A stretch of 58,697 nucleotides of DNA, counting the filler, from Barthelona sp. PAP020 (lineage: Eukaryota), in the NCBI GenBank assembly GCA_040182905.1. It is 6 parts of 6 records of this genome, joined end to end, with 100 filler letters (N's around TTAATTAATTAA, not from the genome) between each part and the next. Parts side by side here need not be neighbours in the genome. Positions count along the whole stretch, not along the records: positions 39,345 to 48,987 come from JARQWU010000421.1; 5 more parts are not named here. One strand, 5' to 3'. A program made the translations under genes and the position numbers. The number at the start of each line of letters is the position of its first letter. Positions within the stretch are counted from its first letter, which is position 1. Under the pieces are notes generated by a model. It saw only the letters and a list, made by a program, of their open reading frames with translations, did not search any database and was not told the DNA's origin. Shown piece after piece: positions 1-58,697 of this stretch.

Positions 1-369
1 TTTTTTTTTTTTTTTTGCAAAATTGACAAACAATCATTCTATTTTTCAAATAGAGAACAGACTGACAAAAATAGAATTCTTGAAACATTTTTTTGGCCTG
101 TCTTTTGAGAGAAAATATCAAATATTGAACCAAAATTGCAAAACAAGAAAAAGAATCTGTAAAATTGCTGATAATAGCCTGAGAAATAATAATTATTTCA
201 AAATTGCCAAAACCAAAGACATATTGATAATTGTTATATGGTTTTATGAATATTTGGTCCATCAAAGCTTGAATTTTTCTTTGACAATACGTCTTGATCT
301 CTTTTCTGAAAAGAGCAACTAAATCGTTTTCATTTTTTTCCATTTATTTATGTATTAAACAATGTAGAA

Positions 370-1404
370 ATGAGACAAATAAGTCAAACATTAAGATGTA
401 ATGAAACAAGTATTGAATTTAAAAAGGAATTGAACAAATTTGATGGTTCAATTGCATCGTATTCTTTCCGACCAAAATTATTAAAATTTGGAAAAGATGG
501 ATTATCTCATATTTTTATTACAAAAAATAATGAGTTATTGTATTGCAATCCATTACGTTACCGTTTTTATAAAATTAGCACGTTATTATATGAACCAATC
601 GCAATTGAAACATATGATAATGTAATTTTAGTTGGTGATACTGAATCTAATATACATTTTTACAATATTGAAGATTGTAGTCTAATGTTTACTTTTGATT
701 TGGGTTCAGAAGCCATAAAACATATAATTGCATATGATGGTCGTTTATTATTTGCGTCTAATAAAAGAATTTACATTTTTGAGAAAGATAATTTTGAACA
801 AATTTGCCTGCATGAAACTCCTGCTGAAAACACAATTGTTGACCTTCAAATCTTTAATCATAGACCTATTGCATATTTAGATAATCATAACCTATATTTA
901 GTAAATGATGATTCTGTTGATTTTATCAACTGTATAAAAATTGAAAATAGTGATTTATATGATTTTCAACATTTTTGTTATGTCGATTCTTATTTGATAT
1001 TTGGTGGACAATATGAAAATCGACCTATTATTGGCATATTTTCTTTTTTGAGAAAAGATTTTTTAAAAATTTTGTTTTTGCCAGAAACCAGACTGTCTTA
1101 TGGGATGACTACTGTGAAAAAACTTAAATGTTTTGTAAAAGATGGTAAAATTTTCGGTTTATGCAAGATTGATGATGGCACTTTGAGATTGATTGATTTA
1201 ATTGATTGTTGTCAAATAGATTGTTTTGGTCCCAAACAAAAATTATTTGATGTCTCTGACTTGGGATATGTTTTTTCTTCTCTAATTTCGAAACAAATCA
1301 TTTTGTATGATCTCGATGTTCGAATTAAGAATCGCGAAAAGCGTAAATTTGTTGAAGAAAGTGAAATGTTTGATTGTAAAACACTGTCAGTTCAATTGAT
1401 TTGA
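370..1404 (+). CDS. Hypothetical protein, probable divergent beta-propeller (WD40-like)
   Basis: 344-aa ATG ORF rich in short beta-strand/turn patterns (VILVGDTESNIHFYNI, IDDGTLRLIDL); no canonical WD motifs. Confidence 0.5.
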   Translation: MRQISQTLRCNETSIEFKKELNKFDGSIASYSFRPKLLKFGKDGLSHIFITKNNELLYCNPLRYRFYKISTLLYEPIAIETYDNVILVGDTESNIHFYNIEDCSLMFTFDLGSEAIKHIIAYDGRLLFASNKRIYIFEKDNFEQICLHETPAENTIVDLQIFNHRPIAYLDNHNLYLVNDDSVDFINCIKIENSDLYDFQHFCYVDSYLIFGGQYENRPIIGIFSFLRKDFLKILFLPETRLSYGMTTVKKLKCFVKDGKIFGLCKIDDGTLRLIDLIDCCQIDCFGPKQKLFDVSDLGYVFSSLISKQIILYDLDVRIKNREKRKFVEESEMFDCKTLSVQLI

Positions 1405-1711
1405 TAAATTAGAACCTTTGTTTGTTTTTTTCTTTTGTTTATATTTGTATTACACAATATTGGGTTTCAAAATTAAGTAAATATAAGGAAACGGGACTCT
1501 TTTGAAATTTATTGATAAAATTCCCTGAAAAGAGGGGGTTGCTTGTTGTTGGGGACAGAATAATTCCTATTTTTTTTTTGTGTTTGTTGTTTTATCTATA
1601 AAGAAATTATCTTTGATAATAAAAATTACAATTAGCATCTTTGAAATGAAATGAAATGAAATGATTGTGATTTTGATTCGGTGGATTTCCTTTTTTTTCT
1701 TTTTGCAGAAT

Positions 1712-2348
1712 ATGTCGATTGCTTGGACAGCCAAACCATTGGATGTTCCTGGTCCCGGACACTATGAAGTTTCCAGTGCTTTTGGTCAAAAAGGTATTTG
1801 AATGAAATGTTTGATTCAACTAATAGTCAATAGGAAGATCTGTTATTCCAACTCGTGGATCAATTTATATTAAAAAACCCGTTCCAGGTCCTGGTAATTA
1901 TAATATTCCTGGGACTTTTGAGAAACCCAAAGGATTCACTTTATCTCCAAGATTTAAAGAAAAAAGAAGCGAAATTTATGACTTTCCAGGTCCTGGTCAA
2001 TATAATAATGAGCTGATTCAAAGCAAAAAAAATGCACCTACTTTTAAACCAAAGAATGTTGAGAATTTGGACAACAAAGTTCCAGGTCCTGGTTCTTACC
2101 CACTAGAAAGTACTTTTAACACAAAAGGGGCTAAGTTTTCAAAAAGATACACAAGAAATATTGTTGAAAGAGCTCCTGGACCCGGAAAATATGAAGTTTC
2201 ATCCCCTACTACCTCAAGTTCTCCACGTTTTACTATTAAAGCAAAAAAGGAGATCAATTTAGACAATAAAATTCCTGGTCCTGGACAATATCAATTCAAT
2301 GATTCTGTTGGTTCTGGACCAAAATTTTCCTTTAAAGGTCTTCATTGA
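1712..2348 (+). CDS. SHIPPO/ODF3-like PGPG-repeat flagellar protein; join(1712..1793,1834..2348), 198 aa
   Basis: Six PGPGxY repeats (DVPGPGHY, PVPGPGNY, DFPGPGQY, KVPGPGSY, RAPGPGKY, KIPGPGQY). A 40-nt GTATTT...ACTAAT...TAG intron at 1794-1833 joins ATG 1712 in frame to the listed 2067..2348 ORF. Confidence 0.85.
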
Positions 2349-2424
2349 AAAAAATGTAAAAATGTATATGATTTATTCATTTATTTTTGAGGTGTTTGGG
2401 TTGTGAGTAAAATTGAAATTGTGG

Positions 2425-3030
2425 CTAGTTTGATTCATCCAAAGTCTTTGTAATTTTTTTCCCTGTATTTGTATTTAACATGTTTCTCCAGTATTTTGAA
2501 GCAAAAGAAGTGACATTACGATGATATTTATTGATTCTCTGTTGGAACAATAGTTTTTTGTCAACAAATTCCAAACTCTTTCCAACAGCACCTCCTAATT
2601 TTAAAACAATGCCTTTAAAATGAAGTTTATTATCAACATACTTGAAATTTTTTTGACTTATAACAATCAAAGCATAAACAACATCTGTAAACTTGTCCAA
2701 AAACTCATCAGTAGCTTTCGAAAGATCACCTTTATGAATTTTATTATCTGATTTTTTTTCTTTTGGACTAAATAATGTTGGAGAATATGAAGCAAAATCA
2801 ATAACGGATAAAACAGAATTTTTAAAAGAAATGGTTTTTCCTAACAACTCACGATAGGATTCCATTTCAGAAAGCTGCAAAATTGCAGTTGTAGAATTGA
2901 TATAAGGGTAAACTAAACTTTGAAATGTACAAATCTCTGATAAAAATTGAAATAAATCGTCATATGTCGAGCCTTCAACTATATCTTGAATTACCAACTG
3001 ATATGAAGAATTTGAACTTTTGGAAACCAT
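2425..3030 (-). CDS. Hypothetical protein with possible N-terminal RRM-like domain
   Basis: 201-aa ATG ORF; the N-terminus (LVIQDIVEGSTYDDLFQFLS...TAILQL) follows an RRM-like beta-alpha-beta pattern. Confidence 0.5.
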   Translation of the reverse strand: MVSKSSNSSYQLVIQDIVEGSTYDDLFQFLSEICTFQSLVYPYINSTTAILQLSEMESYRELLGKTISFKNSVLSVIDFASYSPTLFSPKEKKSDNKIHKGDLSKATDEFLDKFTDVVYALIVISQKNFKYVDNKLHFKGIVLKLGGAVGKSLEFVDKKLLFQQRINKYHRNVTSFASKYWRNMLNTNTGKKITKTLDESN

Positions 3031-3307
3031 AAAAAAAAAAATTATTTCAAAGTAGTCTTCAATGTTATACCAATTAGTTCAACAAAAACAATGGAGATAC
3101 TTTATTCTCTTTTATATATAAAAGGCAAAAAAATGATTATCAATAATTGTTCATTCAATTCTTTTTTTTTTTAATTCTGTTTGAATAAAATTTAATAAAA
3201 CACAACAATCATGTTTTAGTTTGAAATTGGGCTTTTCAACCTCAAAAATTTAGGTAACAATTATTCTTAAAGGCCATTTATATTTTAAAAATTTTTAAGG
3301 CTTCAAT

Positions 3308-4225
3308 ATGACAATTAATGTTTGTTGGAATTGTGGAAAGACCTTATTTAATCCAAAAAAATTAGAATGTGGTCATGTTGTATGTTTATCATGTTACAAT
3401 GAAGGTTTGCATTCTTCCACCACCTGTACATCATTATGTAGTCCTTGTTCTAAAAAAGAAACAATCCATCAAAGAATGTTTAGAACTGATTCAAGCAGAT
3501 TGTTGCATGATGAAATTATTCCTCCTGATTTCGAAAAACCTGATGAAAACGGTTGGTTGCCAATTCATCATGCAAGTAAATTGGGAGATGTCACCACAGT
3601 ACGTAGTCTATTAGCGAAAAATGATCTCATGATTGATGCTACCACAAAAGAAAATGAATTGACATGTTTAATTTTAGCAGCTCAATTTGGCCATGTAAAA
3701 TTAGTTGCAGCTCTCATTGATCAAGATGCTGAAATTGATGAAACAGATATCGAAGGACATTCTGCCTTGTATTGGGCTGCAGCAAATGGTCGAATAGAAG
3801 TTGTTGAACTTTTGATTAAATGCAAAGCCAATATAGAACTGTGTTCTAATAATTTTAGAACTCCTTTGCATTGCGCAGCTTCAGCAGGATGGTATGAGAT
3901 AGTTCGTGTTTTATTAAAAGCTCAAGCCAATGTGGATGCAAAAGATAAATGGAATGAAACTGCTTTACACAAGGCTTGTGTTGCAGATAATGTCCTGTGT
4001 GCCAAAGAATTAATGAAAAAAGGAGCCAATATTGAGGCTGTTAATCAATGGAATGAGACACCATTGTTTTTAGCTTGTAAAAATGGAAACATCAAAACAG
4101 TCACATTTTTATTAACTGAAGGAGCTAATTTTGAAATAAAAAGATCTGATAATCTCAGCTGCAAAGATATTTGTCAAAAAGAGGAATTTCAAAATATCTT
4201 ACAATTATTTGAATGCTATGCATAA
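3308..4225 (+). CDS. RING finger + ankyrin-repeat protein (putative E3 ligase)
   Basis: N-terminal CxxC...LECGHVVCLSC...CSPC RING-like motif followed by about 7 ankyrin repeats (TPLHCAASAG, TALHKAC, TPLFLACKNG). Confidence 0.85.
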   Translation: MTINVCWNCGKTLFNPKKLECGHVVCLSCYNEGLHSSTTCTSLCSPCSKKETIHQRMFRTDSSRLLHDEIIPPDFEKPDENGWLPIHHASKLGDVTTVRSLLAKNDLMIDATTKENELTCLILAAQFGHVKLVAALIDQDAEIDETDIEGHSALYWAAANGRIEVVELLIKCKANIELCSNNFRTPLHCAASAGWYEIVRVLLKAQANVDAKDKWNETALHKACVADNVLCAKELMKKGANIEAVNQWNETPLFLACKNGNIKTVTFLLTEGANFEIKRSDNLSCKDICQKEEFQNILQLFECYA

Positions 4226-4278
4226 ATTTATTAGACCAAAGATTTTTCCATTTTTGTTTTTAAAAAAAAAACTGTTAT

Positions 4279-4836
4279 TTAAGGTGATCTGTGGTGTTTA
4301 TTCGAAAAAAGAGAACTGCTCTTTTCATCCTTGGGCCCTTTGAAAATACACATAATATTTGCTTCAATTGTTGGATTATTTACTAATAATGGTGATATAC
4401 AAAGAGTGGAATTGATATTTTCATCACAACCAAAAGATACTCTGTTATTTGATTGAATAATTAAAGGAGTTCCAATATTTTCCACTATTTCCATCCTAAG
4501 GGGTGTAAATGACTGTTTTATGCTGTTTTTTGAAGAAAAAATTTGACAATTTCTTTCAAATAGAGGTGATTGAATTTTGGTTTTTGGTGAAGAAATGGTC
4601 TGAATATCAGAACAAAAGGGAGAAACTGATTTCTTTTGTAAATAATTGCCATATTTTGCTTTTGTTTTTAATTTGGAATTTGGGGATAAATTTTTTGTGG
4701 GGGAATAATAGATTTGACTTTTAGATTTTGGACTAATTGACGGATCATAATGTTTTCGTGTGTTGTTATTCATTTGAATGATATAAATAATTGATAAAAC
4801 AACAAATACAAATATCAGTGATAGATAATAAAACAA
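4279..4836 (-). CDS. Hypothetical Ser/Pro/Lys-rich protein; start uncertain
   Basis: 185-codon open frame with repeated SPK/SP motifs. The listed start is TTG; the first ATG is at 4773. Confidence 0.35.
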   Translation of the reverse strand: MFYYLSLIFVFVVLSIIYIIQMNNNTRKHYDPSISPKSKSQIYYSPTKNLSPNSKLKTKAKYGNYLQKKSVSPFCSDIQTISSPKTKIQSPLFERNCQIFSSKNSIKQSFTPLRMEIVENIGTPLIIQSNNRVSFGCDENINSTLCISPLLVNNPTIEANIMCIFKGPKDEKSSSLFSNKHHRSP

Positions 4837-4907
4837 ATATTTTTCATTTTCTTCAATAATTTATTCTTTTAATAACTGTATTAATATTGATTTTCTGGCA
4901 ATATAAG

Positions 4908-6707
4908 ATGGATGAAAGATTAAAAGAACGAATATTTCATGAATATTTACATTCAAACAGTTTTTGTGTGATTGGTGAATTTGATCAAATTGATGGATGT
5001 GTTGTAAGACATCTAAATTCAACGAATAGCAAAAATGTATACAATGATAATGATGTTATTGATAGAGAAAAATTATTTGAATACTTTGCAAAAACTGTTG
5101 TTTCTTTATTATCAATTGATCAATTATCCAGTTCTGTTGGATACAATCCTGATTATGAACAATTAAGATACCTTAACAGTTCAGAATTTGTACTATTTAG
5201 TAGATTTGTTCTATTACCAGATATTGATGCCCGAGGCTTTTCAAGATCAACTTTATTTTGTTATTTCAAGCCTTCTAATAGTTGTTTTAGTTCTAGTGTT
5301 CATAGATACATAAATGATGTCCCTTCATTAGCCAAGAGCTTGATTCGTTCCATGTGTATTGTTTCAAAGGTTGGATGTTCCATAGGATTTATTCATCAAG
5401 CTAAAAATAGGATATCATATCTGAACAATCAGATGGAAGTTGAAAAAGACAAGAAAGCAAGTAGATACTTTGAGTATTTACAATTAAAGAACAAATTAAC
5501 TTATTTATTGAAAGAATGTGAAGTGCTTGTGTTAGATTTCATCAAGGTGTTGGAATTAGATGACATAACTGTTGTTCCTCCTTCATTGAGATGTCAACCT
5601 GAGGATATAGTTGTTTTAAAGAATATTTTATCCAATAATTCCAGTTTTTCAAATCTCAAAACAAAGATAGAAGAGGTGATTAATCTTGATTGTATGATCA
5701 TTCCAACTCCTTTAATCCAAATGACCAATAAAGTTGCTGTTCTGTTACCATTATTTGATAATCAGCAGCAACAAAATCATTTATTAAAAAGCACTTTAGG
5801 TTCAAGGGTGATAGGAACATTATTGCCTTTGCCGTTTCCAGAAATTGTATACGAAATGTCTAACCATCTATCTAGTATACATCCTGCTTTAGATGCTTCT
5901 TCCTTAACATATTTAAGTCAAATATTACCGTTAGATATTGAGTTATGGAGTAAATTATTAGGGAATATTGGGCCTGAATGTATGTACTATAATCGTATAT
6001 ATTGTTTATTGGAAAAACCATCAATAATTGTTGAAAAATTTTTAAGATATTTTTGCATATTAGCTTCCAACAATCATTTTGCCAACCTCATTAAACTATC
6101 TTTGGTTGGAATTAAATTCACATTTAGCACTGATGTTAAGGAATTAGTGACTGTTTCAGAAATATTAATTTCAATGTTTAATAAGATTCTAAATTCGAAT
6201 TCAAACTTGTTTGAAAACGCCAGCAGCAGTAATAACAATGCTAAGCTGAATAAAAATAAACAACATCAACATAATAACTTTATCATGTTAAAAAAGGACT
6301 TCATCCAAATTAATCTTAATTACCAAATTACTTACAAATATGATTTTAACCATACAGAATTATCAATACCTGAACAACGTTTTAATGCAAGCATACAAGA
6401 ATGGAAAAAATGTTTCTATAACAGAGACTTAGAGCATATTAACAAATCAAAAATTGTCTTTTGGACGTTCTTTGAATTGGTTAGCTATTTTAAAACTCAA
6501 AGATATAATTATGATGTTGCCAAAATTGATGTCATGTCTGTTCTATCCACAATTAGATACAATAATCATTTATCTGATTCAAATAACAAATTCAAATCTT
6601 TGAATTTTAACTCAAACAAATCTTCCAGAAGGTCTTCAGTAAGAATCAGTTTAAATTCTAATAATTCATGCACAGATAAAAATAAAGAACCAATGAATAA
6701 TGAATAA
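4908..6707 (+). CDS. SMCR8/folliculin-family longin (uDENN) domain protein
   Basis: N-terminal VIGEFDQIDG and LPDIDARGFSRSTLFCY match the family signatures (SMCR8 ISEFSEQVGP / LYDLEARGFVRPFCMAY; FLCN KDSLARGFQR). First ATG at 4908. Confidence 0.7.
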   Translation: MDERLKERIFHEYLHSNSFCVIGEFDQIDGCVVRHLNSTNSKNVYNDNDVIDREKLFEYFAKTVVSLLSIDQLSSSVGYNPDYEQLRYLNSSEFVLFSRFVLLPDIDARGFSRSTLFCYFKPSNSCFSSSVHRYINDVPSLAKSLIRSMCIVSKVGCSIGFIHQAKNRISYLNNQMEVEKDKKASRYFEYLQLKNKLTYLLKECEVLVLDFIKVLELDDITVVPPSLRCQPEDIVVLKNILSNNSSFSNLKTKIEEVINLDCMIIPTPLIQMTNKVAVLLPLFDNQQQQNHLLKSTLGSRVIGTLLPLPFPEIVYEMSNHLSSIHPALDASSLTYLSQILPLDIELWSKLLGNIGPECMYYNRIYCLLEKPSIIVEKFLRYFCILASNNHFANLIKLSLVGIKFTFSTDVKELVTVSEILISMFNKILNSNSNLFENASSSNNNAKLNKNKQHQHNNFIMLKKDFIQINLNYQITYKYDFNHTELSIPEQRFNASIQEWKKCFYNRDLEHINKSKIVFWTFFELVSYFKTQRYNYDVAKIDVMSVLSTIRYNNHLSDSNNKFKSLNFNSNKSSRRSSVRISLNSNNSCTDKNKEPMNNE

Positions 6708-6766
6708 ATAGAGGAATAAATGAATTGAATTGACACTCATTACATTTGTAATTTTACAGCAACAAA

Positions 6767-7165
6767 TTACAAATTTTTGCATTTCAAAACATTTGTTATT
6801 TGATCGAACTTTTCTTTTTTTGACCGATTCATTTCTTCATTCATTTGTTGAACATTCTTTTTATGTAAAATGTCAATAGTTTTTTTTATTTTATTCTTAT
6901 TTTTGTCATATTCTTTCTGTTGTTGTTGTTTTTGCTTTGAAACAATCGAACTAACTGGAAAATTCACTTCAATATCTATATCATAACCTTCAATCTCATG
7001 TACAATATCAATAAAATCCTTTATTACTTCTTTTATCATTAAACGAGTTGTATATCCTAACCAAAACTTTTGAATAATGGCAGCAGCACTGTCATTGTTC
7101 AATATCTTTGTAATCTTACACTTTCTTTCAGATATTCGTTGTTCTCGTCGTTTAATAGTGATCAT
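6767..7165 (-). CDS. Small IQ-motif protein
   Basis: AAAIIQKFWLGYTTR is an IQxxxRGxxxR-like calmodulin-binding motif. Confidence 0.6.
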   Translation of the reverse strand: MITIKRREQRISERKCKITKILNNDSAAAIIQKFWLGYTTRLMIKEVIKDFIDIVHEIEGYDIDIEVNFPVSSIVSKQKQQQQKEYDKNKNKIKKTIDILHKKNVQQMNEEMNRSKKEKFDQITNVLKCKNL

Positions 7166-7276
7166 GCAAATAATGGTTTTGAAAAAAATTCCAATTTTCC
7201 CCTTTTACTGTAAAATCATTTTCCAAACTGTATATCATAATCCAATAAAATTTATGTATTTTTTTAATACTATACA

Positions 7277-9505
7277 ATGAATGAAGATATTATAGATATT
7301 GATGATTTTTTCGATGAAGAAATAAAGAATGAGATGGATTCAAGGCATCCAAAAAGTAATATTTTCAATGTCATCAATAAAAATACATCAAAAGAAGTTA
7401 TAGATGATGAAAATGTTATTTCATTTGGTATAGGATCTTTGCAAAATAATGAAAATAATTTGGCTGAATTAGAAAATTCCAGTGGTTATGTTGAAGATGA
7501 TGATATTTTACCAATGGGATTTAGAAACAATAATGGAAGTAACAACAATACAAATATAATAAATGAAGCTTTAAATGTTGAGGAAAGGAGTTTTCAATCC
7601 ATTTCCCCTCAATTTTTCAATGACAGTTATCCATTAGGAGCAGATCGAACAAATTTTTATATTGCAAATGATTTTAATTCTCCACAAGTCTATAGCAGTG
7701 ATGATAATTATACGATTGAAACATTAAAAAAATCAACAAAAGCAAAACAAAACCATTCTTTTGAGACCGAAACAACAAGAAAACATTCACAGAGTAGTAA
7801 TAAGATAAAACCTCTTCATTTTGAGGAGAATGATGATGGAACAAAATATTTTTCTATGACACCATCAGATAAATATAATAATCTATTTTTAAGTAGGGTT
7901 AGACCAAAAAATGAAGATTTGATTGATTTTAGGGGGCATATGGAAAAATACAATTTTGTGATATTGGGAGGGTCTTTATCTGGATATGAATTAGGATTTA
8001 GATTGGCTTCTGTTGGTTTATCAGTAGCTTTGGTATGTGATACAATATTGAGTGGAACATCTTGGTTGAAGGGTGAAATACCATGTAAGTATTTGTTAGA
8101 ATATGCCAAATCTCAAGTTAAATATAACGATCTTGCTAGAAGGCAGTATGAAATCAATGATGTTTATTCAACAAACAATTTTTTGATTAAACAAGAGGAA
8201 TTTCAGCAATTCTTATCCTATTTTCGAATGGAAAGAGCACGTTTAAGCAAATTATGCAGTTATGCAAGAATAATTAAAAGTGGTGTGGATGTCTTTTATA
8301 ATAAAGGTTTATTTTTGGACGAAAATACAATTAGTATTAATGATTCTCAAAATACAAGATTCCGTTTTCATAAAGCTTGTGTGTGTATAGGAACTATTGA
8401 TATATTCCCTGATATTCCAGGTTTACAACAAATTGAATTTTTAACCAATGAAACAATCTTCAACATCAATAAATTGCCATTTTCCTTGGCAATTTTAGGA
8501 GAAAGCCTGGAAGCCATTTCGTTTACTCAATCTTTTGCTCTTTTGGGATTACATGTTACCCTAATTTACAAACACAAAAGTTTTGCACAATTTATGGACC
8601 CAGAAGCAGCTAATGTAGTACTTGAGGAAACAAAAAGGTTTGGTGCAAATGTTATTCTTGGAGCAGAGGTATTGAATATCATGAAACATGGTAAAAAGAA
8701 AAGTATCGTAATTGGTGGGTTGAATACGCTAGAAGTTGAAGAAATTCTGGTAATCCCAGATAAAATTCCGAAAATAACCAATATTGGGCTCAAAAATGCC
8801 AATATCAGCATTGAAAATTACGTGGAGGTAGATTCCAATCTTTGTACCTCAAATAAAAGAATATTTGCAATTGGAAGTTGTGTGAGTCAAATATTTGATC
8901 ATTCTTGTAATTCTGCTGTTGAATATATCTATCATAGAATCGTTTTTGACAATATTATCAAAAAGTTCAATTTTGCTAGTCTGATACTAACATTTCCATT
9001 GCTTCCTGGATTTGCTCAGGTAGGCTATACTCATCAAAAGGCCACTGGATTAGATCTGGAATTTAATGTTTATAAGATTAATAACAAAGAAATTACGTAT
9101 TGGAGTTCAAAAAACATTTCAAAAACAGGATTAAGCAAATTAATGATCAAAAATAATGGAAAAATTTTGGGTGCTACGTTTGTTTGTGATGAAAGTGGTG
9201 TACTTGCAGAAACAATCAGCCAATCAATGAATAATGGAGATTCTATTATCAAAATGAGTTTAAACCCTTCATATAGTTGTAGTCCTTTAATATTGCTGAA
9301 TTATTTTGCAGTTTTGTACAACATCGAAACAATCTCAAAGAAAAGAAAAAAAATTCTCATCAAACACTTTTCAAGATCCACCCATCCTGGTTTACGTTTT
9401 GAAGAACTTGAAGATTTCTTGAATGTCAACATTAGAGATCCAGTATTGGATATGGACAATAATAATAGCACATTTGAAGAGGTTATTAGTATATATCAAC
9501 CTTGA
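7277..9505 (+). CDS. Degenerate class-I pyridine nucleotide-disulfide oxidoreductase (mercuric reductase/lipoamide dehydrogenase-like) with ~200-aa low-complexity N-terminal extension
   Basis: YNFVILGGSLSG (FAD-binding), PDIPGL...FLTNETIF, TSNKRIFAIGSC and GKILGATFV follow the family order; the redox motif reads SGTSWLKGEIPCK instead of GGxCxxxGCxPSK. Confidence 0.8.
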   Translation: MNEDIIDIDDFFDEEIKNEMDSRHPKSNIFNVINKNTSKEVIDDENVISFGIGSLQNNENNLAELENSSGYVEDDDILPMGFRNNNGSNNNTNIINEALNVEERSFQSISPQFFNDSYPLGADRTNFYIANDFNSPQVYSSDDNYTIETLKKSTKAKQNHSFETETTRKHSQSSNKIKPLHFEENDDGTKYFSMTPSDKYNNLFLSRVRPKNEDLIDFRGHMEKYNFVILGGSLSGYELGFRLASVGLSVALVCDTILSGTSWLKGEIPCKYLLEYAKSQVKYNDLARRQYEINDVYSTNNFLIKQEEFQQFLSYFRMERARLSKLCSYARIIKSGVDVFYNKGLFLDENTISINDSQNTRFRFHKACVCIGTIDIFPDIPGLQQIEFLTNETIFNINKLPFSLAILGESLEAISFTQSFALLGLHVTLIYKHKSFAQFMDPEAANVVLEETKRFGANVILGAEVLNIMKHGKKKSIVIGGLNTLEVEEILVIPDKIPKITNIGLKNANISIENYVEVDSNLCTSNKRIFAIGSCVSQIFDHSCNSAVEYIYHRIVFDNIIKKFNFASLILTFPLLPGFAQVGYTHQKATGLDLEFNVYKINNKEITYWSSKNISKTGLSKLMIKNNGKILGATFVCDESGVLAETISQSMNNGDSIIKMSLNPSYSCSPLILLNYFAVLYNIETISKKRKKILIKHFSRSTHPGLRFEELEDFLNVNIRDPVLDMDNNNSTFEEVISIYQP

Positions 9506-9674
9506 TTAAGAACAATTCAGGTCATTTTTTCTCTTCCTTTTCAACTGATTATAATAAGTAAACTTCCTTCAAAATCCCTATTTCTTTTTCGTTTTTTTTT
9601 TTTGAATTGCCAAAGAAAAAAAAAAGCAAAACGAGTCGTTTACGAGAAAAGATCATGAATAATTAAAAACCAAA

Positions 9675-9812
9675 TTATTCAGTTTCAACTTCAACAACAG
9701 CTTCAGCGTTCAATTGTTCAAAGAATCTGACACGAGGTTCAGCTTCAATGGCAGTTTCTTTCCAAAGATCAGGAGTAAGATAAGTGTAGGTGACAGTAAG
9801 AGCCTTGATAAC
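9675..9812 (-). CDS. RPS2: 40S ribosomal protein S2 (uS5), C-terminal fragment truncated by contig end
   Basis: Minus-strand translation VIKALTVTYTYLTPDLWKETAIEAEPRVRFFEQL...* matches the conserved TYxYLTPDLWKET motif; not in the ORF track. Confidence 0.9.
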   Translation of the reverse strand, partial: VIKALTVTYTYLTPDLWKETAIEAEPRVRFFEQLNAEAVVEVETE

Positions 9813-9912
9813 NNNNNNNNNNNNNNNNNNNNNNNNNNNNNNNNNNNNNNNNNNNNTTAATTAATTAANNNNNNNNNNNNNNNNNNNNNNNNNNNNNNNN
9901 NNNNNNNNNNNN
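9813..9912. other. Artificial contig linker
   Basis: N44-TTAATTAATTAA-N44 (stops in all six frames). Confidence 0.99.
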
Positions 9913-10071
9913 ACCGATGTAATAGCTTGCTTTTTTAATTAGATCTTTTTATTAAATTCTGTTTTTTTTTTTTTTTTATTTTTTTTTTTTATTTTATTTT
10001 TTTTTTTTTGTTTTTTTTGTTTATAATTTTACAAAGAAAAAGAGATAATTAAAAAGAAAAATACAGTTTAT

Positions 10072-11883
10072 TTAAAAATCTTTGACTTCGGGAATGCCAT
10101 TGGAATAAGAATTCAAACAGTTGTTCAACTGTTGTTCTATTAAATTCTTTAATTTTTCAATAGCGTTCGGTTTTAATCGCCAAATTCTACCAAAAGAAAC
10201 AGCCAATTCCGTTGGATTTGTATCAGGATATATTGTCAATCTTTGATGTTTATTTGCTTGTCCGAATGCAACGTCTAGATATAATAAAGGCTTTGATTCG
10301 GTATTCCGTTGCATGTTTCTTCTTTCTGTTTCTAATTCAAAAGGTTTGAAAGGCAAAGCTTTAGTTTTTCGATATGTTTCATCGGTATATCTTGGTTTTG
10401 GTTCTTCTTCAAGTTTTTTTTCTCTGGCTTTTTTCAATCTGTCAATAACCTTTTGTTGTGACAATGATAATTTGCTTTTGGGAGATATTGTTTTTTCATT
10501 AATTTTCGGACAAAAAGTACATTTCTTAAATTCACTCTCTTCAAAAGTTTCATATTTAGAAACTCTTTTGGGACTTTGGGATAGTTCCAAATAAGTATGT
10601 TTTACCCCATTTGTACTTTTTGATTTATAAAGAGTCGGGGAAAATGTGCATTCTTTTTCCTTTTCCTTTTTTAAATCTTCTTTAAGTCTGAAAATTTTCT
10701 CAATTTTTTTCTGCCCATCATCATATAGTCGGTTAAATGTATTTAATCTGGGGTCTTCTTTGTAATCACCAACTGTTGTGTAATTAAATAAATCAGAAGC
10801 ATTTAATTTTTCCTCTTTATTGGGGGTATATAAGTTTTTATTGGTTTTGGCTTTTCTTCTCTCTTTAAATAAATGATTTTTAAATTTCTCTTTTAAATTC
10901 TTGACAATATCAGCAAATATAGGATTGTCAAAAGAAATTTTTTCAATTTCTTTTTCTTTGAAGAATTCTTCATCTGCATCAATTATATGAGCATATAAAC
11001 TGGTTATCCTGGAATGACTGATTCTTGATTCATCATCATTTTCCCCCAAACTGGTCATTAATTGTGCAATAACAAAATCATCCAAAGGGTCATCAATTTC
11101 ATCATCCATTAAGTCCAATTCAATCAAAATTTGAGTTAATTCTGAACTTTCTACTGGATCATTGTATTCTTTTAAACATTCTAAACAAACTTTAAATCTT
11201 TGTTCAGTGATAATATAGCTGGAGCGTTCATTTATTGTTACTTTAGGTAAAAATTTCTTAGGCTTATTCTTTGGTTTTATTGCAAGATTATATAAATGAT
11301 TTGACCTGTTAATTGCTCTTTTTTCAATGCTGGATGAAATTTTTTTCGGAGAGTCTAACTTTAACTTTGGTGATTTATTTGATTTCACTGACAATCTTTC
11401 AAAGACTTCAGATTCACGATGGAGATTTTCAGAATAATCATTTATCTTTGGACTAAAGGTCAATTCATTATCTCTTTCATCAACTAAAGCCGATTTCAGA
11501 GTCTCGATTTTTTTTTGTTTCAACGATAGAAATCTTTCTTGGTCTTTGAGAAAAGCTTGATGCGATCTTCGCGGAGAATTATCTTTTGAGGACTTAGGTT
11601 GAAAAGTCAATTGTGAATTTTGTTCATTTTGAATTTGTTCTGTCAAATTGGCAATAACATTTGAATTATTTTTTGAATATAGCCGTTCAAAAACATTTGG
11701 CTGATTAAGTACTAACATTGCATTGGGTATACTCGACTGCTTGGGTGTTATTGGATGAATACTTTCACTTTCACTTTCTTCCTTTCGGACAGTTGTCGGA
11801 TCTATGAAATTTGGCCAAGGTTGATTCAATGGAGATAATTCGGTATCATTTTCATCATTATAACTGCCGTAATAGTAACTCAT
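10072..11883 (-). CDS. Repeat-containing hypothetical protein, possibly microtubule-associated
   Basis: Recurrent FERLY/FNRLY and (C/L)TFxPKIN motifs (LTFQPK, LTFSPKIN, CTFSPTL, CTFCPKIN); first ATG at 11883. Confidence 0.6.
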   Translation of the reverse strand: MSYYYGSYNDENDTELSPLNQPWPNFIDPTTVRKEESESESIHPITPKQSSIPNAMLVLNQPNVFERLYSKNNSNVIANLTEQIQNEQNSQLTFQPKSSKDNSPRRSHQAFLKDQERFLSLKQKKIETLKSALVDERDNELTFSPKINDYSENLHRESEVFERLSVKSNKSPKLKLDSPKKISSSIEKRAINRSNHLYNLAIKPKNKPKKFLPKVTINERSSYIITEQRFKVCLECLKEYNDPVESSELTQILIELDLMDDEIDDPLDDFVIAQLMTSLGENDDESRISHSRITSLYAHIIDADEEFFKEKEIEKISFDNPIFADIVKNLKEKFKNHLFKERRKAKTNKNLYTPNKEEKLNASDLFNYTTVGDYKEDPRLNTFNRLYDDGQKKIEKIFRLKEDLKKEKEKECTFSPTLYKSKSTNGVKHTYLELSQSPKRVSKYETFEESEFKKCTFCPKINEKTISPKSKLSLSQQKVIDRLKKAREKKLEEEPKPRYTDETYRKTKALPFKPFELETERRNMQRNTESKPLLYLDVAFGQANKHQRLTIYPDTNPTELAVSFGRIWRLKPNAIEKLKNLIEQQLNNCLNSYSNGIPEVKDF

Positions 11884-12004
11884 TGACAAATTTTAAACTG
11901 TTATTCAATCGAAACAGTCAGAAAAATGAAATAAAAATTAATCTTAAAAGAAAAAAATTTTTTTTTTCAAAAAAAAAAACCTACTTCAAACACTTTATTG
12001 AAAC

Positions 12005-12559
12005 TTAATTATAATATTCAACTTCTACTTTAATTTTCTTGGGTTTGTTTTCAACATTTTGAGGTCTGCCAAAAACAATGCACAAATTGGCGAAAGTTTC
12101 ATCTTCCTTACCAAATTGCTTAACAATTTCTTCAGCACCATACTTAACCAAACCAACAGGCAAACCTTTGTAACCTAAAGCTTCAGCAGCCAACAACAAG
12201 TTTTCACATGCAAAACCCATATCTTCAAATTGCCATTCATTCCAATCAGCTGAAGCTTTGTTAATGAAACAATACACAACAACAGGAGCATCACAAAAAA
12301 TAGGTTCATTGACACCCAAAGTTTCACGTCTTTTTGGAATAGGATCCCAACCGTTAGGAAGATTGTCTTCAGTTACTCTACTGATACGATTGTTGATTTC
12401 ACGATTAGTACAAACTTTAAATCTCCACTTTTGGAAATTACAAGCAGAAGGAGCTGAAAGAGCACATTCCATTATGTTTTCAATGTCTTCTTGAGGGACG
12501 ATATCATCAGTATATTGACGGCAAGAACTGCGGCTTTTAATGAGATTGAGAAAATCCAT
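12005..12559 (-). CDS. Nitroreductase family (FMN-dependent) protein
   Basis: IKSRSSCRQY, ALSAPSACNFQKWRF, APVVV and DMGFACENLLLAAEALGY are nitroreductase signatures. Confidence 0.92.
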   Translation of the reverse strand: MDFLNLIKSRSSCRQYTDDIVPQEDIENIMECALSAPSACNFQKWRFKVCTNREINNRISRVTEDNLPNGWDPIPKRRETLGVNEPIFCDAPVVVYCFINKASADWNEWQFEDMGFACENLLLAAEALGYKGLPVGLVKYGAEEIVKQFGKEDETFANLCIVFGRPQNVENKPKKIKVEVEYYN

Positions 12560-12825
12560 GACGAAAAAAAAAAAAATTTTTTTGTTTAACTTTCTTCAAT
12601 CAAAAATGATTGGTTTCAAAAATCTTTTTAATTTTCATATTGAATCAGATCATATCTTTTATCAAGTTTTAATATTCAATTTTTGTTTTTTAAAGAAATT
12701 TGATGAAAGTCAAAAAAAAAAAAAGAAATTCTTTTTTATTGATTGGAAAGTTTTCATTTTGAAAAAACTTTTCTTCTAAGGAATCAAATAAAGGTTTTGA
12801 TGAAATAAAAATATCAATCATCACT

Positions 12826-15045
12826 TCAAAATGAATGGTCAAAATCAAAAAAGATATTTGCCAAGATTGATCTAACAAGTTCATCATTTGTTTTTTCATA
12901 ATTTTTAATATTTGAAACAGTTGACATTTGACACAGTAAATATTGTAAATAATTATATTTTTGAGGATTGTTAAGAAGGGAAGGTTTATTTAGATCTTCT
13001 ACAAAAATTTTCAAAAACTTTTCACCCCCAATATCATATTTAGGAAGAAGGGATGTGAACATGAATTTACCATTTAACAATATGATGAAATGCAAGGGCA
13101 TTATAAAAATTTCGGTTGTTGTTTCGAAAGTTTTTAAACAATCTTTATTGATGAAAGGAAAAAAGGGTGTAATTTTTCGAAATTCCAAAGTGGATCTTTT
13201 TTTTGAATAAATTAACTCATTATCTTCCAAAACATGCGGTAACAAATCATTTATAAAAATGAAATCTTGATTTGACAATTTTTTTGGAAAAAAGCAAAAA
13301 TTAGAATTATAGAATTTTTCGATAGAAATTTTTGCACACATCAACCAACAGAGCATTTTCCAGCATTTGGTTACATTAAAATTTACTTCATCAATGTTAT
13401 TACGATCTGACATTTTATGAAAGAAATATAAGAAAAGTTGAACATCTTTTGACAAAGAATTAGTGACACCAATGTCATTACTCAATGAACCAAACAAGGA
13501 AATGGCAACACAAATCAAAGAAATTCCACAATTAGAAGTTGCTAAACCGGCCATTATTAATTTAAATAATTGTTGAGATATATTCAAATGAAATGGATTG
13601 CTTTTTATCTGATTCAAATTTATTGAATCAATTTGCGGCAGAATTTTCAAATTTTGATCCCTTAAAACAAAACAAAAAGTGTTTGGAAAACAACAAGAAC
13701 ATATATTTTCAATTGTTGAATTATCCATATTTTTTTCCATGTGACAATTTGAATATTCAGATCTAATAATTTCAAAAGGTATGATAAATAGCATATCCAG
13801 GTTCAGATCCATCAATTCAAAAAAAGAATCAGAAATGTGAATGGAAGAGGCATTGTTTTCTAAAAATTCTTGATCGAATAATTCTTGGACATTACAAAAA
13901 ATTCCACAAGCCTTATTCAAATATGTTAATTCAAAGCACTTAATCAATTGAGGTAAAATATCAAAAACTCTTTCAACACAATTGATTCTGATTGGATCTT
14001 CAATAGAAAAACCATTAAAAAACAAATGAATTTGATCCAAATAAGTTATTTTTTTTTTGTCATAAATAGTTTTAAACGAAATAAAATCCAATTTTTTGAA
14101 TGAAAAATACATAATATGCTGAATTTCCCGTTCTTTTTTCTTTTCAAAAGTGTTCAGTTCATCACCAACAATTAAAATATACTTGACTTCAAGAAATGTT
14201 TCAAAATGTTCCCAATTTATTTCAAAACTGCTTTTGTTGGTAATTAGAAAGAGACTGTTGATATTATATTGAATTGTTGATGTTATGATCCCCCATTCAT
14301 CTATATTGTTTGTTAATGAAACATATAACCAAGGACAAAAATCATCGGGTAAAACAACAACCATTTTTTTTTCAAAAGCACTCATAATTATACCAGCCAT
14401 CCCAATACTATCAATAATTGGATGTTTGGTTAGCCAATTGGTTGAATTGATTGAAATATCATTAATCCTCTTGAAAACCAAGCTGTTATGAAGATGATAT
14501 TCTTCAGTTATTTCATGAGCAATATTCTTTAAATGCAAAGATGACAGAGAAACAATATCAGTAAATAATTTATCTTTCCAATAAGGACATACTTTCAAAA
14601 TGAACTCAACAACTGAATAATAATTCAAAGAAAACAAAGTCTTCACAACATTAAAAGGATCATCCGAAACAAATACACTTAAAGTATATAATGGAGCCAC
14701 GTAAAATTTCTTTGATTCATCAGTCAATCCATACAAGAAAAGTAAAGCAAATAAATCAAATTTATTCTCTAAAAATAACATTTTTATTATTTTTTTTGTG
14801 GAAAAAAGATAAAATTTATTCATAAATGGATAGAATAAATGAATGTCATTACAACACAATAAAGACAGATTTTTGGAAACAATATTCATATTTGTTCTTA
14901 AATTTTCTTTCGAAACAATCCCATTGTGACTTATGTGGCAAAATTCACCAAAAATTTCTTCATCAATAAAGAGTTGATTAATAGGAATATGGTCCACTAT
15001 ATATTGTTGATGTGACAAACACAGTATTTTTTGGTCATTACTCAT
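12826..15045 (-). CDS. Large hypothetical protein
   Basis: Open frame of about 740 codons; first ATG at 15045 (the listed TTG start would overlap the GSK3 start). No recognisable motif. Confidence 0.65.
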   Translation of the reverse strand: MSNDQKILCLSHQQYIVDHIPINQLFIDEEIFGEFCHISHNGIVSKENLRTNMNIVSKNLSLLCCNDIHLFYPFMNKFYLFSTKKIIKMLFLENKFDLFALLFLYGLTDESKKFYVAPLYTLSVFVSDDPFNVVKTLFSLNYYSVVEFILKVCPYWKDKLFTDIVSLSSLHLKNIAHEITEEYHLHNSLVFKRINDISINSTNWLTKHPIIDSIGMAGIIMSAFEKKMVVVLPDDFCPWLYVSLTNNIDEWGIITSTIQYNINSLFLITNKSSFEINWEHFETFLEVKYILIVGDELNTFEKKKEREIQHIMYFSFKKLDFISFKTIYDKKKITYLDQIHLFFNGFSIEDPIRINCVERVFDILPQLIKCFELTYLNKACGIFCNVQELFDQEFLENNASSIHISDSFFELMDLNLDMLFIIPFEIIRSEYSNCHMEKNMDNSTIENICSCCFPNTFCFVLRDQNLKILPQIDSINLNQIKSNPFHLNISQQLFKLIMAGLATSNCGISLICVAISLFGSLSNDIGVTNSLSKDVQLFLYFFHKMSDRNNIDEVNFNVTKCWKMLCWLMCAKISIEKFYNSNFCFFPKKLSNQDFIFINDLLPHVLEDNELIYSKKRSTLEFRKITPFFPFINKDCLKTFETTTEIFIMPLHFIILLNGKFMFTSLLPKYDIGGEKFLKIFVEDLNKPSLLNNPQKYNYLQYLLCQMSTVSNIKNYEKTNDELVRSILANIFFDFDHSF

Positions 15046-15107
15046 AAAAATTTTGCCTTCCCATTGAAAGAAAGCTTGAAATAGTTCAAATTCACATATT
15101 TTTTTCG

Positions 15108-16319
15108 ATGTCAAATTCTATAATTGATGTTGAAACGGCACCTGTCGCACCAAATTCGCTTGTAGAACTTGAGAATGAGCTTCGAAATCATGATGTTAAC
15201 AGTTTTTTTAATTTTTTAATATTTTTCTAATTTTTTGCAGTTCATCGATATCATGATTATCTTCAAGATGATAGAATTCAAATTAATCATCCCATTTTAC
15301 CAGAAGAAAAGTTTACTTTTGGCATTAATCAAGTTGTAGGTTCAGGAAGTTTTGGACATGTTTTTAACGCTAAATGCGTTGAAACTGGAGAAGTTGTTGC
15401 AATTAAAAAGGTTTTTCAGGATAGAAGATATAAGAATCGTGAATTGGAAATTATGAAGGAATTACACCATGTTAACATTGTTAAGTTATTTGTTCCATTT
15501 TATACAAATGCTAACAGATCAGATGGTATTTATTTAAATCTTGTAATGGAATATTTCCCTGAAAATTTGGCAAGAATAATAAGATATTATTCAAGCAATC
15601 ATCAAACAATACACATGAAGTTTATAAAATTGTACACCTATCAAATGTTACGAGGCTTAGCATATTGCCATGCTCTTGGTATTTGTCATCGTGATATCAA
15701 ACCTCACAATATTTTAGTCAATCCTTCAACAGGAAGATTAGTTGTATGTGATTTTGGGTCTGCCAAAAAAGTCATTCCAACGCAAAACAATGTTTATTAC
15801 ATTTCTTCTAGATATTATCGTGCACCTGAACTCATTTTTCAAGCTTCCAAGTATTCCTTTGCCATTGATGCATGGTCAGCAGGCTGTGTTTTCGCTGAAA
15901 TGATTTCAGGACAAGTTCTGTTTCATGGTCAAAGTCAAGTTGAATTGCTTATCAACATAATTCGATTGTTAGGAGTTCCATCTAAAGCTGATATCCGCGC
16001 TATGAATCCTGAATATAGAGCAAAAACTACTTTTCCAAGCATTTCAAGGACAGATTTCAGGAGATTTTTCCGTATTTACCGTGCACCTGATGATGCTATC
16101 GATTTGCTTGCTAAATTGTTAATGTATGATCCACATGCGCGTATTTCCACTTCTAAAGCATTATTACATCCATTTTTTGATGAATTAAGGTCACCTGATT
16201 TTAATTTACCTCAAAATCATCCTTTACCTCCTCTTTTTGATTTTTGTGAAGAAGAATTAAACATGTATACCCCCTCTGAACTTGAGAAATTGATTCCTTC
16301 ACATGTTCAGAATCTTTAA
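15108..16319 (+). CDS. GSK3: GSK3/shaggy-like kinase; join(15108..15201,15241..16319), 390 aa
   Basis: VVGSGSFG, VAIKKVFQDRRYKNRELEIM, HRDIKPHN, CDFGSAK and YISSRYYRAPEL. A 39-nt GT...TTCTAAT...CAG intron at 15202-15240 removes an in-frame TAA. Confidence 0.92.
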
Positions 16320-16363
16320 CAATTTTTGAGATTTTTGAAAAAATTGAAAATGAAAATTTTATG

Positions 16364-17329
16364 TTATATTTTTTTAACTTTAAAGTTTTTGAACAACAAT
16401 TTGTATATTGGACTTAAAAAATTTGTCAATAAATTAACATCAATTATTTTTTCTATCAATCTGTAACAATGATTCAACCACCACATTTCACGAACATTGA
16501 CACGACTAATGGAACGAAAAGTGACATCAACCACTTTTTCAGGGGTAGTTGCCATCAGCTTCATCAATTTTGTCCCCAAACAATTTGGCATATTATCGAA
16601 AAAAGCCGTTTTAATAGGACCAGGCGCAATGGTAAGTGTGTCAATTCTGGTTCCACTAGTTTCAATTGATAAAATTCGTCCAAACATGGAATTTGAGGAC
16701 TTTGGAGCGCAATAGAGCGAAAAACCAGGGATAGGAACATTGGCAATAACGGAACTGGTGATTATTATTGCTGTTTTACAATCAAGATTGTTAAACCTAC
16801 TGACAAAATGATTACATAATTCCATTAAATTTACCATCATCAGATTTTCAGTCTCATTGATATCTTTTGTGTCCATTTCTCCAATATATCCACTACTAAC
16901 ATAACCAGCATTTAGAAACACAGAAGTTATTATCATATCCTTCGTTTGTTTTCTAATTTGTTCCACGGGATTGGTTTTTTTGCTAGATAAATCACATTGA
17001 ATGGTTTTGAATTCAATTTTATGTTGTTTATTACAATCGTCCATAAAATATGGATATTTTTGTTCCAATTTTCGTACAGCATCATTCAACTTCGAATTAT
17101 TCTTGGAAACCAATATTAAATTCACACCTTGGGAAGCTAGTCTCTCAGCAAATGCAAATCCAAGGCCACTAGATCCACCTGTAATCAACGCATATGTTTT
17201 ATCATTTCCATTTTCATATCTCTTTTTGAAATTTTTTGGTTTTGATAATTTCGTTTTAACAATTGGATAGAAATATGTAAATGCAGAAATTATTGGAAGC
17301 ACTGCCAAAATGTAGAATAAAACATTCAT
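16364..17329 (-). CDS. Membrane-anchored short-chain dehydrogenase (3-ketoacyl-CoA reductase/17beta-HSD12-like)
   Basis: N-terminal hydrophobic anchor, ALITGGSSGLG, LNAG and YCAPK (YxxxK). Confidence 0.85.
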   Translation of the reverse strand: MNVLFYILAVLPIISAFTYFYPIVKTKLSKPKNFKKRYENGNDKTYALITGGSSGLGFAFAERLASQGVNLILVSKNNSKLNDAVRKLEQKYPYFMDDCNKQHKIEFKTIQCDLSSKKTNPVEQIRKQTKDMIITSVFLNAGYVSSGYIGEMDTKDINETENLMMVNLMELCNHFVSRFNNLDCKTAIIITSSVIANVPIPGFSLYCAPKSSNSMFGRILSIETSGTRIDTLTIAPGPIKTAFFDNMPNCLGTKLMKLMATTPEKVVDVTFRSISRVNVREMWWLNHCYRLIEKIIDVNLLTNFLSPIYKLLFKNFKVKKI

Positions 17330-17347
17330 GTGTAGATTAATTTTTTA

Positions 17348-18391
17348 ATGATCTTTGGCAAACAGTACAATTCAGAGCTCGATCCAGCCGAATTGAATGA
17401 TAATTTATGCATGTATGTTGAAAATTTACCGTGTTGTGAGTTTTGTCCAAATATCCCAGCTGCTCTTAAATTGAATGTTAATCATCTTTTAATTCCTTCT
17501 TCAAGTTGTTTTGTGAATAATCATGTTGACAATTTGATTGTTAGTCCTTCTTTTCCTCAAACATTTAAAACTGATATTGTTGATGAATTTATAAACAATC
17601 GAGGAGAAGAAGTTTTAGTCTTTTGTGATTACGGATTTGGGCTTGATGAAGAATGCTTGACATCTCAACATCTTCAATATCATTCCTCCAATTGTCTCAA
17701 TATTTTTTCAAAGAAAATTACGTTTCCACTTGATAATGTTATTTGTTTGATTGTCACATCTTCTTCCAAAAACCATTTTGTTAGAGAATTGTTGATAATG
17801 TTAAATGTTCCCACATTTATTTATGATGGAACGTCAATACTTCCTGTCGATCCATTTCCTTCTTTCAATAAAATAATGCTTACACATCAAGTTTTGGCAA
17901 GAAAATTGGCATCTTCAAGTTGTTTGACTTTTGTTGTTTCACCAATAATTTCAAATTTACAATTACTGAATGATTTAGTGATGTATTTGAGGAGCAATTG
18001 TGGTATTCGAGCCTCTATTGCCCAAATGGGAGCATTGTCACTTGAAAGAATTGCAAGCTTTTACAACAAAGCTGATTATGTTGTTTTGGTTGGTTGCCCC
18101 AATTTCATGTTGAAATCTCGTGATTCATCGAACAGAGATTTTGTTCCAAAATTAACCATGTTGCCAGATTTGCTTCTTGGTTTGCATTTTATTGAATCTT
18201 ACAATTCTTTGCCTCATTTGTCGTTGAATGCTTGTTTTGATGCCATTCAAAAAAATGTTTCAGATATGATTCTCCACAATGCGTCATTTGAAGTTTCCAT
18301 CCCACAAAAAGCCCCACTGACTTTGAATCAACAGAACATGTTCAGGAAAATTTTGGATGGTCAAGATGGATATGCTGCAACATATTCATAA
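17348..18391 (+). CDS. DPH2: Diphthamide biosynthesis protein 2-like (divergent, short)
   Basis: SLERIASF...ADYVVLVGCP resembles NPAKLANF...IDVFVLVACP; C-terminal GQDGYAATY resembles the DPH2 GRSGIASGY tail. Confidence 0.7.
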   Translation: MIFGKQYNSELDPAELNDNLCMYVENLPCCEFCPNIPAALKLNVNHLLIPSSSCFVNNHVDNLIVSPSFPQTFKTDIVDEFINNRGEEVLVFCDYGFGLDEECLTSQHLQYHSSNCLNIFSKKITFPLDNVICLIVTSSSKNHFVRELLIMLNVPTFIYDGTSILPVDPFPSFNKIMLTHQVLARKLASSSCLTFVVSPIISNLQLLNDLVMYLRSNCGIRASIAQMGALSLERIASFYNKADYVVLVGCPNFMLKSRDSSNRDFVPKLTMLPDLLLGLHFIESYNSLPHLSLNACFDAIQKNVSDMILHNASFEVSIPQKAPLTLNQQNMFRKILDGQDGYAATYS

Positions 18392-19710
18392 CTTTTTTGT
18401 TACTGGTAAAATCTTTTTTTTTTTTTTGTTTTTTTTCAATCATTCAAAAAAGAACTTCTCCAATTGTTTTTGGTGTTGGTCATTCTTTTCAAAAAGTTTT
18501 TTGATTTCATTTCCAAATTTTTCCAACAAACAACATTCTCATTCAATCCGAATCTTTTTAACTTTTATTTTTCAAGACTTTTGTTATGAACTTGTTCCTT
18601 CTATTTATAAATATTTAACAAAGAAACACATATTTGTTCAACAAACAATGTTTCCCTTCAACTTTTCCATTTACGAACAGAACAAAAACTTTGGAAAGTC
18701 ATCACATTTTCCATTTTTGAAAATAATATAAACAGGGAATAAATGTTGCTTCAACTTCAATTATAATTTCAAATTATTTAAACTCTTTATCAATTTAAAA
18801 TAACTTTTATTCAATGTCATAACATTTGTCTCTCTTATTAATATATTAATCATTTTATTGTTATTATTTGAATATAGAATAAGTTATTTCAAAATAAATA
18901 TCATCCAGAATTCTCTCTTATTTCAAACAAAAGAACAAATTTGATTGAGATATTTCCAAAATTTACTATCAACTATCTCTGATTTAATGAAACGTGAAAA
19001 GCAGAATATATTATGTTTTTAAATTTCAAAATAATATTAGTTAACAATTCAAATTACTAATTGAAAAATTAATTATATAAGTTGTAGATTAATTGAAATT
19101 AGTTTGCCCTTTGTTTTAAAAAAAGTATTTTTTATATTTAAGAATTGATATGGAATTAGAATGGGATAAAAACTAGTTGCATTGCAAAAATTACAGGAAA
19201 TATTTTGAGAATGTTTTTGTATTTAAAAGACCAAAAATGTTTTTAGCATAAAAACTAATTTGGTTCAAATTGAATATTTGAATTCTCAAAAGCACATGCA
19301 AATATGAAGATATTTAATGGTAATTTAAAACATTTATTAAATTGAAGAATTGAATATCTGATTATGAAAATTTCTTTTATTTTTCTTACATTTGACTAGT
19401 TTCAAGAAAGGGAAATATTGATATGACATTTTTTATTCCTCAAAGGTGTTAAAATATCGAAAGAGAAAGTCTTCTGAATGAAAGGAAATGGAAAAGAATT
19501 GAAATGAACAAATTGCAAGAAACAATTTCAATGCAAATGAAAAACAGAAAAGAAATGAAGAAAACCAATTTCAGAAATTTCTTTTCCCAAAAACCAACAA
19601 AAAAAAAAAGAAAAAAATTTATTGAAAAGTACATCAATTGATGTCCACTCTGAGTTTTTGTGTGAAAATGGCCTTCAAATCATCTTTGGAATTCAAAAAA
19701 GTACAAAATT

Positions 19711-19810
19711 NNNNNNNNNNNNNNNNNNNNNNNNNNNNNNNNNNNNNNNNNNNNTTAATTAATTAANNNNNNNNNNNNNNNNNNNNNNNNNNNNNNNNNN
19801 NNNNNNNNNN
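19711..19810. other. Artificial contig linker
   Basis: N44-TTAATTAATTAA-N44. Confidence 0.99.
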
Positions 19811-19921
19811 GGCAAAGACAACAGAACAACCAATATTAAAATGAAGTTTAAGTGTCAAGACCCCACAGAGGCTGTGGCCAGATTGGAAAACAGTTTCTTT
19901 AAGTCATTAAAGACAGAATAA
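19811..19921 (+). CDS. 3' fragment of an unidentified gene at the contig start
   Basis: Open frame GKDNRTTNIKMKFKCQDPTEAVARLENSFFKSLKTE* followed by a T-rich 3' region. Confidence 0.4.
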   Translation, partial: GKDNRTTNIKMKFKCQDPTEAVARLENSFFKSLKTE

Positions 19922-20137
19922 ATTATTGTATTTTGTTTTTTTCATCATTTTAGGTCCTTTTCCCAAAAAAATTCCATACCAAACTAATTTGCACTTTCCT
20001 TTTTGATAATCAAGGGAAAAAAAATTTGTTGGAAAGTTTTGGGCAGTTTTTTGGGGGTTTTCCTTTTCAACAAATTTAACTTTCAAAACAAAAATAAATA
20101 TGCATTAATTTATCAGCACACATTTCAAAAATTATAC

Positions 20138-20440
20138 TTAATACATCTTTTGAACAACTCTGGCGTTTTGAACAGTAACGCAAAGACTGCAGCAACCAAC
20201 CATGAGGAGATCCATAAGATCATCATACTTTCTGGAACCCTTTTCATGACGGATACGCTTACGGATACGATATCCTTCGGCAGCACCAGTTAAACAGTCA
20301 CAAAGAGAACATTCTCTGTTATCTTCCATCTTGGCAAGAGTTTCAGCGTTAACCATACCAGGGAGGATACAGGCTTTGATAGTGGTGGGAATATCACCCA
20401 AACATCCAAAAAGACCAACTTCAGCAAAAGGATCAGACAT
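20138..20440 (-). CDS. PLAC8-family cysteine-rich protein
   Basis: GLFGCLGD...ACILP...RKRIR...DLLMVGCCSLCVTVQNAR matches the PLAC8 pattern; likely ATG at 20440. Confidence 0.85.
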   Translation of the reverse strand: MSDPFAEVGLFGCLGDIPTTIKACILPGMVNAETLAKMEDNRECSLCDCLTGAAEGYRIRKRIRHEKGSRKYDDLMDLLMVGCCSLCVTVQNARVVQKMY

Positions 20441-21102
20441 ATTAATTAAACAGAAAAAAAACTGTTGGGAAAAAATCGGCTCCAACCAAAACATTTCAAA
20501 ATTTTTATTCTATTTTTAAAGTTGTAAATAAACAAAAAATATGAACTCATGAACTTTCAGTGATTAAAAAGACATATAAAACTGGGATTTTTTATCGAAG
20601 GGGACATTTTTTCCCATTAGACGGAACTTTTTCCTTTTCAATCAACAAAATATTTTTTGACAATATGTTGCTTTTTTGCAAATACATGCAAGAAAACAAA
20701 TACAAAACAAAGTCCAATCAATTCAAATTTTGGGATAAAATTTTGTGATTTTTCAATAATGAAGACAAAATTTAAATATCTGTAAAACAAAAAAAACAAT
20801 TGAATCCCAATGTACTCATTTATTTTCAAAAGAAATTAAATGAGGGTCGTTTTTCTTCAATGATGTCCTTGTTCATTTTCAACTGAAAAATTAATTTTTT
20901 GACTTGGAATTTATACAAAGATACAAAATAAAGGCATAATTTGGAATGAGAAAGAAGAAAAACAATATTCACAAAAAAATACAATTTGACGACATTATCA
21001 CCAATTTTATTTCATTTCATTTTCAAAACTGACACTCTAATATGTGCCGAAAACAATTGAAAAGAAATAAAAAGTTCAAAAAAGATATTTTCATTAATAT
21101 TT

Positions 21103-21915
21103 ATGGCGTCTGTTGAAGAAAGCAATCATGAGAAGTCTTTAGAGACTGTTGAAAGTTTACAACAAAAACTGTTGCAGAAAGAAAATGATTTAATCGAAAT
21201 GACAAAAACGTTTCAAGAATTTCAAGAATCAACGGAAATATTAACTGTTGAAATGGAAAAGCAAACAAATGAAGATCAAAAAATTATCGTTGATTTACGC
21301 AAACAATTAACAACTCTTCAAGAAGCCAAAGAACAGTTGGAAATAAAAAATTCCATTTTAATTGATCAAAATGATACATATAAGAAACAATTAGATGATT
21401 TGCATGAAAAGAATATTGCTTCTGTTCAAAAGATCAATGAATTTGAGATTAATTTGGCTAAATTAAGAGAATCTTTAAAAAACTCACGTTTAATGAACGA
21501 AGAACTCTCTAATTCCAATGATTTATTGAATGAAAAATTAAATCTAAAAGTTACCGAAAATTTATCTTTAAACACAACACTTGATCGCCAAAACAAGGAA
21601 TTGATTGATCTAAGAGCAAGGATTCTTAACATTCAAAGTGCTGAAACCTTAGATTCTTCAGAAATCACAATTGAAGCAGACATGAAGAATACTTTGGAGG
21701 AATTAGAAAAAATGTTGGGAACTATCACCACCATTCGTTCAAAAATGCAAGATTGTGAAAGAGTATGCACTGATTTTGTTGCTACGGTTGGTTCAAATAG
21801 TCAGCAACAGATTTATTCAACATCCGAAAAGGAAACTGAAAATCCAGATGAAGGAAAAGTGGAAGAAGAAATTGAGTTCAATTCTGTGGAGCAGACAAGT
21901 GCTGATGTTAATTGA
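21103..21915 (+). CDS. Coiled-coil protein, NudE/NDEL1-like dynein regulator
   Basis: FQEFQESTEILTVEMEKQ resembles NDEL1 LVEFQEGSRELEAELEAQ, followed by a long coiled coil. Confidence 0.6.
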   Translation: MASVEESNHEKSLETVESLQQKLLQKENDLIEMTKTFQEFQESTEILTVEMEKQTNEDQKIIVDLRKQLTTLQEAKEQLEIKNSILIDQNDTYKKQLDDLHEKNIASVQKINEFEINLAKLRESLKNSRLMNEELSNSNDLLNEKLNLKVTENLSLNTTLDRQNKELIDLRARILNIQSAETLDSSEITIEADMKNTLEELEKMLGTITTIRSKMQDCERVCTDFVATVGSNSQQQIYSTSEKETENPDEGKVEEEIEFNSVEQTSADVN

Positions 21916-22057
21916 TTGATTAAAATTTGTAAAATGTGCATTATTGTTAAGACAACAAATTTTTTTTTTAATTTTATTATTTTTTTTTTCCAAAATTTAA
22001 AACAAAAGAATTTATAAAAATTAAAACAAAAAATTGGTGGTCGAATAAAGGAAAACT

Positions 22058-23767
22058 TCACATGTAAATAAATACCTGACTATCATGACCTCCAGTTGCA
22101 AAAATTGACCTAGAAGGATGTGGCGTCAAACAAGTAATACCACCTGCAGGTAATGAATGTCCAACAAATTCACTGATGACTTTTGGCAGTGATTCTGTTA
22201 AAGACCAAACTCTCACAGCATCAGAACACTGAGAAAACAATAAAATACCAGAGTGATCGAAAGCGATATTCAGAATTTTTCCAGGGTGCCCGGCATATTT
22301 GGCAATTACCTTTGAATTTCTCAAATCTAACAAAAGAATTTGACCATTTTCATAACCAACAGCTCCTAATTGATGTGTGGGATGTAAAGAAACACTTGTT
22401 GGAATGCTTGAAATGCTTTGAAATTCAAACACGGTTTCTTTCACAACCGGGTCTATGACAGTAAGCAATCCATCACTCCAACCAACAAAAACAAAACTGC
22501 TACTTAAAGAACTACATGTAGGATGAATATTATCGCGAGAGAGTGTGTAGAATAGTTTGGAATTTTTCAACAATTTAATTTCACTATGGGTAGAGATAAG
22601 CATAAAATTTTGTTGTTTCAAACTATTCAAATTAATGACAGGTGAATCTAATTTCATTATGTCACATAAATGTGGAGTTGAAGAGCCATAAACATTAAAG
22701 GAGCCTTCATTTATTCTCTGCAATGAAAATTTATATATGATCTCATCACAAGCAGCAAAAATATAATTATTTAATAAACATAGCGCTTTAATGGGCCCAT
22801 GAACACCTCGTAAGGAAATAAATGGGTCAAAAGTCAATCTTCTATTGTGAGGCAACGAAACATCTGCTAAACTAAATCCTTGAATCAATCCATCCCTACC
22901 GCTAGTAAACAATACAGATGTTTCTGGTTCAAATACCACACAGGTAACAGAATCCAAATGTGCTCTCAACAAAGCCACACAGTTAAATTTATGGAATTCA
23001 GATATCTTTCCAGTAGCCTGTATTAAGGCATCAAACTCTTCCAAATCAACCGAAGCAGCCATTCTAGAAGGCGAATTTTTCAAAATATCAGCACTTGATG
23101 ATTCAGTGAGCTGATTTTTCTTTTTACTGTGAAAATTTTGAACTGCTGTTATGGGTGGAGCTTTCGGTGTAAATTGTTCAAGATTTTCTTCAATATTATC
23201 TTTCCCATTGCTAATTGGGGTAGAAAACTCAGTAATGTTTAAACTAGACTTTTCTTTTTGTGGTGTGGAAGAAATTGAAGAAAAAGGCGGTGAAGTATCT
23301 GGTGAACTCACAATATCCATTGACATATCATAAGAAACAGGAGATTCAATCTCATTATTCATTCGAAGGACTGGAACTTTATTTTGAATGCTTGTGTCAT
23401 GTTCTGCCAAAATTCCCAATAATTGAGGAAATGATGATTCATTTTGTAGGGTTAATAAAACAGATAATAAGCTTCGATTCAAAAATTCGTCATTAAAATT
23501 CTGTTCTAAAAAGCTCTTTTGTTTTGGTGATGGTATTTCACCCAAACGTACTCGACAATCATACAAAGCATGTTCTAACAAACGTATTCTAGCAACAGCA
23601 TGCTCTAATGTAACTTCAAGTGCATGAATCTGTTGTTCATTTTGATCTAAAACCGCTTTTAATTCTTCGCATTGTTTGTTTGACAAAAAAATTTGCTGCT
23701 TATATGTGTTTAAATGATCATGCACATATTGTAAAGCTGAACTTATATCACTGGCTGTATCACTCAT
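22058..23767 (-). CDS. Striatin-like protein (STRIPAK PP2A B''' subunit)
   Basis: N-terminal coiled coil with RIRLLEHAL (striatin RIKMLEYAL), a low-complexity linker, then WD40 repeats beginning LRAHLDSV and ending FATGGHDSQVFIY. Confidence 0.85.
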   Translation of the reverse strand: MSDTASDISSALQYVHDHLNTYKQQIFLSNKQCEELKAVLDQNEQQIHALEVTLEHAVARIRLLEHALYDCRVRLGEIPSPKQKSFLEQNFNDEFLNRSLLSVLLTLQNESSFPQLLGILAEHDTSIQNKVPVLRMNNEIESPVSYDMSMDIVSSPDTSPPFSSISSTPQKEKSSLNITEFSTPISNGKDNIEENLEQFTPKAPPITAVQNFHSKKKNQLTESSSADILKNSPSRMAASVDLEEFDALIQATGKISEFHKFNCVALLRAHLDSVTCVVFEPETSVLFTSGRDGLIQGFSLADVSLPHNRRLTFDPFISLRGVHGPIKALCLLNNYIFAACDEIIYKFSLQRINEGSFNVYGSSTPHLCDIMKLDSPVINLNSLKQQNFMLISTHSEIKLLKNSKLFYTLSRDNIHPTCSSLSSSFVFVGWSDGLLTVIDPVVKETVFEFQSISSIPTSVSLHPTHQLGAVGYENGQILLLDLRNSKVIAKYAGHPGKILNIAFDHSGILLFSQCSDAVRVWSLTESLPKVISEFVGHSLPAGGITCLTPHPSRSIFATGGHDSQVFIYM

Positions 23768-24115
23768 TAAATAAACATTATTTATTTTTATCCTGTTTTT
23801 ATTTTAAAATTTGAAGACATTTGTACTAAATATCAATGAATGATGATTATTTTGACTAAAAGATGAAATTTATCAAGTTGTAATATTTCATTGTATTTTT
23901 TTTTTACAAATTTCTTTTAATCAACAAATCAATGCAAAATTTTCAAAAAATAAATGAAAGAATTATTGAATTATTTGTTCTTTAAAAAAAAATTTACTTT
24001 CTTTGTTTATTTTTTGCTTTGATAATCAAATTTCTAGTTATTTTTTTTTCAAGAGACTGTTCTTCACTCGTTTGGGTAAATGTAAAATCAGTTTCTTTAT
24101 TTATTCATTTTTTTC

Positions 24116-25504
24116 ATGTCATCTCAATCTTTTCCAAGTTACAATTTCGATATAGATTTGGAAAGTTTCCGAAAAAACGAATTGCCATATCTAAAAGATG
24201 TTTATTTAGATTTTAATGGTACAAATGTATACACAATATCTCAAATTAATAAATTTCATGAAAGATTAACCACCAATGTATTTAAAAATCCACATTCAGA
24301 AATCGAACCAAAAAAGATATCTCCAATAGATGAAGCGAAGTGTCAGGTTTTGGAGTTTTTAGATGTTTCTAAAGAAACTCATCAAGTAATTTTTACAAGT
24401 GGTGCAACAGCAGCAGCTAAATTAATTGGAGAAAGTGTCAGAAAATCTGAAGATTCATGTTTTGTAAGTTTAGATACAAACCATACTTCCATTCTTGGAA
24501 TTCAAGGTTTTTACAATCATTTTGATGTAATAACTCCTGAAGAAATTGATGAAATGTTGAAGAATAATTCTATTGAACAAAATTCAATCAGAATTGAAGA
24601 TGATGAAAATTCAACTTATAATTTGTTTGCTATTCCCGGAGCTTGTAATTTATCTGGCATTCAATTTGATTTGTCAATTATTGATCACGTTAAGAATAAT
24701 TTGCTTGATAACAATGACAATGAGAAAAATTCAAAATGGTTAACACTTTTAGATGCAACAGCGTTGGTTCCTCACACACCATTGTCTTTACAAGAAGTAA
24801 ATGCTGATTTCACAGTGTTTTCATTTCATAAAATTTTTGGTTTTCCCACGGGTCTTGGATGTGTTGTTGTTCGTAATGAGATTCTGGAGCACAATTTATT
24901 GAACCATAAGAAATACTTTGGTGGGGGAGCTGTTCTTCCCTTAGGTTTATCTCCTATTCCTTTGGAAAATATCAAACAGTTTGAAGATGGAACACCAAAT
25001 TTACATGCTATTTTATCAATAAAGGATGGATTTGAGTTAATTTCTCGTTTTAATGGCTTATCTTCGATTCATAAATATACTACTGATGTTGCTTTCTGGT
25101 TATATGAAAGAATGAATCAACTTAAATACGAAAATGGTCAAAAATTGGTGAAAATATATGGTAATTTTCCTTGTATGCTCAAACAAGGTCCATGTATAGC
25201 TTTTAACGTTTATTACTCACATGGAAGTTTTAGAACTTATGGAAGCGTCATGCGACGACTGTCAAAAAAAAACATTTATGTTAGAAGTGGCATTATGTGT
25301 AATCCTGGTGCATGTATGCGATGGTGCAATCTTTCAAACAAAGAAATGGAACAAATAAAGAATCTAAAAGATAGTTGTGGAGATGGTTTTGAAATATTTG
25401 AAGGTAAACCCATTGGTGTTGTGCGAGTTTCCATTGGATATTTTACAAATGAATGTGATTGCTATTCATTTTTGAAAGTTTTAGAAAGTTTCTTAAATAT
25501 TTGA
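24116..25504 (+). CDS. Molybdenum cofactor sulfurase-like PLP-dependent cysteine desulfurase (no MOSC domain)
   Basis: VIFTSGATAA, SFHKIFGFPTGLG (PLP lysine), YFGGG, FEDGT, RSGIMCNPGAC and GVVRVSIGY; the ORF ends after the PLP domain. Confidence 0.85.
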   Translation: MSSQSFPSYNFDIDLESFRKNELPYLKDVYLDFNGTNVYTISQINKFHERLTTNVFKNPHSEIEPKKISPIDEAKCQVLEFLDVSKETHQVIFTSGATAAAKLIGESVRKSEDSCFVSLDTNHTSILGIQGFYNHFDVITPEEIDEMLKNNSIEQNSIRIEDDENSTYNLFAIPGACNLSGIQFDLSIIDHVKNNLLDNNDNEKNSKWLTLLDATALVPHTPLSLQEVNADFTVFSFHKIFGFPTGLGCVVVRNEILEHNLLNHKKYFGGGAVLPLGLSPIPLENIKQFEDGTPNLHAILSIKDGFELISRFNGLSSIHKYTTDVAFWLYERMNQLKYENGQKLVKIYGNFPCMLKQGPCIAFNVYYSHGSFRTYGSVMRRLSKKNIYVRSGIMCNPGACMRWCNLSNKEMEQIKNLKDSCGDGFEIFEGKPIGVVRVSIGYFTNECDCYSFLKVLESFLNI

Positions 25505-25829
25505 AGCATTTAAGCAGTGTTTAAAATGTTTTGATATGTCAAGAAACTTTGAAATGTTGTATTCAGTGCTTTAATTTGTTTTGTTCTCTATTGTATTGTT
25601 TCATATTATTTCTTGAGGTAAATAACAAGTTTTGTGATTTTTTATCAGCTGAATATTCTTAATTGGTTCTTCTTTCTTTATTTTGCTCTGTGATTTTAAA
25701 AGAGATTGAAAGTGATTGCTCATGAATATCGGTCATGCAAACAATAAAACACAATATTTTTTATTGAAATATGGTCAGAAAAGTTTAAAAAAAAAAACAA
25801 ATTGATGAATTCAAAATGATAAAAAAAGT

Positions 25830-26600
25830 CTATGAAGTACCAAAGAAGTTGTCAGGGTAAAACTCAACATTTTCATCCAACAATGCATTACCTGCTTCTT
25901 TCAAGTCCTGTGGCTCAAGAATCATCATCACACCTTCCAAAAGAACACTTTCCTCAAAAGAAGAACTTGGATTCTTACCAAATTCAGTTTCAAATGTGAC
26001 TATGTGAGAACTTAAAGCAATCAAAGCTTCATCTTCTTCTTTGATATAAAATGGCTCTTCTTCAACTGAATTATTTTCCAAATCACGATGATAAGCACGT
26101 TTTGTGATGTATATTAAAGTGTCACACTGGTACTTTTCATCTTCACAATTTTGAATTTCTTCACATAAACTGGTTAAAAGAGGTGGACCAACAGTCTGAG
26201 GCATATTGAATATCCTCTCGTTGATAAATAATCCAGTTTTTGCAGAATCATCTAATATCTCTTCAAAAACAGCCTTTTCTTCTTGAGATTTATTGATTAT
26301 ATATTTTTTTATTATGGATAAAGAAGAGCATTTCTTTAAAAAAGGTTGAATTGGAACCATTGTGGCTAATGCCAACGGTGAATCAGACCCATCAGATTTA
26401 ATAACACTTCCAATATAATCACATGAACAAATCAATTCAGATAATTCATAACATCTAAAACGAGTATCAATAAAATGTTGAATCAATGTGTGAATTCCCC
26501 AAGTATCTTGTTGATCCAAACAATGTGCATCAAAAACCACATTAATTAACTCACTATTTTCTACACTTTCCCAAAAATTCACAGTACTATTATCTGTCAT
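25830..26600 (-). CDS. BCP1: BCP1/BCCIP family protein (60S biogenesis)
   Basis: INVVFD...DTWGIHTLIQH, IGSVIK, TGLFINERIFNMP...PPL and EEDE. Confidence 0.85.
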   Translation of the reverse strand: MTDNSTVNFWESVENSELINVVFDAHCLDQQDTWGIHTLIQHFIDTRFRCYELSELICSCDYIGSVIKSDGSDSPLALATMVPIQPFLKKCSSLSIIKKYIINKSQEEKAVFEEILDDSAKTGLFINERIFNMPQTVGPPLLTSLCEEIQNCEDEKYQCDTLIYITKRAYHRDLENNSVEEEPFYIKEEDEALIALSSHIVTFETEFGKNPSSSFEESVLLEGVMMILEPQDLKEAGNALLDENVEFYPDNFFGTS

Positions 26601-27081
26601 TGTTATTCAAATAAAAAAAAGTGTATTTCAGGATATGTTTATAAACTACAAATAAATTGGCCACAACGCTTAATTTTAACAGCTATTATTGCATGCAATG
26701 AAAATTCTGTTGGAAATTTGAATCAAACACGAATTCCTTCGAAGGGTGTTATTTGATAACGATTCTCTTGTATATGGTATGTTATTGTTAAAACAATTGT
26801 TATATAATCTAAATTCAGGTTCAAATTGATCTTTAAAACTCAAAGGCTCATAACTGATTCTTTTTTTTTTTCTTCTTTAACTACTTTCGTTGTATTTTGA
26901 AGTTGTTTCAAAGGAATTAACATCTGAATGAATATTGACTGTTGTTTTTTCATTAATTGTTTCCTGTTTTGTTTTTTGTAAAAGACTATTGATCAGATCT
27001 AATTTTTTTTGCAATTTGTTTTCTTCCGCATTATTTTTCTCGTTGTTCATATTTGAGAAATAAATATTTTTTTTAATATTT

Positions 27082-28332
27082 ATGAGTGAAGTATCTGTAT
27101 CAAAACAATTACTACGTTACAGAATATTAATATGTGTAATGATATTGCTACCCATAACAATAATTAATGAAATATTTGTGTGTATTTCTTCCATTCGAAC
27201 CATTCAAGGTTCTTTAATATTAATATTTTTGAATATAATATTGATATTTTGGGTATTATGTTCACAAACAAATGAATTGTATTCCCTACTTTGTGAAATT
27301 TTATGCAGTTTTGGATACTTTTTTGTTAATTATTTTTTTACTGCCAAAACAATTCAAAATAAAATACTGTATTGCACAATTGTCGTGGTTTTAGCAGTGC
27401 ATTGTTACAATTATTGTTTTTTACGAAGAGCGTTCAAAATAAGTTACGATTTTGATCCAATGTTCTTTGCCCAACCTTTGATTATTCAACTTTATCAATG
27501 TGTTATAAATTCACTAATAATTTTGTTTGTCGTGGCAATCATTAAACACAATGTTTTCAACGTACTTTTAGTTTTATCAATTGAATATTCAATTTTACTG
27601 TTAAAATACAAAATAAGTATTCTTCCCCCCATGAAACAGCTTTCTGCTGTGACCAAATATCCCTCCGATATCACTTTGGCTTTTGATGGGCTTATGCATG
27701 GAAAGAATGATTGGGATCGTTTACAGTGTTCAAAATACCTTTCATTAACTTTCAAATATGATGAAAATTTGTTTAAACTTAACGATTCAAGTTCAGACGC
27801 CATGGAGATAATGCAAAATATCTTAGTTGAAGATATAAAGAAGTTGAAAAAGCTAAAAGATATTGTGGGCACTAACATGTCCTTAAAATCAATTAAAAGA
27901 GATAGGAAAAAGCATGGTAGATTCCACTACAACAAACGTTTAGTTCACAATTGGGTAAATTTTTCTCCTGATGTTTCTTCAGCACATGTTATCGAGGCAA
28001 TTGTCAATTTGTTAGTCTTAGCTAAAGATGTTGATGAAAATGGACATCTATTTGGGCAGGTTGAAATCGTTTTGAAGATATTATTAGAATATCACTATTA
28101 TTTATCGGTCTTCGCATGTGATATTTCATCACAAAAACCAAACAATTGGCTGAAATTTATTTGTGTTGTTAATTATCAAAGATGGCCTGTGCAAACCGTT
28201 GAAAATACGTTGAGTCATTTGAATTTAGCCCTTTATAATCTGGTGTTCTCATTCTATGAATCAATTGGAAGCTTTAATATCAATCAAAAATACTCACACA
28301 TACTTCAAAATGTTATAGACGCAGAATTATAG
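27082..28332 (+). CDS. Multi-pass membrane protein, NDC1 nucleoporin-like
   Basis: About six N-terminal TM segments; C-terminal AIVNLLVLAKDVDENGHL...ILL and ALYNLVFSF resemble NDC1 ALSHLVAASxxEDxxGVVQ and AIYRITTTF. Confidence 0.6.
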   Translation: MSEVSVSKQLLRYRILICVMILLPITIINEIFVCISSIRTIQGSLILIFLNIILIFWVLCSQTNELYSLLCEILCSFGYFFVNYFFTAKTIQNKILYCTIVVVLAVHCYNYCFLRRAFKISYDFDPMFFAQPLIIQLYQCVINSLIILFVVAIIKHNVFNVLLVLSIEYSILLLKYKISILPPMKQLSAVTKYPSDITLAFDGLMHGKNDWDRLQCSKYLSLTFKYDENLFKLNDSSSDAMEIMQNILVEDIKKLKKLKDIVGTNMSLKSIKRDRKKHGRFHYNKRLVHNWVNFSPDVSSAHVIEAIVNLLVLAKDVDENGHLFGQVEIVLKILLEYHYYLSVFACDISSQKPNNWLKFICVVNYQRWPVQTVENTLSHLNLALYNLVFSFYESIGSFNINQKYSHILQNVIDAEL

Positions 28333-28436
28333 TCAGAACCATAAATTTTCCCTTCTTTTTTCTTTTTCCCAAATTCAAAAAAAGAAATCATTCCAATGAA
28401 ATATATTTATTGCAAAAACCGTTATTCTGTGTAAAT

Positions 28437-28994
28437 TTATTGACCAATAAGCTTTTCACATTGCTCACGGGTTTGACATTTCTTAGCATCAATAGTCTTT
28501 TGCCAGAAAGAAGGAGATTGACCTTCAACGGAACCACCAACAGCAAAAACTGTTCCAAGAATTTCCTTGACAGTACCAGAGAAGTAACGAGCAAAAGATT
28601 CACCACGGATTTCATCAGCAACTTCTAAGACATCTTTCCAACTGAGATTACCTGGATGGTTTTTGATGGGATTTTTCTTACGATCACGTTGAGGTTCTTT
28701 CATACGAGAAATAACTCTAACAGAGGTAGAAGGTAAAGCAGTAATGGTTGGATTACGGTTTTCAACATCAACTTGAACCTTAAGCTTTAAATTGTGATAT
28801 TGAGTTGTAGCCTTGGCAATAGTGGCAGCAACGTTACGAGGATTCAAACCACAGGTGGAAGTCTTTGAAGAAAGAATATTCATGGGAGGATTGAAACCAC
28901 CACGAGTACCAACATAGACTATCGTTAGAAAAGTTCAAAAAATACATCTACATGTTATTTTCTGCGCAACGGCAGGACCTTTTTTTGGGGGCAT
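28437..28994 (-). CDS. RPL12: 60S ribosomal protein L12 (uL11); two exons with a short intron whose acceptor is at 28919
   Basis: Spliced MPPKKG...YVGTRGG...GLNPRNVAATIAKAT...KEPQRDRKK...FSGTVKEILGT. The donor is GTAGAT at 28951 (33 nt) or GTATTT at 28945 (27 nt), both in frame; 3' end TTCTAACGATAG. Confidence 0.93.
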
Positions 28995-29127
28995 ATTGCA
29001 ATAATAAGGAAATGAGTCTGAAAGAGGAAAAATGGTTTGGACAAAATTTTAATTTTTCCGAACTTTTATCAACTCATTTTTCTTCCTTCATAATTTCCTA
29101 TAGCATTTAGTGTGATTCGTATATATA

Positions 29128-29496
29128 ATGCCTATTAAAGTATGTTTTAAGGATACTATTGACTATTTTACGTTACTTCTATTCATTTTAATTATTTGAT
29201 TTGATTCTAACTTTCCTAGTTCTCAATTGCTAATCCTGTCAATGGCAGACAAACTACTGTTAATCTCGATGATGCTGTTGCTCTCGAACCTTTCATGAAC
29301 AAGCCCTTACTTGCTGTTGTTCCTGGTGATTCTCTTGGTGAACAATTCAAGGGTTATTCTTTCAAGATCTCTGGTGGTTATGACAATCAAGGTTTCCCTA
29401 TGAGATTGGGTGTCCATACCAACAAGCGTGTCAAAGTTTTATGTGATGAAAACAATGGATGGCTTAAGCGTGCCAAAGACGGATATCGTCGTCGTC
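29128..29496 (+). CDS. RPS6: 40S ribosomal protein S6 (eS6), 5' part; join(29128..29139,29220..>29496)
   Basis: MPIK|FSIANPVNGRQ...GDSLGEQFKGYSFKISGGYDNQGFPM; 80-nt GTATGT...TTCTAAC...TAG intron; truncated by the linker. Confidence 0.93.
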
Positions 29497-29596
29497 NNNN
29501 NNNNNNNNNNNNNNNNNNNNNNNNNNNNNNNNNNNNNNNNTTAATTAATTAANNNNNNNNNNNNNNNNNNNNNNNNNNNNNNNNNNNNNNNNNNNN
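29497..29596. other. Artificial contig linker
   Basis: N44-TTAATTAATTAA-N44. Confidence 0.99.
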
Positions 29597-29827
29597 ATAT
29601 TCATTTATTCCGTCAAACAAATAATTGATTAATTTTGGTGTTGAATATAATATCCATAATGGTGAAACCCCATCCTCTATATCTTTTTCTAAAGACAAAT
29701 TATCTGGAAAAGTCTGTGCAGAAAATATTATCATATTTTTAATAGGGAAAGAAGCGCTGTGTATAAGCGAATAACATTCGGAAGATGCAATTAAGCTCTT
29801 AAAATGATCAATCAAAATCGTTTCCAT
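29597..29827 (-). CDS. 5' fragment of a hypothetical protein, truncated by the contig edge
   Basis: ATG ORF METILIDHFK... stays open into the linker. Confidence 0.5.
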
Positions 29828-30030
29828 AAAAATTACCTATATCTTTTTTTATATATATATTTTACCATAGAAAATGTTAGATTGATGATTTTATTTATCA
29901 ATAAAAACAAAAAATGTCATTTAGTCAAATTAATCTTCTTTTCTTTTCATCTTTTCAATGTGAAACATCTGTTTCAATGTCGAAATATTCAATTAAAAAA
30001 TGAGTTAATTTTTTTTTTTTTTTTTGAATA

Positions 30031-32874
30031 ATGTTACCTTACTTCAAGTTAAATCAACAAATTGTTCAACGAAATAACAAAAGAAAACAAATAGAAGTGG
30101 TATTACCAAGAAACAAACTCAGGATTATTGAAAAGGAAAATGATAATTCAAAAACGATTGATTCGAAAATATCTAATCCTCCATCGATTGTGCCTTTTCG
30201 TTCACGTTTAAATTCAGATGGATCTACTTTGAGGTCAAATTCCGATGAATTCAAAAATACATTTATCTCTTACGATGATATTAGACCAGTTACTTCCATT
30301 GAAAAACGAAAATATAATTTGAATGAGATTCGCATTGATTTGAATATTCCCAATGACGAGCAATTTTCAAATTCTTTTACTTTTGACCAAAATCAAAAGC
30401 CATTATTTAAAAAAATTGATTTTTCAAACAATTCATTACCTAAAGTTGTAAAAACACCCTCAATGGCTCGTTTGTATGAGCAAACAATTTTCAGAGAAAG
30501 AGAAGTCGAATCGAAATTGAATGTTGAAAATTACACTGTACCACCCAAAAAATTTCAAAGTGAACGAATAAAACATCCATATGCACGTAAACTTTTGAAA
30601 ACAACACAATTTGTCAATGAAAAAGAAGATTTGACAATGATTGATTCAACAATTTTGCAAAAAATCAGTTCTTATTCAATGGGTAGCAAAGAATTGTTAT
30701 CCACCGGATTTAGGGGTTCTAAGTCTCACAAAGCGGAAAAATTATTCTTTAAAACTGAGGATCAATGCAGGCCAAATCCTTTTTTAAAATGGAAACCTCC
30801 AACCAAAGAAGAAGAAAAAAAGAATTCAGATGCACAAAAAAGTCATTGTGCACTTCCTTCCATGAACAAGTTTCCAAATCCAGCACCTTTGCATTTTCAA
30901 CATTTGAATCGATTGAAAAATTTACCAGTAACTTCAAAAAAGAGACCAAATCCTATATTGTTGTCTTTAAACCCAGAAAGCTTAGAATATGTTCAATCAA
31001 ATACTAAAAAACGTGTCTCATCTGAGCAAATTTTTGAAGCACAAAAAATTGTAGCCAGTTTATCTTCATCATCATTGGATAATGTTATTTCAAGTGCTGA
31101 AAGAATAATTGAAGTTAGTTCAATAAATTCAATCATACATGATGATAAATTTTCAGCAGAAGCAAAGATTCTTGGGGAATTGTTAATTCGATGTGGAATA
31201 ATTTCTCAAATTTCTGAACAATTACGAAATTTAATGAAATTATTTTTTAATTCTCTCCGAAAAAATTTGACAATTGCCAAAATTCAAATTTTATGCATTG
31301 AAAAGATTTGCATGGTTGTTTTATTCTTGCTAAAGTGTTTCCCCCAATGTAAAAGTTCCTTTGAAACACACAATTTGTTTGGCATTCTTTGTAAACTTTT
31401 TCCCACTCACATTTCAATAAATATTGAAGGTGAATTATTATTGTCAAATAAATTACAACATTGTACATTTTCCACAGACCTTTTTCGCGCAATTTCCGGA
31501 ATACTTATCAATTTAAATGTTCCTTATTCTAAATTTAATCAATTTAAGATTATAACAAAGTATCTTGGTTTTCTTCCTCACAATTTACAAATTAATTCCT
31601 CTCAATGTTCTTTTTGGAATTTTTTAAAGTTATTCGCTGATTATTTTCATCAAACTGTAACTTTATTTTATTATTTGTTCAAACTAAATGAACAGAAATT
31701 TTTAAATGACCTCCAATCTTCAATAATTCGGATTCAAACTGATATAAATAAACATGATTTCATCTTTGAAACTGCCTTATCAAGATTTGTCAAATTTTTG
31801 AAATTCTTTTCTGACTGTTTTAAAAATGCTTATGATGATCCAATGATGTATTCTGCTTTAGAAATTTTTGATTTGAAGAGCATACATTCTTTTATTATTG
31901 AAGTGAGTCTATGCTCTCAAAATGTTGCAGAACAATTTTTAAATTTTGGAATTCTTCCTATTCTGTGGGATGAGTGTCATATCTTTCAAAAATATCAAAG
32001 CAAAGAATTGGATAATGTTTTTTTAACTGCTTCACATACTAATTTTGTTCACTTACCGTTTTATCATTCTATTGATTGTTTGGCTGTGATGTTTGATAGT
32101 CTAAATAAAGATTCTAAAAGTTCAATCATTCAAAATTATCTAGATTTGGAAATTGTTCCGTTTTTCTTAGATCATTTAAATTCTTCTTTGACTGCACATT
32201 CTTTTGCTGAAACCACAATTGAAAAAATGAAAGTTGTAGAAATTGCGGCTGCAACAATAACTTTGTTATATTCTCTTTGTGTTGATCATTTTCCTGCTTG
32301 TGAACAATTACTTTTACATTCACAAAATCTGTCATTCATTGAGATTGTTGAAATGGACCCAATTTGTGATGTATTAATTGGGCTTTTAATTGCAACAATT
32401 CTCATTAATTATGAAAATATGGCATCTCATTCAGAATTTGTAAACGCCCAACAGTTTTGGAAACCATGTATTCCCCATTTGATTGCTTCTTTGAATTCTA
32501 TCGTTCTAAATCGTAATTTCAATTTTGTGCCAGCGTTGTTTTCCAATGCTCATGATGTCATAACTGGATCGTATTCAATTGCAGCTTTGACGTTTGTTGT
32601 TTACAAGAATGTGTCAAATGGTGAATATTGTTGTCAAGAAAACATCATTGATTATTTGTTGAATTTGATGCACAAATTTCCAATCACCTCTTCTGTCTTT
32701 CAAGAAACAACAGTTTGCCTCAACACTTTGTTGAATTTGGATGAAAAATTTGAATCAGTTTTTTCTGCCAAATGTGAACTTGATTTTTTGGAAGACATGG
32801 TGAGAAACTCGATTTTTCACAATCAACCTGACACTCAAATTCATTTGCTTCTTTCCAAATGTCACCAAAGTTGA
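30031..32874 (+). CDS. Large hypothetical protein: disordered N-terminus + ARM/HEAT-like helical C-terminus
   Basis: 947-aa ORF; the C-terminal ~600 aa show amphipathic helices with ARM-like spacing (FLNFGILPIL, ENIIDYLLNLM). Confidence 0.65.
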   Translation: MLPYFKLNQQIVQRNNKRKQIEVVLPRNKLRIIEKENDNSKTIDSKISNPPSIVPFRSRLNSDGSTLRSNSDEFKNTFISYDDIRPVTSIEKRKYNLNEIRIDLNIPNDEQFSNSFTFDQNQKPLFKKIDFSNNSLPKVVKTPSMARLYEQTIFREREVESKLNVENYTVPPKKFQSERIKHPYARKLLKTTQFVNEKEDLTMIDSTILQKISSYSMGSKELLSTGFRGSKSHKAEKLFFKTEDQCRPNPFLKWKPPTKEEEKKNSDAQKSHCALPSMNKFPNPAPLHFQHLNRLKNLPVTSKKRPNPILLSLNPESLEYVQSNTKKRVSSEQIFEAQKIVASLSSSSLDNVISSAERIIEVSSINSIIHDDKFSAEAKILGELLIRCGIISQISEQLRNLMKLFFNSLRKNLTIAKIQILCIEKICMVVLFLLKCFPQCKSSFETHNLFGILCKLFPTHISINIEGELLLSNKLQHCTFSTDLFRAISGILINLNVPYSKFNQFKIITKYLGFLPHNLQINSSQCSFWNFLKLFADYFHQTVTLFYYLFKLNEQKFLNDLQSSIIRIQTDINKHDFIFETALSRFVKFLKFFSDCFKNAYDDPMMYSALEIFDLKSIHSFIIEVSLCSQNVAEQFLNFGILPILWDECHIFQKYQSKELDNVFLTASHTNFVHLPFYHSIDCLAVMFDSLNKDSKSSIIQNYLDLEIVPFFLDHLNSSLTAHSFAETTIEKMKVVEIAAATITLLYSLCVDHFPACEQLLLHSQNLSFIEIVEMDPICDVLIGLLIATILINYENMASHSEFVNAQQFWKPCIPHLIASLNSIVLNRNFNFVPALFSNAHDVITGSYSIAALTFVVYKNVSNGEYCCQENIIDYLLNLMHKFPITSSVFQETTVCLNTLLNLDEKFESVFSAKCELDFLEDMVRNSIFHNQPDTQIHLLLSKCHQS

Positions 32875-34213
32875 GCGACATTCGACACTTTTTTTTTTTG
32901 ATTTCTTGTAAATCATGTTTTTTTCTTTCTTTTTTTCTTTCCAAGTTTCTTGACATTTCTGAAAAATCTTTATTTGCATTTCTTTTTCTTCATCACAATT
33001 CCAGCAAATTCGTTATTTCTTTCCCTATTTTGATTATTTTCTTTCTTTGAAAACTGACAGTTTGAACTGGAGGCAAATTGATGCATTGTTTTCTTTTTGA
33101 GAAATATGTGAGCTTTTGTTCTTTCAATGGGTTGAGCAATTAGAAATATTTCGAACAAAAATCTCCTTTATTTATTGTTTGAGAAAAAAGGAAATGCCAA
33201 TAAGTGGAAGTGTTTCATTTTTAAATTTAAAGTGCATCAATAAATTCTCATTCAATTTTATAATTTCCATAAAGCCTTCTAAAATCCAAGGAGTTAATGG
33301 TTTAATACTTGGATTCAATCCAAATGTAAATATTTCATTTATATTTGGATTGGTCAATCGTTTTGAATCAATTTCAAAAAGATTTGAAAAGGATTTGTTT
33401 ATTCACAATAAATTTAAGTTGATTCATTTAACTGAAAATTGTTTTAATTGTTTATTAAATTTTGAGAAAGTTTTCAAACTTTACACAATGTTTGTGAATG
33501 GTTTGAAACTGAATTGAATTTTAAGATCATAGTAAAACGATTTGCTTTAAAGTTTTTGAACAATATTTTGGAAACTTCTGTAACACAATTATGATGTGAA
33601 TTGATTGAATAATTTTTTCATTGCACACTTTGACAATGCTATATAAATATTTTAAATTAAATGAATCTAATCTTTTTAAAATTGTAAATTATTATTTGTT
33701 TAAACTTTTAAAAGAATTTAAGTGCCTTATATCTTAACAAATTAAATGTCATAACAAAAAACAAACTTCTTTATTGTATTTCTTTGTTTGATTCCAAATT
33801 ATTTATGTCTTTGATACTTAAAAGATCAAAAGGGATCAAACAATTCAAATCGTGATTAAAAAATTCAAGTAAGGCTTGCCTTTTAAGAATTTATTTGATT
33901 TAACTTCAAAACACAAAAGAAGGTTTTTTGTAAAATGGAAAGAAAGAAAAAAGGAAAATAATTGAAAAATTGTGTTGCAATTATTTTGAGATCTACATAA
34001 AGAAGAAAATCTGTCAAAAAGAAAAGATACGTTTATTTTTTACATTTGAAAAGACCAAACAAAATTCCATCCAAATTTGATTGAAGAAATGACAAATGAA
34101 AAAAGAAAAGTCAAATGATGTTTGCCCAAAAGAAATCATTCCCAAATATTTTTTCTCCTCAAAAATTTTTTTGAAAGGATTGAAAAGAAAGAAAAAAAAA
34201 ATTGAGGGTGGAT

Positions 34214-35611
34214 TTATTCAAGGCCGAACCCCTTTGCTTCAGCTATTTCATCCAACTGGGTTGGGTCGAAAATGTGCTTCAAAGAATGAGCAGAATAATA
34301 ATTTTTGAAAGATTGAAGAGCGTCAAAGGCGGCTGAAGACAAAGGAGAAGATTCTTTAATGAGGGTGGCAAACTTTTTTTGCAAGTTTGAAGAAAACAAA
34401 TTTTTTTTTGGAACAAATTCATCAATTTCCAAATTTTTGGTTGTGTGCAAATGTCTGACATATTCGATTTCAGTTGAACGAAGAAAAATCAAAGATTGGC
34501 CAACTGACCCAGTACCACGTGCAGTTCTTCCAATTCGATGAATATAATCTTTGGGATCAATTGGAGGGTCAAAATGAATTATCCAATCAACAGAAGGAAT
34601 ATCTAACCCTCGGGACGCAATATCGGTACAAAACATGATGGCAGATTTGGCTTCACAAAAATTGAAGAAAGTTGACGTTCTTTTGGTCTGAAGAAGTTTT
34701 CCATGCAAAATTGACACTTCCAAATCAATGTAATTGAAAAGCTGTCCAAAATATCGAACAACATTGCAAGTGCTAAAGAAAACAATGACTTTTTTCGTTT
34801 TTAGTTTTTGAAGCAATTTATAAAGTGTGACTAAGCGTTTTTCACCATCGCATATTAAAAAACCTTGAGGAATAATTGAAGATTCACTTGAATCGGGACA
34901 GACATAACTAACATTCCTAGGATTCAAGGCTTTTCTAGCAAGTTCAGTGATTTTAGCGGTTTGAGTAGCCGAAAATAACAATGTTTGTCTTTTTGGAATT
35001 ACTTTCAAAACATTCAAAATAGTTTCTTCAAAATTTTGATCCAAGATTCGATCAGCTTCATCAATAACTAACATTTGGAGATTGTTGTAGTTCCATTCTT
35101 TTGTGTTCTTTAAATGATCTGAAAGACGACCAGGAGTACATATCAATAAATTTATGCCTTTTTCCAATTTTTCAGTTTCCATTTTCATGTTGGAATGACC
35201 CATAATAATACCAACTGATTTTTTATGATATGTGTTCAATTGCATTGCAACACTATAAATCTGCAAAGCCAATTCCCTTGAAGGTGAAATAACAATAACA
35301 CCAGTCCCATTTCTAGCTGAAAATCGTGCATTCGCCAACAATTCGAAAGCAGGAATTAAAAAGGCCAAAGTTTTTCCGGAACCAGTTTTTGCAGCTCCCA
35401 AAATATCTTTGCCACTCAATGCAACAGGAATTGCCAACTGCTGAATATGAGTCATTTTTTCGATATTCATTGATTCCAAAGCCTTTAAAGTTCTAAGATG
35501 TAAAGTTGATTGAAGTTCCGAATAATATGTGTTCGTTAAAATGGAAGATTCTTCAACGTCATTTGATTCTTGATAATTATCATCAGCCAAAGTTGGTTCT
35601 CGTTTTGACAT
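34214..35611 (-). CDS. HAS1: DEAD-box RNA helicase HAS1/DDX18
   Basis: GAAKTGSGKTLAF, RFSARNGTGVIVISPSRELALQI, IDEADRIL, FSATQT, RGLDIP, YIHRIGRTARG and YYSAHSLKHIF. Confidence 0.92.
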   Translation of the reverse strand: MSKREPTLADDNYQESNDVEESSILTNTYYSELQSTLHLRTLKALESMNIEKMTHIQQLAIPVALSGKDILGAAKTGSGKTLAFLIPAFELLANARFSARNGTGVIVISPSRELALQIYSVAMQLNTYHKKSVGIIMGHSNMKMETEKLEKGINLLICTPGRLSDHLKNTKEWNYNNLQMLVIDEADRILDQNFEETILNVLKVIPKRQTLLFSATQTAKITELARKALNPRNVSYVCPDSSESSIIPQGFLICDGEKRLVTLYKLLQKLKTKKVIVFFSTCNVVRYFGQLFNYIDLEVSILHGKLLQTKRTSTFFNFCEAKSAIMFCTDIASRGLDIPSVDWIIHFDPPIDPKDYIHRIGRTARGTGSVGQSLIFLRSTEIEYVRHLHTTKNLEIDEFVPKKNLFSSNLQKKFATLIKESSPLSSAAFDALQSFKNYYSAHSLKHIFDPTQLDEIAEAKGFGLE

Positions 35612-35642
35612 TGAACGGCGAATTTAAAAAAAAAAAAAAAGA

Positions 35643-38288
35643 CTACAAATTTGGATTTACATAAAACCCATTGTTAAGGGTTGGAAGGTTTTCATTTGAA
35701 AATGAAAGAACAGACTGAATAGGTTTTTGTTGTTGTTGTTTTTTTTGATGTTTTGAATAGGATTTTTTGGTTAGTTTCTTTGAAGGACTCTTTGTCAAAT
35801 ACTTAATTTTTGAAAATGGATCTGAATCTGGTTTTTTTTTGTGAAAACGATTTTTTCTTTTTTTTAAAAACTTTTTAAAATTCAAAGAATCGTCAATTGA
35901 GGAATCATCATCAAAATCGGGTCTACTTTCATTGATATTTTGAATTGAAGGTTGAGAAGAAACAGTTGACAATGTTTCAATAAGATCATCTTTATAATAA
36001 TTCTGAACATAGTCATGGGATTGTGCTGCAGCCTCAAGATCTGATAATTGCAGTTGAAGTTGAGATGAATTCAAAGAATTTGTTTCATGAATATTCGAAT
36101 GCTCAAATGTTTCAAAAGAATAATTGTCATTTTGTTCTTCTTTTTGCATTTCATCGTCGCTTGAACCTTCAAGATCATCAAAATTAAAATCCTGCTCATT
36201 GCAAATGTCAATATTTTCATCAAACAATTCATCAACTTCAAAATCTTCTAAATTAACTTGTTCAACGTTATCCAAGAACATCTTTGCAAGTTGTAATCTT
36301 GAAAAATGTTGAATCACTCTTGCAAAATGATTATTGAACATTTGACAACCATACAAAGCTAATAATGACTCAAAAAACTTTATAAAAATCAAAAATCCTT
36401 TCATTTTTCTCTGAATTATAATAATTTGTTGGTTTTCTGACTTTTTTTTCAAAAAATCTTTGCAATGACTTTGAATAACTCTTATAAACTCATTTTTGTG
36501 AAATTTTTCGACAATTTTTCTACAAAACTTTTGAATCATATGTACAAATTGATCTTTAACCAAATCAACATTGATGATAATTTGACAATTTGGCTTCGAT
36601 GAAATCGTTTGTTTGGAGTTTTTGAAAAATAAGGGTTTGGGCTTTTGAGGAAAATAGAAATCTAAAACACTGGAATTCACAATACTGGCATCAATTAAAG
36701 CTTCAACAGGTCTTGAGTTTAATATTTTAACTGAAGAAATGAATGAAATAACATATTTAGAAAACCAAGGACCATCTAAAGGAGTATTATTCACTGATAA
36801 TGTTTCAAGAGGACAAAAAGGCAATTCAGATAAGATTCCATCTTCAAGTGGATTTCCACTGATATCAAGTCTTGACAGACTGATAGCATTTTCCAATTTC
36901 ATATTGGTCAATGAACAAAATCGAGCTAAAACTGTTTCCAATAAAGGAACATGCTCAAAATTTAACATTTTACAAGTGGAATCATTCACAGATAACAGAG
37001 TCAAAGAATCAAATTGAATTTCACAATTTGATAAATTATTCTGCGTCTTATCCAAAATCAAAACTTTAAGTTGTTGTAAATGTTTCATTCCTCCTCTAAT
37101 ATTGATAAACGTATTGCATTGGCTTAAATCAACATATCTTAGTTGACAAAATTTATTTGAAAAATGAAAGGGCTGCATCAATTTGACTCTATTTAGGTTG
37201 AGATATTCAATATTGTTTAAAAAATTGAAGTCAAGAAAATTATCTGCATTTTCAACATGTTCAAGGGATAAGGCAACAACATTTATATCAAAATCAATTT
37301 TTGACTGATTCAAATCTGAGGGAAATACAGAATTATCAAATAAAAATGAATTTCCACTTTTCAACACCTTTTTAAAATCTTCAATATTATCAAATACCAA
37401 TGAAGAACAATCGATCCAATCTATTGTTTCATTAGATAATGTTGAAGTAGTATTAAGAAAGCAATCAGCTAATTTCACTTTATTAAAAGGTTTGAGATGA
37501 AAATTAGATGATATTTTGAACTCATTACCGTCATTAAACATAATTTTTTTTGGCTTTGGAAAATTTCGAAGATCAGCATAAATATGAGGTGTCTTAATAA
37601 TTTTAATGGATTCTTCACTAACATCTCCAAACGTGGCTCCTTTTTGTGATTTAACAATTCCTTTTAAAGGATTTTTCTTTTTTTCCTTTAGTCTGGCTTT
37701 TGTTTGTTCTTCTCTTTGTTTTTTCACATTTTTTTGGTGAGTTATGTCAATTGCTGCATCAAGCATTGAAAAATCTATGGAGTTATTTGAATTTGCAAAT
37801 TTGTTATCTGTTGAAAATTTACTTTTATCAGTTAGTTCAATTTCAATGTTAACCAAATCTTCATCTGATATTTTATTATCAAAAGCAACAGACCAATCAT
37901 TGGACAAATTGATATTTTCTAATAGACACTCAAAAGAATCATCAATATCTTCATTTTCATTAACAAATTCAAGCAATTTATTCTGTATTGAAACAAAATC
38001 ATTTTTTAATTGGTCATCAACTGAATTGTCAGTAAAATCATTCAAATCATCGTGTGAATTAATTTTATTCTTGTTATCATCTGAAATATTTGATTCATTT
38101 ATTACTTTAACATACTCATAAATATTGTTAATATTAATAATTGGATCAGATATGTATTCTTCAAGTGAAAAATCTTGTTTCGCAATTTCTATTTCTAATT
38201 GACTTAATTCATCTTCAAGGGATACAGGTTGTATATCTTGTTCAAGTAAAGCCAATAATTCTTCATCGAACCCATCTCTCAAATCCAT
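35643..38288 (-). CDS. Leucine-rich-repeat + IQ-motif protein (LRRIQ1-like architecture)
   Basis: LRRs (LRYVDLSQC, LSRLDISGNPL, LETLSVNNTPL) followed by IQ-like repeats (MIQKFCR, VIQSHCK, IIQRKMKG, VIQHFSR); likely start MDLRDG at 38288. Confidence 0.7.
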   Translation of the reverse strand: MDLRDGFDEELLALLEQDIQPVSLEDELSQLEIEIAKQDFSLEEYISDPIININNIYEYVKVINESNISDDNKNKINSHDDLNDFTDNSVDDQLKNDFVSIQNKLLEFVNENEDIDDSFECLLENINLSNDWSVAFDNKISDEDLVNIEIELTDKSKFSTDNKFANSNNSIDFSMLDAAIDITHQKNVKKQREEQTKARLKEKKKNPLKGIVKSQKGATFGDVSEESIKIIKTPHIYADLRNFPKPKKIMFNDGNEFKISSNFHLKPFNKVKLADCFLNTTSTLSNETIDWIDCSSLVFDNIEDFKKVLKSGNSFLFDNSVFPSDLNQSKIDFDINVVALSLEHVENADNFLDFNFLNNIEYLNLNRVKLMQPFHFSNKFCQLRYVDLSQCNTFINIRGGMKHLQQLKVLILDKTQNNLSNCEIQFDSLTLLSVNDSTCKMLNFEHVPLLETVLARFCSLTNMKLENAISLSRLDISGNPLEDGILSELPFCPLETLSVNNTPLDGPWFSKYVISFISSVKILNSRPVEALIDASIVNSSVLDFYFPQKPKPLFFKNSKQTISSKPNCQIIINVDLVKDQFVHMIQKFCRKIVEKFHKNEFIRVIQSHCKDFLKKKSENQQIIIIQRKMKGFLIFIKFFESLLALYGCQMFNNHFARVIQHFSRLQLAKMFLDNVEQVNLEDFEVDELFDENIDICNEQDFNFDDLEGSSDDEMQKEEQNDNYSFETFEHSNIHETNSLNSSQLQLQLSDLEAAAQSHDYVQNYYKDDLIETLSTVSSQPSIQNINESRPDFDDDSSIDDSLNFKKFLKKRKNRFHKKKPDSDPFSKIKYLTKSPSKKLTKKSYSKHQKKQQQQKPIQSVLSFSNENLPTLNNGFYVNPNL

Positions 38289-38428
38289 AGATTCATGAAA
38301 AAATAAAACTTGAAATATTATGAAGAAGGTAGTCATTCAAACAAAAATATGGTGCAATTTATGAAAAAAAGTAGAGAATCAAAAAAAATTTCAAAACAAA
38401 AAAGTTATTCTTCTCTTTTTCAAAAACC

Positions 38429-38923
38429 ATGGTGATTCAACGAATTTTCATATTTGTATTCCTTCTTTTTGTTATCTATTGTAATCAAAATCCCACATTT
38501 GATGATTTTGCAGATTTTACTGAGGCTTGTGGGGAGTATTGTGTTAAATATGCCAAAGAAAATGATTTAAATTGGAGAAGATGCAGCTATATTGAAGAAG
38601 CAATGGAAACTGTAATGGATTCTGGTGCTCGTAATGTTATGCAACGTGTTAATGTTACCAGTGAGTGGAAAGTTATTCAAAATTTGAACGAACATCCTGA
38701 TTTTTGGGAGAAAGCAAAAGAAATATTGGAACCTCTTATTGAAGACATTTGTTTAAAAGAAAAGGAACCATTGATGAAAAATATATTGGTTCAATTTGAA
38801 CCTGCTTGGGCTGAATTTGTGACTTTTTTGGTTCAAAATGTTCCACCTGAATCTTGGGAAGTTGTGAAGCAATCTCATGCCAATAAGCAAAATTCTGAAA
38901 CTGACATTGAACATGATCTTTAA
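38429..38923 (+). CDS. Secreted/ER-lumen helical protein
   Basis: N-terminal signal-peptide-like hydrophobic stretch, four mature-region Cys, and C-terminal EHDL resembling an ER-retrieval signal. Confidence 0.6.
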   Translation: MVIQRIFIFVFLLFVIYCNQNPTFDDFADFTEACGEYCVKYAKENDLNWRRCSYIEEAMETVMDSGARNVMQRVNVTSEWKVIQNLNEHPDFWEKAKEILEPLIEDICLKEKEPLMKNILVQFEPAWAEFVTFLVQNVPPESWEVVKQSHANKQNSETDIEHDL

Positions 38924-39244
38924 TTTTAAAAAATGGATGTGGTTTTTTGTTCTGTTTGATTGGACAAAATAAAATTTTTTTTTGATATTTCTTTTTCTTT
39001 TCATTGAAAAATCTTCAAAAAAACTTTCAAAATTGGGAATTTTGGAACAAAAGAAAATAAAAATAAAATAAAAAAAAACTTTTTGACCTTTGTCAAATAT
39101 TTTTTCATTTACAATTATTCTGGAAGTTCATGCTCAATGAACGGAATTATTTCCAAGCCAAGAAGCACTGTGCGTATGAGTGAATAAGAAAGAATAGTGT
39201 TTATTTGGTTAAAGGCTTTCGAGGCCCATTGTTCTTAACCAAAT

Positions 39245-39344
39245 NNNNNNNNNNNNNNNNNNNNNNNNNNNNNNNNNNNNNNNNNNNNTTAATTAATTAA
39301 NNNNNNNNNNNNNNNNNNNNNNNNNNNNNNNNNNNNNNNNNNNN
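39245..39344. other. Artificial contig linker
   Basis: N44-TTAATTAATTAA-N44. Confidence 0.99.
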
Positions 39345-39360
39345 CCCATGAGGTGGCAAG

Positions 39361-39437
39361 ACATACTCTTTTGTAATTTTTGGCCTATGTGTCAGCTCGT
39401 GCGAATTGCAAATGTGTATGGCTTTTGCGTGGGCTTT
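39361..39437. repeat. Hairpin-forming direct repeat, copy A (immediately downstream of the operon)
   Basis: 42/53 identity with 48844-48896 plus an identical TGCGTGGGCTTT tail; stems CATAC/GTATG and TTTGTAATT/AATTGCAAA. Confidence 0.85.
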
Positions 39438-41047
39438 TAAAATATATCTTCTTCTTTTTCCCGTTTTGTTAAATCTTTTCTTTCTTTTTCATCTTTTTCT
39501 ACATCAATTTTTTCAACAACTAAATCTGCACTTGCAGGTCTTGCTCTTGATGATGCCCATTCTCTAAGTCCGTCAATTTTCTTTTTCATCGTAATTGCTA
39601 AAGGAACTATTTGTTCACAAGCAGAAATTAAATGACTTAGTTTAACCTGAGGACTTTCATTATTCTCTATATATGCGTTAAACATTGATTCTTTAACAAC
39701 TTCTTCAATTTCTGCACCATTGAAATATTTAGATTTATCACTCAAGCTTTCAAAGTTGGTAATCCCAGTTTGACCATTTTTAGTAAGATGAATGTTAAAA
39801 ATATTTTCTCTCTCTTTTTTAGTTGGTAAGTCAATAAAGAAGATTTCATCGAAACGACCTTTTCTAAGTAATTCAGGTGGCAGATTGCTAATATTATTTG
39901 CTGTTGCAACAACAAATACCGGTTTAGTTTTTTCCTGCATCCATGTTAGAATTGTAGAAAATACTCTTGAATTTGTCCCTCCGTCTTTTTCACCACCACC
40001 AGAACTAAGACCTTTTTCAATTTCATCAATCCAAAGAACACAAGGGGCTATTGCTTCGGCTGTTTGTATTGCCATTCTGATATTGTTTTCACTGCTTCCG
40101 ACCTCTGCCTGAAAAACTTTTCCAATATCTAATTTGAGTAAAGGTTGATTCCATTCACTCGCAATAGATTTTGCAGTTAAACTTTTACCAGTACCTGGCA
40201 CCCCAAGTAATAACATTCCTTTTGGCTCTTTTAAACCAAAAGCTTTTGCTTTGCGTTCAAAGGCTTTACTACGAAGTTTTAACCATTTTTTTAAGTTGTC
40301 AAGACCTCCAACACTTGAATCTAAGTTCTCATTTGTTTGGTAGTAGTCAAGGATTCCACTTTTTCTGATTATTTGAGATTTTTCACTTGCAATTATTTTA
40401 ATTGCTTCTCGTTTATTCAAACCAACTTTCTCTTTTGCAAGCCGAAAAGCCAAATCAGCTTCTGTATCAGTAAGTCCTGCTGCTGCATCTAATAAAAGTT
40501 TTTTTAAGTCTTCATTTATTGAATTTTCATGACCTAAAACAACTTCTAAACGTTTTTCTAAATCTGCCTTATCGGGTAAAGGCATATTTATTACGGTAAC
40601 ATATTTCTCAAGTTCTATCGGGAGTTTAAAGAAAGGTGAAAGCAGCAATAAATGTTTATTTAAAACTTTGAAATACTGGGTTATTTTTCGAAGTTGAACG
40701 ATAAATTTTTCATCACTGAATTGTTTATGTGCATCCTCAATAATGAAAATTTCTTTTGTGTTTTCTTTTTCTTTATTGCCTTTCAGCAAAAACTCCAACA
40801 AGCTATCAGGGTTTTCTGCTTCTTCATGACTTTGATGTTTTTCTACTTTATCAAGTCCATTGCTTCCTGATTTTTGTTTATGGTTTTGCAAACCATCTAC
40901 TAAGTCCCAAGTATTAAACTCATAACCTTTACGATATGCAATACTTCTAACTTTTTGGATAATCCTTCCATATTCAGGTGATGCAAGATATATCAATGGA
41001 TAATTTGCATCTAACATATATTTTAAATCTTCAAAACTTTTTCCCAT
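39437..41047 (-). CDS. Ycf46/SpoVK-like AAA+ ATPase (bacterial)
   Basis: Degenerate N-terminal AAA module, VGGLDNLKKWL, Walker A GVPGTGKS, Walker B VLWIDEIEK, SRH ATANNISNLPPELLRKGRFDEIFF and C-terminal LREWASSRARPAS. Confidence 0.93.
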   Translation of the reverse strand: MGKSFEDLKYMLDANYPLIYLASPEYGRIIQKVRSIAYRKGYEFNTWDLVDGLQNHKQKSGSNGLDKVEKHQSHEEAENPDSLLEFLLKGNKEKENTKEIFIIEDAHKQFSDEKFIVQLRKITQYFKVLNKHLLLLSPFFKLPIELEKYVTVINMPLPDKADLEKRLEVVLGHENSINEDLKKLLLDAAAGLTDTEADLAFRLAKEKVGLNKREAIKIIASEKSQIIRKSGILDYYQTNENLDSSVGGLDNLKKWLKLRSKAFERKAKAFGLKEPKGMLLLGVPGTGKSLTAKSIASEWNQPLLKLDIGKVFQAEVGSSENNIRMAIQTAEAIAPCVLWIDEIEKGLSSGGGEKDGGTNSRVFSTILTWMQEKTKPVFVVATANNISNLPPELLRKGRFDEIFFIDLPTKKERENIFNIHLTKNGQTGITNFESLSDKSKYFNGAEIEEVVKESMFNAYIENNESPQVKLSHLISACEQIVPLAITMKKKIDGLREWASSRARPASADLVVEKIDVEKDEKERKDLTKREKEEDIF

Positions 41048-41052
41048 ATCAG

Positions 41053-41685
41053 TTAACTTTTTGCAATTATTTTATTGTCGGATGTTACTTCGATTTTATT
41101 TTTGTATTTTGATGGAACACTTCTTTTTATAATATCACTTTCATTCCTTTTGTTGCCTAATTTTTCTTCAAGTTTTCGCATTGCTTCATTTGCTAATTTG
41201 TGCATATCATCAGGTAAATAGTTTGTGTCAGATACTACTGTTCCGTCATTAAGGATAGTAAATTTGATTTCAGTGCGTTTTTCTTTCTCCTTATTGTTTT
41301 TCGAGTAACCAACCATATAGAACCTGTCAACTTCAGTCTGATTTGGCTCAAAATCGTAATCTTTTTTTAATGAAAAACCTACATTTTTAAATTCTGATAA
41401 TATTGAACTTCGTGCATATTCAACATTTAATTTGTAAAAAACTTCTTTTAACTCATCTACAAGCTGCACACCATTTTTAAGGTAGTAACTATTATAAATA
41501 ACCTGACTTCCTTTAACCTTCATAGCATATTCGCCATGAACTTCTTGTTTAGGAATTTTAGTTATTGCAACTTCATCTGCTGTAACTTTATATTCCCAAT
41601 TCAAGCGTTGAGCTGCTTTTATAAGCACTTCTTTTGAAAAGATCTGTGGGTTTTTTAAAAATTTTGATGTTTCAAAACAAGACAT
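41053..41685 (-). CDS. DUF1257 (Ycf35)-like + DUF2997-like fusion protein
   Basis: N-terminal MSCFET...LIKAAQRLNW...EYARSSILSEFKNVGF resembles DUF1257; C-terminal EIKFTILNDGTV...LEEKLG resembles DUF2997; adjacent to a Ycf46-like ATPase. Confidence 0.65.
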   Translation of the reverse strand: MSCFETSKFLKNPQIFSKEVLIKAAQRLNWEYKVTADEVAITKIPKQEVHGEYAMKVKGSQVIYNSYYLKNGVQLVDELKEVFYKLNVEYARSSILSEFKNVGFSLKKDYDFEPNQTEVDRFYMVGYSKNNKEKEKRTEIKFTILNDGTVVSDTNYLPDDMHKLANEAMRKLEEKLGNKRNESDIIKRSVPSKYKNKIEVTSDNKIIAKS

Positions 41686-41686
41686 A

Positions 41687-44068
41687 TTATTTTCTCCTTT
41701 TGTTTGTTCTGTTTTTATTAGTTGACTTAGCCTGCTTTTTCATTCCAAGAATGTTTTTTAGTTCAGTGATGTTTTTTGCAGGTATCTCAAGCGTTTTAGC
41801 TTTAATACTCATTCCTTTGTCATTTGTTAATATGACAGGATTTCGCTTCATGTACTGAAGTGCAACAGAAAATATGATATTATCTGGTGATTTCTTATTA
41901 AAATCACTTGGTAAATTATCTATTTTACTTGTGTTAAATCTGATGTTTTTATCTTGACGATGTTTGTGGATATTACGAATCGCATTTTGAGCTTTATCTT
42001 TTAAGTCTGGTTTTACTTTTAAGTTATCCAACTCATCAATTACTTTCCCTGAAAATATAATTGTTTGCTGTTGCCCGATTATTTCTATAATATTTGGTTC
42101 TTCAAGTAAGATATTTGTGTCAATAATAATAGATTTCCTTTGACTTGCAATTTCAATATCCTTTTTTGTTGTTTTTAGTTTAGCTTCCAATTCAACAAAA
42201 AGAGTAAATTCTTCATCAAGGCACTTTTCTTTTTCCTTCTCTATTTGAGCTTCAATTTTTTCAATAAAACCTATTGTTGGATTTGTATTTTCCGTAAATT
42301 TCTTACTTAACTTCTCAATATCAGAATTGATTTTATGCATTCTATTTTGTAGTATAGAATTAATAGCTTGCTGCTTTTGTCTTTCTAAATTCTGGAAATA
42401 GTTACTTGAATTTCCCAAGGTTTTAAACGGGAGTAATTTTGTGTCAATATTGTTTGTTTCTGCTATTTTATCCTTATCTGTTTCATCATCTGTATTCAAT
42501 TCATTAAAAAACACTTTGATATTTTTATCTACAATTGGAACATACTCTTTTGCAAAAGATACGCGATATTTATTCAAATACTTTTCTTCTAAATCAAACT
42601 CAGTTATATTCCGGCATAAGAAGTGCTTTTCAATTTGATGCAAATCTCCGTTAATGGAAATTGGAATATTAGACTTCTCTCTTTTAAATACATTCCAAGT
42701 TTTATTATTAGATTTGAACAAAACATTAAACTCAACAACTGAGTCCATCAAAAGAATATAGACATTCTGGAATTGTTCAACAGCCTTGTTTATTTCGTCA
42801 TAAAGTTGCTGCGATATCTCATTATTTTCTAGATAGATGAAAAAGTATTTTTCCTTAGAATTAATAGTTAAATTCTTTATGGCATCTATCTCTTTTTTAG
42901 AAACATCTTTCAGTAAGAACCAAATTTCTTGTTTAGAAAACTCAATGAATTTTGAAATGTTATTGAAAAATATTTCCGGTTCAATAAACAAAGAATCCTT
43001 GTAGTATTCATCCAAAATGGCAATAGCTTCTTCTGTACTTTTCTCCTCTAACGCCACATTTATCTTCTTCTGATAATTCGTTAAATTTTCTGCAATATTG
43101 TTTTTCTCAATATTATAATCTTGCAACTGATAGTTTGAATTAACAAAATCTATAAAGGTTTTGTGATTGATTCTTTTACAATCATATTCTGAGAAAAAAT
43201 CATTTGCGGATTTACTAGTTGGTTCAAATACAATTGAACTAAGTTTTCCATTCGTAATATCAAGTAGATATATTCTGTATAATATTGTTTTGAAATGGCT
43301 TACGTTGATACATTCAGAATCTTTAAAAGAACTTAATGTGTCAGGATTATATATCTGAGGAATTTGACTTTTTGCAAATGTTTTTAAGAATCCTTCATCC
43401 TCAAAGTCTATTTTGCAATCACCATTCTCTACTCTAACTCCTTTGATGAATTCAAAATTATCTTTTGCATTTAAATGCTGACTACTTGTATAGTCAAAGT
43501 ACAATTCAAAAGTTTTGTTTTGATGTGTCTTGAATTTTTTGCCTTTCGTAACATATTCTTTTCCAATTGCTGTAAGAGTGCAATATGAAAAATCAATATC
43601 CCCACCATCTATCATTTCAAATTCTTGCAGCGATTGCAGTGCTTCCTTTAGAATTTCATATTCGGCTAAATCTTTATATTTTTTCTGAGAAGGATTATCA
43701 ACTACGTTAAAACCCAAAATTTCCCCAATTTGCTCCAAACTTAGATGTTCTTCTATTTGTAATAATCCACAAATTGTTTTATCAAACAAAGTAAAGTCTA
43801 TTGCTTCAGTGCATGTTGCTGAATATTTTGCTTTGGAGAAGAACCATTCGATTTCTTCATAACCAAGATATATTTCTGTTAATTTTTTATCAGAATGTGA
43901 TGTGCTAAATAAAAAATTCTCTATTTCAGTTTTTATATCTATTGCAGGCTCTTTTGTTAGTGCGGCTTTTCTATCAGGTCTTGTGCGTAAGTTTATTAAA
44001 GAAAGGTCTATCTTTCCTAAAATTCCTGCATCAGGATTCTCATTATTTGAATTAGAACTATTTGTCAT
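41687..44068 (-). CDS. Large protein: wHTH-like N-terminus, coiled coil, C-terminal PIN (PhoH-N/Swt1/SMG6-like) RNase
   Basis: IIIDTNILL, VIDELDNLK, PDNIIFSVA and ILTNDKGMSIKA, with the acidic catalytic residues intact; LSLEQIGEILGF...LTAIGKEY is wHTH-like. Confidence 0.85.
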   Translation of the reverse strand: MTNSSNSNNENPDAGILGKIDLSLINLRTRPDRKAALTKEPAIDIKTEIENFLFSTSHSDKKLTEIYLGYEEIEWFFSKAKYSATCTEAIDFTLFDKTICGLLQIEEHLSLEQIGEILGFNVVDNPSQKKYKDLAEYEILKEALQSLQEFEMIDGGDIDFSYCTLTAIGKEYVTKGKKFKTHQNKTFELYFDYTSSQHLNAKDNFEFIKGVRVENGDCKIDFEDEGFLKTFAKSQIPQIYNPDTLSSFKDSECINVSHFKTILYRIYLLDITNGKLSSIVFEPTSKSANDFFSEYDCKRINHKTFIDFVNSNYQLQDYNIEKNNIAENLTNYQKKINVALEEKSTEEAIAILDEYYKDSLFIEPEIFFNNISKFIEFSKQEIWFLLKDVSKKEIDAIKNLTINSKEKYFFIYLENNEISQQLYDEINKAVEQFQNVYILLMDSVVEFNVLFKSNNKTWNVFKREKSNIPISINGDLHQIEKHFLCRNITEFDLEEKYLNKYRVSFAKEYVPIVDKNIKVFFNELNTDDETDKDKIAETNNIDTKLLPFKTLGNSSNYFQNLERQKQQAINSILQNRMHKINSDIEKLSKKFTENTNPTIGFIEKIEAQIEKEKEKCLDEEFTLFVELEAKLKTTKKDIEIASQRKSIIIDTNILLEEPNIIEIIGQQQTIIFSGKVIDELDNLKVKPDLKDKAQNAIRNIHKHRQDKNIRFNTSKIDNLPSDFNKKSPDNIIFSVALQYMKRNPVILTNDKGMSIKAKTLEIPAKNITELKNILGMKKQAKSTNKNRTNKRRK

Positions 44069-47000
44069 TGCTAAATTTCTTTTTCAATTCATTGTAATTG
44101 ATTATCATTCCTTCGTTTCCGATTATCTCTACGACATTTTTATAAATTCTATCCCCTGTATTGTTTTGATATTGTGAAAAGAAATTCTTATTACCTACAA
44201 CAATTAACAACCTTTTAGCGCGTGAAAGAGCAACATTTAAACGTTGAGGTGATTTTGCGAAACCAATATCTCTATTAGGTCGGATTTTACCATTATCAAT
44301 AACCTGATTACTCCTTACTGTTGAAACAATAATTATATTTCGTTCCATCCCTTGAAACTTATCTACAGTATTTAGTCTTACAGGAATATTTAGCTTGCTT
44401 CTTGAATATTTTGCAACTTTCCTTAGTAACCCAACTTGATGTCCATAAAAGCTAATTAATCCAATTTCTTCTTCTTCTTTTTTTTTGTTTTCATCTTTAA
44501 TACCATCCCAGTGTTCCATATATTCTGTAAAACCATTTGCTTTTTTCAATAGTTTCAAGACTAATGAAATAGCCTCAACTTCTGAAGTATTTGTTCTTGA
44601 TGTACCACTTTTTTTTTCAGGTTCATCAACATCAATCCATATTGTATGTATGTCAGGTTTAATAAAATCTTTTAAAAGAAAACCGTGATGCCTTGAAAAT
44701 GGATTATTTAAATTAGTGTCATCTGCATTCTCAATTATTGGTTTTCCTGGCTCCAATCCCCCTTCTTCAAGATAAAATTGCTTAATAACGTTATTGATTT
44801 TAGGGTGCATCCTGTATTGCTCATTGAATGATGATTTAATTGTAGGAGAAACATTTGGATGAGTGATAAGCCTTTCAAATTGAGAAGTTTCAACGAAATC
44901 CTTATCAATTTCTTCCGCCAATTCTTTAGCTTCTTTAGTTTCAAGAGTTTCTAACACTTCTTTAAAAGATTTATCGTGCAACATTGGAGGTAATTGGCGG
45001 TGGTCACCAATAATGATATTCTTTTTACCATAGCACATTGGTAATAATAATTCTGGTGGAGTTGCTTTACTTGCTTCGTCTGTTATAACTGTATCAAATT
45101 CAGTTGAGATTAGAAGAGATTCATTTTTTCTGTTTATCAATGAACCAAAACGCAAGTATATGTTAGCAAGCTTAGCCGCTAATTGTTCATTATATCCATT
45201 GTTTACGAAACGTTCAATTATTTTGTCTTCATCAATTTCACCTTTAATTGATTGAACAATTTTCTGATTTTTTGTAGCTAGTTTATGCCAAAAATATGTT
45301 TTACTTATATCTTCAACCTCATCTTTTTTTTCATTAAAAAGGTTTTGATAATCAGCTCCAAAATTTGGACTCCCTGCCGAACTACTTGTACTGCCAACAA
45401 CATTACAGTACTTAAAATATTTATCTTTAAAAAGAGTTTTCATTTTTTTTTGAGGTTGCGCCATTTCAAATGCCCAACCCCTCATTATGTCCCCATATTT
45501 GGGATTCGTTTGGTGAGAATTGTCAGCTATTCTTCGCATCCACAATTGAACAGCATTGTTGTTAAAATTTTCATATACTATTTCCTCTTCCGATTCTTCA
45601 TCTTCGTTAACTTCATTTTCATATAAATCATCAACTACAATATTCTCGTCAATCCATTTCATTATTCTTTCAAAAGAGTATTTTTTTCCTTCTTCCTCGA
45701 ATTTTGAAGCTCTACCGAAACGAATTGGTTTTACAATTGTGTGTTCTTTATTTAAAAGTTTTTCAAGAGCGTTATCTACAGCAAGATTAGTTTCAGATGT
45801 CAGCAATATTCTTTGTTGCTGGTTTGTTCTAATCATTTGCCAAATCATTTCAGCAATTACTGTTGTTTTTCCTGTTCCTGGAGGACCTTGTAATAAAGCT
45901 AAATCCGTGGCGTGTAATGCAGATAAGATGGCTCTGCGTTGTGAATTATTTAGAGTTAACAGTTCATGCCTTTTTAATTCGTTCCAATCTTCTGTGTCTT
46001 CTGATAAATTCCTAAAAACTTCTGTCGCTTTTGAACTATCAAAAACAAATTCTTTAAGTTTTTCATTTACAGGTTTGCTATCTAATCCTTCCTGTGGATT
46101 AATAACTTTATTCATGGCTTCATTAAGCCAAGTAATTTTTGCTTGGTCTCCTCGCAAGTTAGGAATAACTGTATTTACGTGAGGTTCTTTATCTATGAAT
46201 TTTAGAAAATTATCAGTTTGTTTTTTCTCATCTTTCCATTTGTAAGGAAGATTAAAAACTAGATTATTGTAATCTGAAATTTTAGCAGCAAGGTTTCCTA
46301 TTGGCAAAAACTTTTTTCTTCTGGTTTCTTGATTTTCTATTGCAACTCTAAATTCTACTCCAGCAAGATTTTTCAATTTATCCTCAAATGCTTCTTTTTG
46401 AGATTTTTTTGCTATTAAATTTATTTTAACCTTGAATTTGAAATCATCATCTAATGGTGATTTTACGATATTGAATTGATTTAATGATTTAATTTTATTA
46501 AATCGATATTCGAGTTCTTCCTTATTTTCAAATTCAAATGCAATATTTTTATACTCGCCAAATTCGACTTCAAATTCAAAGTCATGAAAATCTCGTTTTA
46601 AATTATTCCAAAATTCATCATCAAAGCCTGTAGTTATTTCTGAACCTAAAGTATATACTTCGCCAAGATTAAATTTTACGCTTTTTGCACCTTCATCAAA
46701 AAGTGTTTTTCTTTTTCTCAAAAGTCTATCTTTAAATTCTGATTTGGATTTTGAAACAAATGAGAAAGAGGAATCGGGTCTAAACCATTTATTAACTGTA
46801 TCTTTTACTGGTAGACCATCTTTGTTAATTACGGAAAACCTACCTATAAGCCCTTTCCTTTGAAGTTTAAATTTTTGAATTATTTCTTTAGGCAAAACTG
46901 CTATTTTATCACTACTGTTATAAAACTCAACAGTGTTTTCTTCTGTGCCGTTTCGGACAAAAAGATTCCAGTTTAATTTCTCTAATTCATTTTTAACTAT

Positions 47001-47813
47001 TTGAGAATTGACAAACGGGCGGATTTTTAAAATGCAGGCGATTTTTCTGTTCCTTTCAAAAGTGTCTGAAAAATCCTTACTTATTACTTTATCAATACCT
47101 CTGAAAATATCATTAAGTTTTAATAGAATTACATCTCCTTCAAATTTATCTTCTATTTCAAAGGGATTCTTTTTTATTGCTTCTTGCAATGCTTCATATT
47201 CTGGATTTTCTTTTTGCTTGAGTTTTGTCCTAAACTGCATTCTGATGGAGCTAACATCAATTGGTTGGTCGTATCCTGAAATTTCAATCGGCTGAGAATT
47301 CTTTTCCAAAATCAACTCTTGTGCTTCAATCCATTTTTCCCATATTTCTTGTTGATTTTCAATGTTTGATTTTGGAGAAATCTCTAGCTCACAAATTTTA
47401 CCATATAAGTTTTGCTGTTCTCTGCTTGGAAAAGGTGTATCATTGAAGTCAATTAAAGAAATGTTACAATCTTCCTGAATATAGTATTTACTAATTTCAA
47501 CGCTTTTGTATTCTTGAATTATTCTTTTTGATTTCTTGTTTATTACAGCTTTGTAATCATGAGTTTTTGGTAACCATTTTAATGTAAGGTCAATGTTCTT
47601 ATTTGTGTCTTCAATTGAAATTAACAATTTGTGCTCATCAGCATTCTTTTTACTGAATAAGCATTGATACTGATTCGAACTTAACCAATTTTTTAAATCA
47701 TCAAAAGTTCCATGATTTTGTTGATTTAACATTTGAATTGTTTTTTTGTCAAAACGAATAACAATGTCAATCACATCATCATTAAATATGTCTTCTTCGT
47801 TTCTATATGCCAT
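44058..47813 (-). CDS. UPF1/DNA2-like superfamily-1 helicase with ~550-aa unrecognised N-terminal region
   Basis: LNNSQRRA, QGPPGTGKTT, SETNLAVDN, ITDEASKA, GDHRQLPP, QYRMHP, TVDKFQGMER and RLNVALSRAK. Confidence 0.93.
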   Translation of the reverse strand: MAYRNEEDIFNDDVIDIVIRFDKKTIQMLNQQNHGTFDDLKNWLSSNQYQCLFSKKNADEHKLLISIEDTNKNIDLTLKWLPKTHDYKAVINKKSKRIIQEYKSVEISKYYIQEDCNISLIDFNDTPFPSREQQNLYGKICELEISPKSNIENQQEIWEKWIEAQELILEKNSQPIEISGYDQPIDVSSIRMQFRTKLKQKENPEYEALQEAIKKNPFEIEDKFEGDVILLKLNDIFRGIDKVISKDFSDTFERNRKIACILKIRPFVNSQIVKNELEKLNWNLFVRNGTEENTVEFYNSSDKIAVLPKEIIQKFKLQRKGLIGRFSVINKDGLPVKDTVNKWFRPDSSFSFVSKSKSEFKDRLLRKRKTLFDEGAKSVKFNLGEVYTLGSEITTGFDDEFWNNLKRDFHDFEFEVEFGEYKNIAFEFENKEELEYRFNKIKSLNQFNIVKSPLDDDFKFKVKINLIAKKSQKEAFEDKLKNLAGVEFRVAIENQETRRKKFLPIGNLAAKISDYNNLVFNLPYKWKDEKKQTDNFLKFIDKEPHVNTVIPNLRGDQAKITWLNEAMNKVINPQEGLDSKPVNEKLKEFVFDSSKATEVFRNLSEDTEDWNELKRHELLTLNNSQRRAILSALHATDLALLQGPPGTGKTTVIAEMIWQMIRTNQQQRILLTSETNLAVDNALEKLLNKEHTIVKPIRFGRASKFEEEGKKYSFERIMKWIDENIVVDDLYENEVNEDEESEEEIVYENFNNNAVQLWMRRIADNSHQTNPKYGDIMRGWAFEMAQPQKKMKTLFKDKYFKYCNVVGSTSSSAGSPNFGADYQNLFNEKKDEVEDISKTYFWHKLATKNQKIVQSIKGEIDEDKIIERFVNNGYNEQLAAKLANIYLRFGSLINRKNESLLISTEFDTVITDEASKATPPELLLPMCYGKKNIIIGDHRQLPPMLHDKSFKEVLETLETKEAKELAEEIDKDFVETSQFERLITHPNVSPTIKSSFNEQYRMHPKINNVIKQFYLEEGGLEPGKPIIENADDTNLNNPFSRHHGFLLKDFIKPDIHTIWIDVDEPEKKSGTSRTNTSEVEAISLVLKLLKKANGFTEYMEHWDGIKDENKKKEEEEIGLISFYGHQVGLLRKVAKYSRSKLNIPVRLNTVDKFQGMERNIIIVSTVRSNQVIDNGKIRPNRDIGFAKSPQRLNVALSRAKRLLIVVGNKNFFSQYQNNTGDRIYKNVVEIIGNEGMIINYNELKKKFSNDK

Positions 47814-48801
47814 TATCTATGTGATAGTTTAATAGTTTTATTGTTAACCCTTTGTAAATTTTACAATACCAATCAAGCAAATTAGTATTGTTTTCTTCTG
47901 TTGTAATCAAACATTGAGTCTGACAATAATCTTTAATAATACATTCGTTACATCTTTGTGAATCAGCTAAATTCTGTTTTCTTGAATTAAACTGCTCACT
48001 TATTAAATTCCAATTATCTTGAAAAGTCCCTAAACTTGAATTTGAATAAGGACACATACTAATTTTGCCGTCAGGCAAAATAGCTATTGTTTCTCCCTTT
48101 GTTGCAGGGCAAAATCCATTTCGGTTGTCTGAAATTAAGTTGAGAAATGGATAAAGCCATGTTCCTTCCACACTCAAACCTCTTTCATTTGCAAAAACGT
48201 ATAGATTGAAAACTCTATCAATTACACTTTCAGGTTTTAAGTTAATTCCATAATAATCGATATTTAATCGCCAAGTTTTTATTTTCAAATGTTCAAGTGT
48301 CATGATAAAGTCAGTTGAAATTTTCTGAATGTTTTCGTTTTTTAATGTTGTTGTTAATGAGTTGAGCAAAATATCGTTTTTATTTAATCGCTCAATACTA
48401 GAAACAATTTCATCATAACTCCCGTCACCTCTTACTTTATCATTTTCATATTTCAATCCATCAAGCGATGTATGAACCTGAACTTTATTTGCTTTTATAA
48501 ATTCAATGATTTCTGAATTTAGCAAAATCAAATTTGAATAGATACTATAGTCAATTTCTTTATTTGTTGCGTTCTGAGTTTGCTTTATGATTTTTGTTAA
48601 AGAATTCCATTTCAAAAATGGTTCTCCTCCAGTAAAATGGATTTGATATTTCTCGGAACTCTCATTTTGTATTATTCTATGAATTAATCTACTATGGTCA
48701 ATATCTTTTTCTTCTGAAATTTTTGTCCGAATACAATCTGTACAATCAAGATTACAATCATTATCTAATACAATATCAATTCTGTAAGGTTGATACCGCA
48801 C
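47803..48801 (-). CDS. Radical SAM protein with C-terminal SPASM domain
   Basis: CNLDCTDC (CxxxCxxC), FTGGEPFL, SLDG and SPASM cysteines CPA...PDGKISMCP...CNECIIKDYCQTQC...YC. Probable GTG start at 48801, because the listed extension to 48936 merely reads through the hairpin repeat. Confidence 0.88.
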   Translation of the reverse strand: MRYQPYRIDIVLDNDCNLDCTDCIRTKISEEKDIDHSRLIHRIIQNESSEKYQIHFTGGEPFLKWNSLTKIIKQTQNATNKEIDYSIYSNLILLNSEIIEFIKANKVQVHTSLDGLKYENDKVRGDGSYDEIVSSIERLNKNDILLNSLTTTLKNENIQKISTDFIMTLEHLKIKTWRLNIDYYGINLKPESVIDRVFNLYVFANERGLSVEGTWLYPFLNLISDNRNGFCPATKGETIAILPDGKISMCPYSNSSLGTFQDNWNLISEQFNSRKQNLADSQRCNECIIKDYCQTQCLITTEENNTNLLDWYCKIYKGLTIKLLNYHIDNGI

Positions 48802-48839
48802 TAATTTTGGGCAAGTCTCTGGTTGTGGGTCGGCTAAAA

Positions 48840-48914
48840 TTGCACTCTTTTGCAAATTTTGGTTTGAGGGTTGGCTCGTGGGATTTGCAAATGTGTGCAA
48901 TGTGCGTGGGCTTT
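48840..48914. repeat. Hairpin-forming direct repeat, copy B (upstream of the operon)
   Basis: Perfect stems TTGCAC/GTGCAA and TTTGCAAAT/ATTTGCAAA; homologous to 39361-39437. Confidence 0.85.
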
Positions 48915-48987
48915 CTATGTCATTATCTCTACTCAATTTTAGTTATTATTTCAATGTTCGTGGTCTTTTTAGCATTACCCCCAACTT

Positions 48988-49087
48988 NNNNNNNNNNNNN
49001 NNNNNNNNNNNNNNNNNNNNNNNNNNNNNNNTTAATTAATTAANNNNNNNNNNNNNNNNNNNNNNNNNNNNNNNNNNNNNNNNNNNN
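48988..49087. other. Artificial contig linker
   Basis: N44-TTAATTAATTAA-N44. Confidence 0.99.
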
Positions 49088-49109
49088 TTTAATTTCTTTT
49101 TAATACCCA

Positions 49110-58697: not shown

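Follow-up and report, generated by a model that had tools for sequence, protein, structure and literature searches.

A recurring Bacteroidota operon with a UPF1-like helicase, a PIN-domain partner and an optional radical SAM gene: a candidate mobile anti-phage cassette related to Mokosh

The stretch of DNA analysed here (the window, 58,697 nt) is taken from the Barthelona sp. PAP020 assembly GCA_040182905.1 and comprises six joined contigs of 9.6–9.8 kb in order of falling length. The contigs are separated by an artificial linker (N44, a 12-nt all-frame-stop word and N44) that is not biological and occurs five times, every 9.7–9.9 kb. The linkers at 39245..39344 and 48988..49087 (neither assigned a strand) flank a 9,643-nt contig that is wholly occupied by a five-gene unit on the minus strand, while the other five contigs carry eukaryotic genes. 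All five open reading frames lie where the original prediction had placed them, and the junctions it gave (two successive overlaps of 11 nt, then gaps of 1 and 5 nt) are confirmed taking the GTG at 48801 as the start of the first gene. The helicase, PIN, AAA and radical SAM catalytic motifs, said to be intact, were each located in the sequence.

The first gene (47803..48801, minus strand) encodes a radical SAM (rSAM) enzyme of 332 aa with SPASM-type cysteines (Pfam Radical_SAM, 1.8e-14). Its start is uncertain, because the frame continues without a stop as far as a TTG at 48936 (giving 377 aa) and the four relatives closest to it are likewise called at 377 aa. The protein has ten cysteines, and the elements CxxxCxxC, FC, CP, CxxCx5Cx3C and a late C are kept in 22 of 22 aligned rows; with CxxxCxxC and conserved auxiliary-cluster cysteines it belongs to the rSAM/SPASM class. 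The Pfam SPASM model does not match it, and no NCBIfam rSAM model exceeds its cut-off among the 25 matches listed. The named rSAM/SPASM peptide maturases (PapB, HxsB, anSME and others) were rejected, the best being PapB at 89 against a cut-off of 340, as was prokaryotic viperin (43 bits against 180, with extra SPASM-type cysteines in the present protein); a PADLOC pVip match at 4.5e-14 covers the core region only.

The second gene (44058..47813, minus strand) encodes a UPF1/IGHMBP2-like SF1 helicase of 1251 aa with an MkoA-like core (Pfam AAA_11/AAA_12), carrying GPPGTGKT (643–650), DEA (912), GDHRQLPP and RLNVALSRA. It matches PADLOC MkoA at 1.1e-99 over residues 544–1232. Its best solved relatives are SMUBP-2 and Upf1, with DNA2 also among the best. 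The helicase has no Pkinase (Pfam) match and no kinase motifs, and 16 of its relatives have at most one short kinase motif, at chance level.

The third gene (41687..44068, minus strand) encodes a 793-aa partner that is built from a winged helix (88–177), a PLD-like fold devoid of the HxK..GSxN motif (326–510), a helical stalk and an intact PIN domain (643–776). In the AlphaFold2 model (mean pLDDT 85) the closest solved fold to the PIN domain is that of SMG6 (Z 17.5, rmsd 2.0, 122 aligned). The PLD-like part resembles the N-terminal part of SauUSI (Z 10.9, rmsd 4.9, 147 aligned) and the winged helix resembles MarR (Z 11.0, rmsd 2.5, 73 aligned). Further near PIN folds are those of Nmd4 (Z 15.0), SMG5 and Rrp44, all RNA-decay proteins, and VapC toxins have the same fold. 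The acidic residues D650, E679, D729 and D750 are kept in nearly all PIN-bearing aligned rows. The 47 aligned partners divide into 39 with a PIN domain and no PLD motif, and eight with the PLD motif and no PIN. As read from a quick tree this split follows one branch, and it is therefore one event rather than 47. Four of the PIN-less partners match MkoB weakly (3e-10 to 6e-6), and the PIN-less sister clade to which they belong keeps HxK..GSxN; the partner of the five-gene contig has no PADLOC MkoB match. From these comparisons the helicase and partner are likely to derive from a Mokosh-type helicase/PLD pair, in which PIN replaced a predicted-dead PLD.

The fourth gene (41053..41685, minus strand) encodes a 210-aa protein modelled as one alpha/beta domain (pLDDT 87), for which no Pfam family passes. 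The original prediction of a DUF1257/DUF2997 fusion holds for the DUF1257-like N-terminal half, on profile comparison: HHalign gave 96% with E 2.3e-9 against a 30-member set, nine members of which match Pfam DUF1257, and weak DUF1257 matches are seen in 15 of 56 orthologs. The likely DUF2997-like C-terminal half is at most suggested, by a weak HHalign match to the DUF2997 set (E 0.009, prob 4%) and by an Atlas cluster at 0.89 in which 71% of members have DUF2997. The model has no Foldseek match at E<=0.001 and middling Z scores in the fold search (spermine synthase N-terminal part 7.9, METTL16 VCR 6.4, KA1 6.3), so no fold-based function is claimed. No ortholog was found in viral contigs.

The fifth gene (39437..41047, minus strand) encodes a 536-aa AAA+ ATPase, which we take to be Ycf46-type, with a degenerate N-terminal AAA-like part (Walker A absent, a Walker B-like remnant present) and an intact AAA domain (Pfam AAA, 1.3e-32; GVPGTGKS 282–289, IDEIEK 340, RKGRFD 395). 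Full-length relatives on cyanobacterial plasmids match at 36–41% over 93% of its length, and relatives also occur in phages. Threading unfoldases have an aromatic residue at the pore-loop position. There is none at this position here, so that the role of unfoldase originally proposed is weak. A complex prediction for the ATPase with the 210-aa protein, in which alignments were not used, scored 0.00 and is evidence neither way.

The genes form a real bacterial operon, as predicted, but its fixed unit is four genes rather than five. The order helicase–partner–small protein–AAA recurs in 20 Bacteroidota loci, with a patchy spread (0, 3, 4 and 2 in four samples of 400 genomes). The rSAM gene is an optional fifth, present in one of 15 informative genome loci, and is therefore not needed for the core. 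The claim that no named system combines these parts stands insofar as PADLOC 2.0 and NCBIfam give no full match, and our literature search found no paper on the five-gene system; relatives do exist, in the Mokosh-type helicase/PLD pair. PLuB, IetAS and ProA were rejected on their cut-offs (PLuB_AAA 169 against 999, IteA 92 against 510, ProA 56 against 1500). Defence-rich neighbourhoods are found at about half of the relatives checked, with strong PADLOC matches (E<1e-40) among the neighbours in 7 of 13 loci, scanned on chosen ORFs and without a matched control. At the one relative of full five-gene order, L178, none of the neighbours is PADLOC-positive. Promoter-like sites are fewer than the shuffle mean (37 vs 45).

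The repeats said to bound the unit are real, and form two pairs between the contig ends (39365–39417 with 48844–48896, 79%; 39415–39437 with 48892–48914, 78%). The trailer copy (39365..39437, minus strand) lies directly 3′ of the AAA stop. The leader copy of this Bacteroidota cassette-end repeat (48844..48914, minus strand) would be translated in frame if the rSAM protein starts at TTG 48936. Rfam has no match in the five-gene contig, leader copy included, nor in L001 or L178. The repeat is also found 3′ of the AAA gene in L001, L002, L008, L172, L178, L182, L183 and L184. A GTT-starting 10-mer at 48976..48985 (minus strand), cut by the contig end, is a predicted 5′ cassette core; its exact reverse complement in L178 (at 9453), 118 nt past the AAA stop, starts an attC-like stretch, and it occurs four times in 2.29 Mb of loci. 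The contig ends cut both arms, and this 10-nt match is the sole sign of a cassette core on the five-gene contig. Among 14 loci with enough flank, six have exact 9-nt complementary end cores (shuffle rate 1–7% per locus) and eight have none. The bounding repeats look like a cassette leader and trailer beside attC-like arms, and the agreement between end cores points to a single integron-type cassette. None of five host genomes has an integron integrase over the TIGR02249 cut-off; in G002, attC-like repeats ~33 kb away are adjoined by a tyrosine recombinase whose score is 212, the cut-off being 265. In the available part of a study of integron-cassette defence systems (10.1101/2024.07.02.601686), entire systems are flanked by matching cassette cores within attC-like arrays, as is probably the case here, but are small and streamlined, whereas units of the present type have four or five genes in 8.5–9.6 kb and the nearby recombinase falls under the integrase cut-off. 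If the cassette reading is correct, Bacteroidota integron-type arrays move defence operons of 8.5–9.6 kb, against the small-cassette trend.

The known system of closest working is Mokosh, where defence requires helicase ATPase and nuclease activity (Millman et al., 10.1101/2022.05.11.491447, as given in the part available). In type I (MkoA and MkoB) the PLD-fold domain is encoded by a gene of its own, which comes after the one for an Upf1-like helicase. The helicase of the present unit is likewise Upf1-like (COG1112), and its ATPase motifs are intact. It differs in that the helicase gene has no serine-threonine kinase and in that the PLD active site is lost and PIN added, intact PLD being seen only in the eight of 47 partners that make up the PIN-less sister clade; it further adds the Ycf46-type ATPase, the DUF1257/2997-like protein and the optional rSAM/SPASM gene. 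The unit probably works in a manner resembling type I, yet lacking the kinase and with a predicted-dead PLD it falls outside that type. Nor is it type II, where helicase and PLD are fused, for here there are two ORFs with an 11-nt overlap and MkoC matches the helicase only. The remaining genes recall the cyanobacterial Ycf46/DUF1257 (Ycf35)/DUF2997 module, in which a two-part AAA ATPase lies next to a DUF1257-like protein, as it does here. DUF2997 is reported beside DUF1257 (PMC4284462), and the Ycf46 operon is described as KaiC-interacting, with the ATPase relatives acting in cyanobacterial stress regulation (PMC13683863; both as far as the accessible text extends). Unlike that module, the five-gene unit has both small proteins apparently fused, has a 210-aa protein without the Gly and Cys that are invariant in free DUF2997, and is joined to a helicase–nuclease pair on a putative mobile cassette. 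An undescribed seven-gene module (AAA–helicase–two unknowns–DUF2997–DUF1257–NrdG-like; L016, L021, L026, L027, L042, L054 and others) has an ATPase of the same family, a helicase that is also MkoA-like, the two DUFs and a radical SAM gene, but its gene order is different, its rSAM is NrdG-type rather than SPASM-type and its DUFs are separate. HHalign of its two unknowns against the partner (E 0.02–0.03) established no tie.

We judge the chances about even that the five genes, which recur as a unit, serve as a mobile, RNA-cutting anti-phage cassette whose ancestor was a Mokosh-type helicase–nuclease pair. Against this reading stand the absence of the rSAM gene from 14 of the 15 informative loci, the missing kinase and MkoB match, the lack of a PADLOC-positive neighbour at L178, the single origin of the PLD/PIN split, the DNA-acting relatives of the helicase, the stress-regulation and phage relatives of the ATPase, the absence of an integrase over the cut-off in five host genomes and the eight loci with no exact core pair. 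What is new is the rSAM subtype, the exchange of PLD for PIN and the cassette ends. Mokosh-type defence would then extend to a modular family in which the nuclease can be swapped (live PLD or PIN) and an accessory slot may or may not be filled, and the variants offer natural comparisons for the bench. It would also bring the widespread, unexplained Ycf46/DUF1257/DUF2997 module, and a SPASM enzyme that has no visible precursor, within reach of testing by plaque assay. In such a mechanism the UPF1-like helicase would detect foreign RNA, the presumed substrate, and unwind it, and the partner PIN, in place of the predicted-dead PLD site, would cut the RNA fed to it, so halting the infected cell or destroying phage transcripts. 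The Ycf46-type ATPase and its small DUF1257/2997-like partner may remodel or reset the helicase–nuclease complex. The SPASM enzyme may serve as an optional tuner by modifying a protein encoded in the operon itself, as a precursor gene of its own would not fit into the cassette. The eukaryotic UPF1–SMG6 core of nonsense-mediated decay also combines a UPF1-like helicase with a PIN, the one nearest to that found here; this is a likeness of fold only, with 26% identity over 122 residues, and PIN_4-type domains are widespread. The fullest reading, a bacterial UPF1–SMG6-like RNA-surveillance core directed against phage transcripts, armed when rSAM modifies one of the core's own proteins, reset by Ycf46/DUF1257/DUF2997 and carried on a 9.6-kb integron-type cassette, is speculative and rather unlikely. 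If true, the Ycf46 module would gain its first molecular role and, within the literature searched, this would be the first defence system to contain a SPASM enzyme.

The four-gene core could be the defence system and the rSAM/SPASM gene a long-term co-rider that does something else, such as making a small-molecule or nucleotide product, and leaves the other four proteins untouched. This is unlikely. It would accord with the absence of the gene from 14 of the 15 informative loci, with the filling of its slot by an unrelated conserved ~150-aa gene in three PLD-type loci, and with four of 13 long rSAM contigs that have no length match among the matches listed. The other nine have exactly the length of DUF or PIN contigs, where 0.06 such agreements would be expected, one pair being sequence-verified. 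L178 has the full five-gene order and in L081 the rSAM gene adjoins the helicase; at both, and in the five-gene contig, the junction is a translational overlap or a 2-nt gap, which argues against a co-rider. So do the distant Ycf46 modules that also have a radical SAM gene (NrdG type, 29 of 66 loci), and the divergence of rSAM, which tracks that of the partner (rho 0.90 between pairwise identities, eight operons, 30–97% identity; 0 of 5040 permutations as high). The rSAM gene is optional yet non-randomly tied to the operon where present. Its relatives number 24 matches at 41–95% identity; an rSAM query found no ortholog in five core-bearing genomes, and a metagenome scan with the rSAM alignment gave at least one true ortholog among the 80 loci listed.

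A DNA substrate in place of transcripts is distinctly unlikely. The helicase and PIN would then act on DNA or RNA–DNA hybrids (replication intermediates or incoming plasmids), in favour of which the DNA-acting enzymes DNA2 and SMUBP-2 are among the best solved relatives of the helicase, and a winged-helix and PLD-like scaffold is seen in the partner; RNA/DNA intermediates are also left open in the available part of the Mokosh paper (10.1101/2022.05.11.491447). The nearest PIN folds come from RNA-decay proteins, however, and what was lost is a DNase-type PLD motif, both of which favour the RNA-cutting reading.

The PIN could alternatively be an RNase toxin checked by the ATPase module, in a growth-arrest cassette of toxin–antitoxin type that is triggered by stress or by loss rather than by phage, and that stabilises the cassette array or induces dormancy. 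We consider this improbable. The VapC-like PIN fold and the location in cassette-like arrays fit it, as does the rise of the cyanobacterial ycf46 operon with growth arrest reported in the accessible part of PMC13683863. Against it, defence systems adjoin 7 of 13 loci. At 9.6 kb and with a 1251-aa MkoA-like helicase, the unit also far exceeds an ordinary toxin–antitoxin pair.

The five-gene contig is most likely a stray Bacteroidota contig, because the unit fills 9.6 kb between artificial linkers and eukaryotic contigs, and a bacterial contig is thus flagged within a eukaryote assembly. Horizontal transfer of the operon into the eukaryote genome is extremely improbable, and we reject it in view of the linkers and of the contigs from metagenomes: the operon does sit among eukaryotic genes of similar GC (30%), but linkers flank the contig, it carries no eukaryotic gene, the operon junctions are intact, ~97% identical contigs of 9.7–9.8 kb with all five genes occur in three metagenome studies (one per study) and end near the same repeats, and every named core locus is from Bacteroidota. 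The tetranucleotide signature sets the five-gene contig apart from the neighbouring contigs only weakly (mean r 0.35 vs 0.48).

The fifth contig of the window (39345–48987) is filled by five open reading frames on the minus strand, located at the coordinates of the original prediction. These encode a radical SAM/SPASM protein (rSAM; 47803–48801, minus strand, 332 aa from a GTG start, with the frame open up to a TTG at 48936, giving 377 aa), a UPF1-like SF1 helicase (44058–47813, minus strand, 1251 aa), its partner (41687–44068, minus strand, 793 aa), a small protein (41053–41685, minus strand, 210 aa) and a Ycf46-type AAA ATPase (39437–41047, minus strand, 536 aa). The predicted junctions of −11, −11, +1 and +5 nt are confirmed, as are the catalytic motifs of the operon proteins and the repeats at both ends of the operon.

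The window comprises six unrelated contigs in falling order of size (9,812 to 9,610 nt), connected by five copies of an artificial all-frame-stop linker (N44-12 nt-N44, at 9813–9912, 19711–19810, 29497–29596, 39245–39344 and 48988–49087), so gene neighbourhood is not to be read across the linkers. The other contigs carry eukaryotic genes, for example those for BCCIP, an SPB4-like DEAD helicase, and WD40 and kinase-ankyrin proteins. The GC content is ~30% across all six, and this uniformity may have caused a binning error. Runs X2, X3 and X5, from three metagenome studies, each contain one contig of 9.7–9.8 kb with all five genes at ~97% identity. Each of these consists of two pieces that join across 76 diverged letters, and stops close to the repeats found at the ends of the window contig; a further run, X11, gave fragments only. 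Read depth rises near the end repeats in three of the four runs. The named loci carrying the core genes (helicase to ATPase) are all from Bacteroidota, and the best ATPase match is at 82%. Transfer of the operon into a eukaryote is rejected, and the contig is read as a bacterial stray. On the neighbouring eukaryotic contig two genes for kinase-ankyrin fusions are oppositely oriented (49110–51947 and 52508–54883), and three intronless genes on eukaryotic contigs are possible acquisitions of bacterial type (a pyridine nucleotide-disulphide oxidoreductase, 7277–9505; a nitroreductase, 12005–12559; a class V aminotransferase, 24116–25504).

Outside the window the order helicase–partner–small protein–AAA is found in 10 loci among the best 80 of 586 examined with the ATPase as query (L001, L002, L004, L006–L011 and L013). 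Four further samples of 400 genomes each, taken around the host genomes G001, G002 and G007, gave no extra carriers (phylum of G001), three (family of G001), four (order of G007) and two (family of G002), and the gene order is kept in all 10 loci cut from sampled genomes. The core thus occurs in at least 20 loci, with carriers at or below about 1% of the sampled genomes, a patchy spread of the kind expected for a mobile accessory system.

The structural model of the partner (mean pLDDT 85) predicts a winged helix (residues 88–177), a region (326–510) matching the N-terminal part of SauUSI (Z 10.9, rmsd 4.9), which we take to be the PLD domain of that protein, then a helical stalk leading to a PIN domain (643–776) that is closest to SMG6 (Z 17.5, rmsd 2.0 over 122 residues), followed by Nmd4. 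Motifs were surveyed in 47 partners, comprising 27 of the 99 protein matches listed, 19 loci and the window, with L013 left out. A PIN motif without HxK..GSxN is present in 39 of these, and HxK..GSxN without PIN in the remaining eight. The PIN and PLD types lie on the two sides of a single branch (support 100), so the exchange of PLD and PIN is one event. The partner of L013, outside the tree, is also of PLD type.

Mokosh type I is described as a Upf1-like helicase with a kinase together with a PLD nuclease, the two activities both being required (10.1101/2022.05.11.491447; 10.1101/2022.12.12.520048). The window helicase resembles MkoA, matching the PADLOC profile at 1e-99 over the helicase core, and four of the sister PLD-type partners weakly match MkoB. 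In contrast, no kinase domain was found in the window helicase, and the window partner has no match to the PADLOC MkoB profile. The operon is therefore predicted to work like Mokosh type I, and is not a member of it.

The recurrence of all five genes, a check set by the original prediction, holds in part: the four-gene core recurs, while the rSAM is present in one (L178) of the 15 core loci that are informative, the upstream cut being too near to judge in five of 20 (L004, L008, L010, L179 and L180). L178 has the five genes in order (63, 73, 63, 87 and 88% identity), and its leader and trailer repeats are those of the window operon. At a further locus, L081, an rSAM ortholog (56%) lies 2 nt upstream of a helicase ortholog (70%). 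There are 24 rSAM homologs at 41–95% identity, the next being at 35% or below. The contigs of rSAM orthologs (including cluster members) have 13 distinct sizes of at least 6.5 kb, nine of which equal that of a contig carrying a small-protein homolog (best 120 of 275) or a partner homolog (at least 99). The chance expectation is ~0.06, and none of 16 distant rSAMs match; this is indirect evidence of linkage, with one pair (L178) confirmed by sequence. Across eight operons, three of them close relatives, pairwise rSAM identities correlate with those of the partners (Spearman 0.90), and none of 5040 sampled permutations reaches this value. The rSAM is thus optional, yet not a chance neighbour. 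In a quick tree the rSAM-bearing operons are scattered in the PIN-type clade with rSAM-less groups between them; an early gain with later losses would fit, short of proof. Three PLD-type loci carry, at the position upstream of the helicase that the rSAM takes elsewhere, a conserved gene of ~150 aa unrelated to the rSAM (L006:2483-2941, L009:1648-2073 and L181:6040-6492), whose products are 60–65% identical and have no match in NCBIfam.

The ten cysteines of the rSAM follow a SPASM-type pattern, and the protein scores above the cut-off of none of the named rSAM families listed; its identity as a viperin is rejected. What SPASM enzymes usually do, and the lack of room for a precursor gene among the five genes, suggest that its target would be one of the operon's own proteins. 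Upstream of the GTG the rSAM frame runs on through the leader repeat, which would add 45 aa to the N-terminus (48802–48936, minus strand). Four close relatives are called at 377 aa with this extension in frame, the GTG start being mostly not kept, and a non-coding repeat may have been turned into coding sequence.

In the 210-aa protein, HHalign matches the N-terminal half to a DUF1257-like set (96%, E 2.3e-9), and the C-terminal half weakly resembles DUF2997. An Atlas cluster supports the latter to some extent, as does the model, which predicts both halves in one sheet. The N-terminal AAA-like part of the ATPase is degenerate and the second domain intact. Threading unfoldases have an aromatic residue at the pore-loop position; here the residue preceding VGxSE varies among E, T, V, L, I and F, and in most rows is not aromatic. 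Among 66 more distant ATPase loci, DUF2997 occurs in 39, an NrdG-like rSAM in 29 and a nearby helicase fragment in 19, so the wider family likewise links the ATPase to a helicase and to a radical SAM gene, though one of a different type. Full-length relatives are found on plasmids and in mycobacteriophages, where they are common in one group (~29% identity, records H21-H40). One study reports that the cyanobacterial ycf46 operon goes up under stress and in growth arrest (PMC13683863). A seven-gene module of AAA, helicase, two unknowns, DUF2997, DUF1257-like and NrdG-like rSAM genes is present in archaea as well as in several phyla of bacteria (L016, L021, L026, L027, L028, L042, L045, L054, L062 and others), in which the first unknown has, by eye, an HDR-type, an NYN/PIN-like or no extra domain at its C-terminus. 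An alignment of DUF2997 from 36 loci (A4) has invariant Gly and Cys (GxxGxxC), often next to an NrdG-like activase. The motif could be a radical site; it is also kept with no such enzyme nearby.

Defence islands near relatives are borne out in part. A PADLOC scan of selected ORFs adjoining 13 core loci gave strong matches (PDC-M16A, PDC-S68, Tiamat, CBASS cyclase, type IIG RM, type I RM with Lamassu, and PbeA/DndA) near seven, a count with no matched control, a weak match near L183 and none among those of L006, L176, L178, L180 and L182. Some form of defence against phages or plasmids is the probable role of the operon. The gene order, the motifs, the PLD-to-PIN exchange and the rSAM linkage are observed; for substrate, trigger, binding and phenotype we infer a scheme in which the helicase would sense and unwind phage RNA and hand it to the PIN RNase on a winged-helix/PLD scaffold, the ATPase and its small partner would remodel or reset the helicase–partner complex, and the SPASM enzyme, where present, would modify one component. 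We give this scheme as a whole an even chance. No description of the five-gene combination was found in the open-access papers searched; the rSAM/SPASM subtype, the replacement of PLD by PIN and the cassette ends are the new elements.

These ends were examined in the 14 loci that have at least about 300 nt of flank on each side. An upstream 9-mer starting with GTT (the core site) has an exact downstream complement in six (L001, L002, L009, L172, L182 and L183), among which are two pairs with an identical core site; the shuffle rate is 1–7% per locus (first set). In L001, L002 and L009 the core sites end or begin hairpins of 131–195 nt. The window contig starts with a predicted core site of this kind, whose 10-nt complement is located 118 nt past the AAA stop in L178, placing the rSAM inside the predicted cassette; no core site was found in the 197 nt of upstream DNA of L178. 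No integron integrase scored above cut-off in five host genomes. In G002 a tyrosine recombinase just under the cut-off (212 versus 265 bits) adjoins attC-like repeats with single-gene cassettes (L170:13369-16375), possibly a Bacteroidota integron type missed by standard profiles. The predicted cassette is therefore labelled integron-type and not integron. Known cassette-borne defence systems tend to be small, according to one source (10.1101/2024.07.02.601686). Downstream of the operon in L002 an insertion-sequence-like element, recognized by eye, breaks an attC-like arm (L002:11870-12400).

What the first reader, a model, noticed from the sequence alone, without database searches (positions are those of the whole stretch)
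39361..48914. Operon is bracketed by two ~75-bp direct repeats with compensatory hairpin substitutions
Seen: copy A (39361-39437) abuts the stop codon of the last gene and copy B (48840-48914) lies 38 nt before the probable first start. Cores 39365-39417 and 48844-48896 share 42/53 nt and both end in TGCGTGGGCTTT. Differences in the stems are paired: CATAC/GTATG in A versus TTGCAC/GTGCAA in B, and TTTGTAATT/AATTGCAAA versus TTTGCAAAT/ATTTGCAAA, while the loop diverges. Inference: structure rather than sequence is conserved, as expected for ssDNA-folded recombination sites (attC-like or REP-like) or a structured RNA. The 9.4-kb operon could therefore be an excisable cassette.
Basis: partly seen in the sequence, partly recalled or inferred. 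Interest (0 to 1): 0.8.

Follow-up and report, generated by a model that had tools for sequence, protein, structure and literature searches.

The report
Paired hairpins framing long integron-like cassettes
Two matching DNA hairpins sit just inside the ends of a 9.8-kb swappable gene cassette, and the same unnamed pair turns up almost only on the long cassettes of Bacteroidota bacteria, most with predicted anti-phage genes, where it likely helps oversized cargo to be cut out and moved.

Summary
The repeats are real and covary, but they are not the cassette's ends. The window is a join of unrelated contigs; 39345-48987 is one Bacteroidota-type contig. Near-identical contigs from other samples diverge exactly at a G|TT box 70 nt outside copy B, so the mobile unit is a ~9.8-kb cassette bounded by integron-like attC sites. 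A and B are the 3' and 5' members of a hairpin family (stem-CACAT...AAGAG-stem, CCAAC-type motif three times) with no Rfam match, found in 42 of 151 Bacteroidota genomes, and associated with an IntI-like integrase. Among 104 validated cassettes, hairpins occur in 1 of 76 under 2.8 kb and 21 of 28 above (loci were picked for hairpins), in pairs, at matched distances from the two attC halves; long leaders pair with their own trailers. Cargo is mostly predicted defence operons. Best reading: single-strand DNA accessory sites that help long cassettes move (mechanism inferred, untested); rival: gene-capture sites. The scan noted this family before on other DNA (e1-9712267, e1-7611264); nine paper searches found no description.

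The parts
48976..48985 (-). R' half of the attC-like site; cassette starts at G|TT (G = 48985)
   Evidence: Runs X5 and X16 and the window carry three different upstream sequences that meet at this G (tables 7, 8); complementary R'' at the 3' end of the related cassette L151
48915..48975 (-). Leader between the crossover box and hairpin B (90 nt from G to CACAT)
   Evidence: leader class compared
48826..48914 (-). Copy B: 5'-class hairpin (stem 48840-48901; CACAT 48895-48891, AAGAG 48849-48845; CC-AC motifs before, in the loop, after)
47803..48936 (-). Radical SAM/SPASM-type gene; start uncertain (GTG 48801 or TTG 48936, the latter reading through B); not found beside the operon in the 80 metagenome loci
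44058..47813 (-). 1251-aa SF1 (Upf1-like) helicase; best PADLOC match MkoA over the helicase half only
41687..44068 (-). 793-aa protein with C-terminal PIN domain
41053..41685 (-). 210-aa conserved protein, no Pfam hit; weak lead to DUF2997/DUF1257
39437..41047 (-). 536-aa AAA+ ATPase; its stop codon abuts copy A
39346..39437 (-). Copy A: 3'-class hairpin (stem 39361-39421; CACAT 39416-39412, AAGAG 39370-39366) and start of the trailer; rest of trailer and terminal attC are beyond the contig end
   Evidence: about 150 further nt in contigs of X2 and X5; trailer plus attC seen in L123, L146, L151

Best explanation
A and B are the 3' and 5' members of a hairpin pair that lines the inner ends of long attC-bounded gene cassettes in Bacteroidota, and they likely act as single-stranded-DNA accessory sites that let an integron-like integrase move cargo too long to recombine well otherwise. 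Shown: the cassette layout (G|TT - leader - 5' hairpin - operon - 3' hairpin - trailer - attC), junction at G|TT, covariation, pairing, restriction to long cassettes, matched leader and trailer lengths, leader-trailer complementarity in long frames, frames shared by unrelated cargo. Inferred: excision and integration by the neighbouring tyrosine recombinase at the attC-like sites; folding on the bottom strand; in the excised circle the parts form one structure with attC at the tip, leader-trailer helices below and the two hairpins at the base; a protein (unidentified, possibly the integrase) would bind the CACAT/AAGAG loop and unpaired CC-AC motifs to bring the ends together or stabilise the folded site.
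For: Junction at 48985 with three upstream variants. R'/R'' complementarity in L123, L146, L151 and in 72 of 141 attC-to-attC intervals, null mean 4.4, max 11 of 2000. Family: 118 descriptor hits in 973 kb, 0 in three shuffles; covariation 0.454 vs 0.116; 42 of 151 genomes. Length: 0 of 60 cassettes under 1.5 kb, 1 of 16 at 1.5-2.8 kb, 21 of 28 above, always two hits (one three); in the G003 array 4 of 5 over 4 kb, 0 of 27 under 2.2 kb; single-gene long cassettes are framed too (L226, L248). Leader vs trailer length rho 0.89 (n=26), 0.92 in a second set (n=7). Own trailer best inverted match in 9 of 16 frames, z>=3 in 12 of 16; modelled circle junction beats chimeras in 11 of 11 long frames on the top strand, 10 of 11 on the bottom. 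Wobbles favour the bottom strand 36:17, attC control 114:40. Recalled -7 promoter motif lies between 5' hairpin and first gene in 18 of 33 frames, in the leader in 0 of 33. Integrase in 22 of 41 hairpin genomes vs 25 of 109 others, p=6e-4. Long classical cassettes excise less well (PMC5371416 passages).
Against: No excised circle or activity was observed. 7 of 28 long validated cassettes have no hairpin, so it is not obligatory; loci were selected for hairpins, which inflates the 21 of 28. Short frames (13 of 24 modelled) show 0-13 nt of leader-trailer pairing, and two mid-length frames none; the window's own trailer is cut off, so its pairing was not tested. 19 of 41 hairpin genomes had no integrase hit at E<=1e-85. 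Strand bias is weak and open to composition effects. Length is confounded with cargo type (45 of 90 framed proteins vs 5 of 84 short-cassette proteins hit PADLOC). No binding protein was identified. In this cassette B may be translated. Covariation counts include 51 rows taken by an exact pattern.
Confidence: 0.45

Rival explanations
1. The hairpins are capture sites: a reusable frame (leader+5' hairpin, 3' hairpin+trailer+attC) is joined to chromosomal operons at the cargo-side CCAAC motifs, which is how long cassettes are made; they need not help later movement.
For: Near-identical frames carry unrelated cargo; in 52 of 56 non-independent pairs sharing a trailer, identity ends within 28 nt upstream of CACAT; stop codons lie 0-4 nt from the motif in 34 of 84 cases; cargo brings its own promoter. 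The same four-gene operon occurs in different frames (window, L069, L123, L146) and frameless (L124). The motif resembles the R'' core.
Against: No empty frame among 104 validated cassettes; breakpoints scatter over about 0-28 nt; strong ongoing covariation implies continued function; does not explain matched leader and trailer lengths.
Confidence: 0.25
2. They are RNA elements (processing, read-through, attenuation or 5'-3' pairing) that control expression of long defence operons in the array.
For: Co-oriented with genes (92 of 97 upstream, 84 of 95 downstream ORFs); placed at UTR positions; many 5' copies end in a T-run; cargo is often toxic-type defence genes.
Against: 5' hairpin lies upstream of the likely promoter in 18 of 33 frames; sense-strand G-T pairs are only 17 of 2086 stem cells; not called as terminators; absent from the same operon outside cassettes (6 hits in 877 kb).
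Confidence: 0.14
3. They are single-strand origins or HUH nicking/termination signals for producing or converting a long ssDNA cassette circle.
For: Direct orientation, imperfect hairpins with conserved unpaired motifs, need only in long units; resemblance to sso and IS200/IS605 ends is recalled, not tested.
Against: No HUH partner was searched for or seen; hairpins stay with leader and trailer rather than with cargo; junctions are at G|TT.
Confidence: 0.1
4. One reading: A and B recombine with each other and excise the 9.4-kb operon.
For: Direct repeats bracket the operon; one X1 contig joins 39416 to 48837.
Against: That joint has a 22-nt side and unknown letters between, as expected from another framed cassette; 5' and 3' classes differ in outer stem; no single-hairpin empty cassette; observed junctions are outside B.
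Confidence: 0.05

Closest known systems
Integron gene cassettes and attC sites (sedentary chromosomal integrons, CALIN)
   Same: Co-oriented arrays behind a tyrosine recombinase; uniform ~120-nt imperfect palindromes from AAC to GTT; crossover at G|TT; R'/R'' complementarity per cassette; bottom-strand wobble bias; defence cargo.
   Different: Cassettes reach 13 kb with whole RM and other operons, where classical integron defence cassettes are described as streamlined (10.1101/2024.07.02.601686, passages); extra internal hairpin pair and leader-trailer helices; integrase below the TIGR02249 cut-off, matched in two pieces, often co-oriented with the array; IntegronFinder 2.0 reported only In0 and one complete integron in Bacteroidetes (PMC9024848, passages).
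Accessory sequences of Xer sites (cer/psi) and attI direct repeats (recalled)
   Same: Extra protein-binding elements beside a tyrosine-recombinase core that shape the synapse.
   Different: Those are double-stranded sequence-specific sites; here covarying stems point to folded single strands and the pair is split across the cargo.
IS200/IS605 end hairpins and REP/RAYT (recalled)
   Same: Imperfect ssDNA hairpins in direct orientation; length-limited ssDNA mobility.
   Different: 4-12 copies per genome, clustered in arrays, always paired around cargo; boundaries are attC-like sites outside the hairpins.
Mokosh type I (cargo)
   Same: Upf1-like helicase matches MkoA at E 1e-99.
   Different: Match covers only the helicase half; partners are PIN, 210-aa and AAA proteins, no MkoB hit.

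Membership tests
attC site (for copies A and B) | Inverted R''(AAC)/R'(GTT) cores closing the hairpin | tested here: not met
   Flanking motifs are direct repeats; no GTT after the stem
attC site (for copies A and B) | Crossover inside the site | tested here: not met
   Junction at 48985, 70 nt outside B
Integron-type cassette (whole unit) | Bounded by attC-like palindromes with G|TT junction | tested here: met
   the window's own 3' attC is beyond the contig end and is inferred from L151
Integron-type cassette (whole unit) | R' and R'' of one cassette complementary | tested here: met
   72 of 141 intervals vs null 4.4; L123, L146, L151
Integron-type cassette (whole unit) | Match to the IntegronFinder attC model | not testable with these tools
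   Model not held; no Rfam match at gathering score in 7 loci
Integron | Adjacent tyrosine recombinase with attI-like first junction | tested here: met
   L002, G003, G002, L071; genome association p=6e-4; none on the window contig
Integron | IntI family membership (TIGR02249 cut-off, IntI-specific insertion) | tested here: not met
   7 of 7 below cut-off 265 (172-230 bits), each in two stretches; no insertion apparent in alignment A2; not aligned to IntI1 directly
Integron | Integrase-catalysed excision of circles | not testable with these tools
   No circle junction in 4 runs or terminal repeat in the viral loci printed
Known structured RNA (Rfam 15) | Covariance-model match | tested here: not met
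   No match over A or B at E<=5; none in L001 at E<=1
Intrinsic terminator | GC-rich stem with T-run | tested here: not met
   Neither copy among 8 calls
REP / IS200-IS605 ends | High copy dispersal or hairpins forming the mobile ends | tested here: not met
   4-12 clustered copies per genome (lower bounds); hairpins travel with leader and trailer
REP / IS200-IS605 ends | Linked RAYT/TnpA HUH gene | not tested
   No HUH search was run
Mokosh type I | MkoA plus MkoB | tested here: not met

The most novel reading that the evidence does not exclude
Bacteroidota run a phylum-wide integron-like system, largely unseen by standard tools, that has a dedicated large-cargo adaptor: a split ssDNA frame with a protein-bound hairpin pair that captures whole 3-13 kb defence operons with their promoters and makes them shuffle as cassettes, giving a readable footprint of how cassettes are created.
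Probability: 0.35. Interest if true: 0.85.

Novelty: new variant of a known kind. Interest (0 to 1): 0.64.

Why it matters
Classical integron cassettes are small, long ones recombine poorly, and cassette genesis is described as largely unknown (PMC5371416, passages). Here full-size RM and other defence operons sit in cassettes that carry a specific, mutable cis-element tied to length. Deleting it in a standard excision assay tests directly how the size limit is overcome, and the shared frames give sequence handles on cassette creation. It would also redefine many Bacteroidota defence islands as ordered cassette arrays, and could give a tool for moving large DNA.

Tried and rejected
No own genome is held. 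Rfam: nothing on the repeats, L001 or seven loci; the recalled Flavo-1 idea got no hit, and passages of PMC9723704 and PMC2864571 give it no integron link. A strict pattern found 0 viral contigs, a looser one 10; none of the loci printed had terminal repeats, and the script failed at its last print. The X1 joint 39416-48837 is not taken as an excision product. Run X16 is RNA contigs only: no evidence on expression. A second read-laying on the 5' junction gave no result, so junction diversity rests on 4 of 24 listed runs. Direct-repeat (target duplication) signal between leader and trailer: z<3 in 16 of 16. My attC descriptor is noisy (251 real vs 72 shuffled at score 8) and linked only 26 of 61 hairpins to an attC in the second set (7% expected); many of the 33 others show GTT or AAC boxes by eye only. 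Promoter scan is sigma-70 type and uninformative. No structure prediction was run. Paper searches found no description of the hairpin pair; the library lacks most subscription papers and bioRxiv supplements are closed.
Full report
Observation. The two copies are as described: 42 of 53 identical, blastn E 3e-10, paired stem changes. The window is six contigs joined by N spacers; the contig of interest is 39345-48987, and genes scanned on the other contigs are eukaryote-like. It holds five co-oriented genes: radical SAM/SPASM, Upf1-like helicase, PIN protein, a 210-aa protein, AAA ATPase. No Rfam family covers the repeats and neither is called a terminator.

A family. The B region matched 2 of 72,556 plasmid records. 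In Persicobacter a B-like and an A-like copy bracket a different three-gene operon; in Fulvitalea they sit in an array behind a tyrosine recombinase. The invariant core is CACAT opposite AAGAG (two mismatches) between two freely varying stems, with a CC-AC motif before, in the loop and after (190, 182, 179 of 247 copies). A descriptor gave 118 hits in 973 kb and 0 in three shuffles. On 75 rows, 98.1% of 893 cells pair and 9 of 12 pairs change on both sides (score 0.454; shuffled 0.116; slid at most 0.105); 51 rows came from an exact pattern, so the invariant positions are partly selected. Model R1 found 4-12 clustered copies in each of 5 genomes and matches in 42 of 151 Bacteroidota genomes (only 28 candidates scored per genome, so lower bounds).

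Placement. Of 118 copies, 41 lie 6-45 nt after a stop, 38 lie 29-137 nt before a start, 39 were unclassified; the two classes have different outer stems; flanking ORFs are co-oriented in 92 of 97 and 84 of 95 cases. B is 5'-class, A 3'-class.

The real boundaries. Contigs about 97% identical span the whole unit in runs X2 (9810 nt) and X5 (9808 nt); X5, X16 and the window carry different sequence beyond 48985, the G of a GTT box (4 of 24 runs laid). Related operons L123 (82%), L151 (86%) and L146 lie between ~120-nt AAC...GTT palindromes; their starts complement their ends, and L151's end complements the window's start. Such sites are uniform in length; 72 of 141 intervals show 4/4 complementarity against a null mean of 4.4. 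Array-head recombinases score 172-230 bits on TIGR02249, in two pieces, below cut-off, with no insertion apparent. They occur in 22 of 41 hairpin genomes and 25 of 109 others; in L071 a framed cassette directly follows the integrase and an attI-like junction. So the unit works like an integron cassette, but the enzyme fails the IntI test and A and B fail the attC test.

Length rule. Among 104 validated cassettes: 0 of 60 under 1.5 kb, 1 of 16 at 1.5-2.8 kb, 21 of 28 longer carry hairpins, two each (one three). Loci were chosen for hairpins, which inflates the last figure but not the absence from short cassettes; in the near-complete G003 array it is 4 of 5 against 0 of 27. Seven long cassettes lack them, some perhaps merged neighbours. 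No empty frame was seen.

Symmetry. Distance from G|TT to the 5' hairpin tracks the distance from the 3' hairpin to R'' (rho 0.89, n=26; 0.92, n=7 from independently sampled genomes). In long frames leader and own trailer share ~15-nt inverted blocks that vary between cassettes (rank 1 in 9 of 16, z>=3 in 12 of 16; two mid-length frames show none). Modelled circle junctions (24 of 33 frames) fold as attC at the tip, leader-trailer helices, hairpins at the base; own pairs beat chimeras in 11 of 11 long frames (top) and 10 of 11 (bottom); 13 short frames pair 0-13 nt; the bottom strand is more stable in 24 of 24. The window's frame is mid-length (90 nt) and its trailer is cut off, so this was not tested for it.

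DNA or RNA. Stem wobbles are rare and favour the bottom strand 36:17 (p=0.013), as do the attC-like arms, 114:40. A recalled Bacteroidota -7 motif lies between 5' hairpin and first gene in 18 of 33 frames and in the leader in 0 of 33. The same operon outside cassettes has no hairpins. This favours a DNA role, without proving it.

Cargo. PADLOC at 1e-20 hit 45 of 90 framed proteins (90 of 94 given; L069 and frames L002, L123, L146 left out), in 22 of 29 frames, 14 of RM type, against 5 of 84 in short cassettes (counted by eye; size is a confound). Near-identical frames carry unrelated cargo and identity ends at the cargo-side motif, the main support for the capture rival.

Literature. Passages read: PMC9024848 (Bacteroidetes nearly lack detected integrons), PMC5371416 (excision falls for cassettes of 1.5 kb or more in some settings; genesis unknown), 10.1101/2024.07.02.601686 (defence cassettes streamlined), PMC11523902 (none detected in Elizabethkingia), PMC9723704 and PMC2864571 (Flavo-1). 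Other papers were seen as listings only. Searches found no description of the pair. Comparisons with cer/psi, sso, IS200/IS605 and REP are recalled. Earlier scan notes report this family and frame on other DNA; they were read after my reading was stated and, for the frame, and are not counted as support.

Verdict. Real, widespread, apparently undescribed accessory hairpin pair of long integron-like cassettes. Identity about 0.9; accessory role in moving long cargo 0.45; capture site 0.25; RNA 0.14; origin or nick signal 0.1; self-excision 0.05.

Noticed in passing
window 47803-48936 (-): The radical SAM gene seems to have lost its ancestral Met; the frame stays open through hairpin B in four homologue clusters of 377 aa (83-95% identity), so the hairpin may double as coding sequence.
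   Followed up: partly
window 39437-47813 (-); L069, L123-L153: Helicase-PIN-210aa-AAA is a conserved operon in many metagenome loci, matching no complete PADLOC system: candidate defence system. The 210-aa protein has a weak DUF2997/DUF1257 lead.
   Followed up: partly
L124:1425-3479: The same operon lies directly behind a 684-aa gene that looks Argonaute-like by eye, without hairpins.
   Followed up: no
L073 (cassette of 4770 nt, 5' end): A 5' hairpin with arms swapped (AAGAG arm first, CACAT arm second): the internal-loop module is kept in either polarity.
   Followed up: no
G002 arrays (L216, L217, L218, L222, L211): A 515-aa ORF recurs next to attC-like sites, possibly an IS or intron that targets them.
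   Followed up: no
L263, L265, L268, L269, L270 (viral contigs): Framed cassettes occur in some phage-like contigs, several opposite to the surrounding genes.
   Followed up: partly
L231, L242, L253, L259: Several framed cassettes begin with a small XRE-like regulator gene right after the 5' hairpin (read by eye).
   Followed up: no
window 1-39244 and 49088-58697: The other five contigs carry eukaryote-type genes; the bacterial contig is a stray in this join.
   Followed up: partly
L001:15108-21001: A three-gene operon (814, 437, 710 aa; also L078, L224, L225-like) with no PADLOC hit in the relatives scanned is framed by the same hairpins.
   Followed up: no

Follow-up and report, generated by a model that had tools for sequence, protein, structure and literature searches.

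Two overlapping genes in the window (the 58,697-nucleotide stretch of the Barthelona sp. PAP020 assembly GCA_040182905.1 that was analysed) were described in an initial annotation as a UPF1-type SF1 helicase and a 793-aa protein ending in an intact PIN domain, which raises the question of whether they form an NMD-like pair or a Mokosh relative with a swapped effector. The window is made of six joined contigs, the one bearing these genes being bacterial and the other five eukaryote-like. The bacterial stretch is a separate contig of 9643 bp, bounded by artificial assembly linkers (N44, 12-base spacer, N44) which mark contig ends at 39245..39344 and again at 48988-49087. Its GC content of 30% is similar to that of the rest of the window (29-32%), a similarity that would fit transfer of the cassette into the eukaryote represented by the other contigs. 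We give such a transfer almost no credence, however, since the cassette sits on its own contig between the linkers with bacterial-type operon genes only, a 9810-bp contig from run X2 covers almost all of this contig (242 differences over 39817-48985), and a 97% identical protein is found on a record from a bacterial MAG (P0002).

Both ORFs were recovered on the minus strand, the 1251-aa helicase (gene 1, 44058..47813) overlapping the 793-aa protein (gene 2, 41687..44068) by 11 bp. The pair is thus real, but the unit comprises four genes, with two more co-conserved downstream on the same strand: a 210-aa protein (gene 3, 41053..41685) and a Ycf46-type AAA+ ATPase of 536 aa (gene 4, 39437..41047). 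The order helicase, PIN protein, 210-aa protein, AAA+ ATPase is conserved in Bacteroidota-group bacteria, all four genes being present at 13 of the 15 genome loci having a full gene 2. A search with gene 3 yielded 80 metagenome loci; of those long enough to be informative, gene 2 was present in 66/66, the helicase in 53/53 and the AAA+ gene in 63/63. One locus (L022), the sole two-gene case seen, had the helicase and gene 2 but lacked the other two genes. The cassette is also contained as contigs in RNA run X16, which is not evidence of expression. An accessory radical SAM/SPASM-type gene (47803..48936, minus strand, with a probable GTG start near 48801) overlaps the helicase start; it was rejected as a core part, since L001 and L081 were the only two of all retrieved loci to have it with the cassette. 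Repeats of about 75 bp, 77% identical to each other, flank the cassette downstream (39365..39437) and upstream (48844..48914). A contig of X11 joins both flanking repeats and may be an empty site or mere repeat similarity.

The assignment of gene 1 to the UPF1-type SF1 helicases held. It matched Pfam AAA_11 (E 4e-43) and AAA_12 (E 1e-39), its SF1 motifs are present, with Walker A at residue 643 and DEASK at 912, and a PDB search with the helicase family profile ranked IGHMBP2 and Upf1 first (E about 1e-40 to 1e-38). The comparison with MkoA that the annotation had proposed gave a PADLOC match at E 1e-99, over residues 544-1232 only, and an hhalign alignment at E 4e-50 beginning at residue 560, so that by profile comparison an MkoA-like helicase core spans gene 1 from about residue 560 onward. 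The N-terminal 560 residues gave Atlas leads below 0.9 only, to 1B barrel domains. Neither Pfam nor the MkoA profile comparison detected a kinase on the helicase, in keeping with the annotation's remark that, unlike Mokosh type I, it has no recognisable kinase domain.

Gene 2, a predicted scaffold nuclease derived from MkoB, is organised from the N- to the C-terminus as an IF2-like motif, a winged helix, a motif-less PLD fold, a helical stalk, a PIN domain and a basic tail (structure model with a pLDDT of 84, low for residues 1-41). The winged-helix domain (residues 92-176, 43541..43795, minus strand) matches MarR/OhrR structures with Z 10-11 and lies inside the best-conserved part of the protein, residues 87-187 holding 16 of the 35 invariant columns. 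The C-terminal PIN domain (residues 641-776, 41741..42148, minus strand) is intact as had been claimed: Pfam PIN_4 matched residues 647-766 at E 7e-20, and D650, E679 and D729 are conserved in 46/46 PIN-clade proteins and D750 in 45/46. The best structural match of the modelled PIN is that of human SMG6 (Z 17.0, rmsd 2.4, 124 residues). Compared by sequence, the PIN and SMG6 gave an E-value of 0.8, and the nearest PIN relatives are bacterial, with 44-50% identity.

Between winged helix and stalk, the suspected decayed PLD-like fold is supported at residues 326-510 (42539..43093, minus strand), which lack HxK and GSxN. In profile-profile alignment, the middle region of gene 2 matched the HxK-bearing PLD of a sister clade with P=100% and E 5e-46 over 542 columns, and the model of residues 326-510 matched the SauUSI PLD with Z 10.7. 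The sister clade has an identical gene order, with an HxK-bearing PLD and no PIN (20 proteins), whereas the clade of the window has the motif-less PLD fold and a PIN with the four conserved acids (46 proteins). Thus, among 66 gene-2 proteins, 46 have a PIN without HxK, 20 have HxK without a PIN, and none has both or neither; this split counts as a single evolutionary event and not as 66. A helicase tree, built from 19 of 25 aligned rows and rooted with two MkoA sequences, places the PLD and PIN clades as sisters with a support of 99 each. The direction of the swap is read from this tree because the base of the quick gene-2 tree is unresolved. These PLD matches, together with that of sister-clade gene 2 to MkoB (E 1e-9 to 8e-7), bear out the suggestion of a Mokosh relative whose effector was swapped. 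The window protein itself had no PADLOC match to MkoB, and the comparison of the PIN-clade profile with the MkoB profile, which holds three true MkoB rows, was not significant (E 0.02), so that on profile evidence its tie to MkoB runs via the sister clade. The PIN is predicted to cut single-stranded RNA, the old PLD having lost its active-site motif.

We also found that gene 2 repeatedly bears N-terminal pieces of the translation factor IF2, which represent about five separate captures. The carriers are scattered over the tree beside relatives without pieces, and each IF2 copy in the PIN clade is nearer a different IF2 than the other copies; the piece in locus L009 shares 43/60 residues (72%) and 347/452 bases with the IF2 of its own host. 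Pfam IF2_N detected none of the IF2-like extensions of gene 2. With profiles built from IF2 only and searched against 1013 proteins, the N-domain matched gene-2 proteins only and the linker motif PIN-bearing proteins only. In the window, the linker-like motif (gene 2 residues 16-34, 43967..44023, minus strand) was detected at E 6e-4 and scored 22.0 bits against 12.6 for the best of 2000 shuffles; it is 19 residues long and lies in a disordered N-terminal extension absent from most orthologues, and the one relative sharing this extension has a degenerate motif (9.4 bits). A second copy of the IF2 domain occurred in only 4/201 genomes, one of them on an unrelated NYN-like RNase. The N-terminal part of IF2 anchors the factor to the ribosome in E. 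coli and Geobacillus, in work that does not cover Bacteroidota IF2 or the linker motif (PMC4611024). By analogy, the borrowed pieces would likely place gene 2 near ribosomes. Literature searches returned no published case of an immune nuclease that repeatedly acquired a domain of its host's translation factor.

Besides IF2 pieces, LOTUS is found on 16/46 and S1 on 1/46 PIN-clade proteins, and no IF2, LOTUS or S1 add-on in 25/46, so these add-ons are optional. The LOTUS and S1 domains, together with a second Bacteroidota family whose members join an SF1 helicase and a closely related PIN within a single polypeptide (P0106-P0120), argue for an RNA target. In one screen, the only phage that Mokosh II protected against had a single-stranded DNA genome (10.1101/2025.07.10.664194), so DNA may be the target of the PLD ancestor. 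A nuclease-helicase defence directed at DNA or RNA/DNA hybrids, with a DNA-binding winged helix and the IF2 pieces as neutral passengers or generic basic disordered tethers, is nevertheless an unlikely reading of the present cassette, because SMG6-type PIN domains cut single-stranded RNA and not DNA (PMC5499597) and because RNA- or ribosome-associated add-ons were acquired repeatedly at identical positions.

Over 365-493 residues, gene 4 is 41-50% identical to the AAA+ proteins encoded upstream of DUF1257 in 9/9 Planctomycetota loci; these 9 DUF1257 loci came from a search of 121 genomes, searches of 5 and of 251 genomes having found none. Gene 3 had no Pfam match to DUF1257 or DUF2997, and its 79 profile-search matches, all without annotation, included no identified DUF cluster. 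Its Atlas leads are a DUF2997 cluster (0.89) and DUF1257 (0.82); the pairwise score with DUF1257 was 26.1 against 15.8 for the best of 30 shuffles (pairwise E 0.0024), while that with DUF2997 was not significant and fell within the range of the shuffles. Foldseek on the gene 3 model returned nothing at E 0.001, just weak TBP/KA1-like rows. Gene 3 is probably, judging from these scores, a diverged DUF1257-DUF2997 fusion, and it is likely the partner of the AAA+ ATPase.

The surroundings of the cassette bear on its function. PADLOC matches were more frequent among cassette neighbours than among control neighbours (20/102 vs 6/95, p 0.006, with a control from other phyla and some loci sharing neighbours), and the enrichment counted per locus was not significant (13/37 vs 6/34, p 0.11). 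The neighbours differ between loci and are often restriction, Argonaute or retron genes, and one cassette copy, first matched on a viral contig, was rejected as phage cargo because that contig is integrative-element-like. The PADLOC excess, the variable neighbours and the element-borne copy lead us to a defence reading. The repeats and the mobile copy would also suit an addiction or anti-plasmid cassette, spread through self-maintenance instead of phage defence, in which the PIN is a toxin restrained by its partners, and PIN_4 members do include bacterial toxins (PMC5499597). We consider this very improbable, given four large co-conserved genes of which two are ATP motors, a sister clade that works without a PIN, and no small antitoxin-like regulator seen. 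Somewhat less improbable, although still unlikely, is a ribosome-linked quality-control or stress machine acting on the cell's own mRNA, a convergent counterpart of NMD with no phage trigger, where mRNA on stalled ribosomes would be degraded by helicase and PIN, with the AAA+ pair removing the complex. The UPF1-like helicase, SMG6-like PIN, Cdc48-like AAA+ and IF2 anchors all fit it, as does PhoH2, which fuses PIN_4 to a helicase and has a suggested role in the response to nutrient stress (PMC5499597). Against it stand the variable, often defence-type neighbours, since a housekeeping pathway should occupy a fixed locus, as well as the flanking repeats with the mobile copy and the descent from a tested defence system, Mokosh.

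We therefore regard the cassette as probably an RNA-directed anti-phage system of Mokosh type I descent, possibly acting at ribosomes. Helicase and gene 2 would associate in a complex by way of the conserved winged-helix scaffold, the helicase feeding RNA to gene 2 and the added PIN cutting single-stranded RNA; the substrate would be RNA, with mRNA on ribosomes as the best guess, and the IF2 pieces would bring gene 2 close to them. Genes 3 and 4 may supply an adaptor and a Cdc48-like ATPase for dismantling or licensing that complex, replacing the Mokosh I kinase, and phage transcripts would be destroyed or translation shut off on infection. More tentatively, and with doubt outweighing confidence, the cassette could be a Mokosh-built, ribosome-tethered mRNA destroyer made of parts as in eukaryotic surveillance (UPF1-like helicase, SMG6-like PIN, Cdc48-like ATPase), which re-captures the IF2 anchor of its host to dock on host ribosomes and cut phage mRNA during translation, or else senses a phage protein attacking IF2. 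For Mokosh, the cassette offers a natural experiment, one scaffold with two alternative nucleases, the replacement being of a known RNase type. The capture of host IF2 pieces by an immune nuclease makes ribosome-located defence directly testable, the orphan Ycf46-type ATPase module acquires a testable job, and the cassette shows that bacteria can independently combine a UPF1-like helicase and an SMG6-like PIN.

Compared with known systems, the cassette shares its AAA+ with the gene layout seen upstream of DUF1257, which we take to be the Ycf46-type AAA+/DUF1257 (Ycf35)/DUF2997 trio, and gene 3 probably bears a likeness to DUF1257 and a fainter one to DUF2997; the cassette differs in that a single 210-aa gene, which escapes Pfam detection, precedes the ATPase and is linked to a helicase-nuclease pair. 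The P0106-P0120 fusions have the same IF2-like motif directly before the PIN, but each is a single gene of ~750 aa that lacks the MkoB scaffold and encodes another, shorter helicase. A literature search yielded no paper on a link to 'TOTE' conflict systems. With the UPF1-SMG6 core of NMD, the cassette has in common a UPF1-family helicase and a PIN_4 domain with four acidic residues (D1251/E1282/D1353/D1392 in the SMG6 active site; PMC5499597). PIN_4 also includes bacterial PhoH2 (PMC5499597), in which the PIN likewise works with a helicase, a PhoH ATPase being used instead. The helicase-PIN pairing of the cassette arose within the bacterial Mokosh lineage, and a Pfam scan of the five genes showed no UPF1 zinc (CH) domain, EST1-type domain, UPF2 or UPF3. 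Translation termination sets off decay in NMD; the IF2 pieces of gene 2 suggest ribosomes without suggesting any trigger. The likeness to UPF1-SMG6 is convergence and not shown orthology: the 'NMD-like pair' of the initial annotation stands only as an analogy, given PhoH2 within PIN_4, the bacterial PIN relatives, the E-value with SMG6 and the lack of other NMD domains in that scan. In Mokosh type I (MkoA and MkoB), too, a winged-helix/PLD gene comes after a UPF1-like helicase gene (Millman et al., bioRxiv 10.1101/2022.05.11.491447), and the alignment to MkoA and the MkoB match of the sister clade are shared with it. Mokosh type II fuses helicase and PLD in one gene, whereas the cassette and its relatives have separate ORFs. 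Relative to the two-gene Mokosh type I, whose anti-phage activity needs the helicase ATPase and the nuclease site, the cassette has four co-conserved genes, a PIN added to a PLD without HxK (46/46 PIN-clade proteins), a helical stalk, add-ons of IF2, LOTUS or S1, and a helicase on which no serine/threonine kinase was recognised by Pfam or profile comparison. Since the PLD and PIN clades are split, the sister clade matches MkoB and the kinase was not found, the cassette is, as far as sequence comparison reaches, an offshoot of Mokosh type I and neither a member of it nor an NMD orthologue.

Artificial linker joins the window's six contigs, each 9.6-9.8 kb long, and one of these contigs (39345-48987) bears the cassette and carries five tightly packed genes, all on the minus strand. 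The other five (1-39244 and 49088-58697), AT-rich and gene-dense, encode BCCIP, WD40, kinase-ankyrin pairs, a DEAD-box helicase extended by an SPB4-like segment and a nitroreductase; we take their genome to be eukaryote-like. In sequencing run X2, a 9810-bp contig spanned nearly the entire cassette contig, with 242 differences over 39817-48985, and a database protein with 97% identity to the window's gene 2 (P0002) is recorded from an Ignavibacteriae MAG. Most simply, contig 39345-48987 is bacterial and was binned with the protist, which looks like bin contamination.

The UPF1-like helicase (gene 1, 44058-47813) and the 793-aa protein with a PIN domain (gene 2, 41687-44068) of the initial annotation were both confirmed as described. 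The helicase matched AAA_11 and AAA_12 and retains the SF1 motifs, and the top finds of the helicase-family profile were IGHMBP2 and Upf1. The gene-2 model, predicted with confidence (pLDDT 84), exhibited a disordered head (residues 1-41), a winged helix (residues 92-176, structural match with Z 11), a PLD-like fold (residues 326-510), a helical stalk and a PIN domain (residues 641-776, SMG6 match with Z 17.0). The PLD-like fold proposed earlier for the middle of the protein was borne out by its structural match to SauUSI (Z 10.7). Since the PIN_4 family includes SMG6, Swt1 and bacterial PhoH2 (PMC5499597), the likeness of the PIN domain to SMG6 is family-level only.

Scanning genomes with the gene-2 alignment turned up 74 loci, of which 15 encode a full family protein, all 15 being from Bacteroidota according to the database records. 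Helicase, gene 2, gene 3 (41053-41685 in the window) and a Ycf46-type AAA+ gene (gene 4, 39437-41047) followed one another in that order in 13 of the 15; the exceptions were L021, cut by a contig edge, and L022, with helicase and gene 2 only. When gene 3 served as the query for a search in the opposite direction, 80 metagenome loci were obtained, near-duplicates among them: gene 2 lay upstream of gene 3 in 65 of the 66 where 600 bp was available for it (the exception is a fragment from the sister clade), the helicase was found in all 53 offering 3300 bp, and the AAA+ gene in 63/63, directly adjacent in 61. The two-gene pair first proposed consists of real genes, but the conserved unit has four. 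A radical SAM/SPASM-type gene (47803-48936) overlaps the helicase start; its association with the cassette is confined to L001 and L081, of one sub-clade. The gene 4 ATPase showed 41-50% identity to the AAA+ preceding DUF1257 in 9/9 Planctomycetota loci, in most of which a small DUF2997-like ORF was seen by eye. Gene 3 scored above shuffled controls against DUF1257, with no significant match against DUF2997, and its Atlas leads were clusters of both families; by these comparisons it is probably a diverged DUF1257-DUF2997 fusion.

We then compared 66 non-identical gene-2 proteins of at least 670 aa, a count that omits fragments, split copies and those missed by the ORF caller. PIN without HxK was found in 46, and HxK with a GSxN motif but no PIN in 20, the two groups being alignable across 542 columns (E 5e-46). 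PADLOC MkoB was matched by 4/4 HxK-group proteins tested, and the PLD of this group aligned (E 3e-11) with three Bacteroidota MkoB whose genes adjoin kinase-helicase genes; the window's gene 2 alone gave no match reaching MkoB. In the helicase tree rooted on MkoA, the PIN and PLD groups were sister clades (support 99 each). Because MkoB retains its motif, the most parsimonious account is that the window's clade lost the PLD site once and gained PIN once. The earlier suggestion of a Mokosh relative with a swapped effector is supported.

The nearest sequence relatives of the gene-2 PIN were Bacteroidota helicase-PIN fusions (43-50% identity), a plausible donor pool judging from sequence. These single-gene SF1 fusions of ~740-800 aa form a separate Bacteroidota family (P0106-P0120, L011:236-2629, L018:8195-10414, L019:6571-8787) and carry an IF2 linker motif immediately ahead of PIN. 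Close PIN domains also occur outside the gene-2 scaffold, in a 1334-aa helicase fusion (L016:6401-10405), in a protein of a Desulfobacterales MAG with an Hsp70-like sequence next after it (L020:415-2403), and in a 762-aa uncharacterised protein (L014:8120-10408).

The window's gene 2 begins with a ~45-residue head absent from most orthologues, of which residues 16-34 resemble the linker repeat of Bacteroidota IF2. With a profile built solely from 34 IF2 linker repeats this motif scored 22.0 bits, compared to 12.6 for the best of 2000 shuffles, of which 1897 received a score. Run on 3941 six-frame ORFs of non-IF2 loci, the profile matched three helicase-PIN fusions and a pair of small IF2-like proteins, and nothing else. 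The motif could have been acquired via such fusions rather than from IF2 directly, but the residues downstream of it fit IF2 better. As for the IF2 N-domain, a profile built solely from IF2 copies of this domain matched gene-2 proteins alone among 1013 proteins (E <1e-4): every one of the 20 PLD-clade proteins, plus L009, L088 and L104 in the PIN clade. The L009 piece shared 43/60 residues and 347/452 bases with its own host's IF2, a divergence that ruled out an assembly chimera; the L088 piece best matched Segetibacter IF2 (31/49) and the L104 piece another IF2 (27/56). Because these three are each nearer some IF2 than to one another, and close relatives (L089, L102, L083, L001) have no IF2 pieces, the sequences suggest about five captures from IF2, all at one position in gene 2. 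In a control of 201 Bacteroidota genomes, 160 matched the IF2 N-domain and only 4 had a second copy. One of these (L222:4938-7526) is an NYN/Zc3h12a-like RNase with an internal IF2 N-domain, cold-shock domains and leucine-rich repeats, its Pfam matches falling slightly below the cut-off; it is a second RNase bearing a piece of IF2. Standalone 225-275-aa proteins made of IF2 N-domain, linker motif and basic tail, with no GTPase, were seen at L226:988-1671 and L227:1492-2322. Among the 46 PIN-clade proteins, LOTUS was present on 16, a count resting partly on a custom profile seeded with four members, S1 on one, and none of IF2, LOTUS or S1 on 25. IF2 extensions and LOTUS are the subjects of PMC12919033 and PMC7498356, respectively.

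PADLOC (E 1e-25) matched 20/102 cassette neighbours, spread over 13/37 loci, as restriction-modification, Argonaute, retron, Lamassu, Druantia-like and SoFic types; McrBC adjoins the cassette at L013. In the control, weak PIN-only loci from other phyla presumed to be of PhoH2 type, 6/95 neighbours in 6/34 loci matched, all judged generic domain matches. The enrichment gave a Fisher p of 0.006 counted by protein and 0.11 counted by locus. A prokaryotic Argonaute lies directly upstream of the cassette at L113:1378-2829, L118:826-2877 and L160:1068-3119, with both clades represented. A ~75-bp repeat flanks the window's cassette (39365-39437 and 48844-48914) and likewise borders it at about 20 other loci, and it also adjoins two true Mokosh loci; loci with the repeat include L105, L182 and L183. 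Run X11 showed depth spikes at both ends of the cassette contig, and the sequence past 48985 varies between runs in the fashion of a cassette array; the repeat arrangement is possibly integron-like. An IMG/VR 'viral' contig carrying the full cassette (L228) encodes integrases and a topoisomerase-like gene, and from this content looks like an integrative element rather than a phage.

Most likely, the helicase would bind the winged-helix scaffold of gene 2 and thread RNA into PIN, the motif-less PLD being kept as a structural part. The AAA+ pair would license or recycle the complex in place of the Mokosh I kinase, and IF2, LOTUS or S1 add-ons would concentrate it on ribosomes or RNA. Ribosome anchoring of IF2 via its N-terminal part is described for E. 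coli and Geobacillus (PMC4611024). Nuclease-NTPase defence systems commonly form complexes, Mokosh I not being purifiable in the study concerned (10.1101/2025.07.10.664194).

A search of the main texts of openly available papers found no published description of the cassette or of IF2 capture; Mokosh member tables might already list some of these loci. Cury et al. tie Mokosh to piRNA factors (10.1101/2022.12.12.520048), the term 'PIN' being absent from that text. The cassette is a real, conserved offshoot of Mokosh type I in which a change from PLD to PIN is documented and IF2 pieces have been borrowed repeatedly. Under the definitions of Millman et al. (10.1101/2022.05.11.491447), type I requires a kinase and an active PLD and type II a fusion, whereas the window cassette fits neither definition.
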